A DNA stretch of 64,000 bases, from positions 76,285 through 140,284 of the forward strand of contig CAMVON010000003.1 of assembly GCA_947169155.1 (NCBI GenBank), given 5' to 3'. Source of the stretch: an uncultured Clostridiaceae bacterium. Lineage in GTDB: Bacteria; Bacillota; Clostridia; TANB77; CAG-465. The position numbers and the translations under genes are program-made. Below, one piece after another: positions 1 to 64,000 of the stretch. Position 1 is the stretch's first letter; each line of letters opens with the position of its first letter. The notes beneath the pieces are model-generated. The model made no database searches. It was not told the origin of the DNA and worked only from the letters and a program-made list of their open reading frames with translations.

Positions 1-1
1 A

Positions 2-433
2 TTCTATGAAAAATCTGGTTATATGAGCTTTGCACCAGCAGATCTTTTTGATAAATACCTAAAAACAGGTGTTGGAGCTTATCCAATGATTGTAGATTAT
101 GAGAAGAGTATAATTGACCTTGCAAACTCAAATCCAGATGGATTTGCTCAAGTAAAGGATAAAATAAGAATATTATATCCAGTTCCAACAATTTGGAATT
201 CACATTGTATTGCAACATTAACAGAAAAAGGTAATACATACTTTGAAGCATTTTCAAATAAAGATATACAACAAATTGCATGGAATAAATATGGATTTAG
301 AACTGGTGTTACTGGTGGTAACTATGATGTAAGTAGTGTAGGAGTTGATGGACTACCACAATCAATTGATACTGCAGTATCAGGACTTAGAATCAATATT
401 TATAATAGATTAATAGAGTACTTAGGACAGTAA
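2..433 (+). CDS. C-terminal part of an uncharacterised protein; 5' end lies outside the window
   Basis: Frame of the 23..433 ORF stays open back to base 2 (..FYEKSGY precedes the first Met); stop at 431-433; no family recognised by eye; 15 nt upstream of the telA-like gene. Confidence 0.6.
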   Translation, partial: FYEKSGYMSFAPADLFDKYLKTGVGAYPMIVDYEKSIIDLANSNPDGFAQVKDKIRILYPVPTIWNSHCIATLTEKGNTYFEAFSNKDIQQIAWNKYGFRTGVTGGNYDVSSVGVDGLPQSIDTAVSGLRINIYNRLIEYLGQ

Positions 434-448
434 GGAGGATAAATAAGT

Positions 449-1627
449 ATGGAAAACGAAAACTTAGTATTAGAGGTAAAACCTGAAATCTCAACTGTAG
501 AGATTGAAAACGAGCTAGTAGCTCACAAAGCAGTTAGTGAAGAAGTAGTAGAAAATTCACTAAACTATGAAAAATTATCTGATGCAGAAAAAAATGCAAT
601 AGATGATTTTATTTCAAAAGTAGATGTTAAAGACACATCTGTAATTCTTGCATATGGTGCTAGTGCACAACAAGAAATTGCAAAATTCTCAGATGAAGTA
701 TTAACAAATGTTAGAACAAAAAATACAGGTGATGTAGGAGAACTTCTTACTGATCTAGTAGTAGAAATTAAAGATTTCGATAGTGCAACAGATGTAAACA
801 AACCAGCTGGTATATTTGGAATATTTAGTTCACTTAAAAAGAGAGTTGAAAAACTTCTTGCAAAATATGATAAAGTTAATAATAACATTGACAGAATTGA
901 AAAAAGACTAGAAGGACACAAAGTTCAAATGTTAAAAGATATTGCAATATTTGATGAAATGTATGATAAAAACTTAGATTCATTCAAACAAATATCTTTA
1001 TACATTATTGCTGGTGAGAAAAAACTTCAAGAATTAAAAGAAGTTGAACTTCCAAAATTACAAGCACAAGCACAAGAAAGTGGAGAACAAATTGATGCAC
1101 AAAAAGTTAATGACTTAATGGCTATCATTAACAGATTTGAGAAAAAACTATATGATTTAAAAACAACAAGAATTATCTCAATTCAAATGGCTCCACAAAT
1201 TAGAATGATTCAAAATAATGATTCAGAACTTGTAGAAAAGATTCAATCTTCAATTACAAATACTATTCCTCTATGGAAAAACCAAGTTGTTATTGCACTA
1301 GGACTAGCTAATGCAAAAACAGCTTTAAATACACAACAAGCTGTAACTGAAATTACTAACGAAATGTTAAAGAAAAATAGTGAAAACCTAAAACAAGGAA
1401 CTATTGAAATTGCAGCTGAAAGTGAAAAAGCAATTGTTGATGTTGAAACTCTTAAGAAAACAAACAGTGACATTATAGAAACTTTAGATGCTTTAATCAA
1501 AATACATGATGAAGGTGCTAAACAACGTAGTGAAGCTGAAATAGAACTACAAAAAATCGAAAAAGAATTAAAAGATAAACTTGTAGAAATAAGAGATCAA
1601 AAACAAGCTGAAGCTGTTGAAGAATAA
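449..1627 (+). CDS. telA: TelA/YaaN-family toxic anion resistance protein
   Basis: 392 aa; AAGGAGG RBS upstream of ATG 449; long all-helical coiled-coil-rich protein with TelA-type core (..LKDIAIFDEMYDKNLDSFKQISLYIIAGEKKL..); family recognised from memory. Confidence 0.85.
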   Translation: MENENLVLEVKPEISTVEIENELVAHKAVSEEVVENSLNYEKLSDAEKNAIDDFISKVDVKDTSVILAYGASAQQEIAKFSDEVLTNVRTKNTGDVGELLTDLVVEIKDFDSATDVNKPAGIFGIFSSLKKRVEKLLAKYDKVNNNIDRIEKRLEGHKVQMLKDIAIFDEMYDKNLDSFKQISLYIIAGEKKLQELKEVELPKLQAQAQESGEQIDAQKVNDLMAIINRFEKKLYDLKTTRIISIQMAPQIRMIQNNDSELVEKIQSSITNTIPLWKNQVVIALGLANAKTALNTQQAVTEITNEMLKKNSENLKQGTIEIAAESEKAIVDVETLKKTNSDIIETLDALIKIHDEGAKQRSEAEIELQKIEKELKDKLVEIRDQKQAEAVEE

Positions 1628-1642
1628 TTTAAACAAAAAAAG

Positions 1643-1670
1643 ATACGGGAATAAACATCCCGTATTTTTT
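1643..1670. terminator. Bidirectional rho-independent terminator between convergent telA and CNNM genes
   Basis: Stem ATACGGGA (1643-1650) / TCCCGTAT (1658-1665), A-run before and T-run after. Confidence 0.8.
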
Positions 1671-1675
1671 ATTTT

Positions 1676-2704
1676 CTATTCTAATGAATACTCATCAGTA
1701 AGATTACCAACAATTTCTTCTACAGCGTCTTTTAGTGTTATAACACCAGCCATTCTATTTTCATCTTTAACAATTACCATAGCTTGTTTTTCAGATTGCA
1801 TCATTCTAAAAATATCATCTATTTTATCATTTATATCAACAAAGTATGGTTGATGCATTGCTGTTTTGTAGTCTAATTTTCCATTTTGAGAATAGCGAAT
1901 TAATAGTTCTTTTACAACAAGTATTCCCACTATATTATCCATTCTATCTTTATATACAGGTATTCTAGAAAAATTACAGTTCTTGATAATATGAAGTAAA
2001 GCTTTCTCGCTTGTATATGTATCAATAGCTATAACTTTTTCACGTGGCGTCATAACTTTTTGAGCAGTTGTATCATCAAACTTGAATACTTTAAGAAGTA
2101 AATCTTCTTCTTCCATGTCTATTATACCTTCGCTTCTACCTCGAGATATAATAGATATTATCTCATTTTCTGTAATAGTATCATCAGTCTTCTTCTTTAT
2201 ACCTAAAAGCTTACATACAAAGTTTGTAGTTGCACTAAGTAGTATTACTATTGGATAAAATATCTTTTGAAAAATACTAATAGGTAGACTACAAGAATAT
2301 GCTACTTTTTGTGGAGAAGCAAGAGCTATTCTTTTTGGAACAAGTTCACCAAGTATTAATGTAAAGAAAGATAATACTAAAGTAACAAGTATAATTAGTA
2401 TTGTTTCAGTAGAAGAAAGACTAAGTGGAATAAGTGGAGCAACTACTTGTGCAAGTTTTTCAGCAAGAGTTTCTGCGGCAAAAGCACTAGACAAGAAACC
2501 AATTACTGTAATACTTATCTGTATAACTGCTAAAACATTACTTGAATTTTCTAATAATTTTTTAACTCTTTTTGCTTTTTTATTTTCTTGCTTAATATCA
2601 TTATCTAACTGGATTTTATTAATAGAAACAAATGCCATTTCAGCTGCTGAGAAAAATCCATTAATGAGTATTAAAACCAAAAGCAAAAGTATTTTTAATA
2701 CCAT
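1676..2704 (-). CDS. CNNM/DUF21 + CBS-pair membrane protein (hemolysin/CorB-like) lacking the C-terminal CorC_HlyC domain
   Basis: 342 aa from ATG 2704 (AAAGGA RBS; the 2755 start adds 17 aa with no RBS); DUF21 signature ..INGFFSAAEMAFVSINK..; CBS region ends ..AVEEIVGNLTDEY then stop. Confidence 0.85.
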   Translation of the reverse strand: MVLKILLLLVLILINGFFSAAEMAFVSINKIQLDNDIKQENKKAKRVKKLLENSSNVLAVIQISITVIGFLSSAFAAETLAEKLAQVVAPLIPLSLSSTETILIILVTLVLSFFTLILGELVPKRIALASPQKVAYSCSLPISIFQKIFYPIVILLSATTNFVCKLLGIKKKTDDTITENEIISIISRGRSEGIIDMEEEDLLLKVFKFDDTTAQKVMTPREKVIAIDTYTSEKALLHIIKNCNFSRIPVYKDRMDNIVGILVVKELLIRYSQNGKLDYKTAMHQPYFVDINDKIDDIFRMMQSEKQAMVIVKDENRMAGVITLKDAVEEIVGNLTDEYSLE

Positions 2705-2949
2705 ATAATCAACATCCTTTAATAATAAGTTATCATATATAATAAAAAAATACAATAAAAAATGGAAAATTAAAAATGAATAAAAATAATAATTTTTTAT
2801 GTTGAGTATTGAAAAATAAAATATAAACGAATAACATAATTACATAAGAAATAAAAAAGCAAGCAATGGTTCTTGATTTTTTATCAAAAGTATAGTATAA
2901 TACAAATAGTAAAAACGAACATAAATTTTTTTTAGTAAACAACCTCTAC

Positions 2950-2980
2950 GGGAAAAAGGATGCATTTTTAGTGCATCCTT
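2950..2980 (-). terminator. Rho-independent terminator of the pentapeptide/M23 operon
   Basis: Stem AAGGATGCA (2956-2964) / TGCATCCTT (2972-2980); on the minus strand it is followed by a T-run (complement of 2953-2957). Confidence 0.7.
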
Positions 2981-2986
2981 TGTTTT

Positions 2987-3766
2987 TTATTTTTGTATAA
3001 ACATTAATGGATCCATACCGCTAGACTCCTTAATATCTTTTCTAACAGCAAAATGTAAATGTGAATGTTCGTCATTCATTACATTTTGTACATTGTCTTT
3101 TCCACTTATTGTTCCAATTACTTGGTATTGAGATAAATATTGACCAACATATACATAAGTAGTGTTAAGATTTGCATAGTATGTATAAATTGTATAGTCT
3201 TTAATAACATGTTTAACTAACACATAGTTGCCATGCTTTGAATCATTTCCAACATCAACTACAACACCATAATTTGCACACATTACTTCTTGTCCGTTAT
3301 ATCCGTTTAAATCTACTCCATTATGAGCAAAATCATATGGCTTATTTAGTGTTGAATCTGAAAGGGGATTAATTAATGTGCCTTTTAAGTCTTTATAGTA
3401 GTTATAACTTGTATAATATACTATATTACTCCATAGGTCAAATTTTAAGTCAAAATTAAGTGAATTTGAATCATCTTGCATAGCATAATACATTCTTTTT
3501 TCATCTAGTTTAGCTTTTAAAAATGTTATTGGCTTAAAAACCCATACAAGAAGTACAATTAGTAGCACAGCTATTAATTTACCTGTATATTTAGATTTTG
3601 GCTTTGTAGAAGCAATAAAATCATCAACTTTTGAGTTATGTTTGTTTATTCTAAATTTTTCTTTCTTTTCTGTTTTATCTTTTTTTATCTTACTAACTGC
3701 ATTATTTTCTTTAGGACTTTGAGTGTAATCTGGCTCAACTCCAATATACTTAATATCGTCTGCCAT
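2987..3766 (-). CDS. Membrane-anchored M23/LytM-family peptidase
   Basis: 259 aa; Lys-rich N-terminus, one TM helix, C-terminal M23 motifs HNGVDL .. GNYVLVKH .. HLHFAV. Confidence 0.85.
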   Translation of the reverse strand: MADDIKYIGVEPDYTQSPKENNAVSKIKKDKTEKKEKFRINKHNSKVDDFIASTKPKSKYTGKLIAVLLIVLLVWVFKPITFLKAKLDEKRMYYAMQDDSNSLNFDLKFDLWSNIVYYTSYNYYKDLKGTLINPLSDSTLNKPYDFAHNGVDLNGYNGQEVMCANYGVVVDVGNDSKHGNYVLVKHVIKDYTIYTYYANLNTTYVYVGQYLSQYQVIGTISGKDNVQNVMNDEHSHLHFAVRKDIKESSGMDPLMFIQK

Positions 3767-4398
3767 TATTCTTTAACAACAATACCTAAAAGTTTAACAA
3801 AGGCAAGGCTTTGTGAACCTGTAAGTATTACTCCTTTAATATCTTTTGGATAAACAGTAATTCCAGATATTTCACTATCTCTTAAATCTAGTCCTGAAAG
3901 TTTTGTATCGCTTAAGTTTGCAAAACTTAAGTCTGAGTTAGTAATCTCTAAGTTTTTATGTTTTACATCTGTAAAGTTAGAATATCTCAAAGATGAGTTA
4001 GATATATCTACATAGTTCATTGAACTATTATCTAATACAATATCATTTAACACACAATCTTCAAATTTAACATTATCTAAATATGATGAAGTAGCTATTG
4101 CTCCTGTTAATTTAGAATTTTTAAATAGTACTCTTTTGAAAGTAGATTTTTCAAAATTAATTCCTGTTAAATCACAAGAATCAAAAACTACATCTTCAAC
4201 TTCACATTTTGGAAGTATAGTACCGCTAAATTTAACATTTTTAAAATAACTTTTAGAAATAATCACTTCATCTAATTCAAAATTTGCTATTTCTTCATTT
4301 TGTATTCTGCAGCTATCTATTTTGTCTGAATATTTAAGATAGCCAGTAGGATCAAAAAGAACATCTAGCTCTATAGGAAGTCTTGGTCCTGAAAGCAT
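3766..4398 (-). CDS. Pentapeptide-repeat protein
   Basis: 210 aa made almost entirely of tandem pentapeptide repeats (..SNSDLSFANLSDTKLSGLDLRDSEISG..); its TAA overlaps the ATG of the M23 gene by 1 nt (TAATG at 3764-3768, minus strand). Confidence 0.85.
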   Translation of the reverse strand: MLSGPRLPIELDVLFDPTGYLKYSDKIDSCRIQNEEIANFELDEVIISKSYFKNVKFSGTILPKCEVEDVVFDSCDLTGINFEKSTFKRVLFKNSKLTGAIATSSYLDNVKFEDCVLNDIVLDNSSMNYVDISNSSLRYSNFTDVKHKNLEITNSDLSFANLSDTKLSGLDLRDSEISGITVYPKDIKGVILTGSQSLAFVKLLGIVVKE

Positions 4399-4540
4399 TT
4401 TGTTTTCCCCCTTTAGATATTATAAGTATATAGACTTGTTTACGTTTTGTCAAATAATAATAAAAATATTTTAAAAGTGTGGAAATAATTTATTATTTGG
4501 TATATAATCAAAAAAAAGATTGCATATTTAGGGGGAAAAT

Positions 4541-5422
4541 ATGGAACTAAATCAAAAGGTTGAAAATATGCTGACACCGGAACAAAAAGCAAATTTTCAA
4601 AAAGATAATGGGAAGTTCAAATTACTAAATCAAATAGTAATAATACCAATTATCACAACACTTTTGGGAATCTATTTAGAAAACTTTATTATAGTTGGTG
4701 TATCAATTGCACTAATTATAGCATTTCTAGTACTAAAAACGTACTCATTTACACACAGAAATTTAGTATATGAAAAAGAGATAATTCCTATAGTATTAAA
4801 TGAAATATTTGAAGATGTGTTATGCATGGACAAAGATGAAGAAATTAAAGAAAACTTTAAAAAATCAAATCTTGTTGATGATTATGACAAGTTAAAAGTA
4901 GACAGAACAGTAGTTATTAGACAACCAAATTACGTTGTTAATGTGTCAAAGATAAATATATTGTCAGAAAGCATTGAAGAAAATGATGGAGTAGTAGATA
5001 AAGAAATAGAAGATAAAATGAGTGGCTTATTTGCATATACAAGACTGCCTTCTAAATCATTAATAGATTACAAAGTATTAAGAAAAGGGTTAAATGCATC
5101 GCTAGATGATTTAATTAAAATTCCAAATATAGATTTTGATAGAACATATGATGTATATGCAAAAAGTCCAGTGGAAGTAAGAAATATTTTGTCTTATGGT
5201 GTTATGGCAAGAATTCTAGATTTTGATGCTGAACTTGGAAAAATAATAAGTTTTTCAATAGTTGAGGATATGTTATATATAGCAATAGATTATCCAAAGT
5301 TTTTAGAATTTAAAGGAAAAGGTAGAACATTTATTATTGAGTCTCAAGCTCAAGAAGATTTAAGAGAACTTGAAATATTAGATATGTTTATTACATACAT
5401 AATGAATATGTATGAAAGATAG
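4541..5422 (+). CDS. Two-TM membrane protein, DUF3137-like (tentative)
   Basis: 293 aa; GGGGGA RBS; two N-terminal TM helices; C-terminal half (..IDFDRTYDVYAKSPVEVRNILSYGVMARILDF..LYIAIDYP..) resembles DUF3137 proteins from memory. Confidence 0.6.
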   Translation: MELNQKVENMLTPEQKANFQKDNGKFKLLNQIVIIPIITTLLGIYLENFIIVGVSIALIIAFLVLKTYSFTHRNLVYEKEIIPIVLNEIFEDVLCMDKDEEIKENFKKSNLVDDYDKLKVDRTVVIRQPNYVVNVSKINILSESIEENDGVVDKEIEDKMSGLFAYTRLPSKSLIDYKVLRKGLNASLDDLIKIPNIDFDRTYDVYAKSPVEVRNILSYGVMARILDFDAELGKIISFSIVEDMLYIAIDYPKFLEFKGKGRTFIIESQAQEDLRELEILDMFITYIMNMYER

Positions 5423-5423
5423 A

Positions 5424-5460
5424 ATAAGACTATTAGTACAAATAATAGCCTTATTTTTTT
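5424..5460 (+). terminator. Rho-independent terminator
   Basis: Imperfect stem ATAAGACTATTA (5424-5435) / TAATAGCCTTAT (5443-5454) followed by a T-run. Confidence 0.6.
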
Positions 5461-5618
5461 GCACTAAAATTACAACATAAATTCTAAAAAAACGCTAAAT
5501 ATAAATAAAAATAGACAAAATGAAATAATAAATAAATATTAATGTTAACAATAAAATATTAATACCAAATGTTATTAATATAAAGATTTTATCTTGAATT
5601 TAATTAAAAATAGCTATA

Positions 5619-5648
5619 TTGCATTATTAATAAATATAATGCTATAAT
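5619..5648 (+). promoter_or_regulatory. Sigma-A type promoter
   Basis: TTGCAT (5619-5624), 18-nt spacer, TATAAT (5643-5648); 30 nt upstream of the ATG at 5678. Confidence 0.5.
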
Positions 5649-5677
5649 TTTGGTGTAATTAAATAGGAGGAAAATTT

Positions 5678-6967
5678 ATGTATTGTTCAAAATGTGGAAA
5701 TGAAATTAAAGATGGTTATCTTTTTTGCGATAAATGTGGAACCAAAGTAGAAATACCAGAAGCTCCTCAATTAGAAAAAGAACCAGTTAATACTACTCAT
5801 GAAGAAGTAGTAGAAGAGGTTACTCCAAAACAAGAGGGAGTAAGCGAGGAAAGACTAGATGAAATACTTAGTATGCTAGATGAAGAAAAAGTAGAGGAGA
5901 AAGTTGAAGAAACTGTAACTCCTGCAGTAGAAGAGAAAAAAGAGGAAGTTAGCCAAGAAAGAGTAGACCAAATATTAGGAATGCTAAATGAAAAAGAGGA
6001 TGTTAAAATTGAAGAACCTGTTATAACTCAAGAATCAACTCCAGTGGTAGAACCTCAACCAGTTCAACAAACAGTTATACAAGAACCTGTAGCGACAACT
6101 ATTGTACCAGAGACAAACAGAGTAGCAACAGAGGTTGTTTCAAAACCTGTTACTCCAAAAGTTGAACAACCAAAATCAACAGATGTAAAAAATGATTCAC
6201 CACTAGGCTTAATTTCAATGATCATTGGATTACTTTGTATACCTTTGGCAGTATTTATTAAACTATGGGTTATTCCAATAGCTATTGCAGGTATAATAAT
6301 TGGTGCATGTCACAAAGGAAAAGATGGAAAAAAGACAGCAGGTATAGCATTGAGTGCAGCAAGTATTCCAATTGCAGTTATTGTTGCAATTATTGCAGGA
6401 ATCTTTGGACTTGTTGGAGGACTATTTAACCTTGCAAGTGATACTATAAAAGAAGAAATAAAAATTCAAAATCAAGTGGAAACTAAATCACTTGTATATA
6501 GTGGCGATGGCTATACACTAAATTATGATTCAAAATGGAGAGCTACAACTGAAAGCGAAACTTATGAAGATGCCTTAGAATATAAAAATCAAAAAGATTA
6601 TCTTGTCCCAATAGATGTTACTACATTTTCTGATATTGATGAATTTAAAGATTTAGATATTTCAACAAAAGAAGGAAGAAATAAAATTTATTCTGATTTT
6701 TCTGAATACTGGATTGAAGATCAAGAAGATGAAGATACAATTGTAAAAGAAGGATCTCAATTTAAATTATTAAAAGATGATATTTATTATGCAACATTTG
6801 AATATGAAAATGTTGAAAATGATATGACAGGGCATTATATTCTTATGATTTCTAAAAAATCAAATGTATTTATTACTATGGCTACAATATGCTCAACAGA
6901 AGATTTAGATGATTTTATGGATGAAGTTATAAAAATACTAAAAACAATAGAAATTGATGAGCGTTAA
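5678..6967 (+). CDS. Zinc-ribbon membrane protein with acidic repeat region
   Basis: 429 aa; AGGAGG RBS; N-terminal CxxC..CxxC zinc ribbon (YCSKCGNEIKDGYLFCDKCG); Glu/Val/Pro-rich linker with two copies of a VS(E/Q)ER(L/V)D(E/Q)IL(S/G)ML module; three TM helices; C-terminal globular domain. Confidence 0.7.
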   Translation: MYCSKCGNEIKDGYLFCDKCGTKVEIPEAPQLEKEPVNTTHEEVVEEVTPKQEGVSEERLDEILSMLDEEKVEEKVEETVTPAVEEKKEEVSQERVDQILGMLNEKEDVKIEEPVITQESTPVVEPQPVQQTVIQEPVATTIVPETNRVATEVVSKPVTPKVEQPKSTDVKNDSPLGLISMIIGLLCIPLAVFIKLWVIPIAIAGIIIGACHKGKDGKKTAGIALSAASIPIAVIVAIIAGIFGLVGGLFNLASDTIKEEIKIQNQVETKSLVYSGDGYTLNYDSKWRATTESETYEDALEYKNQKDYLVPIDVTTFSDIDEFKDLDISTKEGRNKIYSDFSEYWIEDQEDEDTIVKEGSQFKLLKDDIYYATFEYENVENDMTGHYILMISKKSNVFITMATICSTEDLDDFMDEVIKILKTIEIDER

Positions 6968-7011
6968 GATATACTAATAATTCATTTGAACAATATTTAA
7001 ACATAAAAAAA

Positions 7012-7050
7012 GAGGATATTAGAATCAAATCTAATATCCTTTTATTTTTT
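7012..7050. terminator. Bidirectional rho-independent terminator
   Basis: Stem AGGATATTAGA / TCTAATATCCT (7012-7040) flanked by an A-run and a T-run; lies between convergent genes. Confidence 0.8.
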
Positions 7051-7066
7051 AGTTTAATGTATGTAA

Positions 7067-7630
7067 CTATTTTTCTTTCTTTTTAAAACTAAAAATTCCT
7101 AAGACTTTTGTAAATCTATCAACTATTTTATTACTATGAGCTTGAGCAACAAGTTTAAATTGTGCTTTACCACCAATTGTTAATGATGCAACTAATGCTG
7201 AAATGATTACTTGCATATTAATTGGTAAGTTATATCTTTCAGTAATTTTTAATGCAATTATTGTACCTACGGCACCACTTATGATACCACATACGTCACC
7301 AATTACGTCGGCACATATACTAGATACTTTAGGAGCATTTCTAATAAGTTTTATAGAAGTTTTAGCTCCATCTAATTTTCTACTTGCTTTAGAATGGAAT
7401 TCTTTTTCCTCAGCATAGTTAACAGCCATGGAAATCATATCAAAAAGAATACCAAGAGCTATAACAAGTAATAATACTAAAATTGCAATAGGTATAGGTA
7501 GTATATTTACTGTCTCAGTTGCAATAAATGAGAAAACAATTGATAGTATAAATGATAAAAGCGACACTGTCGCTACCCATTTACCAGTCGAACTGTTATC
7601 TTTCTCATCTTTTGAATCTTTCGATTTCAT
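7067..7630 (-). CDS. oapA: OapA-like four-TM membrane protein (OLE-associated protein A)
   Basis: 187 aa from ATG 7630 (AGGGGAGA RBS 10 nt upstream; the 7657 TTG start has no RBS); about 21 kDa; four predicted TM helices; DxxxD motif in ..ICADVIGDVCG..; immediately downstream of the large structured RNA. Confidence 0.65.
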   Translation of the reverse strand: MKSKDSKDEKDNSSTGKWVATVSLLSFILSIVFSFIATETVNILPIPIAILVLLLVIALGILFDMISMAVNYAEEKEFHSKASRKLDGAKTSIKLIRNAPKVSSICADVIGDVCGIISGAVGTIIALKITERYNLPINMQVIISALVASLTIGGKAQFKLVAQAHSNKIVDRFTKVLGIFSFKKKEK

Positions 7631-7659
7631 ATTTATATTATCTCCCCTTAAAAGCAATA

Positions 7660-8256
7660 ATAAGATGGTGATTTCTTAAGTAAATACTATGGTTTAGGTC
7701 CAGTAGAATTTCTCTGCAATCTACTAACCATTGCTAGTTAGCCGTTTCCGTTTAAAGACAACACATGGAGGTTACCCTTACCATGAACTGGATCGCCACT
7801 TAAATCCATACTTTAATCCTTAAAAAATCTTATCCTTTTGGACAAACATCCTAGAAGTTTTCCTTTGGTGTGCACTGTACAATTACTAGTCTCTTTTGCA
7901 GTGTAAATTTCATTACCAGATATCAACTTATAATTGGCCACATATAAGTTCATACCTTTTTAACGGGTAAATCCCAATAACACCACTCAAGACAGGCTAC
8001 GCTACATATTGTGTCTTGGCACGCAATGTAGGGTTTTACTAATTGTGTCTATCATCATATTTAGAACTTTTAGCCTCAGCGAAAATAGGATGCGGTATTA
8101 TATGCCATTATAATCTACTCCTAAATTCTTTACTCCCAGACCACACGCAAAACTGGGCGTTTCGCGCATCGACCAGAAACTTCAACGGTATGCCTACTAG
8201 TGGATTTTTAGCCCCACCCTCGTAAAAGTTCGTGCAACTAGAATAATGCACCATCA
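7660..8256 (-). ncRNA. ole: OLE (ornate, large, extremophilic) RNA candidate
   Basis: About 600 nt with no credible ORF; GC-enriched relative to flanks; consensus promoter just upstream; numerous helices on the minus strand (GTGCA/TGCAC, CTACAT/ATGTAG, ACTTATA/TATAAGT, CACTG/CAGTG, CTAAC/GTTAG nested within ATGGTT/AACCAT); followed by an oapA-like gene. Boundaries are approximate and no covariance model was run. Confidence 0.6.
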
Positions 8257-8262
8257 CATATT

Positions 8263-8291
8263 ATTATACCACAAATTAATCAAAAATGCAA
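8263..8291 (-). promoter_or_regulatory. Sigma-A consensus promoter driving the OLE-like RNA and oapA
   Basis: Minus strand reads TTGCAT (8291-8286), exactly 17 nt, TATAAT (8268-8263), with TGG immediately 5' of the -10. Confidence 0.7.
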
Positions 8292-8446
8292 GTTGATTGC
8301 ATATAAAATAGGTTACATAACATATATTACAGATGTAGAGCCAGTTACATGAATTAAAAAAAGTTCAAAAAAATACAAAATTTTCTATTTTAATCTTTTC
8401 TTTTTTGTAATTTATGGTAAAATCTTTCTCAGAGGTGATATATACT

Positions 8447-9418
8447 ATGGCAAGAAAGGGAAATAAGAAAAGTTCCCTTCTCGAGATAATTATTGGGCTA
8501 GGTTTATTGGCATTAATAATTTTTGCTGGTAGCAGATTAGACTCGTCTATAATTAACGACTTCTTGAACATAGAATCAAACTCGCTAGAAAATGTTGAGA
8601 CTATACCAGGTCAAAACACAACTCCTACCGCAGTGGATGGTAATCTAGTAATTGACTATATTGATGTTGGTCAAGGCGATAGTATTTTAATACGTCAAGG
8701 TGAGCATGCAATGCTTATTGATGGTGGAACAAGTGAATCCAAAGATACTATTTTAAACTTCCTTGAAGATGAAAATGTAGATCATTTAGATTACATTGTG
8801 GGAACACATCCACACGAAGATCATATTGGAAGCTTAGATGATGTTGTTACAGCTATAGATTTTGATACTATTCTATTTCCAAAAGTTACAACTACAACAA
8901 AGACTTTTGAAAACTTAGTACTAGCTGTACAAAACAAAGGAAAAAAATTTAAGACTCCAGTAGTTGGGGAGGAATATTCTTTAGGTGAGGCAAGATTTAT
9001 TATATTAGCTCCAAATTCGGCTTCATATCAATCGCTAAATAACTATTCTATTGTTATTAAGATGACATATGGTACAAATACTTTCATGTTTACAGGAGAT
9101 GCTGAAACACTATCAGAAAAAGAAATATTAGCTTTAGGCTATGACTTATCTGCAGATGTGTTAAAGCTAGGACATCATGGTGCAACAACTTCAACTTCAC
9201 AAAAATTCTTAGAAGCTGTAAATCCTAAGTATGCTATAATATCATGTGGAAAAAACAATACATACAAGCATCCTACCAAAACAACAATGGATAAAATGGT
9301 TAAAATGCAAATTGATGTATATAGAACAGATGAACAAGGAACTATAGAACTGGTAAGCAATGGTGAGACTATTACATTTAATGTTGAACCAGGTAGCTAT
9401 AGTTATATGGGAGGTTAG
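8447..9418 (+). CDS. ComEC-related MBL-fold metallo-hydrolase (membrane anchored, no channel domain)
   Basis: 323 aa from ATG 8447 (GAGGTGA RBS); N-terminal TM anchor; MBL motifs DVGQGD and HPHEDHIGS, later GHHG. Confidence 0.85.
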   Translation: MARKGNKKSSLLEIIIGLGLLALIIFAGSRLDSSIINDFLNIESNSLENVETIPGQNTTPTAVDGNLVIDYIDVGQGDSILIRQGEHAMLIDGGTSESKDTILNFLEDENVDHLDYIVGTHPHEDHIGSLDDVVTAIDFDTILFPKVTTTTKTFENLVLAVQNKGKKFKTPVVGEEYSLGEARFIILAPNSASYQSLNNYSIVIKMTYGTNTFMFTGDAETLSEKEILALGYDLSADVLKLGHHGATTSTSQKFLEAVNPKYAIISCGKNNTYKHPTKTTMDKMVKMQIDVYRTDEQGTIELVSNGETITFNVEPGSYSYMGG

Positions 9419-9420
9419 CT

Positions 9421-9645
9421 ATGCAAGGTATTGTAGATAGAATAGAGGATGATATTGTAGTAATAGAAGCTGAGGGTACTATGTATAACGTAGATATCGA
9501 ACTTATTGAAGACGAAATTTCCGAAGGAGATGTAGTAGATATTGAATTTTCAGATAATGAAATAATCTGTGTAACTAAAGATTATTCACAAACCAAAGAG
9601 CGAGAAACGTATATAGAAGAGTTAACTCGAGATATGTGGGAATAA
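9421..9645 (+). CDS. DUF3006-type small acidic protein
   Basis: 74 aa; starts 2 nt after the MBL gene stop; MQGIVDRIEDDIVVIE.. pattern typical of DUF3006 partners of ComEC-like MBL hydrolases. Confidence 0.7.
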   Translation: MQGIVDRIEDDIVVIEAEGTMYNVDIELIEDEISEGDVVDIEFSDNEIICVTKDYSQTKERETYIEELTRDMWE

Positions 9646-9689
9646 TAATTAAGGAAATAAAACATAAATATACTGTAGGAGGTATGTTT

Positions 9690-10382
9690 ATGTTTTTTTC
9701 TTATTTAATACAACTATTTACTAGTCTTTTTGGACTATTTGGTTATATATCTCAAGATAAGTTATATCCTGAACCATTAAGTAAGACTGAGGAAGAATAT
9801 TATCTAAGAAAATATTTTCAGGGAGACAAAGAAGCAAGAAACATTTTAATAGAACACAATTTAAGACTTGTTGCACATATTGCTAAAAAGTTTACAGATG
9901 ATAAACAAGAATTAGAAGAATACATTTCAATAGGCACTATTGGACTAATAAAGGCTATAGACAGCTTTAAAGAGAACAAGGGATATAAGATTAGTACTTA
10001 TGCTTCAAGATGCATAGAAAATGAAATATTAATGAATATACGAAGTACAAAAAAGATAAAGCAAGAAGTGTCCCTCAACCAAGTAATAGGAACAGATAAA
10101 GATGGAAATGATATGGAATTAGAAGATACACTAGTAATACAAGAAAAAGATTTTGCAGATTCTATTCATGATAGAACAATGCTAAAGCAGGTTTTATCTT
10201 TTATGAATAAAAATTTAGATGAAAGAGAAAAGTATATTATGAATAAAAGATATGGAATGGATGGCAAAAAAGCAAAAACACAACAAGAGATTGCATCCGA
10301 ACTTGGAATATCAAGATCATATGTGTCAAGAATTGAGACAAAAATTCAAGACATGCTATCTAAAGTATTTAAATATCAGTAA
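9690..10382 (+). CDS. sigK: Sporulation sigma factor pro-sigma-K, uninterrupted
   Basis: 230 aa from ATG 9690 (AGGAGG 7 nt upstream); hydrophobic pro-sequence then ..YPEPLSKTEEEYYL.. and ILIEHNLRLVAHIAKKF, closely like B. subtilis pro-sigma-K; region 4 HTH QQEIASELGISRSYVSRIE. Confidence 0.9.
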   Translation: MFFSYLIQLFTSLFGLFGYISQDKLYPEPLSKTEEEYYLRKYFQGDKEARNILIEHNLRLVAHIAKKFTDDKQELEEYISIGTIGLIKAIDSFKENKGYKISTYASRCIENEILMNIRSTKKIKQEVSLNQVIGTDKDGNDMELEDTLVIQEKDFADSIHDRTMLKQVLSFMNKNLDEREKYIMNKRYGMDGKKAKTQQEIASELGISRSYVSRIETKIQDMLSKVFKYQ

Positions 10383-10501
10383 AATAATCTAAATAAAATA
10401 TTACATAATTCGTTATAAAAATATTGTAAAATAATCACCTTTATGCTAAAATAACTACGATAAAAAATTAAATTGGATAAGATAATTAGGAGGAAACAAA
10501 A

Positions 10502-11089
10502 GTGAAAAGCAAAAATTATCTAGGAAAGCCAGATGAAAATAGAGGAATATTAATAGCACTAGCAATATTTGTAGTTATATTTGCAATAGTATTTATAATA
10601 AATGCAATATCTAAAAGTAAAGATATTGAAGAAGTAGTCTTTGAAGAAGATTTTGCAGTTGTAGAAAAAACTACAGCTTCAGTCAACAAACTAGAAGTTA
10701 CAGATTCAAAAGTATTAATTGAAGGAATATTAAAAGCAGGATTGACACAAGCAAGGATAATTAAACTAAGAGATGTAGATTTAGTATTAAGAGCAAATCA
10801 AGAAGATAAATATGAATTTAACCTAGGTTATCATATATCAGCAGAGGATATAGACTTTTCTACTAATCTTAAAGATAGTATAGTTTTAGATTTGAATCAA
10901 ATTGAGCCTGGAGAATATAAGGCTTTCTTGAGAATTAAATTTGAAAGCTCATCAAATGGCCAAGGATATGCATATAAGTATTATTCATTATCAAATGGAG
11001 CTGAACTTACAAATATTGAGCAAGAAGGCTTAAAAATATCTTTTGATAAATACAAAGGTGTTTTAGACTATTTAACAATAACTAAATAA
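10502..11089 (+). CDS. Hypothetical membrane-anchored protein
   Basis: 195 aa; GTG start 8 nt after AGGAGG; single N-terminal TM helix; no recognisable family. Confidence 0.6.
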   Translation: MKSKNYLGKPDENRGILIALAIFVVIFAIVFIINAISKSKDIEEVVFEEDFAVVEKTTASVNKLEVTDSKVLIEGILKAGLTQARIIKLRDVDLVLRANQEDKYEFNLGYHISAEDIDFSTNLKDSIVLDLNQIEPGEYKAFLRIKFESSSNGQGYAYKYYSLSNGAELTNIEQEGLKISFDKYKGVLDYLTITK

Positions 11090-11110
11090 AACTTAAAATA
11101 TAAAAAATAA

Positions 11111-11138
11111 AGGAAGGATTTAATCCTTCCTATTTTTT
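11111..11138. terminator. Bidirectional rho-independent terminator
   Basis: Stem AGGAAGGATT (11111-11120) / AATCCTTCCT (11122-11131) flanked by an A-run and a T-run. Confidence 0.75.
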
Positions 11139-11598
11139 AGTCTATATCGCGTAAACAATAAGCTTTTTTAGCTCTCATAACAGCAGAATGAACACCTTCT
11201 TTATATATTCTCATGTATGAGGTATTGTCCCATCTACCATCAATTCTTGTAGCTACTCTTTTTAAAGTTACTGTTCTATTATCCATATCTATATTTTCAA
11301 CTTTATACATTTTAACAACATCACTATCTAATGCATAATTAGCTTCAATATATATTCCTTTAGTAGATATTCTAACTAAACTTTTAGATTTAAAATATCC
11401 AACACCTGTACGCATTATTTTTTCGAGTTTTCCTGTAGAAGCACAAAATGCTGCTGCAGCACCATATCTTGCTTTTGGTTGCATAAATCTAAATGTTTGA
11501 ATCCACATAGCAGGATATCCTTTTTTAGTAACAGTGATTTGTTTTACTAGTCTTTTAACGTCGTCTTCTTGAGTCATTTCTTCTAATTTTTCTTCCAT
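11137..11598 (-). CDS. Hypothetical soluble basic protein
   Basis: 153 aa ORF on the opposite strand to its neighbours; no TM helices; no family recognised. Confidence 0.55.
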   Translation of the reverse strand: MEEKLEEMTQEDDVKRLVKQITVTKKGYPAMWIQTFRFMQPKARYGAAAAFCASTGKLEKIMRTGVGYFKSKSLVRISTKGIYIEANYALDSDVVKMYKVENIDMDNRTVTLKRVATRIDGRWDNTSYMRIYKEGVHSAVMRAKKAYCLRDID

Positions 11599-11752
11599 AA
11601 TTTATACCATCCTTGTACATATGAATTATACCATAGTATATGTGTAAAGTCAAAAAAATTATTTTTAAAAATTTTCTCAAAAAATGTATACATATACTAA
11701 AATTTTTGTTATAATTTTACATGAGTTAAATGAAAAAAGACGGAGGTAATAT

Positions 11753-12199
11753 ATGCAGCTAGGAAAAAGCTATATCGAAGATATAGAAAGAATCTGCAGA
11801 GCTGCTGATGACTATGTAGCCGAAGGTAATAATGATGAGGCATACAGAAAATATAAAGAGGCTTTAGACATTATTCCAGAACCTAAAACTGCATATGAGA
11901 CAGCAACTTGGATTTTTGTATCAATTGGAGATTTATATTTTAAAACTGGAAGATATGATTTAGCAAAAGATTACTTTTATGAAGCAAAAGAGTGTCCAAA
12001 TGGTGTAAGCAATCCATATGTATTATTTAGACTAGGGCAGTCATTAGTAGAAACAAATGATGAAAAAGATGCTAAAGAGTTTTTACTACGTGCATATATG
12101 CTAGTAGGTGATGATATTTTCTGGGATGAAGATGAAAAATATTACAACGTAATAAAAGAAATGATTAAAATAGATGAAACGGATAGTGATATACTATAG
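11753..12199 (+). CDS. Small TPR-like repeat protein
   Basis: 148 aa; GGAGG RBS; helical-repeat sequence (..AYRKYKEALDIIPE.. / ..IGDLYFKTGRYDLAKDYFYEAKE..) consistent with TPR units. Confidence 0.6.
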   Translation: MQLGKSYIEDIERICRAADDYVAEGNNDEAYRKYKEALDIIPEPKTAYETATWIFVSIGDLYFKTGRYDLAKDYFYEAKECPNGVSNPYVLFRLGQSLVETNDEKDAKEFLLRAYMLVGDDIFWDEDEKYYNVIKEMIKIDETDSDIL

Positions 12200-12316
12200 T
12201 ATATAGTTAGTTACTATTCGTTTTTTCTTGCTAAATAACATAAAAAATGGTATAATACTGCTGTCAACAAAGATAAAAAGGAGTTTTTTAAATAATTTTT
12301 TAAAGGAGGCGGTATT

Positions 12317-12622
12317 ATGATTATAATGCTAATTGAATTACTATTTGTTTACCTATTAATGAGATTTATTGAAGAAATAGGATTAAAAGGTTCATGTATA
12401 TTCTATATGGTATTAAATGTACTTAATGCTGCATTTACTACAACTATTACAATATCATCTATTTTATGGGCTGCACTATATGGCTTAATTTATGGTGTTA
12501 TTGCATACATTGCTGCTAAGTTTTTCTTATTCTTAATAAGGGTACTTGGTACACTTGGTGTTGTTTTAGTAATATTAATATCTGTATTAATCATACTTGG
12601 ACTATTTGGAATAGTAATATAA
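12317..12622 (+). CDS. Small hydrophobic membrane protein
   Basis: 101 aa; AAAGGAGG RBS 7 nt upstream; three predicted TM helices. Confidence 0.6.
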   Translation: MIIMLIELLFVYLLMRFIEEIGLKGSCIFYMVLNVLNAAFTTTITISSILWAALYGLIYGVIAYIAAKFFLFLIRVLGTLGVVLVILISVLIILGLFGIVI

Positions 12623-12632
12623 TTTAATAAAA

Positions 12633-12657
12633 AGGAGAGTTTAATACTCTCTTTTTT
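12633..12657 (+). terminator. Rho-independent terminator
   Basis: Stem GAGAGT (12635-12640) / ACTCTC (12646-12651) followed by TTTTTT. Confidence 0.6.
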
Positions 12658-12682
12658 GTCGAAATTTTTGGTACGATTTTCT

Positions 12683-12712
12683 TTGACTTTTCAGTATTTG
12701 AGGGGTTATAAT
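12683..12712 (+). promoter_or_regulatory. Sigma-A type promoter of the sortase/adhesin pair
   Basis: TTGACT (12683-12688), 18-nt spacer, TATAAT (12707-12712). Confidence 0.55.
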
Positions 12713-12739
12713 TGAGTCAGCCTTAAAGGAGGTGAGAAG

Positions 12740-13297
12740 TTGCAAGTAAAAAGACGGAAAAATATCTTACTTTTGTTATTATTCATAATAATTACGATTT
12801 TTACAATTTTCATTTATTCAAAAATATATAAGATTAACGTAAGTGATTATCCTCCAAAAACACTTAATCTAGAAAATATCAAATTATATCAAGACGACAA
12901 AATTTTTATTCGAAAAGATGAATGGACATTATCCATTCCAAATTTAAATCTATATAATATCCCCATAATAGATAGTATCGAGGTAGATAAATTAGAAGAC
13001 TATATAGGTCATTTCCCAATAAGTTCATATTTAAAAGGTAATATTTGTTTAGCTGCACATAATGATGGTTATAAAAATAATTATTTTAAAGACATTAATA
13101 CACTATGTGTTGGAGACAAATTAATATATTCGTTTAATAATATCGAAAAATCATACTATGTAGAAAAAGTATATAGTATAGCTAGTACAGATTTTTCGTT
13201 TTTTAACTTAGATCAAAAAGATAAATTAACTCTTGTTACTTGCATATCTAACTCACCTCATATGAGGCTTTGTGTAGAAGCAGTTAATAAGGAGTGA
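12740..13297 (+). CDS. Sortase-family transpeptidase
   Basis: 185 aa; TTG start after AAGGAGGTGA; N-terminal TM anchor; His in ..CLAAHNDG.., catalytic TLVTC motif, Arg in ..HMRLCVEA.. Confidence 0.85.
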   Translation: MQVKRRKNILLLLLFIIITIFTIFIYSKIYKINVSDYPPKTLNLENIKLYQDDKIFIRKDEWTLSIPNLNLYNIPIIDSIEVDKLEDYIGHFPISSYLKGNICLAAHNDGYKNNYFKDINTLCVGDKLIYSFNNIEKSYYVEKVYSIASTDFSFFNLDQKDKLTLVTCISNSPHMRLCVEAVNKE

Positions 13298-13301
13298 TTT
13301 C

Positions 13302-14843
13302 ATGACAAAAATATATGAGTATAAAGATTCAATGCTTGGATTAATACACAAAAAAAGAAGGAGATTATTTGCATACTTAAGACAAAATCAGATAAGAAGA
13401 ATTAAAGCTATTATATTCATTTTAGTGGTTGTATTTTCAAACTGTTCAGTTTTTGCAGTAGAAAATACAAACATTAGCTATGGAAAATATAAAATTAAAT
13501 CTATTCAAGATCCATTCATGTATGTTATATTTAATGGAGTTATGCAACCAAATTATATGTATAGCTATTTAGATGGACAAAAAGAAAAATGTGTATACTG
13601 TTTAGAAAGAGGAAAAGTTGGGCCAGAGAGCAAAGATGAGTATTTAGTAAAAGCTAATGAAAAAATATCAGATGATATGCTACAACTAATACTTTTAAAT
13701 TGTTATCCATATAAAAGCCCACAAGAGTTAGGACTAATGTCTATAGAGCAAGCAAAATTTGCATCTCAGTTTGCAATTTGGTGTTATACATCTGGTGTTC
13801 ATATAGATAGTATAGAGCCTATTAGTGATTTAAATTTAGACATGATACAAGCAATTAAAAAAATATACTATTCTAAAGATGGAAATATAGAAGATTATAA
13901 GATTAACCTAAATATTAAAGAAGATAAGATGCAAATAGAAAATGGATATATAACTAAAACAATTGAAGTAGATACAAAAAATATTTTAGATTATAATGTC
14001 ACATCCTCAGATAGTAATATAACAATTAAAAAAATAGATAATAAGTACAAAATATCATTACCACTAGATAAGATAGAAAACAAATACAGCACATCTTTAA
14101 AAATAGAATATAGTGCCAAAGAAAATATTTCATTGCTTGGGAAAAAAGAAAATGAACAAGAACAAGACATGGCAATACTTTTAGATACTAATTTTAGTGG
14201 CCAAGAATGCTATATGTTAAATTTTGCAGTAACTACAACAGAATTTACATTGTTAAAGGCAGATAAAGATACAAGAGAAGAAATAAGTGGTGTAGAGTTT
14301 AGTATAAAAGACAGCAACAATATAGATTATGGAACAAAAATAACAGATGAAAATGGTAAAATATCTTTAAAAATAAAATATGTAGATAATGTAAATGTTA
14401 TTGTTAAAGAAATAAAGAGTAAAGAAGGATATATCTGTGATTCAAAAGAAAAGATATATGAATTAAAAGGAAATCCGGTTTGCTGTAAAACAGTAGAAAA
14501 TGAAAAAGAAAAAGGCATAATTCAAATAATTAAAAAGACTAAAGAATATAACGAAGTAACTCAAATTAAAGAAAATACACCACTTGAAAATGTAGAGTTT
14601 GAAATACTAGATAGTAATATGAATCTAGTTCAAAAAATAATAACAGATGAGTATGGCTATTGTGAAACAGTAAGAATTCCTATGGGAAAATACTATATAA
14701 AAGAAACAAAAACAAATCCAAATTATAAAATGTTAGATAAATTGGTTGAAGTGGAACTAAGAGAGAATGATGATCAAATATTAATACAAATACTAAATGA
14801 AAACGCCACTATAGAAAAAGAATTACCAGTTACAGGAAAGTAA
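13302..14843 (+). CDS. Thioester-domain (TED) surface adhesin with SpaA/Cna-B-type domains and a terminal LPVTG
   Basis: 513 aa; signal/TM at aa 35-53; TED motifs VYCLE (Cys100) and SQFAIW (Gln156); two prealbumin-like repeats (GVEFSIKD.., NVEFEILD..GKYYIKETK..); ends ..ELPVTGK-stop with no hydrophobic tail. Confidence 0.8.
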   Translation: MTKIYEYKDSMLGLIHKKRRRLFAYLRQNQIRRIKAIIFILVVVFSNCSVFAVENTNISYGKYKIKSIQDPFMYVIFNGVMQPNYMYSYLDGQKEKCVYCLERGKVGPESKDEYLVKANEKISDDMLQLILLNCYPYKSPQELGLMSIEQAKFASQFAIWCYTSGVHIDSIEPISDLNLDMIQAIKKIYYSKDGNIEDYKINLNIKEDKMQIENGYITKTIEVDTKNILDYNVTSSDSNITIKKIDNKYKISLPLDKIENKYSTSLKIEYSAKENISLLGKKENEQEQDMAILLDTNFSGQECYMLNFAVTTTEFTLLKADKDTREEISGVEFSIKDSNNIDYGTKITDENGKISLKIKYVDNVNVIVKEIKSKEGYICDSKEKIYELKGNPVCCKTVENEKEKGIIQIIKKTKEYNEVTQIKENTPLENVEFEILDSNMNLVQKIITDEYGYCETVRIPMGKYYIKETKTNPNYKMLDKLVEVELRENDDQILIQILNENATIEKELPVTGK

Positions 14844-14928
14844 TAATTAATAATAATAAATAATAAAATTAATGTAATATATTGTAAATAAGCACTTTTT
14901 AATATATAATTGTGGCGGAGGGATGTTT

Positions 14929-15996
14929 ATGCCAAAAACGTGGTATAAAGTTGTTTTAGGAGCTTTAGGAGTATTCCTAGGTGCGCTTCTAATAGGCTTC
15001 ATAATAATTATATTTAGTGAATATTTTCCAGAAGATAGGGAAGATGTAGTTATAGATGGTACTGGAGCAAAAACTATAAAAGAAGGAGATGCTCTAAACA
15101 TTATTACATACAATCTAGGGTATTTATCTTTAGATAATACTCAAGATTTCTTTATGGACGGAGGAAAAGGTGTTCGTCCAAAAACTGCTACTAATGTTAC
15201 AAAAAATTTAGCTGCAGTAAAGACATTTATTGAAAACCAAAATAATGATATTTTTCTTTTCCAAGAAGTAGATAAAAAAGCAAAAAGATCATATAACATT
15301 AATGAATATGAAGGATTAAAACAAGATTTTGATGGAACAGCTGCTTATGCTGCAATGTTTAATTCATTATATATTCCATACCCAATTTTTAATCCTATAG
15401 GCCATGTTGAAAGTGGAGTAGCAACATTAAGTAAATTTGGTATTACTCAAGGCACAAGAATTGCATTGCCATCACATAGCAGTTGGCCAAAAAGAGCTGT
15501 AATGTATAAAAATCCAATACTTGAAACAAGAATTCCAGTAGAAGGTTCTAGTAAAGAGCTAGTTGTATATAATGTTCACTTAGATGCATATGGTGCAAAA
15601 GGTGAAAACTCAGATCAATTACAAATATTACTAGATAATATGACAGCTGAGTATGCTAAAGGAAATTATGCAATAGCTGGCGGAGATTTTAACCAAACAT
15701 TTCCACAAACAGACTTAGAACAATTTCCATTAAATGATAGTAAAAACTTCTATCCAACACAATTATCTCAAGAGCAATTACCAGATGGATGGAAATTTGT
15801 AACAGATGCAACTAAACCAACATCGAGATTACTAAATGAAGTATATAGTGGTAATTATGACAATACACAATTATATGTAATAGATGGATTTTTACTAAGT
15901 CCAAATATTGAAAGTAAGAGTGTTATTACTATTGAAAATGGTTTTTCATATAGTGATCATCACCCTGTAAAAATTAGAATAGAATTAAAAAAATAA
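14929..15996 (+). CDS. Endonuclease/exonuclease/phosphatase (EEP) family membrane-anchored protein
   Basis: 355 aa from ATG 14929 (GGAGGG 6 nt upstream); N-terminal TM helix; EEP motifs ..ITYNLGY.., ..LFQEVD.., C-terminal ..SDHHPV.. Confidence 0.8.
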   Translation: MPKTWYKVVLGALGVFLGALLIGFIIIIFSEYFPEDREDVVIDGTGAKTIKEGDALNIITYNLGYLSLDNTQDFFMDGGKGVRPKTATNVTKNLAAVKTFIENQNNDIFLFQEVDKKAKRSYNINEYEGLKQDFDGTAAYAAMFNSLYIPYPIFNPIGHVESGVATLSKFGITQGTRIALPSHSSWPKRAVMYKNPILETRIPVEGSSKELVVYNVHLDAYGAKGENSDQLQILLDNMTAEYAKGNYAIAGGDFNQTFPQTDLEQFPLNDSKNFYPTQLSQEQLPDGWKFVTDATKPTSRLLNEVYSGNYDNTQLYVIDGFLLSPNIESKSVITIENGFSYSDHHPVKIRIELKK

Positions 15997-16023
15997 ATAT
16001 AAAATAGTAAAAGAGAGGTTAAT

Positions 16024-17235
16024 ATGGAGATTAAAGAAAATATTTACTATGTTGGAGTTTTAGATGAAGGTCTTAAAACTTTTGATGTAATAATGAATAC
16101 AAAATATGGTTCATCATACAATTCATATCTTGTTAAAGGAAAAAATAAAGTTGCTTTAATTGAAACTGTAAAAAGTGAATTTGCAGATGAATTTATTAAA
16201 AATATAGAAAAATATGTAAAAATATCAGACATAGATTATTTAATAGTTAATCATACTGAACCAGACCATGCAGGTTCTATTGGAAAATTATTAAAAATAA
16301 ATCCAAACATTGAAGTATGTGGAACTAAAATGGCAATAGATTTTGTACGAAATATTATTAATTTTGATTTCAAATCTAATGTTTTAAGTGCAAATGATAG
16401 TATAGATTTAGGCGGTAAAGAGTTTAAATTCTTTGCATTTCCAATGCTACACTGGCCAGATTCGATGTACACATATTTAAGAGAAGATAATATGTTATTT
16501 ACTTGTGATTCATTTGGAGTACACTATGCAAGTAAGGTGTTATACAATGACCTTGAAGAAAAGGGTGAAGTTTTAGAGGACAAAACAATAGTTGAACAAT
16601 ATAAATACTATTTTGATTGTATACTTGGACCTTTTAAAACACCATTCTTAATCAATGCATTAAACAAAATTAGTTTAATTCCATTAGATTATATTTGTCC
16701 AGGACATGGTATGATTATACGTAAAGATATACCAAAATATATTGAAATGTATAAATCTTGGTGTACACAAACTGAAGAGGTTAAACCTAAAATTACAATA
16801 TGCTATGTATCATCATATGGATATACAAAAAGAATAGCAAGAGCATTAGTAGAAGGAATTAAAAAATCTGGAAAAGATATAGATATTAAAGAATATGATT
16901 TACAAGTAGATTCAATGGAGCAAGCAAAAAAAGATCTTGCATCTTCACAAGGAATTGCTTTAGGTTCACCTACAATTCTTTCAGATTCTCTACCACAAAT
17001 ATATGATGTAATGTCTGTATTAAATCCTATAGTAAATAAAGGAATGTATGCATTGTCTTTTGGATCATTTGCATGGAGTGGAGAAGCGTCAGTAAATATT
17101 AATAATAGATTCGAGGCTTTAAAATTTAATATTGTTCATGAACCAATAAGAATAAAGTTAAATCCTTCTGAATATGATATAGAACAAATAGAAATGATTG
17201 GTGAAAATTTCGCCAATACAATAACTACAAAATAA
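16024..17235 (+). CDS. FprA-type flavodiiron protein (MBL-like domain + flavodoxin domain)
   Basis: 403 aa; diiron motif ..VNHTEPDHAGS..; C-terminal flavodoxin-like half (..ITICYVSSYGYTKRIA..). Confidence 0.85.
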   Translation: MEIKENIYYVGVLDEGLKTFDVIMNTKYGSSYNSYLVKGKNKVALIETVKSEFADEFIKNIEKYVKISDIDYLIVNHTEPDHAGSIGKLLKINPNIEVCGTKMAIDFVRNIINFDFKSNVLSANDSIDLGGKEFKFFAFPMLHWPDSMYTYLREDNMLFTCDSFGVHYASKVLYNDLEEKGEVLEDKTIVEQYKYYFDCILGPFKTPFLINALNKISLIPLDYICPGHGMIIRKDIPKYIEMYKSWCTQTEEVKPKITICYVSSYGYTKRIARALVEGIKKSGKDIDIKEYDLQVDSMEQAKKDLASSQGIALGSPTILSDSLPQIYDVMSVLNPIVNKGMYALSFGSFAWSGEASVNINNRFEALKFNIVHEPIRIKLNPSEYDIEQIEMIGENFANTITTK

Positions 17236-17242
17236 ACAAGAG

Positions 17243-17263
17243 TGCAGAGCAATCTGCATTTTT
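17243..17263 (+). terminator. Possible rho-independent terminator (short stem)
   Basis: TGCAGA (17243-17248) / TCTGCA (17254-17259) then TTTTT. Confidence 0.45.
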
Positions 17264-17279
17264 GTATTTGAGGTGAAAA

Positions 17280-18128
17280 ATGATTTTAATATATATTTTT
17301 TTAGGTATATTGATATTACTATGTATATTAATTTATATAAGCAACAATATGCTTAAAGTAACAGAATATAGAGTAGTAAATAGCAAAATACCAAAAGCAT
17401 TTAATAATTTAAATATAGTTCAAATATCTGACACACATTCAAAAATGTTTGGAAAAAACAATGAAAAGTTTATTAATCTAGTTGAAAGTACAAACCCAGA
17501 CATTATAATAATGAGCGGAGATATAATAGCAGGCAAAAAAGGAGACATACAAAAGGCAATAGAAATGTTTAAAACTCTATATCAAAAATATCCTGTTTAT
17601 TATGCTATTGGAAATCACGAGTTGATGTTAGACAGTAATAAATTAAATAAATATTTAAAAATGCTTAAAGAAAACAGAGTAAAAGTACTAATAGATGATA
17701 GTACATATTTTGAAAAAAATGGAGAAAAAATTAGAATAATTGGAATTAATTACGACGAAAATGCAAATATGGAGAACAATTCTATTGACAAAAACAAAAA
17801 CTTTGTTAAAATTATTAAGGATAAAATTAACGATATTAACAAAGATGAGTATAACATTTTAATAGCACATGACCCAGAAAACTTTGAACTTTATGAAAAA
17901 ATTAAACCTGACTTAATATTTTCTGGACATGACCATGGTGGCTTGATTCGTTTTGGAAAAGTTGCACTTTTATCTCCAAGAAGAAAGTTTTTTCCAAAAT
18001 ATGCTTATGGTAAAAATATTATAAACAATACTACAATGATAACAAGCTCAGGTATAGGAAACGCAAGAATTCCAATAAGATTATTTAATAGACCAGAAAT
18101 AGTAAAAGTTATATTAAAAAATGAATAA
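17280..18128 (+). CDS. Membrane-anchored metallophosphoesterase (YkuE/calcineurin-like)
   Basis: 282 aa; motifs ISDTHS, SGDII, GNHE, IAHDP, GHDHGG. Confidence 0.85.
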   Translation: MILIYIFLGILILLCILIYISNNMLKVTEYRVVNSKIPKAFNNLNIVQISDTHSKMFGKNNEKFINLVESTNPDIIIMSGDIIAGKKGDIQKAIEMFKTLYQKYPVYYAIGNHELMLDSNKLNKYLKMLKENRVKVLIDDSTYFEKNGEKIRIIGINYDENANMENNSIDKNKNFVKIIKDKINDINKDEYNILIAHDPENFELYEKIKPDLIFSGHDHGGLIRFGKVALLSPRRKFFPKYAYGKNIINNTTMITSSGIGNARIPIRLFNRPEIVKVILKNE

Positions 18129-18163
18129 TATCTTGAAAACCACTCAAGATATTATATTTTTTT
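18128..18163 (+). terminator. Rho-independent terminator
   Basis: Stem ATATCTTGA (18128-18136) / TCAAGATAT (18144-18152) followed by a T-rich run. Confidence 0.6.
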
Positions 18164-18214
18164 CTGCTATAAATAATAATAAAATAAAAAATGCAAATAA
18201 TATGTAAATTATTG

Positions 18215-18243
18215 TTGCAAAATTATGTAATGTATGTTATAAT
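18215..18243 (+). promoter_or_regulatory. Sigma-A consensus promoter of the Wzz/BY-kinase module
   Basis: TTGCAA (18215-18220), 17 nt, TATAAT (18238-18243), with TGT immediately 5' of the -10. Confidence 0.6.
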
Positions 18244-18271
18244 CAACTTATGTGTTTAAGGGAGGAATAGA

Positions 18272-19000
18272 ATGGAAGAGTTAGATATAATGGAACTTTT
18301 ATATGCTTTAAAAAATAAAATAGTATATATAATAGTTACAGTATTAATATTCGCCGTACTTGGTTTTGTATATTCTAAATTCTTAATTACACCAATGTAC
18401 AAATCAAGCACTTCATTCGTACTTTCAAAATCTACAGAAAGTACAACACAATCAGGAACAACAGTAAGTGAAGGTATTACACAAAGTGATGTAACACTTA
18501 ACTCAAAACTTGTTTCAACATATAGTGAGATAATTAAATCTAAAACAATAGCAAAAGAAGTTATGCAATCATTAGGTCTTGATATGAGCGTAAGTGAATT
18601 TAGATCAAGAGTATCAGTATCTTCAAAATCAGATACAGAACTTATCGAAATCACAGTATCAAATGAAGACCCACAAACTAGTGCAGCTATAGCAAATTCT
18701 CTAGCTGAAGTTTTTAGAGATAAAGTATATGAAGTATATAAAATAGATAACCTATCAGTTATAGATGAAGCTGAACCAAATCCAGTTCCATATAACATAG
18801 GAACTGTTAAAAATATTCTATTATTTGCAATCGTAGGATTAGTATTATCATGTGGAGTAATCTTTGTTATAGTTTACTTTGATGATACAGTAAAAGAAGA
18901 AAAAGATGTAGAAGCTTTAGTTAATATTCCTGTTATTGCAGCTATACCAATACTAGAAGATACTGAAGGAGGTAAATTAAAATGGAAAAAAGCGAAATAA
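18272..19000 (+). CDS. Wzz/YwqC-family chain-length determinant / tyrosine-kinase transmembrane modulator (TkmA-like)
   Basis: 242 aa; GGGAGG RBS; TM helix at each end flanking a Wzz-type extracytoplasmic domain (..KPMYKSSTSFVL.. ..LIEITVSNEDPQ..). Confidence 0.8.
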   Translation: MEELDIMELLYALKNKIVYIIVTVLIFAVLGFVYSKFLITPMYKSSTSFVLSKSTESTTQSGTTVSEGITQSDVTLNSKLVSTYSEIIKSKTIAKEVMQSLGLDMSVSEFRSRVSVSSKSDTELIEITVSNEDPQTSAAIANSLAEVFRDKVYEVYKIDNLSVIDEAEPNPVPYNIGTVKNILLFAIVGLVLSCGVIFVIVYFDDTVKEEKDVEALVNIPVIAAIPILEDTEGGKLKWKKAK

Positions 19001-19704
19001 TTGTAAATGATTTTCCTCGTTCACCAGTAGCTGAATCATTCAGACTTTTCAGAACAAACTTATTATATCTTTTTGAAAATGATGAAAGCAAATCAATTTG
19101 TATAACAAGTTCAAATGCAGGTGAAGGTAAAAGCTGGGTTAGTGCTAACCTTGCAATATCATGTGCTCAATATGGTAAAAAAGTTCTAGTTATAGATGCA
19201 GACTTAAGAAAAGGAAGACAACATAGAATATTTAAAAAATCTAATAGAACAGGTTTATCTGATTTATTAAAAAATCTTAGAGGAAATATCACAGCTGAAG
19301 ATATAGATAAAATTCAAGAAGAATTAACTTTAAAAATTCAAGATACAGATGTACCAAATGTATATCTATTAACATCTGGTCCAGTACCATTTAATCCATC
19401 AGAATTATTAGGTACAGCAAACATTGACTTATTACTTGAATTACTAAAGAAAGAATTTGATATCATTATAATAGATACTCCACCAGCTGCAATCATTGCA
19501 GATGCACTAATATTTGCAACAAAAGTAGACCACATGTTTATAGTTGCAGCATCTAGAAAAACTAAAAAAGAGTATTTATTAACAACTAAAAAAGCTGTTG
19601 AATCTGTAGGTGGTAAAATTTCAGGAATTATATTAAATGAAATAGCTGCCGGAAGAAGAAAAGAATATTCAAAATCATATCAAAAATACGTTATTGAAAA
19701 ATAA
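18982..19704 (+). CDS. CpsD/CapB-family BY tyrosine kinase (PtkA-like)
   Basis: 240 aa; overlaps upstream gene by 19 nt; Walker A SSNAGEGKS, A' VLVIDADLRKG, Walker B IIIIDTPP; C-terminal Tyr cluster EYSKSYQKYV. Confidence 0.85.
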   Translation: MEKSEIIVNDFPRSPVAESFRLFRTNLLYLFENDESKSICITSSNAGEGKSWVSANLAISCAQYGKKVLVIDADLRKGRQHRIFKKSNRTGLSDLLKNLRGNITAEDIDKIQEELTLKIQDTDVPNVYLLTSGPVPFNPSELLGTANIDLLLELLKKEFDIIIIDTPPAAIIADALIFATKVDHMFIVAASRKTKKEYLLTTKKAVESVGGKISGIILNEIAAGRRKEYSKSYQKYVIEK

Positions 19705-19722
19705 TATACAATTAGATTTTAG

Positions 19723-19755
19723 CAGAGTAAATAGCAGTATTTACTCTGTTTTTTT
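19723..19755 (+). terminator. Rho-independent terminator
   Basis: Stem CAGAGTAAATA (19723-19733) / TATTTACTCTG (19738-19748) followed by TTTTTTT. Confidence 0.75.
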
Positions 19756-19782
19756 ATTATATTTTAGAATGGAGGAAAAACT

Positions 19783-20529
19783 ATGATAGATATGCATTGT
19801 CATATCGTTCCCTTTACAGACGATGGAGCAATAGATAATGATGCAAGTATAGAAATGGGAAAACTTGCTATGGAATGTGGATACACAGATATAATTTGCA
19901 CATCTCACTACATTATTCATGATATAGAAAATGATTACAATGAGTATAGGGATAACATTGAAAAGCTAAATAAACTATTTGAATCAAATGGTATAACTGT
20001 TAAGCTTCATCCAGGTAATGAAATTTTCTTTACTAATGACATTGTAGATCTAGTAAAGCAGAAAAAAGTAAGTTCACTAAATGATACCAAATACATATTA
20101 GTTGAATTTCCATTATTTAATAACACATTACCAATGAATGCTTTTGATGAGTTTAATGCTCTTCAAGATGCAGGATATATACCAATTCTTGCACATCCAG
20201 AAAGATATGACTTTGTATCTAAAGGAGTAGAATGTTTAATACCTCTTGTTGAATCTGGAGTATTACTTCAAGCAAATATGGGAAGTATAAATGGAAAATA
20301 TGGAAAACATGCACAAAAGAATATAAAGAAAATGTTAAAACTTAACATGGTACATTTCTTTGGCACAGACTCACATAATACTTCTGTATATGAAATGCAA
20401 GAAAAAGCTTTAAAGAAAGTTAAAAAAATAATAAAAGATGAAGAACTTATTGAAAAGATTTTTGTAGAAAATCCTCAAAAAGTTTTAAACAATGAAAAAA
20501 TAAGCATATGGTACCCAAAGAGCAAGTAA
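19783..20529 (+). CDS. CpsB/YwqE-family PHP-domain tyrosine phosphatase
   Basis: 248 aa; GGAGGA RBS; N-terminal MIDMHCHIVP..DDGA PHP signature, later ..AHPERY.. and ..GTDSH.. Confidence 0.85.
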   Translation: MIDMHCHIVPFTDDGAIDNDASIEMGKLAMECGYTDIICTSHYIIHDIENDYNEYRDNIEKLNKLFESNGITVKLHPGNEIFFTNDIVDLVKQKKVSSLNDTKYILVEFPLFNNTLPMNAFDEFNALQDAGYIPILAHPERYDFVSKGVECLIPLVESGVLLQANMGSINGKYGKHAQKNIKKMLKLNMVHFFGTDSHNTSVYEMQEKALKKVKKIIKDEELIEKIFVENPQKVLNNEKISIWYPKSK

Positions 20530-20546
20530 AACACTTGCTCTTTTTT
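20519..20546 (+). terminator. Rho-independent terminator overlapping the stop codon
   Basis: Stem AGAGCAAGT (20519-20527) / ACTTGCTCT (20533-20541) then TTTTT. Confidence 0.7.
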
Positions 20547-20591
20547 ATTGTAAATATTTAATTTCTATGATACAATTTTGTTGGTGATTAT

Positions 20592-21854
20592 ATGGACAAA
20601 ATTGAAAAGGCAATTATAGTTGGTGCAAATATCGACCAATATGAAAGATTTGAAAAATCAATGGATGAACTAGAAAACCTAGTTCTAGCTTGTGATATAG
20701 AAGTAGTAGGACGTGAAACACAAAATTTACTTGAAGTAAATAATGCTATGTACATTGGAAAAGGAAAGGCAGAAGAAATAGCAACAAAAGCTGAAGCACT
20801 TAAAGTAGATTACGTTATATTCAATAATGAATTATCTGGAAGACAAATGAGAAATTTATCTAAGATAATAAAAGCAGATATTCTAGATAGAACAGCATTA
20901 ATTCTAGAAATATTCTCAAGACGTGCTCGTACTAAAGAGGCAAAACTTCAAGTTGAAGTGGCTCGTCTTGAATATATGATGCCACGTCTTGTTGGAATGC
21001 ATGAAGCACTTGGAAGACAAGGTGGTGGTTCATTCTTTAACAAAGGTTCTGGTGAAAAGAAAATAGAGCTAGATAGAAGACTTATTGAAGAAAAATTAAC
21101 AGACTTAAGACATGAACTTGAAGAATTATCTGTGGATAGAGAAGTTCAAAGAAAAAAACGCGAGGAATCTAATATTCCACTAGTGTCTCTAGTAGGTTAT
21201 ACAAATGCTGGAAAATCTAGTTTAATGAACTATATGATAGATAGATTTGTTAAAGATGAAGATAAAAAAGTTTTTGAAGAAGATATGCTTTTTGCAACTC
21301 TAGAAACATCTGTAAGAAAAATTGAACTAGAAGATAATAGAAAGTTCCTTCTTTCAGATACAGTTGGATTTATTAGTGAACTTCCTCATGATTTAATAAA
21401 AGCATTTAGATCAACTCTTGAAGAGATAAAAAATGCAGATCTTTTAGTACAGGTAATAGACTATTCAGACAAAGATTTTGCAGAGCATATGGAAGTAACA
21501 AAAGATACTTTAGAAAAGATAGGTGCAGGAGATATCCCTGTGATATATGTGTATAACAAATCTGAACTTATGCTTGAAAAACTACCACTTGTGGATGGAA
21601 ATGAAATTTATCTATCAATTAGGCAAAAACGTGGTATGGATGAGTTAATAGATATGATTATTGACAAAATATATAGCCAGTACAAAAAAGTTAAAATGCT
21701 TATTCCATTTAGCGATGGAAGCATAGTTTCATATTTAAATGAACATGCAACTGTAATGAATACAGACTATGATGAAAAAGGAACAATTCTTACAGTAGAA
21801 TGTACACCAGCTCAATATAACAAATACAAAGAATATATAATTGAAGAGGAGTAA
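20592..21854 (+). CDS. hflX: GTPase HflX
   Basis: 420 aa; HflX N-domain (..LEIFSRRARTKEAKLQVEVARLEYMMPRL..), G1 GYTNAGKSSL, G3 DTVGF, G4 NKSE. Confidence 0.9.
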   Translation: MDKIEKAIIVGANIDQYERFEKSMDELENLVLACDIEVVGRETQNLLEVNNAMYIGKGKAEEIATKAEALKVDYVIFNNELSGRQMRNLSKIIKADILDRTALILEIFSRRARTKEAKLQVEVARLEYMMPRLVGMHEALGRQGGGSFFNKGSGEKKIELDRRLIEEKLTDLRHELEELSVDREVQRKKREESNIPLVSLVGYTNAGKSSLMNYMIDRFVKDEDKKVFEEDMLFATLETSVRKIELEDNRKFLLSDTVGFISELPHDLIKAFRSTLEEIKNADLLVQVIDYSDKDFAEHMEVTKDTLEKIGAGDIPVIYVYNKSELMLEKLPLVDGNEIYLSIRQKRGMDELIDMIIDKIYSQYKKVKMLIPFSDGSIVSYLNEHATVMNTDYDEKGTILTVECTPAQYNKYKEYIIEEE

Positions 21855-21858
21855 GAAA

Positions 21859-22659
21859 ATGGAAGAAATTAAACAAATATTTTCAAAAATAAAATTAACA
21901 AATATTTTATCATCTCTTGCTATAATCATTATCAGCTTTATTATATATAAAGTCATAATTTATCTAATTACAAGAGGTGGTGAAAAAACTCAATTAAGTA
22001 TGTTTACTAGTAAAAAAAGTAAGACATATATGAAACTCCTAAAAAGTATAATTAGATACGCATTTACAATTATTACTATACTTATACTACTTCAAGTAAA
22101 TGGAGTCAATGTAAGTTCACTTCTTGCAGGAGTTGGAATATTTAGTGTTGTTGTAGGTCTTGCTATTCAAGATGCTCTAAAAGATATAATTAGAGGAACT
22201 ACTATTTTATCAGATAATTATTTTAACGTAGGAGACGTAGTTAAATATGGAGAAATAGAGGGAAAAGTTGTAGCACTTGGGCTAAAAACTACAAAAATTG
22301 AGTCTTTAGTAGATAATAATATAATATCAATTGCAAATAGAAATATTGAAAAAATTGAAGTACTTAGTGGTATTATAAATGTAAATGTTCCAATGCCTTA
22401 TGAGATAAAAGTAGAAGAAGCTGAAAAAGTTATAAATGAAATAGTTGAATGTGTAAAATGCAACAACAATGTTAAAAATTGCTGGTATAAAGCAGTAAAT
22501 GAATTATCAGATAGTTATATAAATTACTTACTTCAAGTAAATTGCGTTCCACAATTTAAACGTCAAGTAAGAAGAGATACATTAAGAACTGCATTACTTG
22601 TTTTAGAAGACAATAATATTGCAGTACCTTACACACAAATAGATATTCATAACAAATAA
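21859..22659 (+). CDS. MscS-family mechanosensitive channel
   Basis: 266 aa from ATG 21859 (GAGGAG RBS inside the hflX end); three TM helices then MscS beta domain (..FNVGDVVKYGEIEGKVVALGLKTTKI..). Confidence 0.8.
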   Translation: MEEIKQIFSKIKLTNILSSLAIIIISFIIYKVIIYLITRGGEKTQLSMFTSKKSKTYMKLLKSIIRYAFTIITILILLQVNGVNVSSLLAGVGIFSVVVGLAIQDALKDIIRGTTILSDNYFNVGDVVKYGEIEGKVVALGLKTTKIESLVDNNIISIANRNIEKIEVLSGIINVNVPMPYEIKVEEAEKVINEIVECVKCNNNVKNCWYKAVNELSDSYINYLLQVNCVPQFKRQVRRDTLRTALLVLEDNNIAVPYTQIDIHNK

Positions 22660-22666
22660 AAAACAT

Positions 22667-22697
22667 AAGAAGTATAGAAAAATATACTTCTTTTTTT
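22667..22697 (+). terminator. Rho-independent terminator
   Basis: Stem AAGAAGTATA (22667-22676) / TATACTTCTT (22683-22692) then a T-run. Confidence 0.75.
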
Positions 22698-22711
22698 ATA
22701 ATTAAAAACAA

Positions 22712-23077
22712 ATGACAAATAATAAAATTATGGACATAGTTGCAAATATAATTATTGGATTAACAAATGGTATATTTTCAAGTGGTGCTGGTCAAATTTT
22801 GCTTTTATACTACATTTATTTTAAAAAATATGATTCGAAAGATGTTAGAAATTTAAGCCTTGTAATAATGCCACTTATATCAATTCCATCAATGATTTAT
22901 TACTTTTCAAAAATTGAAATTAACAAAAAAGAAATATTTATATTATGCATTATCTCAATCATATTTGGAACATTAGGAAATACAATAATGAAAAAGATAA
23001 ACTCAAATATACTAAATTTAATTTCAGGAATTATATTAGTAACTATTACAATAGTTAATATTTGGTGTATAAAATGA
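22712..23077 (+). CDS. Half-size TauE/SafE (TSUP) family membrane protein, N-half
   Basis: 121 aa; four TM helices; Gly-rich first helix ..GLTNGIFSSGAGQILL.. typical of TSUP repeat units; no obvious RBS. Confidence 0.55.
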   Translation: MTNNKIMDIVANIIIGLTNGIFSSGAGQILLLYYIYFKKYDSKDVRNLSLVIMPLISIPSMIYYFSKIEINKKEIFILCIISIIFGTLGNTIMKKINSNILNLISGIILVTITIVNIWCIK

Positions 23078-23463
23078 TTTATATAATCTCTTGCTTATCT
23101 TCGTTTTTATCTGGTTTGGGAGTGGGAGGAGGATCATTATTTGTTTTAATACAAATAATGTCTAAAAACCAAAATTTGAACCAAATAAGAGCATATAATT
23201 TGACAATGTTTGTAAGTATTGGAATTATTCTTGCAATAAAAAATAAAAATGAAGTAAATAGATTAAAAATTAATAAGTTTTCTATAATATTATTTGCAGC
23301 AATAGGATCAATTATTGGTGCAAAAATTGGAAATAAAACTGATGAAGCAGTAACAAAAAGAATTTTTAACATTTTCATGTTAATTGTTGGACTATATGAA
23401 ATAATTGTCAGTTTAAAAAGAATTAAAAATGGTAAGAATAATAGCATGAAAGGAGATAAATAA
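23074..23463 (+). CDS. Half-size TauE/SafE (TSUP) family membrane protein, C-half
   Basis: 129 aa from ATG 23074, which overlaps the upstream TGA (ATGA); ..LSGLGVGGGSLFV.. TSUP signature; four TM helices. Confidence 0.55.
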   Translation: MIYIISCLSSFLSGLGVGGGSLFVLIQIMSKNQNLNQIRAYNLTMFVSIGIILAIKNKNEVNRLKINKFSIILFAAIGSIIGAKIGNKTDEAVTKRIFNIFMLIVGLYEIIVSLKRIKNGKNNSMKGDK

Positions 23464-23464
23464 T

Positions 23465-23602
23465 ATGAACTTTTTAAAAGGAACAATAATAGGAATGATA
23501 GCAGGTGCGTGCATTGGTTATATGGAAAATGAATCAATATGCAAAATTATGAAAAAAGGTGAAAAAGAATTTAAAAAAATGAAGAGAAAATTTGGAATGT
23601 AG
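23465..23602 (+). CDS. Small (45 aa) membrane peptide, not in the supplied ORF track
   Basis: ATG 23465 lies 8 nt after AAAGGAGA; MNFLKGTIIGMIAGACIGYMENESICKIMKKGEKEFKKMKRKFGM; one Gly-zipper helix plus a basic tail; followed by a terminator. Confidence 0.5.
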   Translation: MNFLKGTIIGMIAGACIGYMENESICKIMKKGEKEFKKMKRKFGM

Positions 23603-23610
23603 TAACTAAA

Positions 23611-23645
23611 AGCTAAGGTAAATCAAATTACTTTAGCTATTTTTA
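23611..23645 (+). terminator. Rho-independent terminator
   Basis: Stem AGCTAAGGTAA / TTACTTTAGCT (one G-U pair) followed by TTTTT. Confidence 0.65.
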
Positions 23646-23685
23646 TGTAAAATTGAGATATTTTGCACTTTTTCTAATACTACAC

Positions 23686-23714
23686 TTGATATTTCTAACT
23701 ATTTAATATATAAT
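23686..23714 (+). promoter_or_regulatory. Sigma-A consensus promoter
   Basis: TTGATA (23686-23691), exactly 17 nt, TATAAT (23709-23714). Confidence 0.6.
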
Positions 23715-23759
23715 TATATGTGTATAAATTTAATTATGTAAGATAATGGGGGAGTTATT

Positions 23760-24080
23760 ATGCAATATAAAAAAGTTATAACTTTATCACTAATATTTGC
23801 TGTTGTTTTTGCAATTGTTAATGAATTTGTTTTTGCAGCATCTACAGCAGTAACAGGAGACGGTATATTAGATGGTGCTTTAAAAGTACTAGTTATGATA
23901 CAAAAATACTCATGGCCAGTAGTTACATTACTTATGGTTTGGGCATTATATAAATACTACGTTATGGGTAATGAAGTTCTAGCAGAAAAAGTTGTAGGAC
24001 AAAGAATGGTAGTTGGAATTGCTATATTTATGGTAGTTGTACAATGTTTACCATTAGTTTATGCATTCTTTATTGTTTAG
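23760..24080 (+). CDS. Small secreted two-TM protein (VirB2/TrbC-like topology; family unknown)
   Basis: 106 aa; GGGGGAG RBS; signal peptide ending ..EFVFA/AST; two hydrophobic helices. Confidence 0.65.
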   Translation: MQYKKVITLSLIFAVVFAIVNEFVFAASTAVTGDGILDGALKVLVMIQKYSWPVVTLLMVWALYKYYVMGNEVLAEKVVGQRMVVGIAIFMVVVQCLPLVYAFFIV

Positions 24081-24157
24081 GACAAGAGCAAAAGATTATA
24101 GACATATTATAATTAATATGCAACCTAAAATTTAATTTATTGAAAGGGAAAGAGAAT

Positions 24158-25861
24158 ATGAGGGTACTTTTTGGAATTAGTAACGATGCCACAATAGCTG
24201 GTATTGCTAGATACTATGAAGAAAAATATAATGAAAAAATAGAATATGATGTGGCTTTATATTTCAATGACTTTAGTAGCAAAATTGCATCTGGAGACTA
24301 CGATAGAGCTCTACTTAGTGAAGAGCTTGAAAAAATGCCAACTAAAAGTTACGCTGAAGCTGATAGACTAATATTTGAATATATAGATGGAATACTTAAT
24401 AATTTTGATGCTAAAGATTTAGTTCTTCTATGTTCTGAAAGAAGAAAATTAGGAGATGATTTCTTAGCTAGATTATTTGCTATTGGTGTATATACTACAC
24501 TTACTGGTACAGATAGAACAAAAGGAAAAGTTTGTGAAGCATTACATAGTCCATATACAAGAAGAGATATGAGAAAATACTATGATAAATCACAAGCAAG
24601 TAATGTTTTTAATGCATCTGAAGTAAGTGAACTTGAACTAAGAAAAATTCTAACATACTTTAGAAATTTAAATGGTGACACTAGCAGATATGTAGAAATA
24701 TTTGATAGAATAAACCAACAATATAATAGCGAACAAATGGCTATTATAATTAGAGTTTTACCTAAAGAAGTAAGAGATTTCTTAGAAAAAAATAGTGAAA
24801 CATATAAAAGTTTGGTTGCACAAAGTCAAATACAAGCTGCACCACCAGTGCAACAGCCACAACCACAACAACATATTCAAACAAATAATAACAACTATGA
24901 GATTAAAAAAGGCGACGATATAGCAAAACAAATAGTAATAAAAGAAGTACCAAAAGAAGTAGTTAAAGAAAAAATTGTTACTCAAGTAGTTGAAAAGAAA
25001 GTTGTAGAACAACTATATGATGTTCCAAAAGATTATAGAAAAACTGTAATTTTTGTTGGAGCTCCAAAAGTTGGAACATCTTTCTGTATAAATGCAATAG
25101 GAACATATCTTGCAAAACAAAAAATAAAAACAGCTATTGTAGATATGACTAGAAAAAGAGATATGTATACTATATACACATATGATAACACTGGTAAGAG
25201 AAATATAGCAGGAGACAGCATGAAATATGCATCAAATGGTAAGAATGAACCATTAATTTATGATAAATTAAGCATATATACTGCAGTACCAGGTGAAGAT
25301 AGAAAATCATATAATCCTAACTTACTTGTAGAAACAATTTCTAAAAATAACAATGTTGTACTAATAGATGCAGACTTTAGTACACCACTAGATTACTTTA
25401 GACTTGCCAACGACATTTATATTGTTCAAGATATGAATATATTAAATGTTAACCAAATCACAATGTTTTTAAGAGAACTTAAACAACGTGGCATAGGTAT
25501 GGAAAAAGTTAAAATAGTAATAAACAAATATGTAGATTGTTCTTTATCTTCAAAAGATATAATTGATGGTATAGCAACATATACTAGTTATGATTTAAAA
25601 ATGTTTGATGAATTATTTAATCCAAAAAGAATACAATACTTTGTATTACCATTTAATGTAGATAACTATAAAAAATATATAGACATGGTATACAAATATT
25701 CAAATAAATTTGCAAGTTTTTCTAAGGATTTCCAAGAAAACTTAAATGGAGTTATAAATAGTATTTATCCAACCAAAGGAGATGTTAGTGTAAAAGAAGA
25801 GCATTATACTGAAGAATCTAATAAAAAGAGCGGTGGATTTAGCCTATTTAGAAGAAAATAG
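24158..25861 (+). CDS. TadZ/CpaE-like protein: atypical receiver domain + degenerate MinD/ParA ATPase domain with MinD-like C-terminal amphipathic tail
   Basis: 567 aa from ATG 24158 (GGGAAAGAG RBS); N-terminal receiver-like fold with Ser where the phospho-Asp is expected (..YDRALLSEELEKMP..); Q/P-rich linker; P-loop-like VGAPKVGTSF lacking the GK[ST] lysine; ..VVLIDADF.. Walker-B-like; ends ..KKSGGFSLFRRK. Confidence 0.6.
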   Translation: MRVLFGISNDATIAGIARYYEEKYNEKIEYDVALYFNDFSSKIASGDYDRALLSEELEKMPTKSYAEADRLIFEYIDGILNNFDAKDLVLLCSERRKLGDDFLARLFAIGVYTTLTGTDRTKGKVCEALHSPYTRRDMRKYYDKSQASNVFNASEVSELELRKILTYFRNLNGDTSRYVEIFDRINQQYNSEQMAIIIRVLPKEVRDFLEKNSETYKSLVAQSQIQAAPPVQQPQPQQHIQTNNNNYEIKKGDDIAKQIVIKEVPKEVVKEKIVTQVVEKKVVEQLYDVPKDYRKTVIFVGAPKVGTSFCINAIGTYLAKQKIKTAIVDMTRKRDMYTIYTYDNTGKRNIAGDSMKYASNGKNEPLIYDKLSIYTAVPGEDRKSYNPNLLVETISKNNNVVLIDADFSTPLDYFRLANDIYIVQDMNILNVNQITMFLRELKQRGIGMEKVKIVINKYVDCSLSSKDIIDGIATYTSYDLKMFDELFNPKRIQYFVLPFNVDNYKKYIDMVYKYSNKFASFSKDFQENLNGVINSIYPTKGDVSVKEEHYTEESNKKSGGFSLFRRK

Positions 25862-25913
25862 AATACTTAACAAAAATTGTTTTGATTATATAATTTAAGG
25901 GAGTGTGATAGAT

Positions 25914-26159
25914 ATGAATCAAGATACAACAGTTTTTAAACCACAAAAAGATGAATCAAAAAGAGTAAAGGAAATTATGGAACAAGTAGTTGCAGCTCTA
26001 AAAGATAAAGGATATGAGCCAACTAGCCAAATAATAGGTTATATATTATCAGGAGATCCTACATATATAACATCTCACAACAATGCAAGAGCTTTAATTT
26101 GTAAAATTGAAAGAGATGACCTATTACAAGAAATGATTAAAAAATATCTAGATCTATAA
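25914..26159 (+). CDS. ireB: IreB-family regulatory phosphoprotein (UPF0297)
   Basis: 81 aa from ATG 25914 (AAGGGAG 10 nt upstream); ..GYEPTSQIIGYILSGDPTYITSHNNAR.. signature. Confidence 0.85.
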   Translation: MNQDTTVFKPQKDESKRVKEIMEQVVAALKDKGYEPTSQIIGYILSGDPTYITSHNNARALICKIERDDLLQEMIKKYLDL

Positions 26160-26173
26160 TTTATAGGTGAAAA

Positions 26174-26590
26174 ATGAAAAGAATATTAGCAATAGATTAT
26201 GGAGATGTAAGAGTAGGCCTTGCAATTTCAGATGAACTTGGAATTACAGCACAAGGCTTAGAAAATCTTGTAATCAATGGTAGTGATAAAAAATTCATAT
26301 CTGGTATTAGAAAACTAATGCAAGAATATGGCTTTGAAGAGGTTGTTATTGGATATCCTAAAAATATGAATGGAACCAAATCTCAAAAAACAGAAAAAGT
26401 AGATTCACTTATTCCACTACTTGAGGCTTTAGGGCTAAAAGTTCATACATGGGATGAAAGACTTACTACTGTTTCTGCATACCAAACAATGAGAGAGATG
26501 AATATATCTCAAAAGAAAAAGAACACATATGCAGATAGACTAGCTGCAACATACATACTAGAAGGATATTTAAATTCAATATCTAAATAA
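26174..26590 (+). CDS. ruvX: Holliday-junction resolvase-like nuclease RuvX/YqgF
   Basis: 138 aa; ..ILAIDYGDVRVGLAISD.. and ..DERLTT.. motifs; conserved ireB-ruvX-DUF1292 order. Confidence 0.9.
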   Translation: MKRILAIDYGDVRVGLAISDELGITAQGLENLVINGSDKKFISGIRKLMQEYGFEEVVIGYPKNMNGTKSQKTEKVDSLIPLLEALGLKVHTWDERLTTVSAYQTMREMNISQKKKNTYADRLAATYILEGYLNSISK

Positions 26591-26605
26591 GCAGGAGGAA
26601 TTAAA

Positions 26606-26941
26606 ATGGAAGAATTTGGAGGATGCTCAGGTTCATGTAGCTCATGTGCTGGATGTGGACCAATGGACATGGAATCATTACCAGTTTTAACTTTAACAGA
26701 TGAAAATGGTAAAGAAACAACTTTTGAAAAATTAGACGTTGTTGTTTTAGAAGATGGAAGATCATTCTTAATTGTTTCAGAAATTACAGAAAATATAAGT
26801 GAAGAAGTTGAAATTGTAATTCTTGAGATAAAGACAGAAGATGGCGAAAATGTATATGATACATTAACAGACAAAGAACTTCAAAAAGAAGTATATAAAA
26901 GATTTTTAAAACAACAAGGAATTGAAGAAGTTCAAGAATAA
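26606..26941 (+). CDS. DUF1292 protein with a Cys-rich N-terminal extension
   Basis: 111 aa; AGGAGG RBS; DUF1292 core (..LTLTDENGKETTFEKLDVVVLEDGRSFLIV..); N-terminus GGCSGSCSSCAGCG. Confidence 0.8.
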   Translation: MEEFGGCSGSCSSCAGCGPMDMESLPVLTLTDENGKETTFEKLDVVVLEDGRSFLIVSEITENISEEVEIVILEIKTEDGENVYDTLTDKELQKEVYKRFLKQQGIEEVQE

Positions 26942-26950
26942 AGAAAAATT

Positions 26951-26978
26951 AGATACCAAGAAATTGGTATCTTTTTTT
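26951..26978 (+). terminator. Rho-independent terminator
   Basis: Stem AGATACCA (26951-26958) / TGGTATCT (26965-26972) followed by TTTTTT. Confidence 0.8.
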
Positions 26979-27094
26979 ATATTTTTGTGTTAATTATTAA
27001 AACTTTGTGACACTAGTGAATTTTTGGTGAAATGCTACATAATATGTTTATTTTGCACCTCTGTTGTGATATAATAACTATCGGTGATAAAAAA

Positions 27095-28360
27095 ATGGAA
27101 AGTGCATACAAATTATTTAATATTAGTGAAAAATTAGAAAAATTGGCAAGACAATCTGAAGATGAATGTAAAGAAGTCTTCAAAAGAATAGAGGAGAATG
27201 CTTTATACAATCAAGCAAGAGTATTAAAAGCGTTTCAATCTGTACCAATTACTACAACACATTTTGGTAAAAGTACAGGTTATGGTCATGGTGACCCAGG
27301 AAGAGAAGCAATAGAAAAACTATATGCAAATCTTTTTGAAGCAGAAGCAGCTCTAGTTAGAGTACAATTTGTAAGTGGAACACATACACTTGCTACTGCA
27401 CTTAAAGGACTACTAGAATATGGAGATGAAATGCTTGCTATATCTGGAAGGCCATATGATACTCTAGCTACTGTAATAGGCTTAGAAGGAGACAATGAAA
27501 TGTCTCTTTTAAAAAGAGGAATCAAATATGCTCAAGTAGATCTAGATGAAAATGATAATTTCAAATGTGAAGAAATTAAAGACTATTTAAAAAATCATAA
27601 AGTAAAACTTGTACATATTCAAAGATCAAGAGGATATGCAGTAAGAAAAGCACTATTAATTGCAGATATTGAAAATGTTATAAAAGAAATTAGAAGTGTA
27701 GATAAAGATGTAATTATATTTGTAGACAACTGTTATGGTGAGTTTACTGAAACTAAAGAACCAACTGCAGTAGGCGCAGATATTTGCTGTGGATCGTTAA
27801 TTAAAAACGCTGGTGGTGGACTATGTGAAATGGGTGGATATGTTGTAGGTAAAGAAGCTCTAATTGAAAGAGTAGTACAAGAGCTATATTGCCCAGGACT
27901 TGAAAGAGATAATGGTGCAACACTAGGACAAAACCAAAACATAATTCAAGGATTATTCATGGCACCAACAGTAGTTGAAGCAGCACTAAAAGCAATGACA
28001 TTTGCTTCTAAACTATTAGAAAATCTAGGAATGGATGTATTTCCTAAATATACAGATATCCGTAGCGATATTGTTCAAATTATTAACTTTGGAGATAGGG
28101 ATAAGTTAATTAAATTCATTCAAGGTATTCAATATGCTTCTCCAATAGATAGCAATGTTGTACCAATGCCTTGGGAGATGCCAGGATATACAGATGAAGT
28201 AATAATGGCAGCAGGAACATTTATGGAAGGTGCATCTATTGAACTTAGTGCAGATGCTCCAATGAGAGAACCATATGCTTGCTATATGCAAGGTGGTCTT
28301 TCATACGAGAGTGCAAAACTTGCAGTATTAATTGCTGCTCAAAAAATGTTAGGAGAATAA
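27095..28360 (+). CDS. YnbB-type PLP-dependent methionine gamma-lyase family protein (aluminium-resistance-protein family)
   Basis: 421 aa from ATG 27095; ..HFGKSTGYGHGDPGRE.. and ..IQRSRGY.. ..GSLIKNAGGG.. are typical of this family. Confidence 0.8.
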   Translation: MESAYKLFNISEKLEKLARQSEDECKEVFKRIEENALYNQARVLKAFQSVPITTTHFGKSTGYGHGDPGREAIEKLYANLFEAEAALVRVQFVSGTHTLATALKGLLEYGDEMLAISGRPYDTLATVIGLEGDNEMSLLKRGIKYAQVDLDENDNFKCEEIKDYLKNHKVKLVHIQRSRGYAVRKALLIADIENVIKEIRSVDKDVIIFVDNCYGEFTETKEPTAVGADICCGSLIKNAGGGLCEMGGYVVGKEALIERVVQELYCPGLERDNGATLGQNQNIIQGLFMAPTVVEAALKAMTFASKLLENLGMDVFPKYTDIRSDIVQIINFGDRDKLIKFIQGIQYASPIDSNVVPMPWEMPGYTDEVIMAAGTFMEGASIELSADAPMREPYACYMQGGLSYESAKLAVLIAAQKMLGE

Positions 28361-28361
28361 T

Positions 28362-29600
28362 ATGAAAGTAATTGTAGTAGGTGGTGGAGCATCTGGAATG
28401 ATTGCAGCTATCACTTCAGCAAAGCAAGGAAATGAGACTATACTTATAGAAAAAACTAGTAGTCTTGGAAATAAAATTAAAATCACTGGAAAAGGTAGAT
28501 GTAATGTTACTTTTGATGGAGATATAGAAGACTTTAGGGAAAATATTAAGCACAACAATAAGTTTATGTATAGCTCATATATGAATTTTTCAAACAAAGA
28601 TGTTGTAGAATATTTTAATTCTCAAGGAGTAGAAACAAAACTAGAGCGTGGTGGAAGAATATTTCCTGTATCAGATAAAGCACAAGATATAGTAGACGCA
28701 TTAGTTAATGACTTAAATAAACACAACGTAAAAATTATGCTTAACACAGAACTTAAAGATTTAATTATAAAAGATGGAATATGTGTAGGTATGGTAACTC
28801 AAAAAGAAAAAATTCTAGCAGATAAAGTAATTATTGCAACAGGTGGAAAATCATATCCATCAACAGGAAGTGATGGGAAAGCTATAGATATACTTGCAAA
28901 AAATGGCATAAGTATAACTAAGCTATTACCAGGACTTGTACCACTAAGAAGTGAAGATAGGATTTGTAAAGAACTGCAAGGATTAACACTAAAAAATGTC
29001 TCGCTAAAAATTATAGATAGTGGAAAAATAATATATGATGCATTTGGTGAAATGCTTTTTGCACACTTTGGACTAACAGGGCCAATAGTTTTGAGTGCAA
29101 GTAGTATTTTAAATAGAGTAGATGATATAGATAATAAGTTAAAAGAACACAAAATAATAGCATCAATAGATTTAAAACCAGCATTAGATATAGATACTCT
29201 AGATAAAAGAATTCAAAGAGACTTTCAAAAATATACAAACAAAGAATTTAAAAATGCTTTAGATGATTTACTACCACAAAAATTAATACCAGTAATAATT
29301 TCAAGAAGTGGAATAGATGAGTTAAAAAAAGTTCATCAAATAACAAAAGAAGAAAGAGAAAACTTAGTAAAAGCAATAAAAAATCTAGAAATAAATATTA
29401 CTGGATTTTTAGGATATGATGTAGCTATCATTACATGTGGTGGAGTAGATGTAAAACAGATTAATCCAAAAACAATGGAAACAAAAAATATAAAGAATTT
29501 ATTCATTGCTGGTGAGGCATTAGATGTAGATGCTTTAACAGGTGGATTTAACTTACAAATTGCATTTTCTACAGGTGTTGCTGCAGGAAATAATTATTAA
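28362..29600 (+). CDS. HI0933/BaiN-family NAD(P)/FAD-dependent flavoprotein
   Basis: 412 aa; starts 1 nt after the upstream stop; Rossmann VIVVGGGASGMIAA; ..ITGKGRCN.. and C-terminal ..GEALDVDALTGGFNLQIAFSTG.. Confidence 0.85.
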   Translation: MKVIVVGGGASGMIAAITSAKQGNETILIEKTSSLGNKIKITGKGRCNVTFDGDIEDFRENIKHNNKFMYSSYMNFSNKDVVEYFNSQGVETKLERGGRIFPVSDKAQDIVDALVNDLNKHNVKIMLNTELKDLIIKDGICVGMVTQKEKILADKVIIATGGKSYPSTGSDGKAIDILAKNGISITKLLPGLVPLRSEDRICKELQGLTLKNVSLKIIDSGKIIYDAFGEMLFAHFGLTGPIVLSASSILNRVDDIDNKLKEHKIIASIDLKPALDIDTLDKRIQRDFQKYTNKEFKNALDDLLPQKLIPVIISRSGIDELKKVHQITKEERENLVKAIKNLEINITGFLGYDVAIITCGGVDVKQINPKTMETKNIKNLFIAGEALDVDALTGGFNLQIAFSTGVAAGNNY

Positions 29601-29605
29601 TATAT

Positions 29606-29636
29606 AGAATACAAGAATAGAGAATAGATTAGAATA
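29606..29636 (+). repeat. Four direct copies of AGAATA upstream of the htrA-like gene (candidate regulator binding sites)
   Basis: AGAATA at 29606, 29614, 29621 and 29631 within 31 nt; 39 nt upstream of ATG 29675. Confidence 0.5.
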
Positions 29637-29674
29637 TAAATATAAATAGTTTTAGATTTAGGAGGAAGATAAAA

Positions 29675-30820
29675 ATGGAAGATAAAAGTTATGACATATA
29701 CAAAGAAAAAAGAAATACTAATGTAGGACTAATTGTTGGAATTCTTTGTGCTATGGTTGTAGTATCAATAATTAGTTCAGTATTAACATATAGTTTAATG
29801 AGTAAAGGACAAATGCAACTTGTTGGAGCAAATAACACTACATATACAGTTGAAAATGTGGAAAATCCAGTTGTTGCTGTAGCAGAAATTACAGGCCCAT
29901 CAGTTGTTGGGGTAAGTGTAACATTTTATGAGCAAAGTTTTTGGGGAGAACTAGCAGAAGGAGAGGCTGAAGGATCAGGTGTTATATATTCAGAAGACGG
30001 ATATATAATTACAAACTATCATGTAATAGAGCAAGCAGTGAATTCTTCAAATTCAGCAGTTAAAGTTACACTTGCAAATAAAGAAGAATATGAAGCAACA
30101 ATTGTAGGTGCAGATGAAACAACAGACTTAGCACTTTTAAAGATTGAAGCAGAAGGACTAACACCTGCTAAATTTGCAGATTCAGATAAAATTAATGTAG
30201 GTGAATATGCTATTGCTATAGGTAATCCACTTGGAAAAGAATTTGCAGGAAGCGTAACAGTAGGATATATATCTGCAGTAAATAGAACAATAACAGCAGA
30301 TGGAAGAACATATAATGTTATACAAACAGATGCTGCAATAAACCCAGGTAACAGTGGTGGAGCACTTGTAAACTCTAAAGGTGAAGTAATAGGAATTAAT
30401 ACTGTAAAAATAAGTGATGAATCAGTTGAAGGATTAGGATTTGCTATTCCAAGTAATTATGCATTAAAAATAATAGAAGAATTAAAAGAAAACGGAAAGA
30501 TAGTTAGACCATATATTGGAATATATGGAATAGACTTAGATAAAACATTAGCATCAAGAAATAATCTTGTAGAAGGTGTATACATATATAAAATTAGTGC
30601 TAATTCACCAGCTCAAGAGCTAGGATTACAAAGAGGAGATGTAATTGTAGAATTTGATGGACAAAAAGTTTTAACAATAAATGAAATAAATACAATAAAA
30701 AATGAAAAAAATATTGGAGATAAAGTAAAAATAAAAGTATACAGAGATGGGGATTATAAAGAAGGCGTTTTAACACTTGGTAGTGATGAAAACGTATCTA
30801 CATCAAATGTAACAAATTAG
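29675..30820 (+). CDS. htrA: HtrA/DegP-family S1C serine protease with PDZ domain
   Basis: 381 aa; N-terminal TM anchor; catalytic triad context ..ITNYHV.. / ..DLALLKI.. / ..GNSGGALV..; C-terminal PDZ (..GLQRGDVIVEFDGQKV..). Confidence 0.9.
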   Translation: MEDKSYDIYKEKRNTNVGLIVGILCAMVVVSIISSVLTYSLMSKGQMQLVGANNTTYTVENVENPVVAVAEITGPSVVGVSVTFYEQSFWGELAEGEAEGSGVIYSEDGYIITNYHVIEQAVNSSNSAVKVTLANKEEYEATIVGADETTDLALLKIEAEGLTPAKFADSDKINVGEYAIAIGNPLGKEFAGSVTVGYISAVNRTITADGRTYNVIQTDAAINPGNSGGALVNSKGEVIGINTVKISDESVEGLGFAIPSNYALKIIEELKENGKIVRPYIGIYGIDLDKTLASRNNLVEGVYIYKISANSPAQELGLQRGDVIVEFDGQKVLTINEINTIKNEKNIGDKVKIKVYRDGDYKEGVLTLGSDENVSTSNVTN

Positions 30821-30834
30821 ATAAAAGATAGAAG

Positions 30835-30860
30835 GAGCCTAAGTTTAGGCTCTTTTTTTA
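30835..30860 (+). terminator. Rho-independent terminator
   Basis: Stem GAGCCTAA / TTAGGCTC (30835-30852) followed by TTTTTTT. Confidence 0.75.
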
Positions 30861-30896
30861 TTTTTAAAAATATGTCGTAAAATGTTATGTAAAGTA

Positions 30897-30925
30897 TTGA
30901 AAAACGCAAAAAATAGGTGTATAAT
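30897..30925 (+). promoter_or_regulatory. Sigma-A consensus promoter with extended -10
   Basis: TTGAAA (30897-30902), 17 nt, TG-TATAAT (30920-30925). Confidence 0.6.
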
Positions 30926-31015
30926 ATCAGTCATATGAACAATATATTGATTGGCTTGATTAAAGTCAAAAAACAATGAGAAAAAATTATTTAAAAAAGG
31001 GAGGAGATATTTTTT

Positions 31016-32299
31016 ATGAAGAGAATACTCAAAGTATTTGTTTTGCTACTATTTTTAGGAGTAGCTTTTATTGTGGTGAATTTATTTTTCACAAACAGTT
31101 TTAACAAATTAAGTCTACCAATTTTATCATCTACATCTAAGGAATTTGGAGAATTAGTAGATGTTGAACAAAAGGAAGACAACTTTGAAATTTACAAGCA
31201 AACTCTAAGTTATTCAGAGTTTATAGACAACGATGTTAATTCAAAAATTGAAAATGATGTAAATGCATTAATTGCAACTACAGCTGGCAAAGAAGGTGTT
31301 AAAGAACACGAAAAAGCAGTATACAAAAATGTTATTGATACATATGTAATCAACGATAACATTGTTAGTGTAAAAGTTACATCATCTGTCAAAAACTTAT
31401 ATGAAGACAACTATACAAAAACAGTTACTTTATATAATTATGACACAAAAAATCAAAGAGCAATATCGCTAGATGACTTTTTCAAAGATGGATACAAAGA
31501 TACTATTGCAAATAATTATACAGATAAATATTTACTTACTAAAACAGGTGTAGATTTTTATACAGATACAAAAAAATCTGGTTCATGTAAGTATTTAGAT
31601 CTTAAAGATTATGCAATAAGTAAAACTTTGACAAAGGATAATTTTGGAGTATCTGAAGAAGAATACAAAGAAATTTTCAAAAACTACATAGATCCAAACA
31701 AGAAAATGATAGCAATTACTTTTGATGACGGACCACATCCAACAAACACAGAAGCAATTCTAGACATTTTAGCAGAATATAATGTTCATGCTACATTCTT
31801 TATGTTAGGACAAAATGTACAAGCATATCCTGAAGTTGTAAAGAAAGTGTATGAAGGTGGACATGAAATTGCTAACCACTCTTGGAATCATCCACAACTA
31901 ACAAAATTATCTGCGGATAGCATTGCTAAACAAATTAATGATACATCTGATGCTATATACAACATTACTGGATACAGACCAAAACTTGTAAGACCACCAT
32001 ATGGTGCAATGAACGACACAGTAAAATCTACAATACAAGAGACATTAATTCTTTGGAACATAGACTCACTAGATTGGAAAACTAAAGACCAAAATCAAAT
32101 AGTTCCACTAGTAATGAGTGATGTTGAAGACGGAGATATCATCCTTCTACATGATATTCATCCAACAACTACACCTGCAGTAAGAAGAATTGTAGAACAG
32201 TTGTTAGCACAAGATTATCAAATAATTACAGTTTCTCAAATGTTAGAAGCAAAAGGAAAAGACACTGTAAATATTAAATATTTTTATAGTGCTCATTAA
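31016..32299 (+). CDS. PdaC-like membrane-anchored polysaccharide deacetylase (NodB domain)
   Basis: 427 aa; GGGAGGAG RBS; N-terminal TM; middle domain of PdaC/RsiV type (tentative); C-terminal NodB motifs ..IAITFDDGPH.., ..HEIANHSWNHP.., ..RPPYG.., ..LLHD.. Confidence 0.85.
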   Translation: MKRILKVFVLLLFLGVAFIVVNLFFTNSFNKLSLPILSSTSKEFGELVDVEQKEDNFEIYKQTLSYSEFIDNDVNSKIENDVNALIATTAGKEGVKEHEKAVYKNVIDTYVINDNIVSVKVTSSVKNLYEDNYTKTVTLYNYDTKNQRAISLDDFFKDGYKDTIANNYTDKYLLTKTGVDFYTDTKKSGSCKYLDLKDYAISKTLTKDNFGVSEEEYKEIFKNYIDPNKKMIAITFDDGPHPTNTEAILDILAEYNVHATFFMLGQNVQAYPEVVKKVYEGGHEIANHSWNHPQLTKLSADSIAKQINDTSDAIYNITGYRPKLVRPPYGAMNDTVKSTIQETLILWNIDSLDWKTKDQNQIVPLVMSDVEDGDIILLHDIHPTTTPAVRRIVEQLLAQDYQIITVSQMLEAKGKDTVNIKYFYSAH

Positions 32300-32306
32300 A
32301 ACATAT

Positions 32307-32345
32307 AAACTACTAAGATTAATGTCTTAGTAGTTTTTCTTTTTA
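32307..32345 (+). terminator. Rho-independent terminator
   Basis: 12-bp stem AAACTACTAAGA (32307-32318) / TCTTAGTAGTTT (32325-32336) followed by a T-run. Confidence 0.85.
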
Positions 32346-32421
32346 GACAGGAAAAATGTGCTTTTAACTTTTGCACTATTTATTTTTTTATAGTATAATA
32401 ATGATGTTTGAGGAGATAGAT

Positions 32422-34422
32422 ATGGCAAAAAAAGTAATAGTAACAGAAAAACCTAGTGTAGCAATGGAATTTGCAAAAGCTTTAAAGATAAATACTAGTA
32501 GAAAAGATGGATATATTGAATCAGACGAATGGATAATAACATGGTGTTATGGACATTTAGTTACAATGAGTTATCCAGAGGTGTATGATGAAAAGCTAAA
32601 AACATGGAGACTTGATACACTTCCTTTTCTACCAACAGACTGGAAATATGAAATATTACCAGGAACTGCTGGCAAGCAGTTTTATACCATTCAAAAAATA
32701 CTTCAAAGAGAAGATATAGATACTATATACAACGCAGGAGACTCTGGACGTGAAGGAGAGTACATACAGCGTTTAGTATACATGATGGCACATCCTAATC
32801 CAAATGCAAAATTAAAAAGAGTATGGATAGATTCTCAAACTGAAGATGAAATATTAAGAGGCATAAGAGAAGCAAAAGATTTAGATGAATATAATTCTTT
32901 ATCTGATGCTGCATATTTAAGAGCAAAAGAAGACTACTTAATTGGAATTAACTTTTCAAGACTACTATCATTAATTTATGCAAGAGGACTTGCAAAAAAG
33001 ATGGAAGAAGATAGAGCAGTAATTTCAATTGGTAGAGTTATGACTTGTGTATTAGGCTTAGTAGTAAACAGAGAAAGAGAAATTAGAAACTTTAAAAAGG
33101 TTTCTTTCTATAAAATTCGTGGAGCATTCCAAAAAGATGAAAGCTCTTTGCTTGCAGATTGGAAAGCTCAAGAAGGCTCAAAGCTCCTAGATTCTCCAAG
33201 ACTATATAATGAAACAGGATTTAAGAAAAAAGAAGATGCTCTAAAGTTTATAGACTATCTAAAAGGAAAAGAAAAAGCAGTAGTTGAGTCAATTCAAAAG
33301 AAAAAGAATAAAGAAAATCCACCACTATTATTTAATCTTGCAGAAGCACAACACGAATGTACTCGTAGATTTAAAATCAGTCCAGATCAAACATTACAAA
33401 CAATACAAAATCTATATGAGAAAAAGCTTGTAACTTATCCAAGAACTGATGCAAGAGTACTTTCAAGTGCTGTTGCAAAAGAGATAACAAAGAACTTAAA
33501 TGGATTATCTAAACTCAAAATAGATGATGAGATAACTCAAGCTATTCAAACAATGGCTAAAGAGAAATACAGTACAAAACTAGAAAAGACAAAATATGTA
33601 GATGATTCTAAAATAACAGACCACTATGCAATAATTCCTACAGGACAAGGTGGAGAAAACTTAGAAGGTTTAACAGAATTAGAAAAAAATGTATATATTT
33701 TAATTGTTAAAAGATTTCTAGCTATCTTTTATCCACCTGCAGAATATAATAGAATCACAGTAACTATAGATGTAGATGGAGAAAAATTCTTTGCAAATGG
33801 TAAAGTTTGTACTCAAATGGGCTATCTAGAGTTATATAAAAATGATAAGCTAAAAAAAGATAACTCTAAAAAAGAAGAAAAAACAGACGATGAAGATGAG
33901 GATAAAGAAAAGGAAGAAGAAGAAACACTAGATGATGTTGAAATTCTTTCAAAACTAAAAAAAGGAGATATCCTTACAGCTACAGAATATACAATTCGTG
34001 AGGGTGAGACAAAACCACCTAAAAGATATAATTCTGGAGATATGGTTCTTGCAATGGAAAATGCAGGAAAGCTTATTGAAGATGAAGAACTACGTGAACA
34101 AATAAAAGGTAGTGGAATAGGAACATCTGCAACTCGTGCAGAAATAATTAAAAAGCTAATACGTATAAACTATATTGCAGCAAACTCAAAAACACAAATT
34201 TTAACACCAACAAAAAGAGGAGAAGCAATTTATGATATTGTAGCATCAACTATGCCAGATATGCTAAATCCAGAACTTACTGCAAGCTGGGAAAAAGGAC
34301 TAACAATGGTAGAACAAAAAGAAATCAGTGCAGATGAGTTTATGCAAAAATTAGAAGCATATGTAAGAAACAAGGTAGTAAAATTTAAAAAGAGCAGAAA
34401 TGAATACTTGTATGGGTATTAA
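32422..34422 (+). CDS. topB: DNA topoisomerase III
   Basis: 666 aa from ATG 32422 (GAGGAG RBS); Toprim start KVIVTEKPSVA, ..ITWCYGHL.., ..DSGREGEYIQR.., active-site region ..LVTYPRTD..; no C-terminal zinc fingers. Confidence 0.9.
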   Translation: MAKKVIVTEKPSVAMEFAKALKINTSRKDGYIESDEWIITWCYGHLVTMSYPEVYDEKLKTWRLDTLPFLPTDWKYEILPGTAGKQFYTIQKILQREDIDTIYNAGDSGREGEYIQRLVYMMAHPNPNAKLKRVWIDSQTEDEILRGIREAKDLDEYNSLSDAAYLRAKEDYLIGINFSRLLSLIYARGLAKKMEEDRAVISIGRVMTCVLGLVVNREREIRNFKKVSFYKIRGAFQKDESSLLADWKAQEGSKLLDSPRLYNETGFKKKEDALKFIDYLKGKEKAVVESIQKKKNKENPPLLFNLAEAQHECTRRFKISPDQTLQTIQNLYEKKLVTYPRTDARVLSSAVAKEITKNLNGLSKLKIDDEITQAIQTMAKEKYSTKLEKTKYVDDSKITDHYAIIPTGQGGENLEGLTELEKNVYILIVKRFLAIFYPPAEYNRITVTIDVDGEKFFANGKVCTQMGYLELYKNDKLKKDNSKKEEKTDDEDEDKEKEEEETLDDVEILSKLKKGDILTATEYTIREGETKPPKRYNSGDMVLAMENAGKLIEDEELREQIKGSGIGTSATRAEIIKKLIRINYIAANSKTQILTPTKRGEAIYDIVASTMPDMLNPELTASWEKGLTMVEQKEISADEFMQKLEAYVRNKVVKFKKSRNEYLYGY

Positions 34423-34487
34423 TTATTGCTTTTTTAGGATTTTATTGTATAATTATTGTATAAGATTTTTAAAGGAGAGAAAATAAT

Positions 34488-35036
34488 ATGGATTATCAAG
34501 AAATTGAAGACAAAATGCAAAAAGCAGTAGATTATTTACAAGAAGAATTAGTAGCAATTAGAGCAGGTAGAGCAAATCCTGCTATACTAAATAAAGTTAC
34601 AGTAGATTACTATGGAGCACAAACTCCACTAAACCAAGTCGGAGCAATCTCTGTACCAGAAGCAAGACAAATATTAATAACACCTTGGGATAAATCTTTA
34701 ATTGGACCAATAACTAAAGCTATTCAAATGGCTGAACTTGGAGTAAACCCAATTAATGATGGAAATGGTGTAAGATTAACATTTCCAGAATTAAATGAAG
34801 ATAGAAGAAAACAAATCGTTAAAGAAGTTAAATCTTTAGGTGAAGATGCAAAAGTTGCAGTAAGAAACGTAAGAAGAGACGGAATTGACGATGCTAAAAA
34901 ACAAGAAAAAGCTGGAGAAATCACTGAAGATGAATTAAAAGGTGCTGAAGATAAAATTCAAAAAATAACAGACAAATTCACAGCAAAAATAGATGAAATG
35001 ATTTCAGCTAAAGAAAAAGAGGTTATGGAAGTATAA
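34488..35036 (+). CDS. frr: Ribosome recycling factor
   Basis: 182 aa; ..LVAIRAGRANPAILNKVTVDYYG.. and ..VRNVRRDGIDD.. are canonical. Confidence 0.95.
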   Translation: MDYQEIEDKMQKAVDYLQEELVAIRAGRANPAILNKVTVDYYGAQTPLNQVGAISVPEARQILITPWDKSLIGPITKAIQMAELGVNPINDGNGVRLTFPELNEDRRKQIVKEVKSLGEDAKVAVRNVRRDGIDDAKKQEKAGEITEDELKGAEDKIQKITDKFTAKIDEMISAKEKEVMEV

Positions 35037-35055
35037 TCTAGTAAGGAGAGAAAAA

Positions 35056-35880
35056 TTGAATAATGGAGTAAAAAGAGTAGCAACAGCATTAATATTAATG
35101 CTAACCGTAATTGGTGGACTTGTTTTAAACAACCAAATAGTATATTCAATATTTACTACTTTACTAGCAATAATTGGAGTATATGAATGTAATAGGGTTT
35201 TTAAAGTTAAAGGACATCATCCAATTCCTTTGGTTGGATATTTAAGTTGCCTAATTATACCTTTACTTGGTAATGTTCCTACAGATTGGGTGCTAAATGT
35301 AATTCTTGTAGCACTTCCATGCTTAATATTATATTCATTTGCATATATAATATTTAAGAAACTTGAAGTGACTGCAATAGACGTAGCAATTACATTTTTA
35401 ACAATTATTTATTCACCATTTATGTTTGCATTTATTAAATTATTACTTGCACAAGCAGATGGTAGAATATTTTTCCTACTAGCAGTAACTTATGCTAGTG
35501 CAACAGATACTTTTGCATATGAGATAGGATCAAGATTTGGAAAGCATAAATTATGCCCAGCAGTAAGTCCTAAAAAAAGTATCGAAGGTTCAGTTGCAGG
35601 AATAATAGCATCAGTCGTAATAAGTGTTTTAATATGCTATATAACTAATACATATTTTGGAACTAACTTTAATCTAATATTAATGGGAGTTATGGGAGTC
35701 GTATTTAGTATAGTAGGTCAAATTGGAGACCTAGCAGCTTCTAGTATTAAACGCTATTGCGGAGAAAAAGATTTTAGTCAATTATTACCAGGACATGGTG
35801 GAGTATTAGATAGAGTAGATTCTGTACTATTTATTGCACCATTTTTATACATATTTTTATATCTAACAAAACTATTATAA
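35056..35880 (+). CDS. cdsA: Phosphatidate cytidylyltransferase
   Basis: 274 aa; TTG start 5 nt after AAGGAGAG; polytopic; CdsA signature ..SPKKSIEGSVAG.. ..GDLAASSIKR.. ..PGHGGVLDRVDS.. Confidence 0.9.
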   Translation: MNNGVKRVATALILMLTVIGGLVLNNQIVYSIFTTLLAIIGVYECNRVFKVKGHHPIPLVGYLSCLIIPLLGNVPTDWVLNVILVALPCLILYSFAYIIFKKLEVTAIDVAITFLTIIYSPFMFAFIKLLLAQADGRIFFLLAVTYASATDTFAYEIGSRFGKHKLCPAVSPKKSIEGSVAGIIASVVISVLICYITNTYFGTNFNLILMGVMGVVFSIVGQIGDLAASSIKRYCGEKDFSQLLPGHGGVLDRVDSVLFIAPFLYIFLYLTKLL

Positions 35881-35892
35881 GGAGGCATAATT

Positions 35893-37179
35893 TTGGTAGG
35901 ATTATTAATAACTATTGTAAAACTATTAGTAATTATTCTTTGTGTTGCAACTATTCATGAATTTGGACATTTTCTAGCAAGTAAATGTTTAAAAACTGGA
36001 GTAGATGAATTCTCAATAGGATTTGGACCAAAGATTTTTCAAAAGAAATTTAAAGGTACAATGTATTCTTTAAGATGGTTACCACTTGGAGGATATTGTG
36101 CAATTGAAGGTGAAGGTGGAGAAGAATCTGAAGAAGATGAAAAGAATAAAAATAAAGAGCCTGCACCAACATCATATCAAGCAAGAAAATGGTGGGAGAA
36201 AATAATAATTCTTTCAATGGGAGTTATATTTAATTTCATCCTTGCAACTGTAGTATTCTTATGTGTTTATCTACCAGGTAATGTAGCTACAACTACAATA
36301 CAAGAGCTAAGTGAAGATTCAGTATTAATTGAAGCTGGTCTTCAAGCTGGAGATAAAATAGTAAGTATCAACGGAAAGAAAATTGAACTTTATAGCCAAT
36401 TATCTAATTATGAATTAAAATCTGGAGTTACAGATGTAACTATAGAATATGAAAGAGATGGTCAAGTTTATTCTACAGAAGTAAAAAATGCTCAAACAAA
36501 AGAAGGAAAAATTGGTATTACATTTGTTCAAAACGAAGAAGGTGTTAATACTAATGAGATAGAACTTGTTGGAGCAGGAACACCTGCAGCAAAAGTTGGA
36601 ATTAAATCTGGAGATATAATTTTATCTATAGATGATGTATCAACACCAGATGCGAAAAATATAGTACAAGAAATTAAAAATAAAGGCGATAAAGAAATTA
36701 AAGTAGTAGTTCAAAGAGGAGAAGAAACTAAAGAATTTAAACTTGTAGCAGAATCTAAAGAAGTTATGGATTTAGGTATAAGAAGTGTTGCAACAACAAA
36801 ATCTAGTGTTAAATACTCATTCATTGAAACTACAGAAAACATTAAAAATATTGTAGGATCATACGTTAAATTATTTACTGGAAAAGTATCAATAGGCAAC
36901 ATGTCTGGTATTGTTGGAATAGGTGAAGTTGTTTCAAAAAGTTCAGGACTTTTAAACTTCTTCTATCTAATGGCAATGATATCTATGGCAGTAGGTGTTG
37001 CAAACATACTTCCTTTCCCACCACTTGATGGAGGAAAAATAGTAATTGTATTAATTGAAGCTATTACTAGAAAGAAAGTATCAGAAAAGGTTGAACTAAT
37101 TATTTCATATATAGGTTTAGCATTACTTCTAGGCTTAACATTATTTGTAACCGTTAAAGATATAATTAGAATAATTTAG
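35893..37179 (+). CDS. rseP: RIP site-2 metalloprotease RseP/RasP (M50 family with two PDZ domains)
   Basis: 428 aa; TTG start after GGAGG; HEFGHF zinc motif; PDZ segments ..GLQAGDKIVSINGKKI.. and ..GIKSGDIILSIDD..; ..NILPFPPLDGG.. motif. Confidence 0.9.
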   Translation: MVGLLITIVKLLVIILCVATIHEFGHFLASKCLKTGVDEFSIGFGPKIFQKKFKGTMYSLRWLPLGGYCAIEGEGGEESEEDEKNKNKEPAPTSYQARKWWEKIIILSMGVIFNFILATVVFLCVYLPGNVATTTIQELSEDSVLIEAGLQAGDKIVSINGKKIELYSQLSNYELKSGVTDVTIEYERDGQVYSTEVKNAQTKEGKIGITFVQNEEGVNTNEIELVGAGTPAAKVGIKSGDIILSIDDVSTPDAKNIVQEIKNKGDKEIKVVVQRGEETKEFKLVAESKEVMDLGIRSVATTKSSVKYSFIETTENIKNIVGSYVKLFTGKVSIGNMSGIVGIGEVVSKSSGLLNFFYLMAMISMAVGVANILPFPPLDGGKIVIVLIEAITRKKVSEKVELIISYIGLALLLGLTLFVTVKDIIRII

Positions 37180-37190
37180 GAGGGATTTAT

Positions 37191-37448
37191 ATGGTAGCAA
37201 ATTATACTGTATTAATTTTTGCAGCAATAGCTGTAATTGTAATTGCAAAACTTCTAGCATGGCCAGTAAAGAAAATAATAAAACTTGCAATTAACTGTGC
37301 AATAGGTGCACTACTTGTATTTTTAGTAAATACATTTGGTGGTGCAATAGGAATATCTATTCCATTTAATATTATAACTGCATTAATTGCTGGTGTATTT
37401 GGAGTTCCTGGAGTTATATTCTTAGTAATTTTAGGATTCTTCATATAA
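37191..37448 (+). CDS. bofA: BofA-family pro-sigma-K processing inhibitor
   Basis: 85 aa; AGGAGGG RBS; starts 11 nt after the rseP stop; two or three TM helices with BofA-type ..INCAIGALLVFLVN.. and ..ITALIAGVFGVPGV.. Confidence 0.8.
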   Translation: MVANYTVLIFAAIAVIVIAKLLAWPVKKIIKLAINCAIGALLVFLVNTFGGAIGISIPFNIITALIAGVFGVPGVIFLVILGFFI

Positions 37449-37531
37449 TACAAATTTAAATATAAAAAACAAATAAAAAGACATATTGTATATTAAATTC
37501 ATTAATTACCAAAATATTATTAGGTGATTAT

Positions 37532-37999
37532 ATGAAAAAAATAGCAATATGTCTCTTTTTATGCCTACTTTTAATAGCAACTATTGTATATTCTAAAGAG
37601 GCACAAAGTTCAATTTATACAGATGTACCATCATCAGATAATATGGTAGAACTTTTAGCAAGACTAATTAATGCAGAAGCAAGAGGAGAAAGTTACTCAG
37701 GTCAAGTAGCAGTAGGTGCAGTAATAATGAATAGAGTAAAAAGTCCACTATTTCCAAATACAATTGCAGGTGTAATTTATTCTCCTGGACAATTTTCCTC
37801 TGTTGCAGATGGTCAAATCAATCTACCAATTGAAGAAGACTCAAGTGTATATATGGCAGCACAAGATGCAATAAATGGTGTAGATCCAACTTCAGGCGCC
37901 CTTTATTTCTATAACCCAAGCAAGACAAAATCTAAATGGCTTTTCTCACTACAAACGGTAACAACAATAGGAAAACATGTATTTGCAAAGGAGAGATAA
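37532..37999 (+). CDS. sleB: SleB/CwlJ-family spore cortex-lytic enzyme (catalytic domain only, with signal peptide)
   Basis: 155 aa; signal peptide; hydrolase_2 motifs ..LARLINAEARGE.. ..VAVGAVIMNRV.. ..PGQFS..; followed by ypeB. Confidence 0.8.
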   Translation: MKKIAICLFLCLLLIATIVYSKEAQSSIYTDVPSSDNMVELLARLINAEARGESYSGQVAVGAVIMNRVKSPLFPNTIAGVIYSPGQFSSVADGQINLPIEEDSSVYMAAQDAINGVDPTSGALYFYNPSKTKSKWLFSLQTVTTIGKHVFAKER

Positions 38000-39357
38000 T
38001 GGAAAAGTTTGAAAAACTAGTAATAAGAATAAAAGAAAAGCTTGGAGATAAAAAAGTTGGAATAATATATTTTGCAATAATAGCAATAATAACATTATTT
38101 TTTATGAACATTCTTAAAGGATATAAAATTGAAAGACAAGAAAGAGAAGATTCATATAATAAGGCACTATATAACTTTATTGGAGATATAAGTAATATAA
38201 AAAATGAGATGTTAAAACTTAAAATAACTACAAATGATACATATACTTTAACAACATTAGCAAGTGTTTTTGCAAAAGCTAACAGTAGTATATCTAACTT
38301 GTCTACACTGCCTTTATCACCAAACATAACAGAAAAAATAAATATGTATCTAACTCAAACTAGTGATTATTCATATACACTTATGCGAGCAATTTTAAAT
38401 AGTCAAGAATTAAAAGAAGATGATATAAGACAAAATATAGATTTGTTGTATAACAAAATAGACGAGCTAGATAAAGCATTAAATTCTTTATACATACAAA
38501 TAAATGAAAAAGGAATAAAATGGAACGAGTTAAAAGAAGAAGGGGATAATATATTAAATGATCAAATAACAGATATAGATAGTACAACAAGTGGTAAAAT
38601 AATAAAACCATTTACAGACTATGAAGGCATCATTTATGACGGAGCATTTTCAAATCATATATTGTCTTTAAAGCCAAAATCGCTATCAGATAGAATAATT
38701 TCACAAGAAGAAGGAGAAAGCCTTTTAAAAGACAAATTTGAAACGATGAACGTACAATTTATTGAAGAACTAAACGGACAAATTGAATTATACAAGTACA
38801 AGGTAGATGAAAATGAAGTATATATAACAAAACAAGATGGAAAACTATACCAAATGATAGGAAACAGAAAAGTTGAAGAAAAGAAAATTGAAAGTAAAGA
38901 GGCAATAGATAATGCAAAAGAGTTCCTAAAAAAATGGAACATAGAAAGCATAGAACAAACATATTACCAAGAAATGGATAATACTCTAACAATTTCTTTT
39001 GCAGCAATTCAAGATAATGTAATTTGCTACTCAGATTTAATAAAAGTTAAAGTCGCACTAGACAATGGCAAAATATTAATGGTAGAAGCTAATGGGTATA
39101 TATTTAACAATCATCTGAGGGTAATTAATCCTGTTAACACAGAACAAACAGCAAAAGAAAAAATAAATCCAAACTTAAATATAGAAAAAACAAGACTTGC
39201 TCTTATTCCAACTGAATCTAAAGATGAAGTATTATGTTATGAATTCTTAGGAAGCATAGAAGATAAGAAATTTTTAGTATATATAAATACAGCTAGTCTA
39301 ATTACAGAAAAAATTTATATATTACTAGATACACAAGGTGGTACTCTTGCAATTTAG
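37999..39357 (+). CDS. ypeB: Germination protein YpeB
   Basis: 452 aa from ATG 37999, which overlaps the sleB TAA by 1 nt (TAATG); N-terminal TM; YpeB-like body and C-terminal PepSY-type repeats; canonical sleB-ypeB pairing. Confidence 0.8.
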   Translation: MEKFEKLVIRIKEKLGDKKVGIIYFAIIAIITLFFMNILKGYKIERQEREDSYNKALYNFIGDISNIKNEMLKLKITTNDTYTLTTLASVFAKANSSISNLSTLPLSPNITEKINMYLTQTSDYSYTLMRAILNSQELKEDDIRQNIDLLYNKIDELDKALNSLYIQINEKGIKWNELKEEGDNILNDQITDIDSTTSGKIIKPFTDYEGIIYDGAFSNHILSLKPKSLSDRIISQEEGESLLKDKFETMNVQFIEELNGQIELYKYKVDENEVYITKQDGKLYQMIGNRKVEEKKIESKEAIDNAKEFLKKWNIESIEQTYYQEMDNTLTISFAAIQDNVICYSDLIKVKVALDNGKILMVEANGYIFNNHLRVINPVNTEQTAKEKINPNLNIEKTRLALIPTESKDEVLCYEFLGSIEDKKFLVYINTASLITEKIYILLDTQGGTLAI

Positions 39358-39391
39358 TATTAAAATATGATATATAATAATTGGTGATATT

Positions 39392-40465
39392 ATGATACAA
39401 AATGCAATGAAATGTAAATTTTCATCTAAAGATTTATTTGCTGCCAAAAGAAATGAAGATGGTATGCTAGAGTTAGATGAAATGATAGGTGACTTTCCAA
39501 CATATTCAAGAGAAAAAGTAGGTACAGCAGAAAGACAAAAGAACTGGTTTGAAACAAAAGATGGAAAACAATATATGTTAAAAACTAGTGTAGATAGAAT
39601 AGATAACTATTCACATTATGCAGAATTAATAGCTATGAAACTTGCTCGTCAAGTTGGACTTGGATATGCAAATTATGATTTAGTAAAATATGATGGAAAA
39701 GTTGGCGTAATAACAGAGTCAATACTAGAAAAAGAAGATGATGTATTACTAAGCTTTGAAGATTTAATTGGAACATCAATGGCTCATCCAGACAATCCAT
39801 CAATAATAGATTATCCAGATTCAATGAGAATGCTTGCAAAATCTTTAAAAGAAAATGGATATAGTGAACAAACTCAAAAGAAAATAATAAAAGACCTTGG
39901 AAAACTTCGTGTTTTCGATTTTCTAGTAGGTGCAGAAGATAGACATACAGAAAATATAGGCTTTATGGCAAACAAAAAAGATAAAACAAAACTTGAAGTA
40001 TCTAAAATATTTGATACAGAAAATTCACTACTATTAGCAGATCATGTAGAAGATGTAATGGCTTATGCTTTTGATCCAAAACGTTGTGAACAAGCAGCAA
40101 AAGATGTAATTCCAAAAGTTGCACTTGTTCCAAACGAAGATGCACAAGGAGAAGAAATAGCAGATGCAACTTTAGAAGTTACATTAAGTGATGATTTCGA
40201 ACTAGAAGATTTTCTATCATATGCTACAGAAACAATGGATGTAGATAAAGCAACAAAAGAACTAGAAGAAGAACTTGGTACAACATTACCTATAGAGGTT
40301 AAAAGGGTTGCTAAAGCAGTACTTGAAACAAATAAAAGACGTGCAAAAGATTATCTATATGGTGAAATGGAAGTAGACTACGATTCAGATTATATAGATA
40401 AGAATAAACAGATAATAAATGATGTAAGAGAAAAGCAAAAGAAAGACATTGAAGATATTGACTAG
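39392..40465 (+). CDS. HipA-family Ser/Thr kinase core with a long acidic C-terminal extension
   Basis: 357 aa; catalytic-loop-like ..FLVGAEDRHTENIGF.. (compare HipA D-x-H-x-x-N), downstream ..KIFDTENS..; ..HYAELIAMKLARQVGLGYANYDLVKYDGKVGVITESI.. resembles the HipA core; lacks a HipA N-terminal subdomain. Confidence 0.65.
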   Translation: MIQNAMKCKFSSKDLFAAKRNEDGMLELDEMIGDFPTYSREKVGTAERQKNWFETKDGKQYMLKTSVDRIDNYSHYAELIAMKLARQVGLGYANYDLVKYDGKVGVITESILEKEDDVLLSFEDLIGTSMAHPDNPSIIDYPDSMRMLAKSLKENGYSEQTQKKIIKDLGKLRVFDFLVGAEDRHTENIGFMANKKDKTKLEVSKIFDTENSLLLADHVEDVMAYAFDPKRCEQAAKDVIPKVALVPNEDAQGEEIADATLEVTLSDDFELEDFLSYATETMDVDKATKELEEELGTTLPIEVKRVAKAVLETNKRRAKDYLYGEMEVDYDSDYIDKNKQIINDVREKQKKDIEDID

Positions 40466-40479
40466 GGTTTACATAAACA

Positions 40480-40508
40480 TTGACTTTTATACTAAATTAT
40501 GTTATAAT
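40480..40508 (+). promoter_or_regulatory. Sigma-A consensus promoter with extended -10, private to the HipS-like gene
   Basis: TTGACT (40480-40485), exactly 17 nt, TG-TATAAT (40503-40508). Confidence 0.65.
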
Positions 40509-40561
40509 ACTTATTGACATCATTTAATATGAAAGGAAAATTAACGAATGGGGGTTTTGTT

Positions 40562-40822
40562 ATGAAGTACAAAGTAATGTATGATGGAATAGTGATCGGA
40601 ATGTACAACGTTATTAGTAACAGTTGTGTTGAATATACAATAGATAAAAATGGAATAGATGAGTTAAAAAAGAAAGGTATTGAAGTTTTACCAATGATTT
40701 CAAAAGATTATACAGGTAAAAGTTTTCCATTCTTTGATAACAGAATCAGGAACTGTAAACGTTTCGAAGGGGTATCTATTGGATATCAAACCGATCCTGT
40801 TGTATTAGAAGAGATGAGTTAA
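40562..40822 (+). CDS. Stand-alone HipA-N-terminal-subdomain (HipS-like) protein
   Basis: 86 aa from ATG 40562 (GGGGG 8 nt upstream; the TTG at 40514 would precede the predicted TSS); MKYKVMYDGIVIGMYNV.. and ..KSFPFFDNRIRN.. resemble the start and the FFDNLLP-type motif of HipA N-terminal domains. Confidence 0.55.
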   Translation: MKYKVMYDGIVIGMYNVISNSCVEYTIDKNGIDELKKKGIEVLPMISKDYTGKSFPFFDNRIRNCKRFEGVSIGYQTDPVVLEEMS

Positions 40823-40840
40823 AAACTCATCTCTCTTTTT
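40810..40840 (+). terminator. Rho-independent terminator overlapping the stop codon
   Basis: Stem AGAGATGAGTT (40810-40820) / AACTCATCTCT (40824-40834) followed by TTTTT. Confidence 0.8.
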
Positions 40841-40930
40841 ATATTTTTTTAACCAAAATTTCATTGCAATACTATACCCTTTTTGATATAATAACCATAG
40901 TAAAAACAAACAAAGGTTTAGAGGTGAAAT

Positions 40931-41650
40931 ATGGAGTATATTTTAATTGACCCTAGGATGAGAAATGTGGAAAAAAACACATTAAAATACCTAGGATATG
41001 AGTTAGTACCAATACAAAGAAGCAATAATGTATATCCAGAAATATCTTCTCATGTAGATATTTTTACTACAAAAATTGGAGATACATTAGTAGTAGAAAA
41101 GTCTCAGTTTGAAGACTTAACTTTTATGCTTAAAAAGAGTGAATATAATATCGTATGTGGTAAAGAGCAAATTGAAATGCATTATCCAGATGATATCAAA
41201 TATAATGTAGCAATAATTGGAAACTATGCTGTACATAATTTTAAATATACAGATAAAAAAGTATTAAAACTACTTCAAGAAGGTGGCTACGAGCTAATTG
41301 ATGTTGAACAAGGATATACAAATTGTTCTATAGCGGTAATAGATGATACAAGTGTAATTACAACAGACAAAAAAATAGCAGAAAGACTAAGAGCAAATAA
41401 CCTTAGTGTGCTACTTCTAGACTACACTCCAGATATAAAGCTACTAGATGAACACGGAAGATATAGCTCAATGCAAGGTTTTATTGGTGGAGCAATTGGA
41501 AAAGTAGATAACAACATCATTATATTTGGTGATTTAGAAAAAATAGATAGAGATGGACAAATACGTAAGTTTATAACAGATAGACATTTAACAATAGTTG
41601 AGTTTAATGGACTAGATGTAATAGATTACGGCGGAATATTAGAGGTGTAA
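40931..41650 (+). CDS. Uncharacterised protein, possibly amidinotransferase/GME-fold-like (DUF6873-like, tentative)
   Basis: 239 aa; GAGGTGA RBS; ..HYPDDIKYNVAIIG.. and ..EQGYTNCSIAVI.. recall guanidino-modifying-enzyme folds; no C-terminal catalytic Cys seen; stop is 1 nt before pcrA. Confidence 0.45.
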   Translation: MEYILIDPRMRNVEKNTLKYLGYELVPIQRSNNVYPEISSHVDIFTTKIGDTLVVEKSQFEDLTFMLKKSEYNIVCGKEQIEMHYPDDIKYNVAIIGNYAVHNFKYTDKKVLKLLQEGGYELIDVEQGYTNCSIAVIDDTSVITTDKKIAERLRANNLSVLLLDYTPDIKLLDEHGRYSSMQGFIGGAIGKVDNNIIIFGDLEKIDRDGQIRKFITDRHLTIVEFNGLDVIDYGGILEV

Positions 41651-41651
41651 A

Positions 41652-43961
41652 ATGAGCGATTTATTAAATGGACTAAATGACAGACAAAAAGAAGCGGTTG
41701 AATACTTAGATGGACCACTTCTAATACTTGCAGGTGCAGGTTCAGGAAAAACTAGAGTTTTAACATATAAGATTGCATATTTACTTGAGAAAAAAATAGT
41801 AAAACCTTGGGAAATACTAGCAATCACTTTTACAAATAAAGCAGCAAAAGAAATGAAAGAAAGAGTAGAAGGATTAGTTGGAGCAGAGGCACAAGATATG
41901 TGGCTTGGAACTTTCCACTCAGTATGTGTAAGAATTCTAAAAAGAGAAATAGAACTATTAGGTTATAGTCGTGACTTCAATATTTTTGATGAAATAGACA
42001 AAGATAAAGTAATAAAAGAAGTTATGAAAAAACTTAATATTGACGATAAAATATATCCTACAGGACTAATTAAAGCAGAAATTTCAAAAGCAAAAGAAGT
42101 CATGAAGGATGATAAACAATATGCAAAAGACGCTCAGGGAGACTTTAGAAAAGAAGAAATAGCTAAAGTATATACAATGTATCAACAAACACTAAGAACA
42201 AATAACTCAATAGATTTTGATGATATCATAATGCTTACAGTACAACTTTTTTTAGAGCATCCAGATAGACTAGAATACTACCAAGAAAAATATAAATACG
42301 TTCTAGTAGATGAGTATCAAGATACAAACAAAACTCAATTTTTACTTATCTCACTTTTAACAGCAGGAACAGGAAATATTTGTGTAGTAGGAGATGAATC
42401 TCAATCTATTTATGGATTTAGAGGTGCAGATATAACAAATATTCTAAACTTTGAAAAAGAATTCCCTAGTGCAAAAATAATAAAACTTGAAGAGAACTAC
42501 AGAAGTACAAAAAATATTCTAAATGCAGCAAATGAAGTAATTAAGAATAACTCTTCTAAAATAGACAAAGTACTTTGGACACAAAACAAAGAAGGAGAAA
42601 AGATTAATTACAAAACTCTAAACAATGAGTATGAAGAAGTTGAGTATGTAGTAGAAACAATAGATGATTTATGCAGAAAAGAAAATAAAAAATACTCAGA
42701 CTTTGCAGTATTATTTAGAACTAATGCACAAGCTCGTGTACTTGAAGAAGTATTCATGAGAACAGGAACTCCATATAAATTAATTGGTGGAATTAAGTTC
42801 TATGCAAGAAAAGAAATAAAAGATATAATTAGTTACTTAAAATTAATAAACAATAAAAATGATAACATAGCGCTAAAACGTATTATAAATGAACCAAAAA
42901 GAGGAATTGGTGATACTGCTTTGGACAAGCTAGATCAAATGGCACAAGACAAGGGTGTATCAATATTTGAACTAATTCAAGATAACCTTAACCTAGCAGG
43001 ACTAAGAAGTGCAGGAAACATCATACTATTTAGAGATATGATGAATGATTTAATGTCTAACAAAGAAACATTCAAAGTATCAGATTTAATTAAAAGAGTA
43101 CTTAAAGTAAGTGGATACGAAGACATGTTAAATGCAGAAGGTACAAAAGAAACTGAAATCCGTTTTGAAAACTTAATGGAGTTTATTGGTGTTGCAATAG
43201 AGTTTGAAAATGAAAATGCAGAAAACACACTAGAAGACTTCCTAGATAGTATCGCATTAGTATCAGATGTAGATAACCTAGACGAATCAACTGAAGCAGT
43301 AACACTTATGACTATGCATAGTGCAAAAGGTCTAGAGTTTGATGATGTATTCTTGGTAGGAATGGAAGAGGGATTATTCCCATCTAAACGTTCAATAGAA
43401 GAAGATGCATCAACTGAAGAAGAAAGAAGACTTTGCTATGTTGCAATAACTCGTGCAAAAGATCAATTATTCTTAACAAATACTAAGAAACGTACACTTT
43501 ATGGTTCAACAAGTTTCTCACTTCCATCTAGATTTATAGATGAAATACCAGATAACTTACTTACAGAAGACTCAATTGAAAATAAAGAATCTAGAGGAAT
43601 AAAGAGACAATCATCATTCTTAGATGATGAATATAAAAGAGTTGAAACATATTTATCTAATAGAGATAGAGTACAAACAAGTCATAGCACAATGAAACCA
43701 CAAAACAAACCTAAAATTGGTGTAAGTGTTGAATCATTCTTAAAAAATCTTTCAGGAGCAACTGCTGCACCACAAAAGCAAATGCAACCTGGAGAAATGA
43801 AATACAAAGTTGGAATGGAAGTAAAACACAAAAAATTTGGTATTGGAACTATACAAAATATTGAGCCAGAAGGTGATGATTTCAAACTTGAAATTATGTT
43901 TGAAAACTCAGGTTTCAAACGTTTAATGGCAAACTTTACACCACTTGAAATAATAGAATAA
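41652..43961 (+). CDS. pcrA: ATP-dependent DNA helicase PcrA (UvrD family)
   Basis: 769 aa; ..LNDRQKEAV.. ..AGAGSGKTRVLT.., ..VDEYQDTN.., ..ENYRST.., ..MTMHSAKGLEF.., ..RRLCYVAITRAK..; C-terminal Tudor-like tail. Confidence 0.95.
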   Translation: MSDLLNGLNDRQKEAVEYLDGPLLILAGAGSGKTRVLTYKIAYLLEKKIVKPWEILAITFTNKAAKEMKERVEGLVGAEAQDMWLGTFHSVCVRILKREIELLGYSRDFNIFDEIDKDKVIKEVMKKLNIDDKIYPTGLIKAEISKAKEVMKDDKQYAKDAQGDFRKEEIAKVYTMYQQTLRTNNSIDFDDIIMLTVQLFLEHPDRLEYYQEKYKYVLVDEYQDTNKTQFLLISLLTAGTGNICVVGDESQSIYGFRGADITNILNFEKEFPSAKIIKLEENYRSTKNILNAANEVIKNNSSKIDKVLWTQNKEGEKINYKTLNNEYEEVEYVVETIDDLCRKENKKYSDFAVLFRTNAQARVLEEVFMRTGTPYKLIGGIKFYARKEIKDIISYLKLINNKNDNIALKRIINEPKRGIGDTALDKLDQMAQDKGVSIFELIQDNLNLAGLRSAGNIILFRDMMNDLMSNKETFKVSDLIKRVLKVSGYEDMLNAEGTKETEIRFENLMEFIGVAIEFENENAENTLEDFLDSIALVSDVDNLDESTEAVTLMTMHSAKGLEFDDVFLVGMEEGLFPSKRSIEEDASTEEERRLCYVAITRAKDQLFLTNTKKRTLYGSTSFSLPSRFIDEIPDNLLTEDSIENKESRGIKRQSSFLDDEYKRVETYLSNRDRVQTSHSTMKPQNKPKIGVSVESFLKNLSGATAAPQKQMQPGEMKYKVGMEVKHKKFGIGTIQNIEPEGDDFKLEIMFENSGFKRLMANFTPLEIIE

Positions 43962-43978
43962 AATAGGAGGGAGAAAAA

Positions 43979-44551
43979 ATGAAAAAGATAACTTTTGTTA
44001 CTACAAATAAAGGTAAAATTTCTACAGCAATGAATTATTTAGGAGATGCAAATATCGAGGTTGAACCATATAACTATGAACTAATTGAGCCTCGTACAGA
44101 TGACATTCAAGAAATAGCAAGACAAAAAGTATTACAAGCATATGATGTTGTAAAACAACCATGTATTGCAATGGATTCAGGTTTTTATATTGAAGCATTA
44201 AATGGATTCCCAAGAGCATTTGTAAACTTTGCACTAGATACAATAGGAACACAAGGAATACTAGATATTATGCGTGGAAAAGAGAATAGAAATTGTGCTT
44301 TCAAAGAATGTGTTGCATACTACGATGGAAAAGATATAAAATACTTTTTCTATGAACACAAAGGTACAGTAGCAGAAGAATATAGAGGACATGACAATGA
44401 AAAACAATGGTCACCTCTATGGCATATCTACAAAGATTCATTTGATCCTTCAAGAACACTATCTGAACTATCAGATGAAGAAATAGATGAACGTAGAAAA
44501 GTAACAGGTTCGTCACTTCAAGAATTTGCTAAATGGTTTAAAGAACAATAA
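43979..44551 (+). CDS. Ham1/ITPase-family non-canonical NTP pyrophosphatase-like protein
   Basis: 190 aa; GGAGGGAG RBS; ..ITFVTTNKGK.. start, ..EPRTDDIQEIARQK.., ..AMDSGFYIEALNGFP.. Confidence 0.7.
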   Translation: MKKITFVTTNKGKISTAMNYLGDANIEVEPYNYELIEPRTDDIQEIARQKVLQAYDVVKQPCIAMDSGFYIEALNGFPRAFVNFALDTIGTQGILDIMRGKENRNCAFKECVAYYDGKDIKYFFYEHKGTVAEEYRGHDNEKQWSPLWHIYKDSFDPSRTLSELSDEEIDERRKVTGSSLQEFAKWFKEQ

Positions 44552-44557
44552 TAATTT

Positions 44558-44588
44558 AAAGTTGGGAAGTAATTCTCAACTTTTTTTA
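44558..44588 (+). terminator. Rho-independent terminator
   Basis: Stem AAAGTTGGGAA / TTCTCAACTTT (one G-U pair) followed by TTTTT. Confidence 0.7.
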
Positions 44589-44595
44589 TTAAAAG

Positions 44596-44622
44596 TGTAA
44601 CAAACTAAAACTAATTAGTGTC
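44596..44622 (+). promoter_or_regulatory. Possible ECF-type (autoregulatory) promoter
   Basis: TGTAAC (44596-44601), 17 nt, TGTC (44619-44622); resembles the tGtAAC-N17-CGaC class of B. subtilis ECF promoters; 37 nt upstream of the sigma gene. Confidence 0.35.
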
Positions 44623-44658
44623 ATTATTGATGAAAGAATAACAAAAGTAGGTGAAAGT

Positions 44659-46236
44659 ATGGAAGATAATATTAAAAATTATATATCTAATGGAAATATA
44701 GATATGGAAAAGATGATAAATAAATACAAGGGATATATTAGAACTGTTATTAGTAATGAAGCAAAAGAATACCTAAGTGAAGAAGATATAGATGAGGCTA
44801 TATCTGATGTATTCATTAATATATGGCATAATAAAAATAGAATGCTAGAAAGCAAAAACTTAAAAAATTATATTGTAGGTATATCTAAAAATGTGACTAG
44901 AAATAAGATAAGAGAAAAAATAAAAAAATATAGTGAGGTTGAACTTAATGAAGATATAGTATCAGATACAGAAGATTTAGAATTAATACTAAATAATAAT
45001 CAAATAGCCGAAGCAATAAAAGAGGAACTTAATAATTTATCAGAAGATGAGTATAAGGTATTTTGCAATTACTATTACCTAGACAAAAGTACAAAAGATA
45101 TTGCATATGAATTAAAAATGTCTGAAATTAATATTAGAGTAAAACTACACAGAATAAGAAATAAACTAAAAAACAAATTATCAAAAAAAGGAATAGATAT
45201 AAGTAAATATATTGGAATTGCTATTCTGGTAACATTATTAATCTTATCATTTGCTGGAGCTAAAGCTATTGTTAAATACTTCTTTAAAGATGTATCAAAA
45301 GGTGTAAAAACAGCAGAAGGCAATGGATATGTACAAGAATTTGAAGTAGAAGAAAACAATAGTAAAGTTGACATTCAAGTAGAAAAAATAATAATGGATG
45401 ACTATAATTTAAACATAATGTTTAATATTAAGTTACCTCAAAATATAAAAGTTTCAGAGATTAAAGAATGCTCTTTTACAGACTTGTTTATTACAGATGA
45501 AAATGATAATTGGATAGTAACCAAATTTCAAAGTGAGAAATTAACAATTAAAGAGGCAGAAGAAATAAGAAATATGATGAATTATCCCGGCCTGAATCTA
45601 GGAAATGAAAGCTCACATATAGCAAATTATACAGATGATTCAATTAAATATTCATATACAACTAATTCAAATGAATTTCCTAAGTCAAAAACATTAAAGA
45701 TACAAATGGATCAAATAATATTAGAAATGAATAATGGAGAAAATATAACTCTAGATGGATATTGGACTATAGATATAGATTTGCCTGAAGAATTTTATAA
45801 CAGACAACAAATAGTATACAATTTAAAAAATGTTAGTGATTCAAGATTTGTTTTTGAATATTTTATAGTTTCTAAAACAGGAGCAAAATTCATGTATACT
45901 AGTTCATGGGTTAATCCTGATTATGATCCAAATGATGATAAAGAAACATTTGAAAAAAAGTTTAATGCATGGTTGGATGATCCAAAATGGAACCACATAG
46001 ATGAATATAGAGGACTTTATGTAGAAAATGAAAATGGAGAAAAATTCTATCAATCAGCAAAATCAGATGGTGATGGATATACAGATGTTGCTTGGAATGG
46101 AAATATAGAAAGTATGAGTACTTTAGAAATAACAGAGTATGATTTGACAGATAAACTATGGGTTCATCTAAAATACACTAAAGAGTATTATGGAGAAGAT
46201 GGAGAAGTTATATTTGAACTTGAAAGAAGTAAATAA
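44659..46236 (+). CDS. ECF-type sigma-70 factor fused through one TM helix to a large extracytoplasmic (DUF4179-like) anti-sigma-type domain
   Basis: 525 aa; region 2 (..DEAISDVFINIWHN..), region 4 HTH (..STKDIAYELKMSEINIRVKLHRIRNKL..), TM IGIAILVTLLILSFAGAKAIV, then about 320 aa predicted outside. Confidence 0.75.
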   Translation: MEDNIKNYISNGNIDMEKMINKYKGYIRTVISNEAKEYLSEEDIDEAISDVFINIWHNKNRMLESKNLKNYIVGISKNVTRNKIREKIKKYSEVELNEDIVSDTEDLELILNNNQIAEAIKEELNNLSEDEYKVFCNYYYLDKSTKDIAYELKMSEINIRVKLHRIRNKLKNKLSKKGIDISKYIGIAILVTLLILSFAGAKAIVKYFFKDVSKGVKTAEGNGYVQEFEVEENNSKVDIQVEKIIMDDYNLNIMFNIKLPQNIKVSEIKECSFTDLFITDENDNWIVTKFQSEKLTIKEAEEIRNMMNYPGLNLGNESSHIANYTDDSIKYSYTTNSNEFPKSKTLKIQMDQIILEMNNGENITLDGYWTIDIDLPEEFYNRQQIVYNLKNVSDSRFVFEYFIVSKTGAKFMYTSSWVNPDYDPNDDKETFEKKFNAWLDDPKWNHIDEYRGLYVENENGEKFYQSAKSDGDGYTDVAWNGNIESMSTLEITEYDLTDKLWVHLKYTKEYYGEDGEVIFELERSK

Positions 46237-46237
46237 A

Positions 46238-46270
46238 AATACAGGACTAAGTCCTGTATTTTCTTTTTTA
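46238..46270. terminator. Bidirectional rho-independent terminator
   Basis: Stem AATACAGGAC (46238-46247) / GTCCTGTATT (46251-46260) flanked by A-rich and T-rich runs; lies between convergent genes. Confidence 0.8.
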
Positions 46271-46621
46271 TATATTACCGTATGCCATAATAAAAGTAAT
46301 AATTAAATAGCATATAGGTAATACATAGCTTATTTTTTTGTTTTTAGTGAAACTAAATACTGAAACTAAGATAATAAACAAAGGTATAATGAAAAATATA
46401 ATTAGTAGATTTCCGCTGTTCACTATATTAAAATGATTAAATACATTATTAGGCATCATTATTGCTTCAAAATATAGTGGATATAAACTAAAAACCAAAG
46501 TAATAATTTCAATTACAAATAATGCAGTTTCTAATTTAACCTTTGAATATAGTAAAATTACAAAAATTACTACTAAAGTAAAAGGTAAAAAATTAAATAA
46601 ACTCAATATACTAAAATCCAT
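46268..46621 (-). CDS. Four-TM hydrophobic protein
   Basis: 117 aa; AAGGAG RBS in the 12-nt gap after the Sel1 gene stop; four TM helices; no family recognised. Confidence 0.6.
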   Translation of the reverse strand: MDFSILSLFNFLPFTLVVIFVILLYSKVKLETALFVIEIITLVFSLYPLYFEAIMMPNNVFNHFNIVNSGNLLIIFFIIPLFIILVSVFSFTKNKKISYVLPICYLIITFIMAYGNI

Positions 46622-46633
46622 ATTGTACTCCTT

Positions 46634-48187
46634 TTATACATCAAAATTAATTTTTTTCTTCTTGCTTATACCTTTAAGTTGAGCATTAATTCTATCTATT
46701 GTTTCATCATCACATTCATCCATACAAGTATAAACAGAAGCATATTCTTTAGCTTTCTTTAAGAATTCATTGTTTTCTGTTTCTTTATACTTTTCAAAAT
46801 AAATGTATATTAAATCTTCATAAGCTTTGTATATTCCATGTTCTATACATTCTTCAAGAAGTTTAATGCTTTTTTCTAAATCTTTAGCAATACCAATATC
46901 TGCTTGGCCTGTCTCGTAAAAATAGTGTGCTAAGTTATACTTAGACCAGAAGTTTATTGAATATACTGTTGCGTCAGTTGCTAAGGTGTAGTAATCAAAA
47001 GCTTTTTTTAGATTCTTCTTAGTACCAAGTCCAAGTCTATACATTTGACCAAGTTTGTTTCTTGCCCAGCTTTCACCCTGAGCCGCGCTAGATTTATATA
47101 ACTCTTTTGCTTTCTTAATATTTCCTTCTTCTTCAAGCATAATACCAAGGTTGTTTATTGCATAAACATAGTTTTTATCTGCTGCAAATTCAAATAGTTT
47201 CTTTGCTTTCTTTAAATCTTTCTTTATGAATGGTACATCACCATTTTTAAATACAGTACCTAAGCTATTTATTGCACTAATGCAATTTAGATGTCTTGCT
47301 CTGTTAAAGTATCTAAATGCATTTTTTAAATCTTCACGGCTTCTAGTACCAATAAATCCATTATAGTATAAATGCCCAATAGCCCATATTGCATTTGGAT
47401 GGTTTTTAGCTGCAGCTCGCATAAAGAAGTTGTAGCTTTCTTGGTATCTAGGGTATCCTGCAACTTGTCCGTATAACTCTAGCGAACCCATTTCAAAACA
47501 TGCATATGGATTATCTTTTTTAGCAAGTTCATGTACTCCACGAATAGACCATAGTCCACCACGAAGTTGAACTGTAACAAACTCTATTGCGTCATCAGAT
47601 GATACTTCAGAAGAGTATAGAAAATCATCTAGTGTATCCATAAATTTATCTTCAATATATACTGGTTGTTTTTTATCTAATATAACAAAGAATAGTACTT
47701 CAACGAAAAACTTGTATAGATTCTTTTGGTCAAGTAATCTTTTAAGTTGTCCAGAAAATTCTTTAGTTACTTCTAGATCGTTTTTAGAAATGTTATATAA
47801 TCTTAAACATACTTTATGAAACTTAGTATTAGAATTAATAACATCTATTGGTTGGTTAAAGTAGTCCTTAGTAATAAAGACATTCTTGTTATCTATAGTA
47901 GCTATTATATTTAGTATTATATTCTTAAATATAGTTTCATCTTTTTGGTACTTTTGTCTCCATTCTACATATATGTTTTTGTATGTAGAGTTAATTGCTC
48001 TAACGCCAGTACAATAGTTGTTTACTGTTGTATCGGATATTGAGTCAATATCAAAAAGGATACAAAATATCTCAGATTGAATAGTAAAATTCTTGTTATT
48101 TGTTTCTTCTTTTAATATTCTAAATAAGTTACCCAAAGACAAATGTCTATTGTTGTTATTTAGTTTAACATAGTTCTTTTTACTCAT
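46634..48187 (-). CDS. Sel1-repeat (SLR) protein with an N-terminal HTH-like domain
   Basis: 517 aa from ATG 48187 (AGGAGAA RBS; the 48250 TTG start has none); N-terminus ..LSLGNLFRILKEETN..FTIQSEIFCILFDIDSISDTTVNNYCTGVRAIN.. is XRE-HTH-like (weak); C-terminal half has at least 6 Sel1-like repeats (..AINNLGIMLEEEGNIKKAKELYKSSAAQGESWARNKLGQMYRLG..). Confidence 0.7.
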   Translation of the reverse strand: MSKKNYVKLNNNNRHLSLGNLFRILKEETNNKNFTIQSEIFCILFDIDSISDTTVNNYCTGVRAINSTYKNIYVEWRQKYQKDETIFKNIILNIIATIDNKNVFITKDYFNQPIDVINSNTKFHKVCLRLYNISKNDLEVTKEFSGQLKRLLDQKNLYKFFVEVLFFVILDKKQPVYIEDKFMDTLDDFLYSSEVSSDDAIEFVTVQLRGGLWSIRGVHELAKKDNPYACFEMGSLELYGQVAGYPRYQESYNFFMRAAAKNHPNAIWAIGHLYYNGFIGTRSREDLKNAFRYFNRARHLNCISAINSLGTVFKNGDVPFIKKDLKKAKKLFEFAADKNYVYAINNLGIMLEEEGNIKKAKELYKSSAAQGESWARNKLGQMYRLGLGTKKNLKKAFDYYTLATDATVYSINFWSKYNLAHYFYETGQADIGIAKDLEKSIKLLEECIEHGIYKAYEDLIYIYFEKYKETENNEFLKKAKEYASVYTCMDECDDETIDRINAQLKGISKKKKINFDV

Positions 48188-48244
48188 GTTTTCTCCTTGT
48201 GAATTTAGTGTGGATTTATCTTTTTTGCTGTAGTTTAATATGTG

Positions 48245-48273
48245 TTGCAAAAAGATATTTTTTTGCGTATAAT
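48245..48273 (+). promoter_or_regulatory. Sigma-A consensus promoter for the alr operon
   Basis: TTGCAA (48245-48250), 17 nt, TATAAT (48268-48273); predicts a leader of about 108 nt. Confidence 0.55.
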
Positions 48274-48291
48274 AATTATATACACAAGAAC

Positions 48292-48320
48292 ATTATAGCA
48301 TAAAACAAGTAATAAAGCAA
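48292..48320 (-). promoter_or_regulatory. Sigma-A type promoter for the Sel1-repeat gene (divergent; face-to-face with the alr promoter, so the two predicted transcripts overlap)
   Basis: Minus strand reads TTGCTT (48320-48315), 17 nt, TG-n-TATAAT (48297-48292). Confidence 0.55.
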
Positions 48321-48387
48321 AGTTTGACATAATATTACTACATTTTTCACTATTTTTTGTGTCTTGTGAAAAAAGTGAGGATTTTTT

Positions 48388-49452
48388 ATGAAAGCAAAGT
48401 TATATATAAATAGACAAAACTTGAAAGAAAACATAGAATATATAAGAAATAAAATAGGAAATCGTAAAATAATAGCAATGGTAAAAGCAAACGCATATGG
48501 AACTGGAGATACTTTAGTAGCTAATGAACTACAAAATATGGGAGTAGATGCTTTTGGTGTTGCAAACATTGAAGAAGCAAAAAGAATAAGAGATGCAGGT
48601 ATAAAAGGAATGATTCTTGTTACTTGCGTTGTATATACAGATGAGCTTAAAGAGGCAATAGCAAATGATATCTCTATGTCAATAAGTGATATAGAAGAAT
48701 TAAAATACATAGATGAAGAAGCAAAAAGACAATCTAAAGTTGCAAAACTTCACATTAAAGTGGATACTGGTATGACTCGTCTTGGCTTTACACCAGAAAA
48801 TGTATTAGCGGCGATAAAAGAGATTGAAAAACATGAAAATATAGAACTTGAAGGAATCTATACACATTTATCTTGTGCAGATTCAGATGAAGAATATACA
48901 TTAGACCAAATTAGAATATTTAGAGAAACTGTTGAAGATGCAAAAAGAATTGCAGATTTCAAATACATTCATATTCTAAATTCAGATGGAACAGAGATGT
49001 ATACAGATGAACCACAAATTGATACACATGTACGTGTTGGTATATCAATGTACGGATATAGCAAAAATATGCAACCAATAACTAAACTTACAGCACCTGT
49101 TATCCACATTAACAACATAGAAAAGTACACAAAAGTTGGATATTCTGGCATATATATTGCAAAACCAAACACCAAAATAGCAGTAGTAAAAATTGGATAT
49201 GCTGATGGTCTATCTCGTTGTTTATCTAATAACTTGTCTGTTACTGTAAATGGTGTAGAATGTGCACAAGTAGGTAACATTTGTATGGATATGATGATGA
49301 TAGATGTAACAGACGCTCCTGTTTCAATAGGAGACGAAGTAGTAATTTGGGATTATACAAATGATTTAAAAGATATAGCAAAATTATCTCACAAGATTGT
49401 ATATGAAGTAATATCTAATCTAGGAGATAGAATTGAAAGGATCGTGGAATAG
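48388..49452 (+). CDS. alr: Alanine racemase
   Basis: 354 aa; GAGGA RBS; PLP-lysine motif ..AMVKANAYGTG..; ..GIYTHL.. and C-terminal ..GNICMDMMMIDV.. motifs. Confidence 0.9.
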   Translation: MKAKLYINRQNLKENIEYIRNKIGNRKIIAMVKANAYGTGDTLVANELQNMGVDAFGVANIEEAKRIRDAGIKGMILVTCVVYTDELKEAIANDISMSISDIEELKYIDEEAKRQSKVAKLHIKVDTGMTRLGFTPENVLAAIKEIEKHENIELEGIYTHLSCADSDEEYTLDQIRIFRETVEDAKRIADFKYIHILNSDGTEMYTDEPQIDTHVRVGISMYGYSKNMQPITKLTAPVIHINNIEKYTKVGYSGIYIAKPNTKIAVVKIGYADGLSRCLSNNLSVTVNGVECAQVGNICMDMMMIDVTDAPVSIGDEVVIWDYTNDLKDIAKLSHKIVYEVISNLGDRIERIVE

Positions 49453-50222
49453 TGGAAATAACAATTAAAGGCCTTAAAATTAATTATATAAAAGAAGGGC
49501 CAGAATCTAACACTAATATTTTAATACTACACGGATGGGGAGTAGATCATACAACATATAAAGATATGATTGCAGAACTTTCTAAAAAGTTTACAACATA
49601 TGCAATAGACTTCCCAGGTTTTGGCAAAAGTGACGAACCAGATAGTAGTTATACAGTAGAAGACTATGCAAAGCTTACATTAGAGTTTATTGAAAAAAAT
49701 AATATGAAAAATGTAGTACTAATTGGTCATTCTTTTGGTGGAAGAGTAATCATTAAACTTACTGGAAAGTTAGGTTTTGAAGCTAAAAAAATAATTTTAG
49801 TAGATAGTGCGGGAATTAAACCTAAAAAGACTTTAAAAAGAAAATTAAAAGAGGTATTATATAAAGTAGCAAAAGGTACAATTAAATTATTCTTAGGAAA
49901 GAAAGCAGATAGCGTAATTTCAAAATTAAGAAATAAAATGGGTTCCTCAGACTATGTTAATGCAAACGATAACATGAAGGAAGTATTCAAAAATGTAATT
50001 AATGAAGACTTAACAGAATATCTTCCAAACATTAAAGCATCAACATTACTTATATGGGGAACACTAGATACAGAGACACCACTGTCTGATGCAAAAATTA
50101 TGGAGGCAAAAATACCTGATGCAGGACTTGTACAAATAACAAATGGAGGACATTTTAGTTTCCTAAATAATCCAGTGTTATTTAATGCAGTTGTAAATAA
50201 ATTTTTAGAGGGGTGTGATTAG
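49452..50222 (+). CDS. Alpha/beta-fold hydrolase
   Basis: 256 aa; GTG start overlapping the alr TAG by 1 nt; ..ILILHGWG.., nucleophile elbow ..GHSFGG.., C-terminal ..GGHF.. Confidence 0.8.
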   Translation: MEITIKGLKINYIKEGPESNTNILILHGWGVDHTTYKDMIAELSKKFTTYAIDFPGFGKSDEPDSSYTVEDYAKLTLEFIEKNNMKNVVLIGHSFGGRVIIKLTGKLGFEAKKIILVDSAGIKPKKTLKRKLKEVLYKVAKGTIKLFLGKKADSVISKLRNKMGSSDYVNANDNMKEVFKNVINEDLTEYLPNIKASTLLIWGTLDTETPLSDAKIMEAKIPDAGLVQITNGGHFSFLNNPVLFNAVVNKFLEGCD

Positions 50223-51803
50223 ATGGTACTAAAAATATGCGTGCTACTATACGTAGTTTCTCTAGTGCTAATTGTAGTTAACATTAACAAATTTATGCAT
50301 ATATTCCAACAATCATTTTATGAGATAGATGAATTTTTACCAGCAATAAGAACAACAAAATCTTTATACATAAATGGATATAATGCAATATTATTAATAT
50401 TTGCTGTTGCGACATTTTTTAATATTTATATGATTGTTCCATTTACTCTAGCAAGTATTTTTACAGCATATAAAACAGTGTCAAATAGAGCAGTTGCAAA
50501 GAAAAAGTTTGTATATACAAATAGGGTAAAAATTACTTATGCAGTAATAGCAATAATTATGATATTAATTGCATATGGAGTATGGACATTAAGAGAACAA
50601 GGAATTATTCCAATCGCTCTATGTATTTTATCATTATATAGATTTGTAGCTATAGATTTAATATTCATTGGAAATTTTTTAGCAAAGCCAATATTAAAAA
50701 TATTTAATAGCAGATACATTAAACAAGCTAAAAAAATAATGGAAGAAAACAAGAAAATGGTTACAATAGGTATTACAGGAAGTTATGGTAAAACATCTAC
50801 TAAAAATATTGTAACTGCACTTTTAGAGGAAAAGTTTATTACTGTAATGACACCAAAAAGTTTTAATACAACTTTAGGTGTAGTTAAGACTATTCGTGAG
50901 CAAATAAAACCATATACAGAAGTATTTGTATGTGAGATGGGAGCTGCGCGTTTAGGAGAAATAAAAGAGATTTGTGGTATTGCCAAACCAGATATATCTG
51001 TTATTACTTCAATTGGACCACAACATTTAACAAGTTTTAAATCTATGGATAACATTGTTAAAGGAAAATTTGAAATAGTAACAAATGCAAAGGTTAATTC
51101 TACAGCAATACTAAATATAGATAATGAATATATTAACCAAGGAATAGAAAGATTTGGAAAAGATAAAGATATTATTTCTTTTGCTGTAGAAGGAAAAGAT
51201 GCAAAATACACCGTAGAAAATATAAATATGTCAGACAAAGGTAGTGTTTTTGATGTTGTAGCACCAGATACAAGAATAACGGTTGAAACAAAACTACTTG
51301 GAAAACACAACATTGCAAATATTGTATGTGCCATAGCAATTGCACGTGAACTTGGTATGACAAATGAAGAAATTAGACGTGGAATAAGAAAAATTAAACC
51401 AGTAGAACACAGACTAGAACTTAAAAATATGGGTGGAATTCTTGCACTAGATGATGCATTTAATTCTAACCCAGCAGGTTCAAAAGCTGCAATTGAAACA
51501 TTATTAATGTTTAAAGACAAATACAAAGTATTAGTAACTCCTGGAATGATAGAACTAGGAGAAAAAACAGACGAACTAAATGAAAAATTTGGTGAGTATG
51601 CAGCAGACTTAGACTATGTAATACTAGTTGGAAAAGTAACAACTAAAGCAATAGAAAAAGGCCTAAAAAACAAAGGCTATGAAAACTATATTGTTGTAAA
51701 TGATCTGTATGAAGCATTTGCAAAACTACAAGAGATTCAAATAAGTCATGAAAATCTACTTGCACTTTTTGAAAATGACCTACCAGATAGTTACATTAAG
51801 TAA
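50223..51803 (+). CDS. murF: MurF-type Mur ligase (UDP-MurNAc-tripeptide--D-Ala-D-Ala ligase) with a polytopic membrane N-terminus
   Basis: 526 aa; ATG directly abuts the upstream TAG; about 170 aa with 4-5 TM helices, then Mur ligase P-loop ..IGITGSYGKTSTK.., ..CEMGA.., ..ITSIGPQHL.., ..DDAFNSNP.. Confidence 0.8.
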   Translation: MVLKICVLLYVVSLVLIVVNINKFMHIFQQSFYEIDEFLPAIRTTKSLYINGYNAILLIFAVATFFNIYMIVPFTLASIFTAYKTVSNRAVAKKKFVYTNRVKITYAVIAIIMILIAYGVWTLREQGIIPIALCILSLYRFVAIDLIFIGNFLAKPILKIFNSRYIKQAKKIMEENKKMVTIGITGSYGKTSTKNIVTALLEEKFITVMTPKSFNTTLGVVKTIREQIKPYTEVFVCEMGAARLGEIKEICGIAKPDISVITSIGPQHLTSFKSMDNIVKGKFEIVTNAKVNSTAILNIDNEYINQGIERFGKDKDIISFAVEGKDAKYTVENINMSDKGSVFDVVAPDTRITVETKLLGKHNIANIVCAIAIARELGMTNEEIRRGIRKIKPVEHRLELKNMGGILALDDAFNSNPAGSKAAIETLLMFKDKYKVLVTPGMIELGEKTDELNEKFGEYAADLDYVILVGKVTTKAIEKGLKNKGYENYIVVNDLYEAFAKLQEIQISHENLLALFENDLPDSYIK

Positions 51804-51821
51804 GAAAGGAAGTAATTAGTT

Positions 51822-53024
51822 ATGAAAACAGTAGTTGGAGTATTTTTTGGAGGAAAAAGCGTAGAGCACGAAGTATCAATTATTTCTGCTTTGCAAGCAA
51901 TGGAAAATTTAGATCAATCTAAATATGATGTAGTACCAGTGTATATTTCTAAAGATAATAGATTTTTTACATCTGAACTATTAACTAAAATTGAAGAATT
52001 TAAAGATTTAGAAGAAGTTAAAAGACTTGCAAACGAAGTATATTTTACAAGCGAAGAAGGAAAACTTGTATTAAATGCTAAAAAAGGAATATTTAAGAAA
52101 ACTCTTGCAAAAATAGATGTAGTATTCCCAGTAGTTCATGGATTAAACGTAGAAGATGGAACTCTAGAAGGACTACTTGAAATGTACAACATTCCATATG
52201 TTGGATGTGATGTATGTGCCTCTGCAGTAGGAATGAACAAAATAATATTTAAGAAAGTATTAGAGGCTTCAAAACTTCCTGTAGTAGAATATGTAACAGT
52301 AAATGCACAAGAGTTTCAAGAAGATCCAGATATGACTTATGAAAAAATAACAAGAACTCTAAATCTACCAATAATTGTAAAACCAGCCAACCTTGGCTCA
52401 AGTGTTGGAATTGAAGTTATTAAAACTAAAGATGAATATAAAGAAAAAATGCAAAATGTATTTGTATTTTGTGAAAGTGTTCTAATTGAAAGATGTGTAA
52501 CTAACTTAAGAGAAATTAACTGTTCAGTTGTTGGTAACTTCGCAGAACAAGAATGTTCAGTTTTAGAAGAACCAATCAAAACAGATGAAATATTAAGTTA
52601 TAAAGATAAATACATGGGAGATGGAAAAGGCACAAAAGGAGTAAAAGGTGGAAAACTTGGAATGAAAGCAGGCGGACCAAAAAGCTCTGGTATGGCATCT
52701 CTAACAAGAAAAATTCCTGCAGAACTAACTAAAGCTCAAGAAGATGAAATATATTCTCTAGCAAAAGAGACTTTCAAAGTATTAAACTGTGAAGGTATTT
52801 CAAGAATAGACTTCATTATAGATGGAGATAATAATAAAGTATATGTAAACGAAATTAACACAATACCTGGATCTTTATCTTTCTATCTATGGGAACCAAA
52901 AGGCATACCATTTAATGAACTTTTAGATAAAGCTATAAGATATGCAATTAAGAGAAAAGAAAGAAGAGACAAAATTACATATTCTACAAACGTAAATATT
53001 TTAAATATGACTGCAAAAAAATAA
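51822..53024 (+). CDS. ddl: D-alanine--D-alanine ligase with a Gly/Lys-rich insertion
   Basis: 400 aa; ..VGVFFGGKSVEHEVS.. start; ATP-grasp ..PIIVKPANLGSSVGI..; ..EINTIPG..; insertion GDGKGTKGVKGGKLGMKAGGPKSSG before ..RKIPAEL.. Confidence 0.85.
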   Translation: MKTVVGVFFGGKSVEHEVSIISALQAMENLDQSKYDVVPVYISKDNRFFTSELLTKIEEFKDLEEVKRLANEVYFTSEEGKLVLNAKKGIFKKTLAKIDVVFPVVHGLNVEDGTLEGLLEMYNIPYVGCDVCASAVGMNKIIFKKVLEASKLPVVEYVTVNAQEFQEDPDMTYEKITRTLNLPIIVKPANLGSSVGIEVIKTKDEYKEKMQNVFVFCESVLIERCVTNLREINCSVVGNFAEQECSVLEEPIKTDEILSYKDKYMGDGKGTKGVKGGKLGMKAGGPKSSGMASLTRKIPAELTKAQEDEIYSLAKETFKVLNCEGISRIDFIIDGDNNKVYVNEINTIPGSLSFYLWEPKGIPFNELLDKAIRYAIKRKERRDKITYSTNVNILNMTAKK

Positions 53025-53092
53025 TTCAATATTCACAATTAAAATAATTTATAGTATAATATTTTTGAAATTGTGACAGGGGATATAATTAT

Positions 53093-54739
53093 ATGAAAGA
53101 AACATTATTTAATATATTAAAAACAATGATATTGCTTGCAGTTATTGCAGGACTATTCTATATGACTAATATGAGTACAACTAGTGCAAATATTATTAAA
53201 ACAGATAATCCTAATCTAACAATATTTGGAGATAACATAGATAGCAGTTATCAACCATATATTAAAGATGGAAAAGTATATATAAGCACTAAAACAGTTG
53301 GAAACTTTATAGATGACAAAATAGTATTTGCAAGTGATACACAAAAAATAATAATTACTACAGACGATGGAGTATATAAATTCAAATTTAATAGTGATAC
53401 TGCAACAAGAAACTTCAAAGAGTATAACTGTAATCAAGCATTAATTAGACATAATGAAGCTGCATACATTGCTGTAGATGCTATTAAGGATATATATAAC
53501 ATTAAAAGTGATTATAATGAAGAAACAAATACTATTTCTATAGATAAAAAAGGTACAAGTGACTTACCATTAAATTATAATAAAGTAAATGTTTATTCAG
53601 ATTTAAAAACAGATTCTAATATTTTAGAAACGCTTGGTATGAATAATACAGTAACAGTTTATACAGAGAGTCTAAAACATAATAGATGGTATAAAGTTAA
53701 AACAGATAGCGGAAAAATTGGATATATAGAAAAATCTGCTGTTACTGTAAAGAGTGAAGAAGAAATAGAACAAGAACAAAAAGAAGAACAAAAACCACAA
53801 GAAAAAATAATTGGATTTTGGCAATATGGAAGCAAAGTTGAAACTCTTGGAGATAAAATTGATGCGGTAGATGTTGTAATGCCAACATGGTTTGCTCTTT
53901 CTGCAGAAGATGGTAGTGTTGAAATGAAATATAGCAAAGAATACTATCAAAAAGCAAAAGCAAACGGATATAAACTATGGCCTATTATTACTAATGGTTT
54001 AGATAGTGAATCTAATAAATATGTTGAATATACATCTAAATGTATGAATAGTGAAGAAAATAGAGAAAATCTAATTAAAAATATAATAGATATTCTTAAT
54101 ACATACAATATTGATGGAATAAATGTAGATTTTGAAAATATGAGAGAAGAAGATAAATATATGTATACTCAATTTTTAAGAGAACTACATCCATTAATGA
54201 AAGAAAATGGAAAGACATTATCTGCAGATATATATTTCACAAGTTATATAGATAGATCAGGGCTAGGACATGCATGTGACTATGTAATGCTTATGGGATA
54301 TGATCAAAGAGGAAATTGGTCAACCGAAGCAGGATCTATTTCTGAAATATCTTGGGTAGAAAAACAGCTTTTATCACTAATTAATGATTCTGAAATTGAC
54401 CCATCAAAAATAATATTAGGTGTACCATTCTATACAAGATTATGGAATGAAGCACAAGATGGAACACTTACTACAAATGTTTATAGTATGCAAAATTCCC
54501 AAGACTTCATAGATAAATATAACTTAGAAAAGAAAATGGATGAAGAAGCAGGACAAAACTATGTTGAATTTAATGATACATATGTAACATATAAACTATG
54601 GATTGAAGACGCAGAGTCAATGCAAAAAAGAGCAGACCTAGTAAATAAATATGGCTTATCTGGTGTTGCTGCTTGGCAAAGAGGATTTGAAACTCCAGAT
54701 ATTTGGACAGCTTTAGATAATGCACTAAAAACAAAATAG
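53093..54739 (+). CDS. GH18 family spore-peptidoglycan-hydrolase-like protein (YaaH/SleL-like) with N-terminal stalk and SH3-like domain
   Basis: 548 aa; N-terminal TM/signal; SH3b-like ..VYTESLKHNRWYKVKTDSGKIGYIEKSAV..; GH18 catalytic motif ..IDGINVDFENM.. Confidence 0.8.
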   Translation: MKETLFNILKTMILLAVIAGLFYMTNMSTTSANIIKTDNPNLTIFGDNIDSSYQPYIKDGKVYISTKTVGNFIDDKIVFASDTQKIIITTDDGVYKFKFNSDTATRNFKEYNCNQALIRHNEAAYIAVDAIKDIYNIKSDYNEETNTISIDKKGTSDLPLNYNKVNVYSDLKTDSNILETLGMNNTVTVYTESLKHNRWYKVKTDSGKIGYIEKSAVTVKSEEEIEQEQKEEQKPQEKIIGFWQYGSKVETLGDKIDAVDVVMPTWFALSAEDGSVEMKYSKEYYQKAKANGYKLWPIITNGLDSESNKYVEYTSKCMNSEENRENLIKNIIDILNTYNIDGINVDFENMREEDKYMYTQFLRELHPLMKENGKTLSADIYFTSYIDRSGLGHACDYVMLMGYDQRGNWSTEAGSISEISWVEKQLLSLINDSEIDPSKIILGVPFYTRLWNEAQDGTLTTNVYSMQNSQDFIDKYNLEKKMDEEAGQNYVEFNDTYVTYKLWIEDAESMQKRADLVNKYGLSGVAAWQRGFETPDIWTALDNALKTK

Positions 54740-54757
54740 TAAATATTATGTAATTTT

Positions 54758-54788
54758 AAAGTAGAGGATAAAACCTCTACTTTTTTTA
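54758..54788 (+). terminator. Rho-independent terminator
   Basis: Stem AAAGTAGAGG (54758-54767) / CCTCTACTTT (54774-54783) followed by TTTTT. Confidence 0.8.
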
Positions 54789-54916
54789 GGCTTTTTATAT
54801 ATGTTATATAAATAAAAAAGAAAATTAACAACTTATTTAACATAAAATGCTTAACAAATCAAACAAAGTGTGATAAAATAGAACGTATAGGAATTTTTGT
54901 GATAGGAGTTGAAATC

Positions 54917-57900
54917 ATGTTAATAAACGCAGAGGAAATTAACAACGTACTGTTCGATGCTGGAACAGATATATCAAACAGAGGTAAAAAATACTTTGAA
55001 CAAGATAGGGTTAAGGTTGCAGACTTTAACAAAGTATCAGATAACAATTACGTTGCTAAATCTTATGTTGAAGGAACATATATATACGAAACAGAAATAA
55101 GAAAAACAAATGGAATATTATCATATAAATGTGAATGTCCAACACATACTAAAAAACAAGCAACTTGTAAACACGTTGTTGCTATGATTTTTGATATGTA
55201 CATAAACGAATCATCATATTTAAATTGTGCAAAAAAGAACGAGTCAGCAAACATAGATGATGATGTAATAGAAAATAAATCATATAAAGATAAGATAAAT
55301 GAGCAAAGAGAAAACAATGGCCTTATGACATATTACGAAAATCTAGAGTTAAATAGAAACATAGATAAAGAAAGTGTATCAATAGAGCCAACATTTGAAT
55401 TTATTGATCTTCCTCAAAAAGAGCTTGAAGTATCTTTTAAAATTGGTAAAGATAGAATGTATATTTTAAGAGATTTATACAAATTTAGCGAGGATATGCA
55501 TGCAGGAATAGTTTCTAAATATGGCAAAGAATTAGAATTTAAACATTCTCTTGAATCATTTAGAAAAGAAGACCAAGCATTAGCAAAACTTATTGTTGCC
55601 AAAGCGCTAGAATATAATGAGTTTTCAAAACTTGGAACTTATCACTTTACAATAACTAAAAAATATAAAACAAATTTTAAATTAAAATATTCTCTATTAG
55701 ATGAACTATTTGAAATATTAAAAGATAAAAAAATAGCTATTACAGGTTATGACTATGAAAAAGCATATGGAATGATTACACTAGAAGACAGTGATCCTTC
55801 TTTTGATATAGATATACTAGAATCAGAAAAAGGAATAGACATTGTTTCAACAAGTGACAAATTCTATGTATTTGAAGGGCAAGAATATTCATATGTTTTA
55901 TACAAAGATAAACTTCACAGATGTAGTGAAGACTTTAAAACAAAAGTATTACCTTTAATAGATAAAATATCTAAAGATCCTGAAGGGAAAATCACAATCT
56001 CACAATCAAGTGCTACAAGCTTTTGTGAATATGTAATACCAGCACTTAAAGATAGTACAAACTTAAATATAGAAAAAGGTTTACTTGAAAAATATAAAGC
56101 AGAAAAATTAGGAACAAAAATATTCTTAGATATAGATTCAAAAGGAAATATAGTAGCAGAAGTTAAATTCTGTTATGGTGATACAGAATTTAATCCTTTT
56201 GATAGAGACCTTAAAGTAGAATGCAACAGAAATATTATTGAAGAAGCAAGAGCAAAAGAGCTATTCAAAATGTATAACTTTGTAATTAACTTTAAAAAAC
56301 ACATTATATATCTTTCAAATGAGGATGATATCTATACATTTTTAACAGAAGGTGTAGATAAGTTTATGGAAAGATTTGAAGTATTAATTACAGATAAACT
56401 TAAAAATAGAAAAATAATCTCTCAAAAAACTTTTAATATGGGAGTAAGAATAGAAAACAACTTCTTAGATGTAGACTTTAATGATTTAGGATTAGATGAA
56501 GATGAGCTTAAAGATATATTCAAAAGATACAAACTAAGAAAAAAATACTATAGACTTAAAGATGGAAGTTTCATTAACATAGACTCACAAGGAATAGACA
56601 CATTAGTAAATCTTGCAAAAACTTTAAATATTTCAGAAAAAGAAATTGCAAGTGGCTCAGTTCAAATTCCAAAATACAGAGCATTATACATAGACAATAT
56701 TGCAAAGACTGCTATGAAAGATATTACTATAGATTTAGATAAGAACTTCAAAGATATAGTAAATAATGTTAGTGATGTGGAATATGAAAAATTTGAAGAA
56801 CCAAAAGAATTAAAAGGTGTTCTTCGTTCATACCAAAAAACAGGATTTAACTGGTTAAAAACACTTGAAAAGTATGGCTTTGGCGGAATACTTGCAGATG
56901 ATATGGGACTAGGTAAAACAATACAAGTTATAGCACTACTTTTAGATGAAAAAAATCATAGTGAAAGAACATCAATAGTTGTATGTCCAAGTTCATTATA
57001 TATTAACTGGCAAAAAGAAATTGAGAGGTTCTCTAAAGACATTAAAACATTAATAATATCTGGAAACGCAGAACAAAGAGAAGAACTAATAAAGAAGATA
57101 AATAAATATGATGTAATTATTACTTCATATGACCTATTAAAAAGAGACATTGAGCAATACAAAAATTATAAATTTAAATATGTAATTGCAGATGAAGCTC
57201 AATATGTAAAAAACAATAATACTAAGAATGCTAAAGCGTTAAAAGAATTAAATAGTGAATCTAGATTTGCATTAACTGGTACACCAATTGAAAACTCTCT
57301 TGCAGAGCTTTGGTCAATTTTTGATTTCATTATGCCTGGATATTTATATACATACAAAAAATTTAAAGATGAATTTGAAACACCAATTATTAAAGAAAAT
57401 GATAATGAAGCAATGCAAAGATTACAAAAAATTGTTGCACCATTTATTCTTAGACGTATTAAACGTGATGTACTAAAAGAGTTACCAGATAAAACTGAAC
57501 AAATCATGTATTCTAAGATGGATGAAGAACAACAAAAACTATACACTTCATATTTAGCACTAGCAAAAGTTAAGATGAGACAAGAAATTGAATCAAATGG
57601 ATTTGAAAAATCTAAGATGAAAATTCTTTCTCTTATTACAAGACTTAGACAAATATGCTGTCATCCACAATTATTCTTAGATGATTATAAAGGTGAAAGT
57701 TCAAAACTTAACCAATGTATGGAAATAATTGAAGGAGCAATTGCTGCAAAGCATAAAATACTACTATTCTCAGGATTTACTTCTATGTTTGATATCATCA
57801 TACCAGAACTAGAAAAAAGAGGAATTGAATACTCAATGCTAACAGGTCAAACAAAAGTAGATACAAGAATTGAAATGGTAGATGAGTTTAACAAAGATGA

Positions 57901-58210
57901 AAACATTAAAGTATTCTTAATTTCACTTAAAGCTGGTGGTACTGGACTAAACTTAACAGGAGCAGACATGGTAATTCACTATGATCCATGGTGGAACTTA
58001 TCTGCACAAAATCAAGCTACAGATAGAGCATATAGAATTGGACAAAGAAATAATGTTCAAGTATTTAAGCTAATAAGTGAAAATAGTATAGAAGAAAAAA
58101 TACAAAAACTACAAGATAGAAAACAAGACTTAACAGACTCTGTAATTAAATCTGGAGAAACATTTATTTCAAGAATGTCTAAAGATGAAATTATGGCACT
58201 ATTTGAATAA
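54917..58210 (+). CDS. SNF2-family helicase with N-terminal SWIM zinc finger (YwqA/RapA-like)
   Basis: 1097 aa from ATG 54917 (AGGAG RBS); SWIM CECPTHTKKQATCKHVVAM; SNF2 motifs ..LADDMGLGKT.., ..IADEAQYVKN.., ..ALTGTPIEN..; helicase C ..SLKAGGTGLNLTGAD.. ..QATDRAYRIGQ.. Confidence 0.9.
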   Translation: MLINAEEINNVLFDAGTDISNRGKKYFEQDRVKVADFNKVSDNNYVAKSYVEGTYIYETEIRKTNGILSYKCECPTHTKKQATCKHVVAMIFDMYINESSYLNCAKKNESANIDDDVIENKSYKDKINEQRENNGLMTYYENLELNRNIDKESVSIEPTFEFIDLPQKELEVSFKIGKDRMYILRDLYKFSEDMHAGIVSKYGKELEFKHSLESFRKEDQALAKLIVAKALEYNEFSKLGTYHFTITKKYKTNFKLKYSLLDELFEILKDKKIAITGYDYEKAYGMITLEDSDPSFDIDILESEKGIDIVSTSDKFYVFEGQEYSYVLYKDKLHRCSEDFKTKVLPLIDKISKDPEGKITISQSSATSFCEYVIPALKDSTNLNIEKGLLEKYKAEKLGTKIFLDIDSKGNIVAEVKFCYGDTEFNPFDRDLKVECNRNIIEEARAKELFKMYNFVINFKKHIIYLSNEDDIYTFLTEGVDKFMERFEVLITDKLKNRKIISQKTFNMGVRIENNFLDVDFNDLGLDEDELKDIFKRYKLRKKYYRLKDGSFINIDSQGIDTLVNLAKTLNISEKEIASGSVQIPKYRALYIDNIAKTAMKDITIDLDKNFKDIVNNVSDVEYEKFEEPKELKGVLRSYQKTGFNWLKTLEKYGFGGILADDMGLGKTIQVIALLLDEKNHSERTSIVVCPSSLYINWQKEIERFSKDIKTLIISGNAEQREELIKKINKYDVIITSYDLLKRDIEQYKNYKFKYVIADEAQYVKNNNTKNAKALKELNSESRFALTGTPIENSLAELWSIFDFIMPGYLYTYKKFKDEFETPIIKENDNEAMQRLQKIVAPFILRRIKRDVLKELPDKTEQIMYSKMDEEQQKLYTSYLALAKVKMRQEIESNGFEKSKMKILSLITRLRQICCHPQLFLDDYKGESSKLNQCMEIIEGAIAAKHKILLFSGFTSMFDIIIPELEKRGIEYSMLTGQTKVDTRIEMVDEFNKDENIKVFLISLKAGGTGLNLTGADMVIHYDPWWNLSAQNQATDRAYRIGQRNNVQVFKLISENSIEEKIQKLQDRKQDLTDSVIKSGETFISRMSKDEIMALFE

Positions 58211-58217
58211 AAAAATA

Positions 58218-58247
58218 AAGTATCTCATTTTTTGAGATACTTTTTTT
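58218..58247 (+). terminator. Rho-independent terminator
   Basis: Stem AAAGTATCTCA (58218-58228) / TGAGATACTTT (58233-58243) followed by TTTT. Confidence 0.8.
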
Positions 58248-58300
58248 GACAAATAACTGTTTTTTGTCGATATTTTACGACCGATTATTTCTTGAATTAA

Positions 58301-58329
58301 TTGATATCACTAGCTTTTAAGAGTATAAT
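58301..58329 (+). promoter_or_regulatory. Sigma-A consensus promoter
   Basis: TTGATA (58301-58306), exactly 17 nt, TATAAT (58324-58329). Confidence 0.6.
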
Positions 58330-58375
58330 ACAAATGTGTGTACACAACAAAAGAGGACCTCTAGATAGGAGTAAA

Positions 58376-59251
58376 ATGAATACAAACAAAGCAATTTTAA
58401 AACCAACAAATGATTATGTATTTAAACGAATATTTGGATATAAAGGAAATGAAAAAATAGTAAAGGGATTTATTGAAGCAATAATAGGAGAATCTTTTAC
58501 AGATATTTATATAGAAAATCCTATTTTGCAAAGTGATGATATAACTGGAAAAACTGGCATTTTAGATGTTAGGTTAAAAGCAGATAATTCAAATGTAGAT
58601 ATAGAAATGCAAGTAGTAAGAACAGAAAACATTCAAGACCGAGCATTGTGGTACTGGTCAAAAATGTTTCAAGAGTCAATAATAAGAGGTGAAGACTATA
58701 GTAAAACTAAAAGAACTATTTGCATAATAATAACAGATTTTAATATAGAATCATTACTAAATAACAATAATTATCACAATAAATATATGGCACTAAATTG
58801 TAGTAAAATAGATGATTGCTTGACAAATAAAATGGAAATTCATATAATTGAATTAACTAAAATAGATAGTACAAATTCATTAGGTGATATCTTAAAAGAA
58901 TGGTGTACTTTTCTGAAATATCCAGAAAGAATAGGTGATTTGGTTATGAATGAAGATGAAAATATAAAAGCTGCTAAAGAAGAACTAGATAGAATAAGTT
59001 CAGATGATTTAGAAAAAAGACGTGCAGACGAAAGAGAAAAAGCAATTATGGATCATAAGTGGTGGAGAAATAGTGCTATTAAAGAAGGAAGAGAGATAGG
59101 AATAAAAGAAGGAATAAAAGAAGGAATTAAAGAAGGAATTAAAGAAGGAAAAAAGAAAGTTGCTAAATCTCTCATTAAAGAAAAAATGCCAATAGAAAAA
59201 ATAATATCAATTACTGGTCTTTCAAAAGAAGAAATTGAAGAACTGCAATAA
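58376..59251 (+). CDS. Rpn-family recombination-promoting nuclease / putative transposase (PD-(D/E)XK, YhgA-like)
   Basis: 291 aa from ATG 58376 (AGGAG 5 nt upstream); N-terminus ..KPTNDYVFKRIFG.., ..GILDVRLK..VDIEMQV.. PD-(D/E)XK-like core; C-terminal IKEG repeats. Confidence 0.8.
   Translation: MNTNKAILKPTNDYVFKRIFGYKGNEKIVKGFIEAIIGESFTDIYIENPILQSDDITGKTGILDVRLKADNSNVDIEMQVVRTENIQDRALWYWSKMFQESIIRGEDYSKTKRTICIIITDFNIESLLNNNNYHNKYMALNCSKIDDCLTNKMEIHIIELTKIDSTNSLGDILKEWCTFLKYPERIGDLVMNEDENIKAAKEELDRISSDDLEKRRADEREKAIMDHKWWRNSAIKEGREIGIKEGIKEGIKEGIKEGKKKVAKSLIKEKMPIEKIISITGLSKEEIEELQ
59102..59149 (+). repeat. Four tandem 12-nt units (AT(A/T)AAAGAAGGA) encoding IKEG x4
   Basis: Units start at 59102, 59114, 59126 and 59138; a related degenerate unit lies just upstream (IKEGREIG). 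Confidence 0.9.
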
Positions 59252-59268
59252 AAAAACATAATAAATAT

Positions 59269-59297
59269 AAGAAGAGCTTATGCTCTTCTTTTTTTTG
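59269..59297 (+). terminator. Rho-independent terminator
   Basis: Stem AAGAAGAGC (59269-59277) / GCTCTTCTT (59282-59290) followed by TTTTTT. Confidence 0.8.
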
Positions 59298-59388
59298 ACT
59301 TTTTTAGAACAAATAAATATGTGACTATCATATAATGCAACAAATTTTTTAAAGCTTAAGTAGTATTCTTATATTAAGAGGTGGTTAT

Positions 59389-60294
59389 ATGATAGAGGAG
59401 ATACTAAGAATTATGCCAAGATTTATAGCAGAAGAAATAGTACATCTTAATTTAAATAATAGTATAACTGAGATAAGAATAAGAAGTAAAAATAAGATAA
59501 TAGTTATTTGCTCTAAAAACGAATTTGTACTAGATTTAATTGCTTCACCTAAAATTATACTAGATATACTATTAAATGTTTCTAAAATGTCAATATACGC
59601 AATTCAGACAGATTTAAATAACGGCTTTGTGGTGATACGTGGAGGACATAGAATTGGAGTATGTGGTGAGGTTGTATATGAAAATGGAAGAATTAAAAAT
59701 ATAAAAAATATTTGTAGTCTAAATATTCGTGTAGCAAGACAAATATTTGGTTGTGCAGACAGCGTTATGCCACAGATAATTATAAATGGAATATTTCAAA
59801 ACACATTAATTGTGTCTCCACCTGGTTGTGGCAAAACAACATTACTAAGAGATATTATACGGCAAATTAGTAACGGGATTAAAACATTAGGGATTAATGG
59901 TAAAAATGTAAGCTTAATAGATGAAAGAGGAGAAATAGCTTCTTGCTATGAGGGGGTGCCAACCTTAGACATAGGAATAAGAACAGATGTAATGAGCAAT
60001 ATAGATAAAAGTACAGGGATGTCTATGGTAATAAGGTCAATGGCTCCAGATATAATTGCAACAGATGAAATAGGAAGTGCAAAAGATATATTAGCAATTA
60101 AAGCAGCTATTCTTTCAGGAGTAAAAGTAATATTTACCATGCATGGAGACAGTCTAAAAAGTGTATTAGAAAATACAAATGTTAAAGAACTCATAGATAT
60201 GAATGTGTTTTCTAAAATAATACTTCTGTCTTCTGGAAAAATACCAGGAATAGTAGAAAAAATTTATGATGGAGGTGCATATGTTACTAATTAA
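59389..60294 (+). CDS. spoIIIAA: Stage III sporulation protein AA (AAA+ ATPase)
   Basis: 301 aa; GAGGTGG RBS; Walker A ..SPPGCGKTTLLRD.., Walker B ..IIATDEIG..; first gene of an eight-gene spoIIIA-type operon. Confidence 0.9.
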   Translation: MIEEILRIMPRFIAEEIVHLNLNNSITEIRIRSKNKIIVICSKNEFVLDLIASPKIILDILLNVSKMSIYAIQTDLNNGFVVIRGGHRIGVCGEVVYENGRIKNIKNICSLNIRVARQIFGCADSVMPQIIINGIFQNTLIVSPPGCGKTTLLRDIIRQISNGIKTLGINGKNVSLIDERGEIASCYEGVPTLDIGIRTDVMSNIDKSTGMSMVIRSMAPDIIATDEIGSAKDILAIKAAILSGVKVIFTMHGDSLKSVLENTNVKELIDMNVFSKIILLSSGKIPGIVEKIYDGGAYVTN

Positions 60295-60796
60295 AATAAT
60301 TCTTGGAATCGTAATAGTATGTATCACAGGACATATAGGAATAGAAATGTCCAACATGTTAAAAGCAAGAGAAGAAATATTAACAGAGTATATAACATTT
60401 GTAACACTGGTAAAAAATGAAATGATATACATGAGAGATACACTTCCACATGCTTTTGAAATTTGTAGACAAAAATTAAAAACAACTTTAAAAGATGTAA
60501 TTGGTGCAATAGTAGTAGATATGGAAAAGTACGGAGTAGAGAGAGTAGATGTATCTATAGAAAATAATGTAAACAATCTAGATGCATTAGAAGAACAAGA
60601 AAGGCAAATTATTTCATCAACTTTTAAAAATTTAGGAAGAAGCGATGTAGATTCACAAATAAATATAATAAACAATAGTATTGAGATAGTTAAAAGACAG
60701 ATTAAAGAGGCAGTAGACAAAAAGAATAAAAATTCAAAGGTATATAAAACTATAGGAATTATTACTGGGCTTATTGTAGTAGTTATATTCATTTAA
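60281..60796 (+). CDS. spoIIIAB: Stage III sporulation protein AB
   Basis: 171 aa from ATG 60281 (GGAGGTG RBS; overlaps the spoIIIAA end); TM helices at both ends; position and size fit SpoIIIAB. Confidence 0.8.
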   Translation: MLLIKIILGIVIVCITGHIGIEMSNMLKAREEILTEYITFVTLVKNEMIYMRDTLPHAFEICRQKLKTTLKDVIGAIVVDMEKYGVERVDVSIENNVNNLDALEEQERQIISSTFKNLGRSDVDSQINIINNSIEIVKRQIKEAVDKKNKNSKVYKTIGIITGLIVVVIFI

Positions 60797-60805
60797 GGAG
60801 GCTTT

Positions 60806-61000
60806 ATGGATATAGAGTTATTATTTAAAATTGCAGGAGTAGGGATACTTGTAGCGGTATTAAACCAAGTGTTATCTAAAGCTGGAAGAGAAGATCAAGC
60901 AATGATGACAACACTAACAGGGATAATAATAGTGCTAATGATGGTAGTAACAAAGATAAATGAATTATTTCAAGTAGTAAGGGATACTTTTAAATTATGA
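60806..61000 (+). CDS. spoIIIAC: Stage III sporulation protein AC
   Basis: 64 aa; AGGAGG RBS; two TM helices, ..IAGVGILVAVLNQVLSKAGREDQA.. typical of SpoIIIAC. Confidence 0.85.
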   Translation: MDIELLFKIAGVGILVAVLNQVLSKAGREDQAMMTTLTGIIIVLMMVVTKINELFQVVRDTFKL

Positions 61001-61380
61001 TTATATTAAAGATTGTAGGCTTTGGCATTCTTGCAACTCTAATGGTAGTTATACTAAAAGAAAATAGTAAAGAAGTAGCTATTATATTAATAATAGCATC
61101 ATCAATTATATTGTTATTATCAACTGTAAATTATCTAAAACCTATAGTTTCTATGATAGAAAATATTGTCTCAAATTCTTCTATAGAAAGTAGTTATATC
61201 TTAGTTATATTAAAGATTACTGGCATTGCATATTTAATAGAATTTGGAAAAGATATATGCATTGATGCAGGACAAAACTCAATAGCAAATAAAATGGAAA
61301 TAGCAGGGAAAATAATAATCGTATCTCTTTCTGTACCAGTTATTACATCTGTATTTGAAATAGTGGAAAAACTAATATGA
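60997..61380 (+). CDS. spoIIIAD: Stage III sporulation protein AD
   Basis: 127 aa; ATGA overlap with spoIIIAC; four TM helices; ..ITGIAYLIEFGKDICIDAGQNSIANKMEIAGK.. SpoIIIAD-type. Confidence 0.85.
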   Translation: MIILKIVGFGILATLMVVILKENSKEVAIILIIASSIILLLSTVNYLKPIVSMIENIVSNSSIESSYILVILKITGIAYLIEFGKDICIDAGQNSIANKMEIAGKIIIVSLSVPVITSVFEIVEKLI

Positions 61381-62492
61381 ATATAGTTGTAATTATCATA
61401 ATACTATTATTCTCTAGAAATGTTTATGCTACAGATAAAGTGTCAGAATCATTTGACATAGGAGGATATATAAGTTCTTTGAATGATGTAGTAAAAAATG
61501 AAGAGGGAATAGATGTAGACTTAAATAGTATATACTCGAACATAATAAACGGAAAAGATGAAGAAAAGAAAAATATTATTCAAAAAGTAGTAGCAGTTAT
61601 TGTTTCTCAAATAAAAGAAACAATAAAAGCATCTACGGCTTTAATATTAATAATTCTCCTTGAAACAATACTTTCTTCATTAGAACTAGATAAAAATAGC
61701 CAAGCAGTAAAAATATCTAAATTAGTAATAATAATATCTGCTACAACAATACTGCTAAAAAATTATATTCAAGTGCAAGAAATACTAAAAAATACAATTA
61801 AAACTATATTATATCTTTTAGAACTATCTACAACATTTTTATCAGGAGTTTTAGTTGCAACAGGAAAAATAACAACAACTGGAACAATAGCTCCACTAAT
61901 AATGTTTGTAACAAGCATAATACTAACAATAACAAACTACATTTTTATACCATTATTTAATTTAGCTATAGTAGCTCACATAACTTCTGAGATTTCTGAT
62001 GAAATTAAGTTAGAAAAGCTAGCAAATCTTTTTAGAAAATCTAGTATGTTCATATTTACTACATGTATTAGTATATTTGTATTTGTTTTAGCGCTAGAAA
62101 ATACAATTACAAAATCTGTAGATAGTATATATTTTAAGACAACTCAAAATATAGTTGCAGATACTGTACCTGTAGTTGGAAAGTTTTTAGCAGATAGTTT
62201 AGAAACAGTATTAGGTGCAACAGAACTTGTTGGAAAGGTAGGAGGTACACTATCTATAATATCTGCTGTACTAATTATTATTGTACCTGTAATAAAACTT
62301 GTAGTAATTATGGGTATATATAAAATCATAAGCTCAATATGTCAAATGGTAAGCTATAACAAATCACTTGGAAATATAATAGATTTTTTTGCAAATATAT
62401 ATAAAGATATGTTAGGGATAATTATTGGAACAATGGTAGTATTCATATCTGTTACAGGAATTATAATGTATACAATAAGTAAGATTACATAG
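61377..62492 (+). CDS. spoIIIAE: Stage III sporulation protein AE
   Basis: 371 aa; ATGA overlap with spoIIIAD; signal peptide plus a polytopic body; position and size fit SpoIIIAE. Confidence 0.85.
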   Translation: MNIVVIIIILLFSRNVYATDKVSESFDIGGYISSLNDVVKNEEGIDVDLNSIYSNIINGKDEEKKNIIQKVVAVIVSQIKETIKASTALILIILLETILSSLELDKNSQAVKISKLVIIISATTILLKNYIQVQEILKNTIKTILYLLELSTTFLSGVLVATGKITTTGTIAPLIMFVTSIILTITNYIFIPLFNLAIVAHITSEISDEIKLEKLANLFRKSSMFIFTTCISIFVFVLALENTITKSVDSIYFKTTQNIVADTVPVVGKFLADSLETVLGATELVGKVGGTLSIISAVLIIIVPVIKLVVIMGIYKIISSICQMVSYNKSLGNIIDFFANIYKDMLGIIIGTMVVFISVTGIIMYTISKIT

Positions 62493-62502
62493 GAGGAAAA
62501 AT

Positions 62503-62994
62503 ATGATAGAAATTGTAAGAGATTGGATGGGGTCATTAATTAGTATTTCCTTCTTGGTAATACTAGTTAAGTTAATAGTACCAAATTCAAATATAAAAAA
62601 GTATATATATTCATTGCTAGGTATAATAACAGCTATAGTTGTTTTTAAGCCTTTAATTAACAACTCTAACTTAGAAAACATATTATTAGATGCTACAAAA
62701 AATATAGATTTTAAATCTAATAGTTATAAATATACAGATATATCAAACTATGAAGAAATTAATAACAATAATATCAAGGAGGCATTTAAAGAAAAACTTG
62801 AATCAAGCATAATAAAACTAATTCAAGAAAATACAAATAATAAAAAGGAAAATATCAGTGTAGATGTTGAAATTACAAAAGAGTACAACATAGAAAAAGT
62901 AGTAATAAATTGTGAAGATACAAATAAAGAAGAAATACTAAATCTAGTATCTGCAAACTATGATATACCAAAAGAAATAATTATAATTAACTAG
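62503..62994 (+). CDS. spoIIIAF: Stage III sporulation protein AF
   Basis: 163 aa; AGGAGGA RBS; ..IRDWMGSLISISFLVILVKLIVPN.. SpoIIIAF-type N-terminus with two TM helices. Confidence 0.8.
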   Translation: MIEIVRDWMGSLISISFLVILVKLIVPNSNIKKYIYSLLGIITAIVVFKPLINNSNLENILLDATKNIDFKSNSYKYTDISNYEEINNNNIKEAFKEKLESSIIKLIQENTNNKKENISVDVEITKEYNIEKVVINCEDTNKEEILNLVSANYDIPKEIIIIN

Positions 62995-63002
62995 GAGGAT
63001 AT

Positions 63003-63557
63003 ATGAATAATTACTTAGAAACAATGAAAAATATTCTAAAGGATAAAAAGAAGAAAAAAGAAAATATGATATTCATAGTAGTCTTGCTAGTAGTGCTATT
63101 AATTAGTATAAACTATATATTTAACGATTCACAAAAAGAGGAAAGAAAAATAGAAGATGAATATAAAGATGAAGTTAAAGAAAGTAACACTCAAAAACAA
63201 AATACAAATAGTTTAGAGGAAAGATTAACTCAAATTATTAACCAAGTAGAAGGAATAAGTGATGTAAGCTTAATAATTAATTATAAAGATAGTGGACAAA
63301 GTGAATATGTTTTTAATACAAAAGAAACTATAGCAGAAGAAGGAAATGTATTAAATCTTGAAAAGGAAATTGCATATAATGAAAGTAGTGGACAAAAAAG
63401 TGCAATTAAAACTACACAAAATAATCCTCAAATAGAAGGAGTAATAATAGTAGCACGAGGTATAGAAAATAGTGAAAATAAACAAAAGATACAAAGTGCT
63501 ATAGCAAGCCTTTTAGGCATTGCGTCATATAAAGTGCAGGTATTAAATAGGAGGTAA
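63003..63557 (+). CDS. spoIIIAG: Stage III sporulation protein AG
   Basis: 184 aa; AGGAGGA RBS; N-terminal TM; C-terminal ring-building-motif-like domain (..GISDVSLIINYKDSG.. ..PQIEGVIIVARG..). Confidence 0.8.
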   Translation: MNNYLETMKNILKDKKKKKENMIFIVVLLVVLLISINYIFNDSQKEERKIEDEYKDEVKESNTQKQNTNSLEERLTQIINQVEGISDVSLIINYKDSGQSEYVFNTKETIAEEGNVLNLEKEIAYNESSGQKSAIKTTQNNPQIEGVIIVARGIENSENKQKIQSAIASLLGIASYKVQVLNRR

Positions 63558-63558
63558 T

Positions 63559-64000
63559 ATGAAAAACAAAGAAAAGTATAAAAAATTTGGCTTAGCTCTA
63601 ATTTCATTTGTTTTAATGATATCAATTGCAGGATATATAAATTATAGGTATGATCCAGAAAGAGAAAAAAATCTTGGTCAAACTGTATATGTAAGCACAA
63701 ATAATGATGAAGTAAATATTTATGAAGAAGAAAATCAACCAATAAAAGATATAGAACAAGAAGAAGAAACTGTTATTTCAAAGTATAGAGAAGACAGAGA
63801 TAACATGTATATGGAACTTGCAAATAGTTACTCGTCAGTAATAAATAACAATAATACATCTCAAGAAACATTAACTGAATATCAACAAAAATTAAGTGGA
63901 CTAGTTCAAGAAAAAAACAAAATCCTAATATCAGAAAATATAATTAGAATGAAAGGTGCAAAAGATGTAGCTATAGTTATAACGGATAGTACACGTGCAA
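63559..64000 (+). CDS. spoIIIAH: Stage III sporulation protein AH, N-terminal part (runs off the window)
   Basis: ATG 63559 lies after an AGGAGG RBS; frame is open to base 64000 (not in the ORF track because no stop is reached); N-terminal TM; ..YREDRDNMYMEL.. ..ENIIRMKGAKDVAIVI.. SpoIIIAH-like. Confidence 0.75.
   Translation, partial: MKNKEKYKKFGLALISFVLMISIAGYINYRYDPEREKNLGQTVYVSTNNDEVNIYEEENQPIKDIEQEEETVISKYREDRDNMYMELANSYSSVINNNNTSQETLTEYQQKLSGLVQEKNKILISENIIRMKGAKDVAIVITDSTRA

Follow-up and report, generated by a model that had tools for sequence, protein, structure and literature searches.

The minus strand of the 64-kb stretch of DNA analysed here (64,000 nt, the window) very probably carries an ole-oapA locus, in which an OLE RNA is followed by the gene for its membrane partner OapA. 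A scan of the window against all Rfam families at gathering thresholds returned a single match, OLE (RF01071), located on the minus strand at 8270..7649 with 371.4 bits (E = 1.5e-105, cmscan; gathering score, 50 bits) and covering the model from end to end without truncation (1-616 of 616). An earlier sequence-only reading of this DNA had proposed an OLE/OapA locus, and the proposal is borne out by the Rfam match, by covariation in the RNA, and by the motif, fold and genomic linkage of the protein. The element was thus called correctly and is already known, with low novelty: the partner protein, its CNNM-like fold, the promoter type and the occurrence in uncultured gut Clostridia have all been published. 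The remark that the locus is easily missed by protein-centric annotation is fair, yet the standard Rfam model suffices to find this OLE, and any Rfam scan detects the window copy.

For the window locus, the analysis establishes the identity of the RNA and protein families, the RNA structure, a conserved promoter and the gene arrangement. Binding of OapA to the RNA, localisation at the membrane and a function under stress would be expected here by analogy with published work in other species. The features of the locus are listed below, where L001-L004 denote the four closest related loci.

8286..8291, minus strand: −35 hexamer TTGCAT, 3/6 matches to TTGACA; a TTG at such a spacing is found in 57/74 related loci
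8263..8271, minus strand: extended −10 element TGgTATAAT, with a predicted transcription start at about 8257-8255
7664..8255, minus strand: OLE RNA, bounded by the two strands of P1 (Rfam match, 8270..7649)
8249..8255, minus strand: 5′ strand of P1, GAUGGUG, which pairs with CACCAUC at 7670..7664 (7/7 pairs)
8039..8073, minus strand: reduced P7, 35 nt, with a short outer stem and a large loop, and with non-canonical marks and deletions in the cmscan alignment
7764..7785, minus strand: P13 hairpin with bulge and GUAA (GNRA) tetraloop, corresponding to the published OapB-binding element
7641..7648, minus strand: ribosome binding site of oapA, AGGGGAGA, 10 nt before the ATG; an equivalent AAGGAG is present in L001-L004
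7067..7630, minus strand: oapA coding sequence, a multi-pass membrane protein of 187 aa (20.2 kDa, pI 9.6)
7295..7309, minus strand: codons of DVIGD, the DxxxD motif, residues 108-112, invariant in a 17-sequence alignment
7004..7043, both strands: intrinsic terminator acting in both directions, for the OLE-oapA unit and for the convergent gene 5678-6967

The RNA lies in the one gap exceeding 400 nt that ORFs of 100 aa or longer leave in the window (7658-8413), and its GC content is 38.2% (7660-8256) compared with 28.2% for the whole window. Both observations agree with the sequence-only reading, which had singled out the region as the only long stretch lacking a credible ORF and as richer in G/C than its AT-rich surroundings. 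The longest ORF within the RNA region is a 60-aa ORF on the plus strand (8043..8225), and no minus-strand ORF there reaches 50 aa. The existence of the 60-aa ORF would allow the region to be read as encoding a small protein. We give this reading almost no credence, as the ORF begins with TTG, is the only one of at least 50 aa in the region, is no longer than chance would produce, and runs antisense to an RNA whose structure covaries and whose substitutions preserve base pairs.

When the consensus structure is transferred from the cmscan alignment, 149 of the 159 model base pairs are present in the window copy and 133 of these 149 are canonical (89%), with 16 non-canonical pairs. We aligned the window copy with 29 related OLE regions (30 sequences) and found standard pairs in 86.1% of cells, compared with 40-48% after shifting the 3′ partners by 1-3 columns, a margin that is still very large given some bias relative to the shifted controls from deriving the tested structure from the window sequence via the Rfam model. 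Changes on both sides are seen for 113 of the 149 pairs, compensatory cells number 702 compared with 230 ± 13 in shuffles, and none of the 500 shuffles matched any observed measure. The covariation is strong, and the OLE structure is maintained by compensatory change. The closing helix P1 is absent from the Rfam model annotation, yet it also covaries across relatives, with the compensatory variants GUUGGUG/UACCAAC, AGUGGUG/UACCACU, GGUGGUG/UACCACC and GACGGUG/UGCCGUC. Seven helices had been drawn in the sequence-only reading. Three of them coincide with model helices (CTACAT/ATGTAG, outer P8; ACTTATA/TATAAGT, distal P9; CTAAC/GTTAG, P14.1), whereas the other four (GTGCA/TGCAC, CACTG/CAGTG, GTAGA/TCTAC and ATGGTT/AACCAT) do not stand, their bases pairing elsewhere in the model or lying in its unpaired stretches.

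Three types of OLE RNA have been distinguished by Fernando and Breaker in 2024 (PMC11332333): full-length RNAs; variant 1, of the TANB77 gut clade, with short P7-P9 and an OapB site on P13 that is often missing; and variant 2, of RF39, which has no P7 or P8. Comparison with related loci places the window copy among the following groups.

L080 and L069, the highest-scoring full-length copies: 485-528 bits, P7 of 62 nt in L080 and 29 nt in L069
Window copy and L001-L004: 370-390 bits, P7 35 nt, P8 30 nt, P9 105 nt, P13 bulge and GNRA loop kept
L005, L006 and L017, reduced copies: 248-310 bits, no GNRA loop on P13 in any of the three

The window copy is intermediate in score (371 bits, versus 485-528 for the best full-length copies). 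It shares with variants 1 and 2 the habitat and broad lineage, being found like them in MAGs of uncultured low-GC gut Clostridia, and it shares the shortened P7, which measures 35 nt compared with 54-66 nt in five of the six highest-scoring copies. The published reductions recur in many of the related loci that we fetched, with loss of the P13 GNRA loop, truncation of P9 (L017, L062 and L064), and absence or near absence of P7 and P8 (L005 and L006). In contrast, the window copy and L001-L004 keep a full-length P9, a normal P8 and the P13 bulge with its GNRA loop. As only P7 is short, these five copies are best classed as full-length OLE RNAs in which P7 is reduced, and not as variant 1 or 2. 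The P13 of the window copy (CAUGG-UA-AGG-GUAA-CCU-CCAUG) resembles that of the highest-scoring full-length copies, and the loop has been lost in most other gut relatives. Binding of OapB in Halalkalibacterium (Bacillus) halodurans requires the GNRA loop and the bulge of P13, the latter described there as a single nucleotide (PMC7936274) versus 2 nt in the window copy.

The bit score below those of the highest-scoring full-length copies, the 16 non-canonical model pairs and the reduced, poorly paired P7 (58% paired in the 30-sequence alignment, which makes this helix weakly supported) might be taken as marks of a non-functional OLE relic decaying in a reduced gut genome. The remainder of the locus argues against decay. 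Most model pairs found in the window copy are canonical, nucleotides invariant in the family are retained, the GNRA loops are kept on both P13 and P14.1, and the promoter, ribosome binding site and oapA are intact. In addition, the four closest relatives share the architecture with compensatory changes that include the outer P7 stem, and compensatory substitutions exceed disruptive ones within this clade. We therefore consider a relic extremely unlikely.

The promoter proposed in the sequence-only reading, TTGCAT-17 nt-TATAAT (8291..8263), is present as described, with TATAAT at 8268..8263 and a 17-nt spacer to the −35, although it is less of a consensus promoter than was claimed. A consensus promoter scan passed over the site because the −35 matches at only three of six positions; promoter strength resides in the extended −10. 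Upstream regions from the window and 73 loci (74 sequences) were placed in register at the conserved RNA start. A perfect TATAAT is found in 63/74, its end lies 12-14 nt ahead of the conserved GCAUUAUUCUAGU in 66/74, a TTG-type −35 is positioned at a spacing of 16-18 nt in 57/74, and the TGn of an extended −10 is present in 42/74. This fixed position across relatives indicates that the promoter is a conserved part of the locus, with a start 0-2 nt before P1.

At the other end, the minus strand of the terminator forms an 11-pair stem (7040..7013) followed by CTTTTTTTAT, and the plus strand forms a 14-pair stem. The upstream neighbor is a divergent ComEC-like MBL hydrolase gene at 8414, followed by DUF3006 and sigK, and the downstream neighbor is the convergent gene 5678-6967 (zinc-ribbon). 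With its own promoter and terminator between divergent and convergent neighbors, the ole-oapA unit is self-contained. This arrangement, together with the flanking MBL-DUF3006-sigK and DUF3137 genes, recurs in L001-L004 alone.

Between the RNA and oapA, a terminator scan of the locus found no terminator-like site, consistent with the earlier claim that the RNA runs straight into a ribosome binding site and the ATG at 7630. OLE and oapA lie on the same strand with a 30-nt spacer, and together with the missing terminator this places them on one transcript. This arrangement would also suit a reading in which the 600 nt serve only as a long cis-acting 5′ leader of a membrane-protein gene, of riboswitch or attenuator type, with no role as a stable RNA. 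We regard that as very unlikely. The RNA belongs to the OLE family over its full length, and the region has no expression platform overlapping the ribosome binding site. The window and about half of the related loci run from OLE into oapA with a spacer of at most 60 nt and no terminator, but roughly 14 of 62 related loci have a terminator-like hairpin between the two, so both architectures exist and OLE is made on its own in the latter group. In H. halodurans, OLE is an abundant and unusually stable RNA that gives a single Northern band (PMC3413148). The leader reading, like the relic and the small protein, is contradicted by the match to the family, by the covariation and by the conservation of the promoter, and we retain the OLE RNA with its oapA partner.

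A hairpin with a T-run inside oapA (codons 19-27, 7574..7560) was tested as a possible attenuator that might set the OLE 3′ end and is probably a product of chance. Against synonymous-codon shuffles, it yields p = 0.036 in the window, and its equivalents yield about 0.01-0.03 (L003 and L004), 0.1 (L002) and 0.99 (L001). The hairpin is not conserved in the family (median p = 0.34 for 80 sequences, the window and 79 loci), and other 54-nt windows of oapA fold more strongly.

The protein encoded downstream had been described as 187 aa and about 21 kDa with four transmembrane helices and a DVIGD sequence. Length and motif are as described and the computed mass is 20.2 kDa. The four helices are recovered as long helices in an AlphaFold model (residues 11-41, 46-72, 99-133 and 137-164; pLDDT 79), though only two segments clearly pass the Kyte-Doolittle threshold and two are marginal. 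The model was built on the alignment of 17 sequences with 50-74% identity to the window protein. A sequence search of the 187-aa protein against Pfam, NCBIfam and PDB returned only noise. As naming by sequence failed, we took the OapA identity from motif, fold and genomic linkage. The top five Foldseek matches of the model in the PDB are all CNNM/CorB/CorC membrane domains (7m1t, 7m1u, 7cff, 7cfg), with probabilities of 0.99-1.00 and TM-scores to the query of 0.40-0.57. The predicted structure gives the window protein a CNNM-like fold and reproduces the published relation between OapA and CNNM (PMC11332333).

The predicted fold thus matches the membrane domain of the CNNM/CorB/CorC/MpfA Mg2+ transporters (DUF21/CNNM domain, PF01595), but OapA differs from these proteins in having no CBS or CorC domain and in carrying DxxxD, the feature that distinguishes OapA from CNNM domains, which lack it (PMC11332333). 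No domain other than the CNNM-like membrane fold, CBS and CorC included, was found in the window OapA, and it gave no match to PF01595 at E-values up to 1; precomputed PF01595 hits exist for a few of its homologues. BLASTP of OapA against a true CNNM-CBS protein encoded in the same window (1676-2755) detected no similarity. A canonical CNNM-CBS Mg2+-transporter gene lies 0.1-4.3 kb from oapA in the clade formed by the window and L001-L004. For MpfA-type transporters, an anticorrelation with OLE has been reported.

We found 1,428 homologues of the window OapA in a large protein database, mostly unnamed proteins of Clostridia MAGs. A protein that is 99% identical derives from a Logan assembly. 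Among 80 loci encoding an OapA homologue, nhmmer with the window RNA detected a same-strand OLE ahead of the gene in 77, and two of the three exceptions have too little upstream sequence. At L077, an OapA homologue is preceded by a 640-nt gap in which no OLE was found even at E-values up to 0.01; this gap is AT-rich and contains gene fragments. Of the 17 loci tested with Rfam, 16 were confirmed to carry OLE (248-528 bits), and the distance from OLE to the predicted start, estimated heuristically, is at most 200 nt in 58 of 62 scored loci. The window protein groups with these proteins encoded downstream of OLE elsewhere, as the sequence-only reading would predict. Homologues at 43-45% identity adjoin the 485-528-bit OLE RNAs of L069 and L080, and it is through these homologues that sequence similarity would tie the window protein, indirectly, to the experimentally studied OapA of H. 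halodurans.

These observations suggest the following course of expression. An extended −10 promoter of the housekeeping-sigma type would start minus-strand transcription at about 8256, 0-2 nt before P1, and the first ~590 nt of the transcript would fold into the conserved OLE architecture. With no terminator between, the same transcript would carry the oapA ribosome binding site and coding sequence 30 nt past the closure of P1, and the intrinsic terminator (7040..7004) would end the unit, which spans about 1.25 kb. By analogy with H. halodurans, OapA may bind the OLE RNA and hold it at the membrane, and the ribonucleoprotein may help the cell to cope with stresses including short-chain alcohols, cold, an excess of Mg2+ and poor carbon sources. 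The OLE complex of H. halodurans is needed for growth in ethanol, in the cold, at raised Mg2+ and on poor carbon sources, and recent cryo-EM suggests that the RNA forms a dimer, possibly one that crosses the membrane (PMC11332333, PMC12265935).

Since the OLE sequence itself forms the 5′ portion of the oapA mRNA, within a compact and isolated unit that lacks a terminator ahead of oapA, it is conceivable that ribonucleoprotein assembly is coupled in cis to the co-translational membrane insertion of OapA in the window and L001-L004, with the mature RNA released by processing. The proximity of the CNNM-CBS gene would hint at a pairing in Mg2+ homeostasis. We offer this scheme as a speculation that is rather unlikely to hold.

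In H. halodurans, ole-oapA sits in a same-strand housekeeping cluster with isoprenoid and DNA-repair genes, and such genes were reportedly described as OLE neighbors by Puerta-Fernandez et al. in 2006. No isoprenoid or DNA-repair gene was found anywhere in the 64-kb window, where the pair is isolated between the divergent MBL/DUF3006/sigK group and the convergent zinc-ribbon gene. The window copy differs further from that of H. halodurans C-125 in its reduced P7 and in its host, an uncultured gut anaerobe and not an extremophile. Common to both are an ornate RNA of ~600 nt whose conserved helices and sequence blocks correspond, GNRA loops on P13 and P14.1, a bulge in P13 (2 nt in the window copy), a proximal promoter at P1, an oapA that follows directly on the same strand, and DxxxD in OapA. 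The sequence-only reading had presented the window locus as an autonomous transcription unit, unlike that of H. halodurans. This is right for the window, given its promoter, terminator and neighbors, but the contrast was overstated: because H. halodurans OLE is also transcribed from its own proximal promoter, with some co-transcription with neighboring genes (PMC3413148), autonomy amounts only to a difference in gene neighborhood.

We also searched the 64-kb window for the other known OLE partners. A Pfam scan covering nearly every ORF of 100 aa or more and one 74-aa ORF (9421..9645) showed no OapB (KOW/SBB) or OapC (YbxF/L7Ae), a result confined to the window and, apart from the 74-aa ORF, to sizes above the 70-100 aa likely for these two proteins. 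The P13 GNRA hairpin kept in the window copy would predict an oapB gene in the genome.

To our knowledge, OLE RNA is among the largest conserved bacterial RNAs still awaiting a biochemical function in any organism. Well-delimited copies are for this reason of some comparative value. The window copy contributes little, and as its host is uncultured, the question of OLE function is no easier to test here. OLE RNAs of uncultured gut Clostridia have been catalogued in a survey with 2,822 Bacillota hits (PMC11332333). Three points are of modest comparative use: the promoter position is fixed at P1 across about 70 loci, some related genomes have OLE fused to oapA whereas others have a terminator between the two, and one gut clade has kept the P13 hairpin, the predicted OapB site, whose loss is seen in most of its relatives. 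The host, an uncultured gut Clostridia bacterium, falls within Bacillota, as expected for OLE; the closest loci are from Clostridia MAGs, and the window encodes SigK, the SpoIIIA operon and SleB/YpeB.

A 7-bp helix, P1, closes the OLE RNA of the window (8255-8249 pairing with 7670-7664) and covaries across relatives. The Rfam consensus structure (RF01071) does not include P1, and the corresponding columns stand in the model as unpaired flanks. In alignment A2, which holds the OLE regions of the window and its relatives, P13 (columns 591-634) has lost its GNRA loop, which is the OapB site, in most gut-Clostridia relatives; the loci cited for this loss are L005-L007, L017, L020, L026, L033, L042, L046, L049, L059, L062, L075 and L078. 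Canonical P13 is kept in the window clade, comprising the window and its closest relatives L001-L004, and in L031. P7 and P8 are also missing, or almost so, in L005 and L006, and P9 is truncated in L017, L062 and L064. These reductions of P13, P7, P8 and P9 in relatives fit the published OLE variant classes.

The spacer between OLE and oapA was searched for terminator-like hairpins with a heuristic detector in 62 related loci, and about 14 of the 62 contain one (e.g., L005, L006, L008, L020 and L028). In about half of related loci, the window among them, the spacer is at most 60 nt long and contains no terminator. One locus, L077, encodes an OapA homologue (50% identity) preceded by an AT-rich gap of 640 nt (3300-3944), in which neither nhmmer nor Rfam gave an OLE match, even at E up to 0.01; no OLE was found within 4 kb to either side. 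The L077 contig is assigned to a Muribaculaceae bin, which looks like mis-binning.

Further along the strand that carries oapA, at a distance of 4.3 kb, lies a gene of the CNNM type:

1676-2755, minus strand: gene for a canonical 359-aa CNNM and CBS-pair protein (PF01595, E 7e-49)

No CorC_HlyC domain was found in this protein. The gene is syntenic in L001-L004 (62-66% identity), with L003 rearranged and its copy immediately adjoining oapA, and none was found within 4 kb in the remaining loci of the 80. Fernando and Breaker (PMC11332333) reported an anticorrelation between OLE and MpfA, a CNNM-type Mg2+ transporter.

Between oapA and the DUF3137 gene lies a convergent gene:

5678-6967, plus strand: gene for a 429-aa zinc-ribbon protein

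Its product carries a zinc ribbon at the N-terminus, a linker that is acidic and of low complexity, and membrane segments; tblastn of L001-L004 gave no match to it. The DUF3137 gene directly follows oapA in L001, L002 and L004, L003 being the exception, and gene 5678-6967 looks like a lineage-specific insertion.

Within oapA itself we observed a hairpin:

7574-7560, minus strand: GC-rich 6-bp hairpin, then TTTATCATTT, inside oapA codons 19-27

It is made up of rare codons (GCG, TCG), and similar hairpins occur in L003 and L004. A hairpin at these codons has no significance across the family, and the window hairpin is probably due to chance.

The window also encodes sporulation genes, and its host is a spore-former:

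9636-10382, plus strand: sigK with pro-sequence, adjoining the OLE promoter region
37532-39357, plus strand: sleB/ypeB
59389-63557, plus strand: spoIIIA operon

Their presence agrees with the published correlation of OLE with sporulation genes. Other content of the window includes:

12740-14843, plus strand: sortase with thioester/SpaA-domain surface protein
39392-40465, plus strand: HipA-like kinase
58301-59251, plus strand: PD-(D/E)XK family transposase

Follow-up and report, generated by a model that had tools for sequence, protein, structure and literature searches.

The window, by which we mean the whole 64,000-nucleotide stretch of DNA that was analysed, carries two forward-strand genes at positions 39392 to 40822 that probably encode the two subunits of a "permuted" HipA-type kinase belonging to the hipJS kind of module, in which a toxin-like and possibly defensive kinase would be inhibited by a HipS-like partner. 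Bacterial persistence has its founding example in the Hip kinases. The first gene encodes a HipA-family kinase of 357 aa, and the second a HipS-like protein of 86 aa. The relationship of both proteins to HipA, their conservation as a pair and an unusual polymorphism among strains carry this interpretation, and the features on which it is built are as follows.

39392-40465, forward strand: gene for a 357-aa kinase of the HipT/HipI/HipJ type, with a HipA_C Ser/Thr kinase core but no HipA N-subdomain-1
39392-40790, no strand assigned: limits of the polymorphic two-gene cassette, from sliding identity against L007, L008 and L010 and from boundary alignments
39521-39541, forward strand: putative Gly-rich loop region G44-K50 (GTAERQK), with G44, R48 and K50 invariant in the family alignment
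39581-39583, forward strand: Lys64, putative ATP-binding lysine (YMLK), aligned with the "yilK" lysine of HipT(Lp)
39938-39955, forward strand: catalytic motif D183-R-H185-T-E-N188, with D183, H185 and N188 invariant, within FLVGAEDRHTENIGF
40010-40024, forward strand: Mg-binding motif F-D208-T-E-N, with D208 (40013-40015) invariant, within IFDTENS
40480-40508, forward strand: sigma-70-type promoter for the small gene, with -35 TTGACT at 40480-40485, a 17-nt spacer, TG at 40500-40501 and -10 TATAAT at 40503-40508
40550-40554, forward strand: Shine-Dalgarno sequence GGGGG, 7 nt 5' of the small-gene ATG and conserved in all alleles
40562-40822, forward strand: small gene, whose 86-aa HipS-like product is homologous to HipA N-subdomain-1 but truncated
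40730-40753, forward strand: F57-F58-D59-N60-R61-I62-R63-N64, counterpart of the FF(D/E)xLLP of HipA/HipS in the register given by hhalign, within KSFPFFDNRIRN
40810-40844, forward strand: predicted intrinsic terminator of the unit, with an 11-bp stem followed by a T-run, overlapping the small gene's 3' end

The kinase and its small partner

Both ORFs and the motifs quoted in an earlier, sequence-only reading of this DNA were found at 39392-40465 (357 aa) and 40562-40822 (86 aa). The HipA-type kinase that it proposed was borne out by the Pfam HipA_C profile (PF07804), which matched residues 41-235 of the longer ORF with 46.2 bits, above the gathering score of 30.5, and additional matches were obtained with PADLOC PDC-M03A (2e-21) and, among PDB sequences, with HipT(Lp) (8ezr_B, E 6e-4). 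The closest profile matches were defence-candidate and phage-borne HipI kinases, the HipI type being clade XI, and hhalign placed the kinase family on the 289-aa HipI of phage phiCDKH02 over residues 43-319 (probability 97.6%, E 4e-12). In this alignment G44-K50 corresponds to YGSGRSEK of the phage protein, which suggests that it is the Gly-rich loop; the conserved G44-x5-K50 is two residues longer than the GAQEK of HipA, and no neighbouring Ser or Thr is invariant. A lysine occupied the YMLK/FLIK/ALIK/YMFK motif in all eight family sequences whose alignment blocks were read by eye, and the lack of K64 from the computed invariant columns apparently reflects a local gap shift in P0005. Residues D183, H185 and N188 align with D309-G-H-A-K-N314 of HipA and DMHLKN of HipT(Lp), and D208 with YD332 of HipA and YDLLNS of HipT(Lp). 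Judged by these intact catalytic residues, the 357-aa protein is most likely a catalytically competent HipA-family Ser/Thr kinase.

Two details of its architecture had to be redrawn. The kinase had been described as starting directly at the core, but about 40 conserved residues stand before the Gly-rich loop, so its N-terminus does not coincide exactly with the core. The C-terminal ~100 aa, described as an Asp/Glu-rich extension, are indeed acidic but belong mostly to the kinase C-lobe, and the true extension comprises only ~38 residues because the family aligns with the 289-aa phage HipI as far as residue 319.

The small gene starts at a conserved ATG at 40562. A mechanical ORF call gave 102 aa from a TTG at 40514, a start that is not used, because it is located at the predicted transcription start. 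The 86-aa protein had been likened to the HipA N-subdomain, a resemblance that single-profile searches missed but that profile-profile and structural comparisons upheld. No matches were obtained for the protein in Pfam, NCBIfam, PADLOC or PHROGs, no HIRAN domain was found and no PDC-M03 model matched, and Pfam Couple_hipA (PF13657) did not match at E <= 10, with weak matches to only 2 of the 42 small-family members (best E 0.13). PDB sequences queried with the single protein and with the family HMM returned no Hip chain. When the family was aligned by hhalign with a profile of HipA N-subdomain-1, consisting of 17 diverse HipA N-termini from Table S1 of PMC8262856, the probability was 92-94%, with E-values of 7e-7 to 2e-7 and scores of 38-45, against 10.2 +/- 2.0 (maximum 19.7) in a column-shuffle control (n=100); residues 1-64 aligned with HipA 2-67, FFDN on FFDN. 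The match to an E. coli HipA N-terminus profile, built from close enterobacterial relatives only, was modest (E 8.5e-4), and that to the HipS-like domain of phage HipN was weak (E 0.1).

An AF2 model calculated from a 42-sequence alignment reached a pLDDT of 93.6, and its top two Foldseek matches in the PDB were HipS(Lp), with probabilities of 0.99 and 0.97 and TM values of 0.56-0.58, followed at ranks 3-12 by E. coli HipA N-termini and HipS(Ec); the E-values of these matches were marginal (0.05-1). This model superseded one from 9 close sequences, which had a pLDDT of 63 and merely suggestive Foldseek matches. Nothing meaningful emerged from a Foldseek comparison of the model with viral structures. 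Collectively, these data support the identification of the 86-aa protein as a HipS-like homologue of HipA N-subdomain-1. Its R61, present in 33 of the 42 family members, would correspond to Trp65 of HipS (PMC10627512).

Transcription signals and chromosomal setting

The promoter TTGACT-17-TG-TATAAT described for the small gene was present at 40480-40508, where it was the top promoter match in a 5-kb scan (11/12 plus TG). As a class, promoter-like sites showed no enrichment here, where the DNA is AT-rich (34 sites against 31 expected). The promoter was kept in divergent alleles and in L001; TTGnnn-17-TGnTATAAT occurred in the spacer between kinase and small gene in L016-L019 and L021, and L014 contained an extended -10 with no clear -35. 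Most of the family, at protein identities of 27-30%, has thus retained an internal promoter despite the divergence of the surrounding sequence. Since no terminator was predicted between ypeB and the kinase gene or between the kinase gene and the small gene, the latter may receive read-through transcription in addition to that initiated at a strong, constitutive promoter of its own, and for this reason the small protein would be expected in excess over the kinase. A dedicated and conserved promoter for the lid gene points to dosage control. A conserved -10-like element 5' of the kinase ATG (TG-a-TATATA, 39368-39376) was not accepted as a kinase promoter because the leader would be only ~9 nt.

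The two ORFs at 39392-40822 are both on the forward strand, the kinase gene first, and share the orientation of their conserved housekeeping neighbours. Placement between sleB-ypeB and pcrA was accurate on the 5' side, where the YpeB gene directly precedes the kinase gene with a gap of 34 nt between the ypeB stop and the kinase start, but the immediate 3' neighbour is a DUF6873 gene, with pcrA next. The neighbours thus agree with the earlier observation of no adjacent HTH gene; no HipB-like HTH gene adjoined the kinase/small-gene pair in any locus examined, and a Pfam-type domain search detected no DNA-binding domain in either protein of the window. The DUF6873 gene, which is outside the divergent cassette and missing from distant loci, was for these reasons rejected as a third component.

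The setting also raises the possibility of a kinase of spore dormancy or germination, co-transcribed with sleB-ypeB in the forespore, where it would set or release dormancy, and restrained by the small protein in vegetative cells. The 34-nt distance, the lack of a predicted terminator and the bofA-sleB-ypeB-kinase order, which is kept throughout the sub-lineage, including a variant in which the two proteins are fused, are in line with this proposal, and HipA kinases are classically tied to dormancy. However, no convincing forespore-type promoter was found by eye 5' of sleB, distant pairs occur in contexts without sporulation genes nearby, and a shared, conserved substrate is hard to reconcile with the extreme allelic divergence described below next to an sleB that hardly varies. 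We regard a spore function as improbable and retain the HipS-inhibited, hipJS-like module as the preferred reading.

Co-conservation, fusions and strain-level polymorphism

The family is rare and patchy: 13 loci were found in 185,579 species genomes, clustering at 50% identity gave 42 clusters, and a metagenome scan with an alignment of closer relatives added three loci of identical layout. In keeping with the prediction that the reversed kinase-then-HipS-like pair, with a separate small-gene promoter and no HipB, should recur in relatives, the pair was kept together in at least four unrelated chromosomal contexts, namely sleB-ypeB, a tmk/ribosomal operon, topoisomerase/murA and infC, the last three being the distant contexts devoid of sporulation genes. 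Kinase-first order and a spacer of 85-110 nt were common to all four, and the identities of kinase and small protein co-varied (r = 0.90). More than 20 loci contained both ORFs at full length, even where identity fell to 27-34%, and dN/dS was ~0.1-0.2 (within alleles, kinase 0.12-0.14 and small gene 0-0.2), indicating purifying selection; between-allele values were uninformative because synonymous sites were saturated, and a YpeB value for L010 versus L006 was left out as an alignment-frame artefact. Kinase and small gene are therefore confirmed as a co-conserved pair of real genes. That the locus is a decaying, non-functional remnant of a HipA gene split by rearrangement, with a coincidental small ORF and promoter, might be argued from the failure of every library to recognise the small ORF and from the abundance of promoter-like hexamers in AT-rich DNA, but it is effectively refuted by the conservation data, including the invariant catalytic residues and the promoter retained amid diverged sequence.

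Two relatives, P0042 and P0054, are natural single-chain fusions of kinase and HipS-like protein, kinase first, one of which sits at the same bofA-sleB-ypeB ... DUF6873 site. Such fusions, like the co-conservation of the pair, point indirectly to an interaction of the two parts. Without any other partner, they also show that the lid can work in cis, unlike the classical labile-antitoxin model. Other observations likewise run against a toxin-antitoxin reading: the small protein is better conserved than the kinase, the opposite of the usual antitoxin pattern, no conserved Ser/Thr lies beside the Gly-rich loop, and the module is always amid housekeeping genes in the loci examined. A search did not find the kinase on plasmids or viral contigs, the exception among mobile elements being a hipIN pair, only distantly related, carried by a C. 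difficile phage.

Within one population, strains shared 55-78% nucleotide identity inside the cassette versus 94-100% outside. Divergence begins at the kinase ATG and stops near the small-gene stop, and near-identical strains, with flanks of 97-100% nucleotide identity, bear kinases that are only ~40% identical. Between alleles the small protein is 69% identical, compared with 39% for the kinase. In the converse case, the cassette was identical in strains whose flanks differed by ~10%. The pair is evolving and recombining as one unit, with very divergent alleles kept at a fixed chromosomal site. A conflict system, for instance one of addiction or abortive-infection defence, accounts for this pattern better than a housekeeping regulator does, and together with the separate promoter the pattern leans toward a conflict or toxin-type module.

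The same data bear on a more conservative explanation, in which the pair is a domesticated two-subunit regulatory kinase with a physiological substrate and no toxin-antitoxin or defence behaviour, and the small protein is an obligatory structural lid rather than an inhibitor. The fusions, in which the lid is permanently attached, the conserved housekeeping surroundings, whose orientation the module shares, its lack from the plasmids and viral contigs searched, the purifying selection on both genes and the stronger conservation of the small protein are all compatible with such a kinase, and the cis lid of HipA is not inhibitory (PMC8262856). On the other hand, kinase sequences that differ by ~60% between strains with flanks 97-100% identical, and that are reshuffled relative to those flanks, are unexpected of a housekeeping kinase, as is the rare and patchy distribution; the strong separate promoter suggests a need for excess small protein rather than stoichiometric assembly, and the nearest profiles are those of defence-candidate and phage-borne HipI kinases. 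A regulatory role is consequently rather unlikely in our judgement, and the hipJS-like, toxin-like module remains the reading that we favour.

A bolder extension of the favoured reading, which we put forward as speculative, is that long-term balancing selection maintains the cassette, at a fixed housekeeping site in uncultured gut Clostridia, as a locus of strain-specific immunity or conflict. Very old, co-adapted pairs of kinase and HipS-like alleles, or fusions in sister lineages, would be swapped when the conserved flanks undergo homologous recombination. The kinase body, which evolves fast (residues ~111-170 and the C-lobe), would follow triggers or inhibitors encoded by phages, and the lid, with Arg replacing the Trp wedge, would serve as a releasable brake. 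If true, natural population genetics would for the first time make the case for phage defence by a Hip kinase, and the split or fused permuted HipA arrangement, lacking both HIRAN and HTH, would be a new architecture.

Relation to described Hip modules and a proposed mechanism

The layout had been suspected of being undescribed, but it falls among kinase-first types already defined by Gerdes, Baerentsen and Brodersen (2021, mBio; PMC8262856), none of which has an HTH partner: hipJS (HipJ kinase, then HipS), hipIN (kinase, then HipS-HIRAN) and hipL (a kinase-HipS-HIRAN fusion). With a short Hip kinase lacking N-subdomain-1, a separate HipS gene downstream and no HTH/HipB gene, the module of the window is most likely of the hipJS kind, a likeness to HipJ that is drawn from gene layout and implies no clade placement of the kinase. 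In that survey hipJS was a prediction that accounted for 2 of 1,239 modules, with HipJ kinases of 279-321 aa (PMC8262856), whereas the kinase here has 357 aa with its ~38-aa acidic tail, the HipS-like protein, reduced to 86 aa, escapes Couple_hipA, and the small gene has its own conserved promoter.

The hipBST systems of E. coli O127:H6 and Legionella pneumophila likewise split the HipA fold into a HipT kinase and a HipS antitoxin, and HipT(Lp) and HipS(Lp) are the top solved matches of the two proteins. Unlike hipBST, with its order hipB-hipS-hipT, the module places the kinase before HipS, lacks HipB and follows ypeB; at its gene junction a promoter takes the place of the operon-type overlap, the kinase family does not conserve the S-psi-S autophosphorylation motif, and an Arg probably replaces the wedge residue Trp65 of HipS(Ec). 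The kinase profile is closest to hipIN/PDC-M03, as in Clostridioides phage phiCDKH02, where the kinase is also first and the second gene starts HipS-like; PDC-M03 is catalogued by PADLOC as a defence candidate of HipA plus HIRAN. Here, the partner is without HIRAN, and the module occupies a chromosomal position surrounded by housekeeping genes and has no phage integrase next to it. The P0042 and P0054 fusions follow the domain order of the monocistronic HipL but lack HIRAN, and the copy in the window is two genes. Canonical hipBA of E. coli K-12 shares the kinase fold and catalytic motifs, with the small protein equivalent to HipA residues 2-67; however, the HipA lid is N-terminal and in cis, and HipB, an HTH antitoxin, both neutralises the kinase and acts in autoregulation; the module has neither such a lid nor such an antitoxin.

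By analogy with HipS-HipT, the 86-aa protein may represent the missing N-subdomain-1 lid of the 357-aa kinase, supplied by the downstream gene, and may bind the kinase N-lobe beside the Gly-rich loop and keep the kinase inactive. The conserved FFxNR(I/L) segment, in which Arg61 would stand where HipS has Trp65, would form the contact. Upon loss of inhibition, the kinase could phosphorylate an essential target and arrest growth; aminoacyl-tRNA synthetases are the targets of characterised Hip kinases. The inhibitory part of this model follows HipS, which inhibits HipT as a wedge beside the Gly-rich loop (PMC10627512), and its possible defence role has a precedent in a HipA-family kinase system validated in phage defence (PMC13092281).

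So far, hipJS, hipIN and hipL have been known from prediction. The locus offers a compact and well-delimited example of the kinase-first, HipS-second layout, with a conserved promoter for the small gene, an 86-aa lid, a polymorphic cassette and, in relatives, HIRAN-less fusions. Such modules can be polymorphic cassettes within core neighbourhoods, where defence-island searches would miss them. Its two allele pairs, which have diverged naturally but share one genetic background, are well suited to tests of cross-neutralisation and specificity.

Locus layout and the kinase core

Both open reading frames proposed by the sequence-only reading were found exactly where it had placed them, and every peptide motif that it quoted was present in them. 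The features of the pair are listed below.

Features of the kinase/small-gene pair in the window
39392-40465, + strand: kinase gene, 357 aa
40480-40508, + strand: sigma-70-type promoter TTGACT-17-TG-n-TATAAT, best match in the surrounding 5 kb
40562-40822, + strand: small gene, 86 aa from a conserved ATG, after a GGGGG Shine-Dalgarno
40810-40834: intrinsic terminator, closing the small gene

The pair is preceded by rseP, bofA, sleB and ypeB, in that order, and followed by the DUF6873 gene, pcrA and a Ham1-family gene. The window's sequence matches a MAG from sheep duodenum labelled "Clostridia bacterium RGIG5622". No HTH protein adjoins the pair, as had been noted for HipB-like genes: the immediate neighbours are ypeB and the DUF6873 gene, neither of which encodes an HTH. 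Predicted terminators were absent from both the ypeB/kinase gap and the kinase/small-gene gap. A -10-like element (TG-a-TATATA, overlapping TATAAT; 39368-39378) lies in the ypeB-kinase spacer, ~15 nt 5' of the kinase ATG, and is kept in all alleles and in L001, the sister-species locus; a kinase leader starting there would be just ~9 nt, which counts against it as the kinase promoter. A separate promoter, TTGCAA-17-TG-n-TATAAT (40864-40892), directly past the cassette terminator, belongs to the DUF6873 gene (40931-41650), which falls beyond the divergent cassette and is unlinked to the pair in distant loci.

The proposed HipA-type core was borne out by a Pfam HipA_C match of 46.2 bits, above the cut-off of 30.5. 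The closest solved relative by sequence was the Legionella split kinase HipT (8ezr_B), and the top profile matches overall were the PADLOC PDC-M03A models (2e-21), PDC-M03 being a two-gene defence candidate composed of HipA and HIRAN (PMC13245101). Across eight aligned family members, the catalytic D-x-H-x-x-N residues (D183/H185/N188), the Mg-binding D208, and G44, R48 and K50 of the Gly-rich region were invariant; Lys occupied the K64 position in 8/8 sequences when the blocks were read by eye, the column not being listed as invariant by the tool. Because these catalytic, Mg-binding and Gly-loop residues are invariant and correspond in alignments to HipA D309/N314/D332 and to the HipT motifs, the 357-aa protein looks, at the sequence level, like an active kinase. 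N-subdomain-1, the N-terminal lid part of HipA, is absent from it; ~40 conserved residues stand N-terminal to the Gly-rich loop, resembling the mini-domain that has been reported at the HipT N-terminus (PMC10627512). The C-terminal extension of ~100 aa that had been described largely disappeared on alignment, since a 289-aa HipI-type kinase from Clostridioides phage phiCDKH02 can be aligned over family residues 43-319 (probability 97.6%, E 4e-12), leaving just the last ~38 acidic residues as extra. Compared with the representative protein P0001, the window kinase is 97% identical overall, with a C-lobe hot spot at residues 261-320 (40172-40351; 87%, against 97-100% elsewhere).

The small protein and its promoter

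The 86-aa protein was unrecognised by any of the libraries searched, and neither the single sequence nor its family HMM matched Hip chains among PDB sequences. A profile of its close homologues, run against 1.84 billion representative proteins, returned 42 clusters, nearly all of ~85 aa. When this 42-member alignment was compared by hhalign with E. coli HipA and 16 diverse HipA N-termini (Table S1 of Gerdes et al.), it matched with probabilities of 92-94%, E-values of 7e-7 to 2e-7 and scores of 38-45, whereas 100 column shuffles of the template averaged 10.2 ± 2.0 and never exceeded 19.7; residues 1-64 pair with HipA 2-67, placing FFDN on FFDN. An AlphaFold model built from the same alignment was confident (pLDDT 93.6), and its two best PDB matches were Legionella HipS (7vkb_B and 8ezr_A; probability 0.99 and 0.97; TM 0.56-0.58), followed at ranks 3-12 by E. 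coli HipA N-termini and HipS of E. coli O127, with marginal E-values (0.05-1) and an unambiguous ranking. Couple_hipA was the only Pfam family matched by more than one family member, weakly and in 2/42 (best E 0.13). Together, hhalign, the predicted fold and Pfam tie the small protein to HipS and HipA N-subdomain-1, upholding the resemblance first suggested from its motifs, and on this profile and model evidence it is a shortened HipS. After FFxNRIxN it runs nearly straight into the final strand (IGYHTD...L), skipping the helical stretch that follows the FF motif in HipA and HipS. In the hhalign register, D59 takes the position of the conserved Glu/Asp in FF(E/D)xLLP, and we infer that R61, present in 33/42 family members, stands at the position of E. 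coli HipS Trp65.

The promoter proposed for the small gene, with its extended -10, matches 11/12 positions plus TG in a 5-kb scan. Promoter-like hexamers as a class numbered 34 against 31 expected from shuffled sequence, and therefore the match alone proves little. TTGnnn-17-TGnTATAAT nevertheless recurs in the kinase/small-gene spacer of most lineages amid unrelated surrounding sequence (locus L014 has the extended -10 but no clear -35); on the strength of this retention, we take separate transcription of the lid gene to be a conserved family property, not a chance hexamer. Short inverted repeats lie just 3' of the small-gene -10 in the spacers of L014 and L016-L021 (e.g., ATGTGTAATACACACAT in L016) and could be operators or 5'-UTR hairpins; the window spacer has no clear equivalent.

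Conservation and polymorphism of the pair

The kinase and small gene form one unit. Their order and an 85-110-nt spacer are kept in the rseP-bofA-sleB-ypeB ... DUF6873-pcrA context (L001-L013, L028-L030) and in much more distant Clostridia MAGs (kinase 27-30% and small protein 30-34% identical), and pairwise identities of the two proteins co-vary (r = 0.90). Neighbourhood conservation, a check suggested for the pair, thus extends to three contexts beyond sleB-ypeB, namely tmk with a ribosomal-protein operon, topoisomerase with murA, and infC. A specific link to spore germination, which the pair's neighbours in the window might suggest, is unlikely because these distant members are not near sporulation genes. 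Two single-chain fusions, P0042 (421 aa) and P0054 (424 aa), each match HipA_C and have the kinase first, then the C-lobe and the HipS-like domain; P0054 sits at the window pair's own bofA-sleB-ypeB ... DUF6873 site. The main rival to a conflict module, a domesticated two-subunit regulatory kinase, draws on these natural fusions, in which the lid works in cis, on a lid more conserved than the kinase, on the lack of any DNA-binding component in the module, and on a setting among housekeeping genes, the module not having been found on the plasmids or viral contigs searched. In one distant sub-clade, ORFs of ~145-200 aa and of unknown family lie directly 5' of the kinase (L018:1472-1978, 811-1416 and 294-773; L019:5491-5940; L021:5542-5973), sharing an N-terminal motif of roughly Y-x-EV-x-x-IL-x-x-LG-x-x-YK-x-KIP; they have no Pfam match and no HTH, are a possible third component in that sub-clade, and have no counterpart in the window.

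At the strain level, three loci (L007, L008 and L010) share 97-100% nucleotide identity with the window on both flanks, dropping to 55-78% exactly from the kinase ATG (39392) as far as ~40790, just 5' of the small-gene stop; the proteins encoded in this stretch share 39-40% identity for the kinase and 69% for the small protein. Conversely, L011 and L028 have flanks ~10% diverged and YpeB 86-89% identical, with a cassette 99.7-100% identical to the window's, and in sister species L001 (flanks ~74% nt) the kinase is 45-46% identical to the window's, closer than the alternative allele from the window's own population. Within alleles, dN/dS values of 0.12-0.14 (kinase) and 0-0.2 (small gene) indicate purifying selection on both, and between alleles synonymous sites were saturated, against a dS of 0.03-0.24 in flanking genes. 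Given these contrasts, we read the cassette as old, functional and exchanged as a block via conserved flanks. Divergence spans the whole kinase, being least in the N-lobe (residues 41-110, ~50% identity) and greatest in residues 111-170 and the tail (27-30%). YpeB (37936-39357) is itself unusually variable between strains (73-98% aa against L011, L028, L029 and L006), whereas SleB, DUF6873 and PcrA are 91-100% in the same comparisons; the YpeB divergence does not follow the cassette allele, an indication that recombination around the cassette has been mosaic.

Known Hip modules and a proposed mechanism

The layout had been taken as undescribed; Gerdes et al. had already defined hipJS (a short kinase without N-subdomain-1, then HipS; 2/1,239 modules), hipIN (kinase, then a HipS-HIRAN protein; 14/1,239) and hipL (single-chain kinase-HipS-HIRAN; 14/1,239) (PMC8262856). 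The window module fits the organisational definition of hipJS, and its kind is thus already known from prediction; we found no experimental studies of hipJS, hipIN or hipL in the literature searched. It differs from hipJS in a longer kinase (357 aa against 279-321 aa), a truncated HipS-like protein not recognised by Pfam, a lid gene with its own conserved promoter, a family that includes HIRAN-less fusions, and its presence, as a polymorphic cassette, at one fixed site in the core genome. Prior descriptions of strain-level cassette polymorphism, a conserved internal promoter, or a split and fused series at one locus were not found. What stands of the original interpretation is the split HipA-type kinase with a HipS-like partner; the novelty of the layout and the long extension do not.

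The evidence best fits a split, permuted HipA-type module, in which a kinase predicted to be catalytically competent has its lid encoded as a separate protein. With read-through and a strong promoter of its own as predicted sources, the lid is expected to be in excess over the kinase; if it acts as HipS does on HipT, it would bind next to the Gly-rich loop and hold the kinase off, and loss of this brake would release a growth-arresting kinase. Several observations make a conflict role, in abortive infection or addiction, plausible: the cassette is polymorphic, the family is rare and patchy, the kinase shows affinity in profile comparisons to HipI kinases that are phage-borne or defence candidates, and a HipA-family kinase system was recently validated in phage defence (PMC13092281).

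Among side observations, phage phiCDKH02 (L025, PP767789.1) carries a hipIN-type pair at 2860-4449, directly adjoining the phage integrase, with a HipA-domain kinase of 289 aa and, after it, a HIRAN protein of 235 aa whose N-terminus weakly matches Couple_hipA; no other relative of the window kinase turned up in the phage collection searched. Elsewhere in the window, a full-length OLE (Ornate Large Extremophilic) RNA (RF01071, 371 bits; 7649-8270, - strand) was the sole Rfam match.
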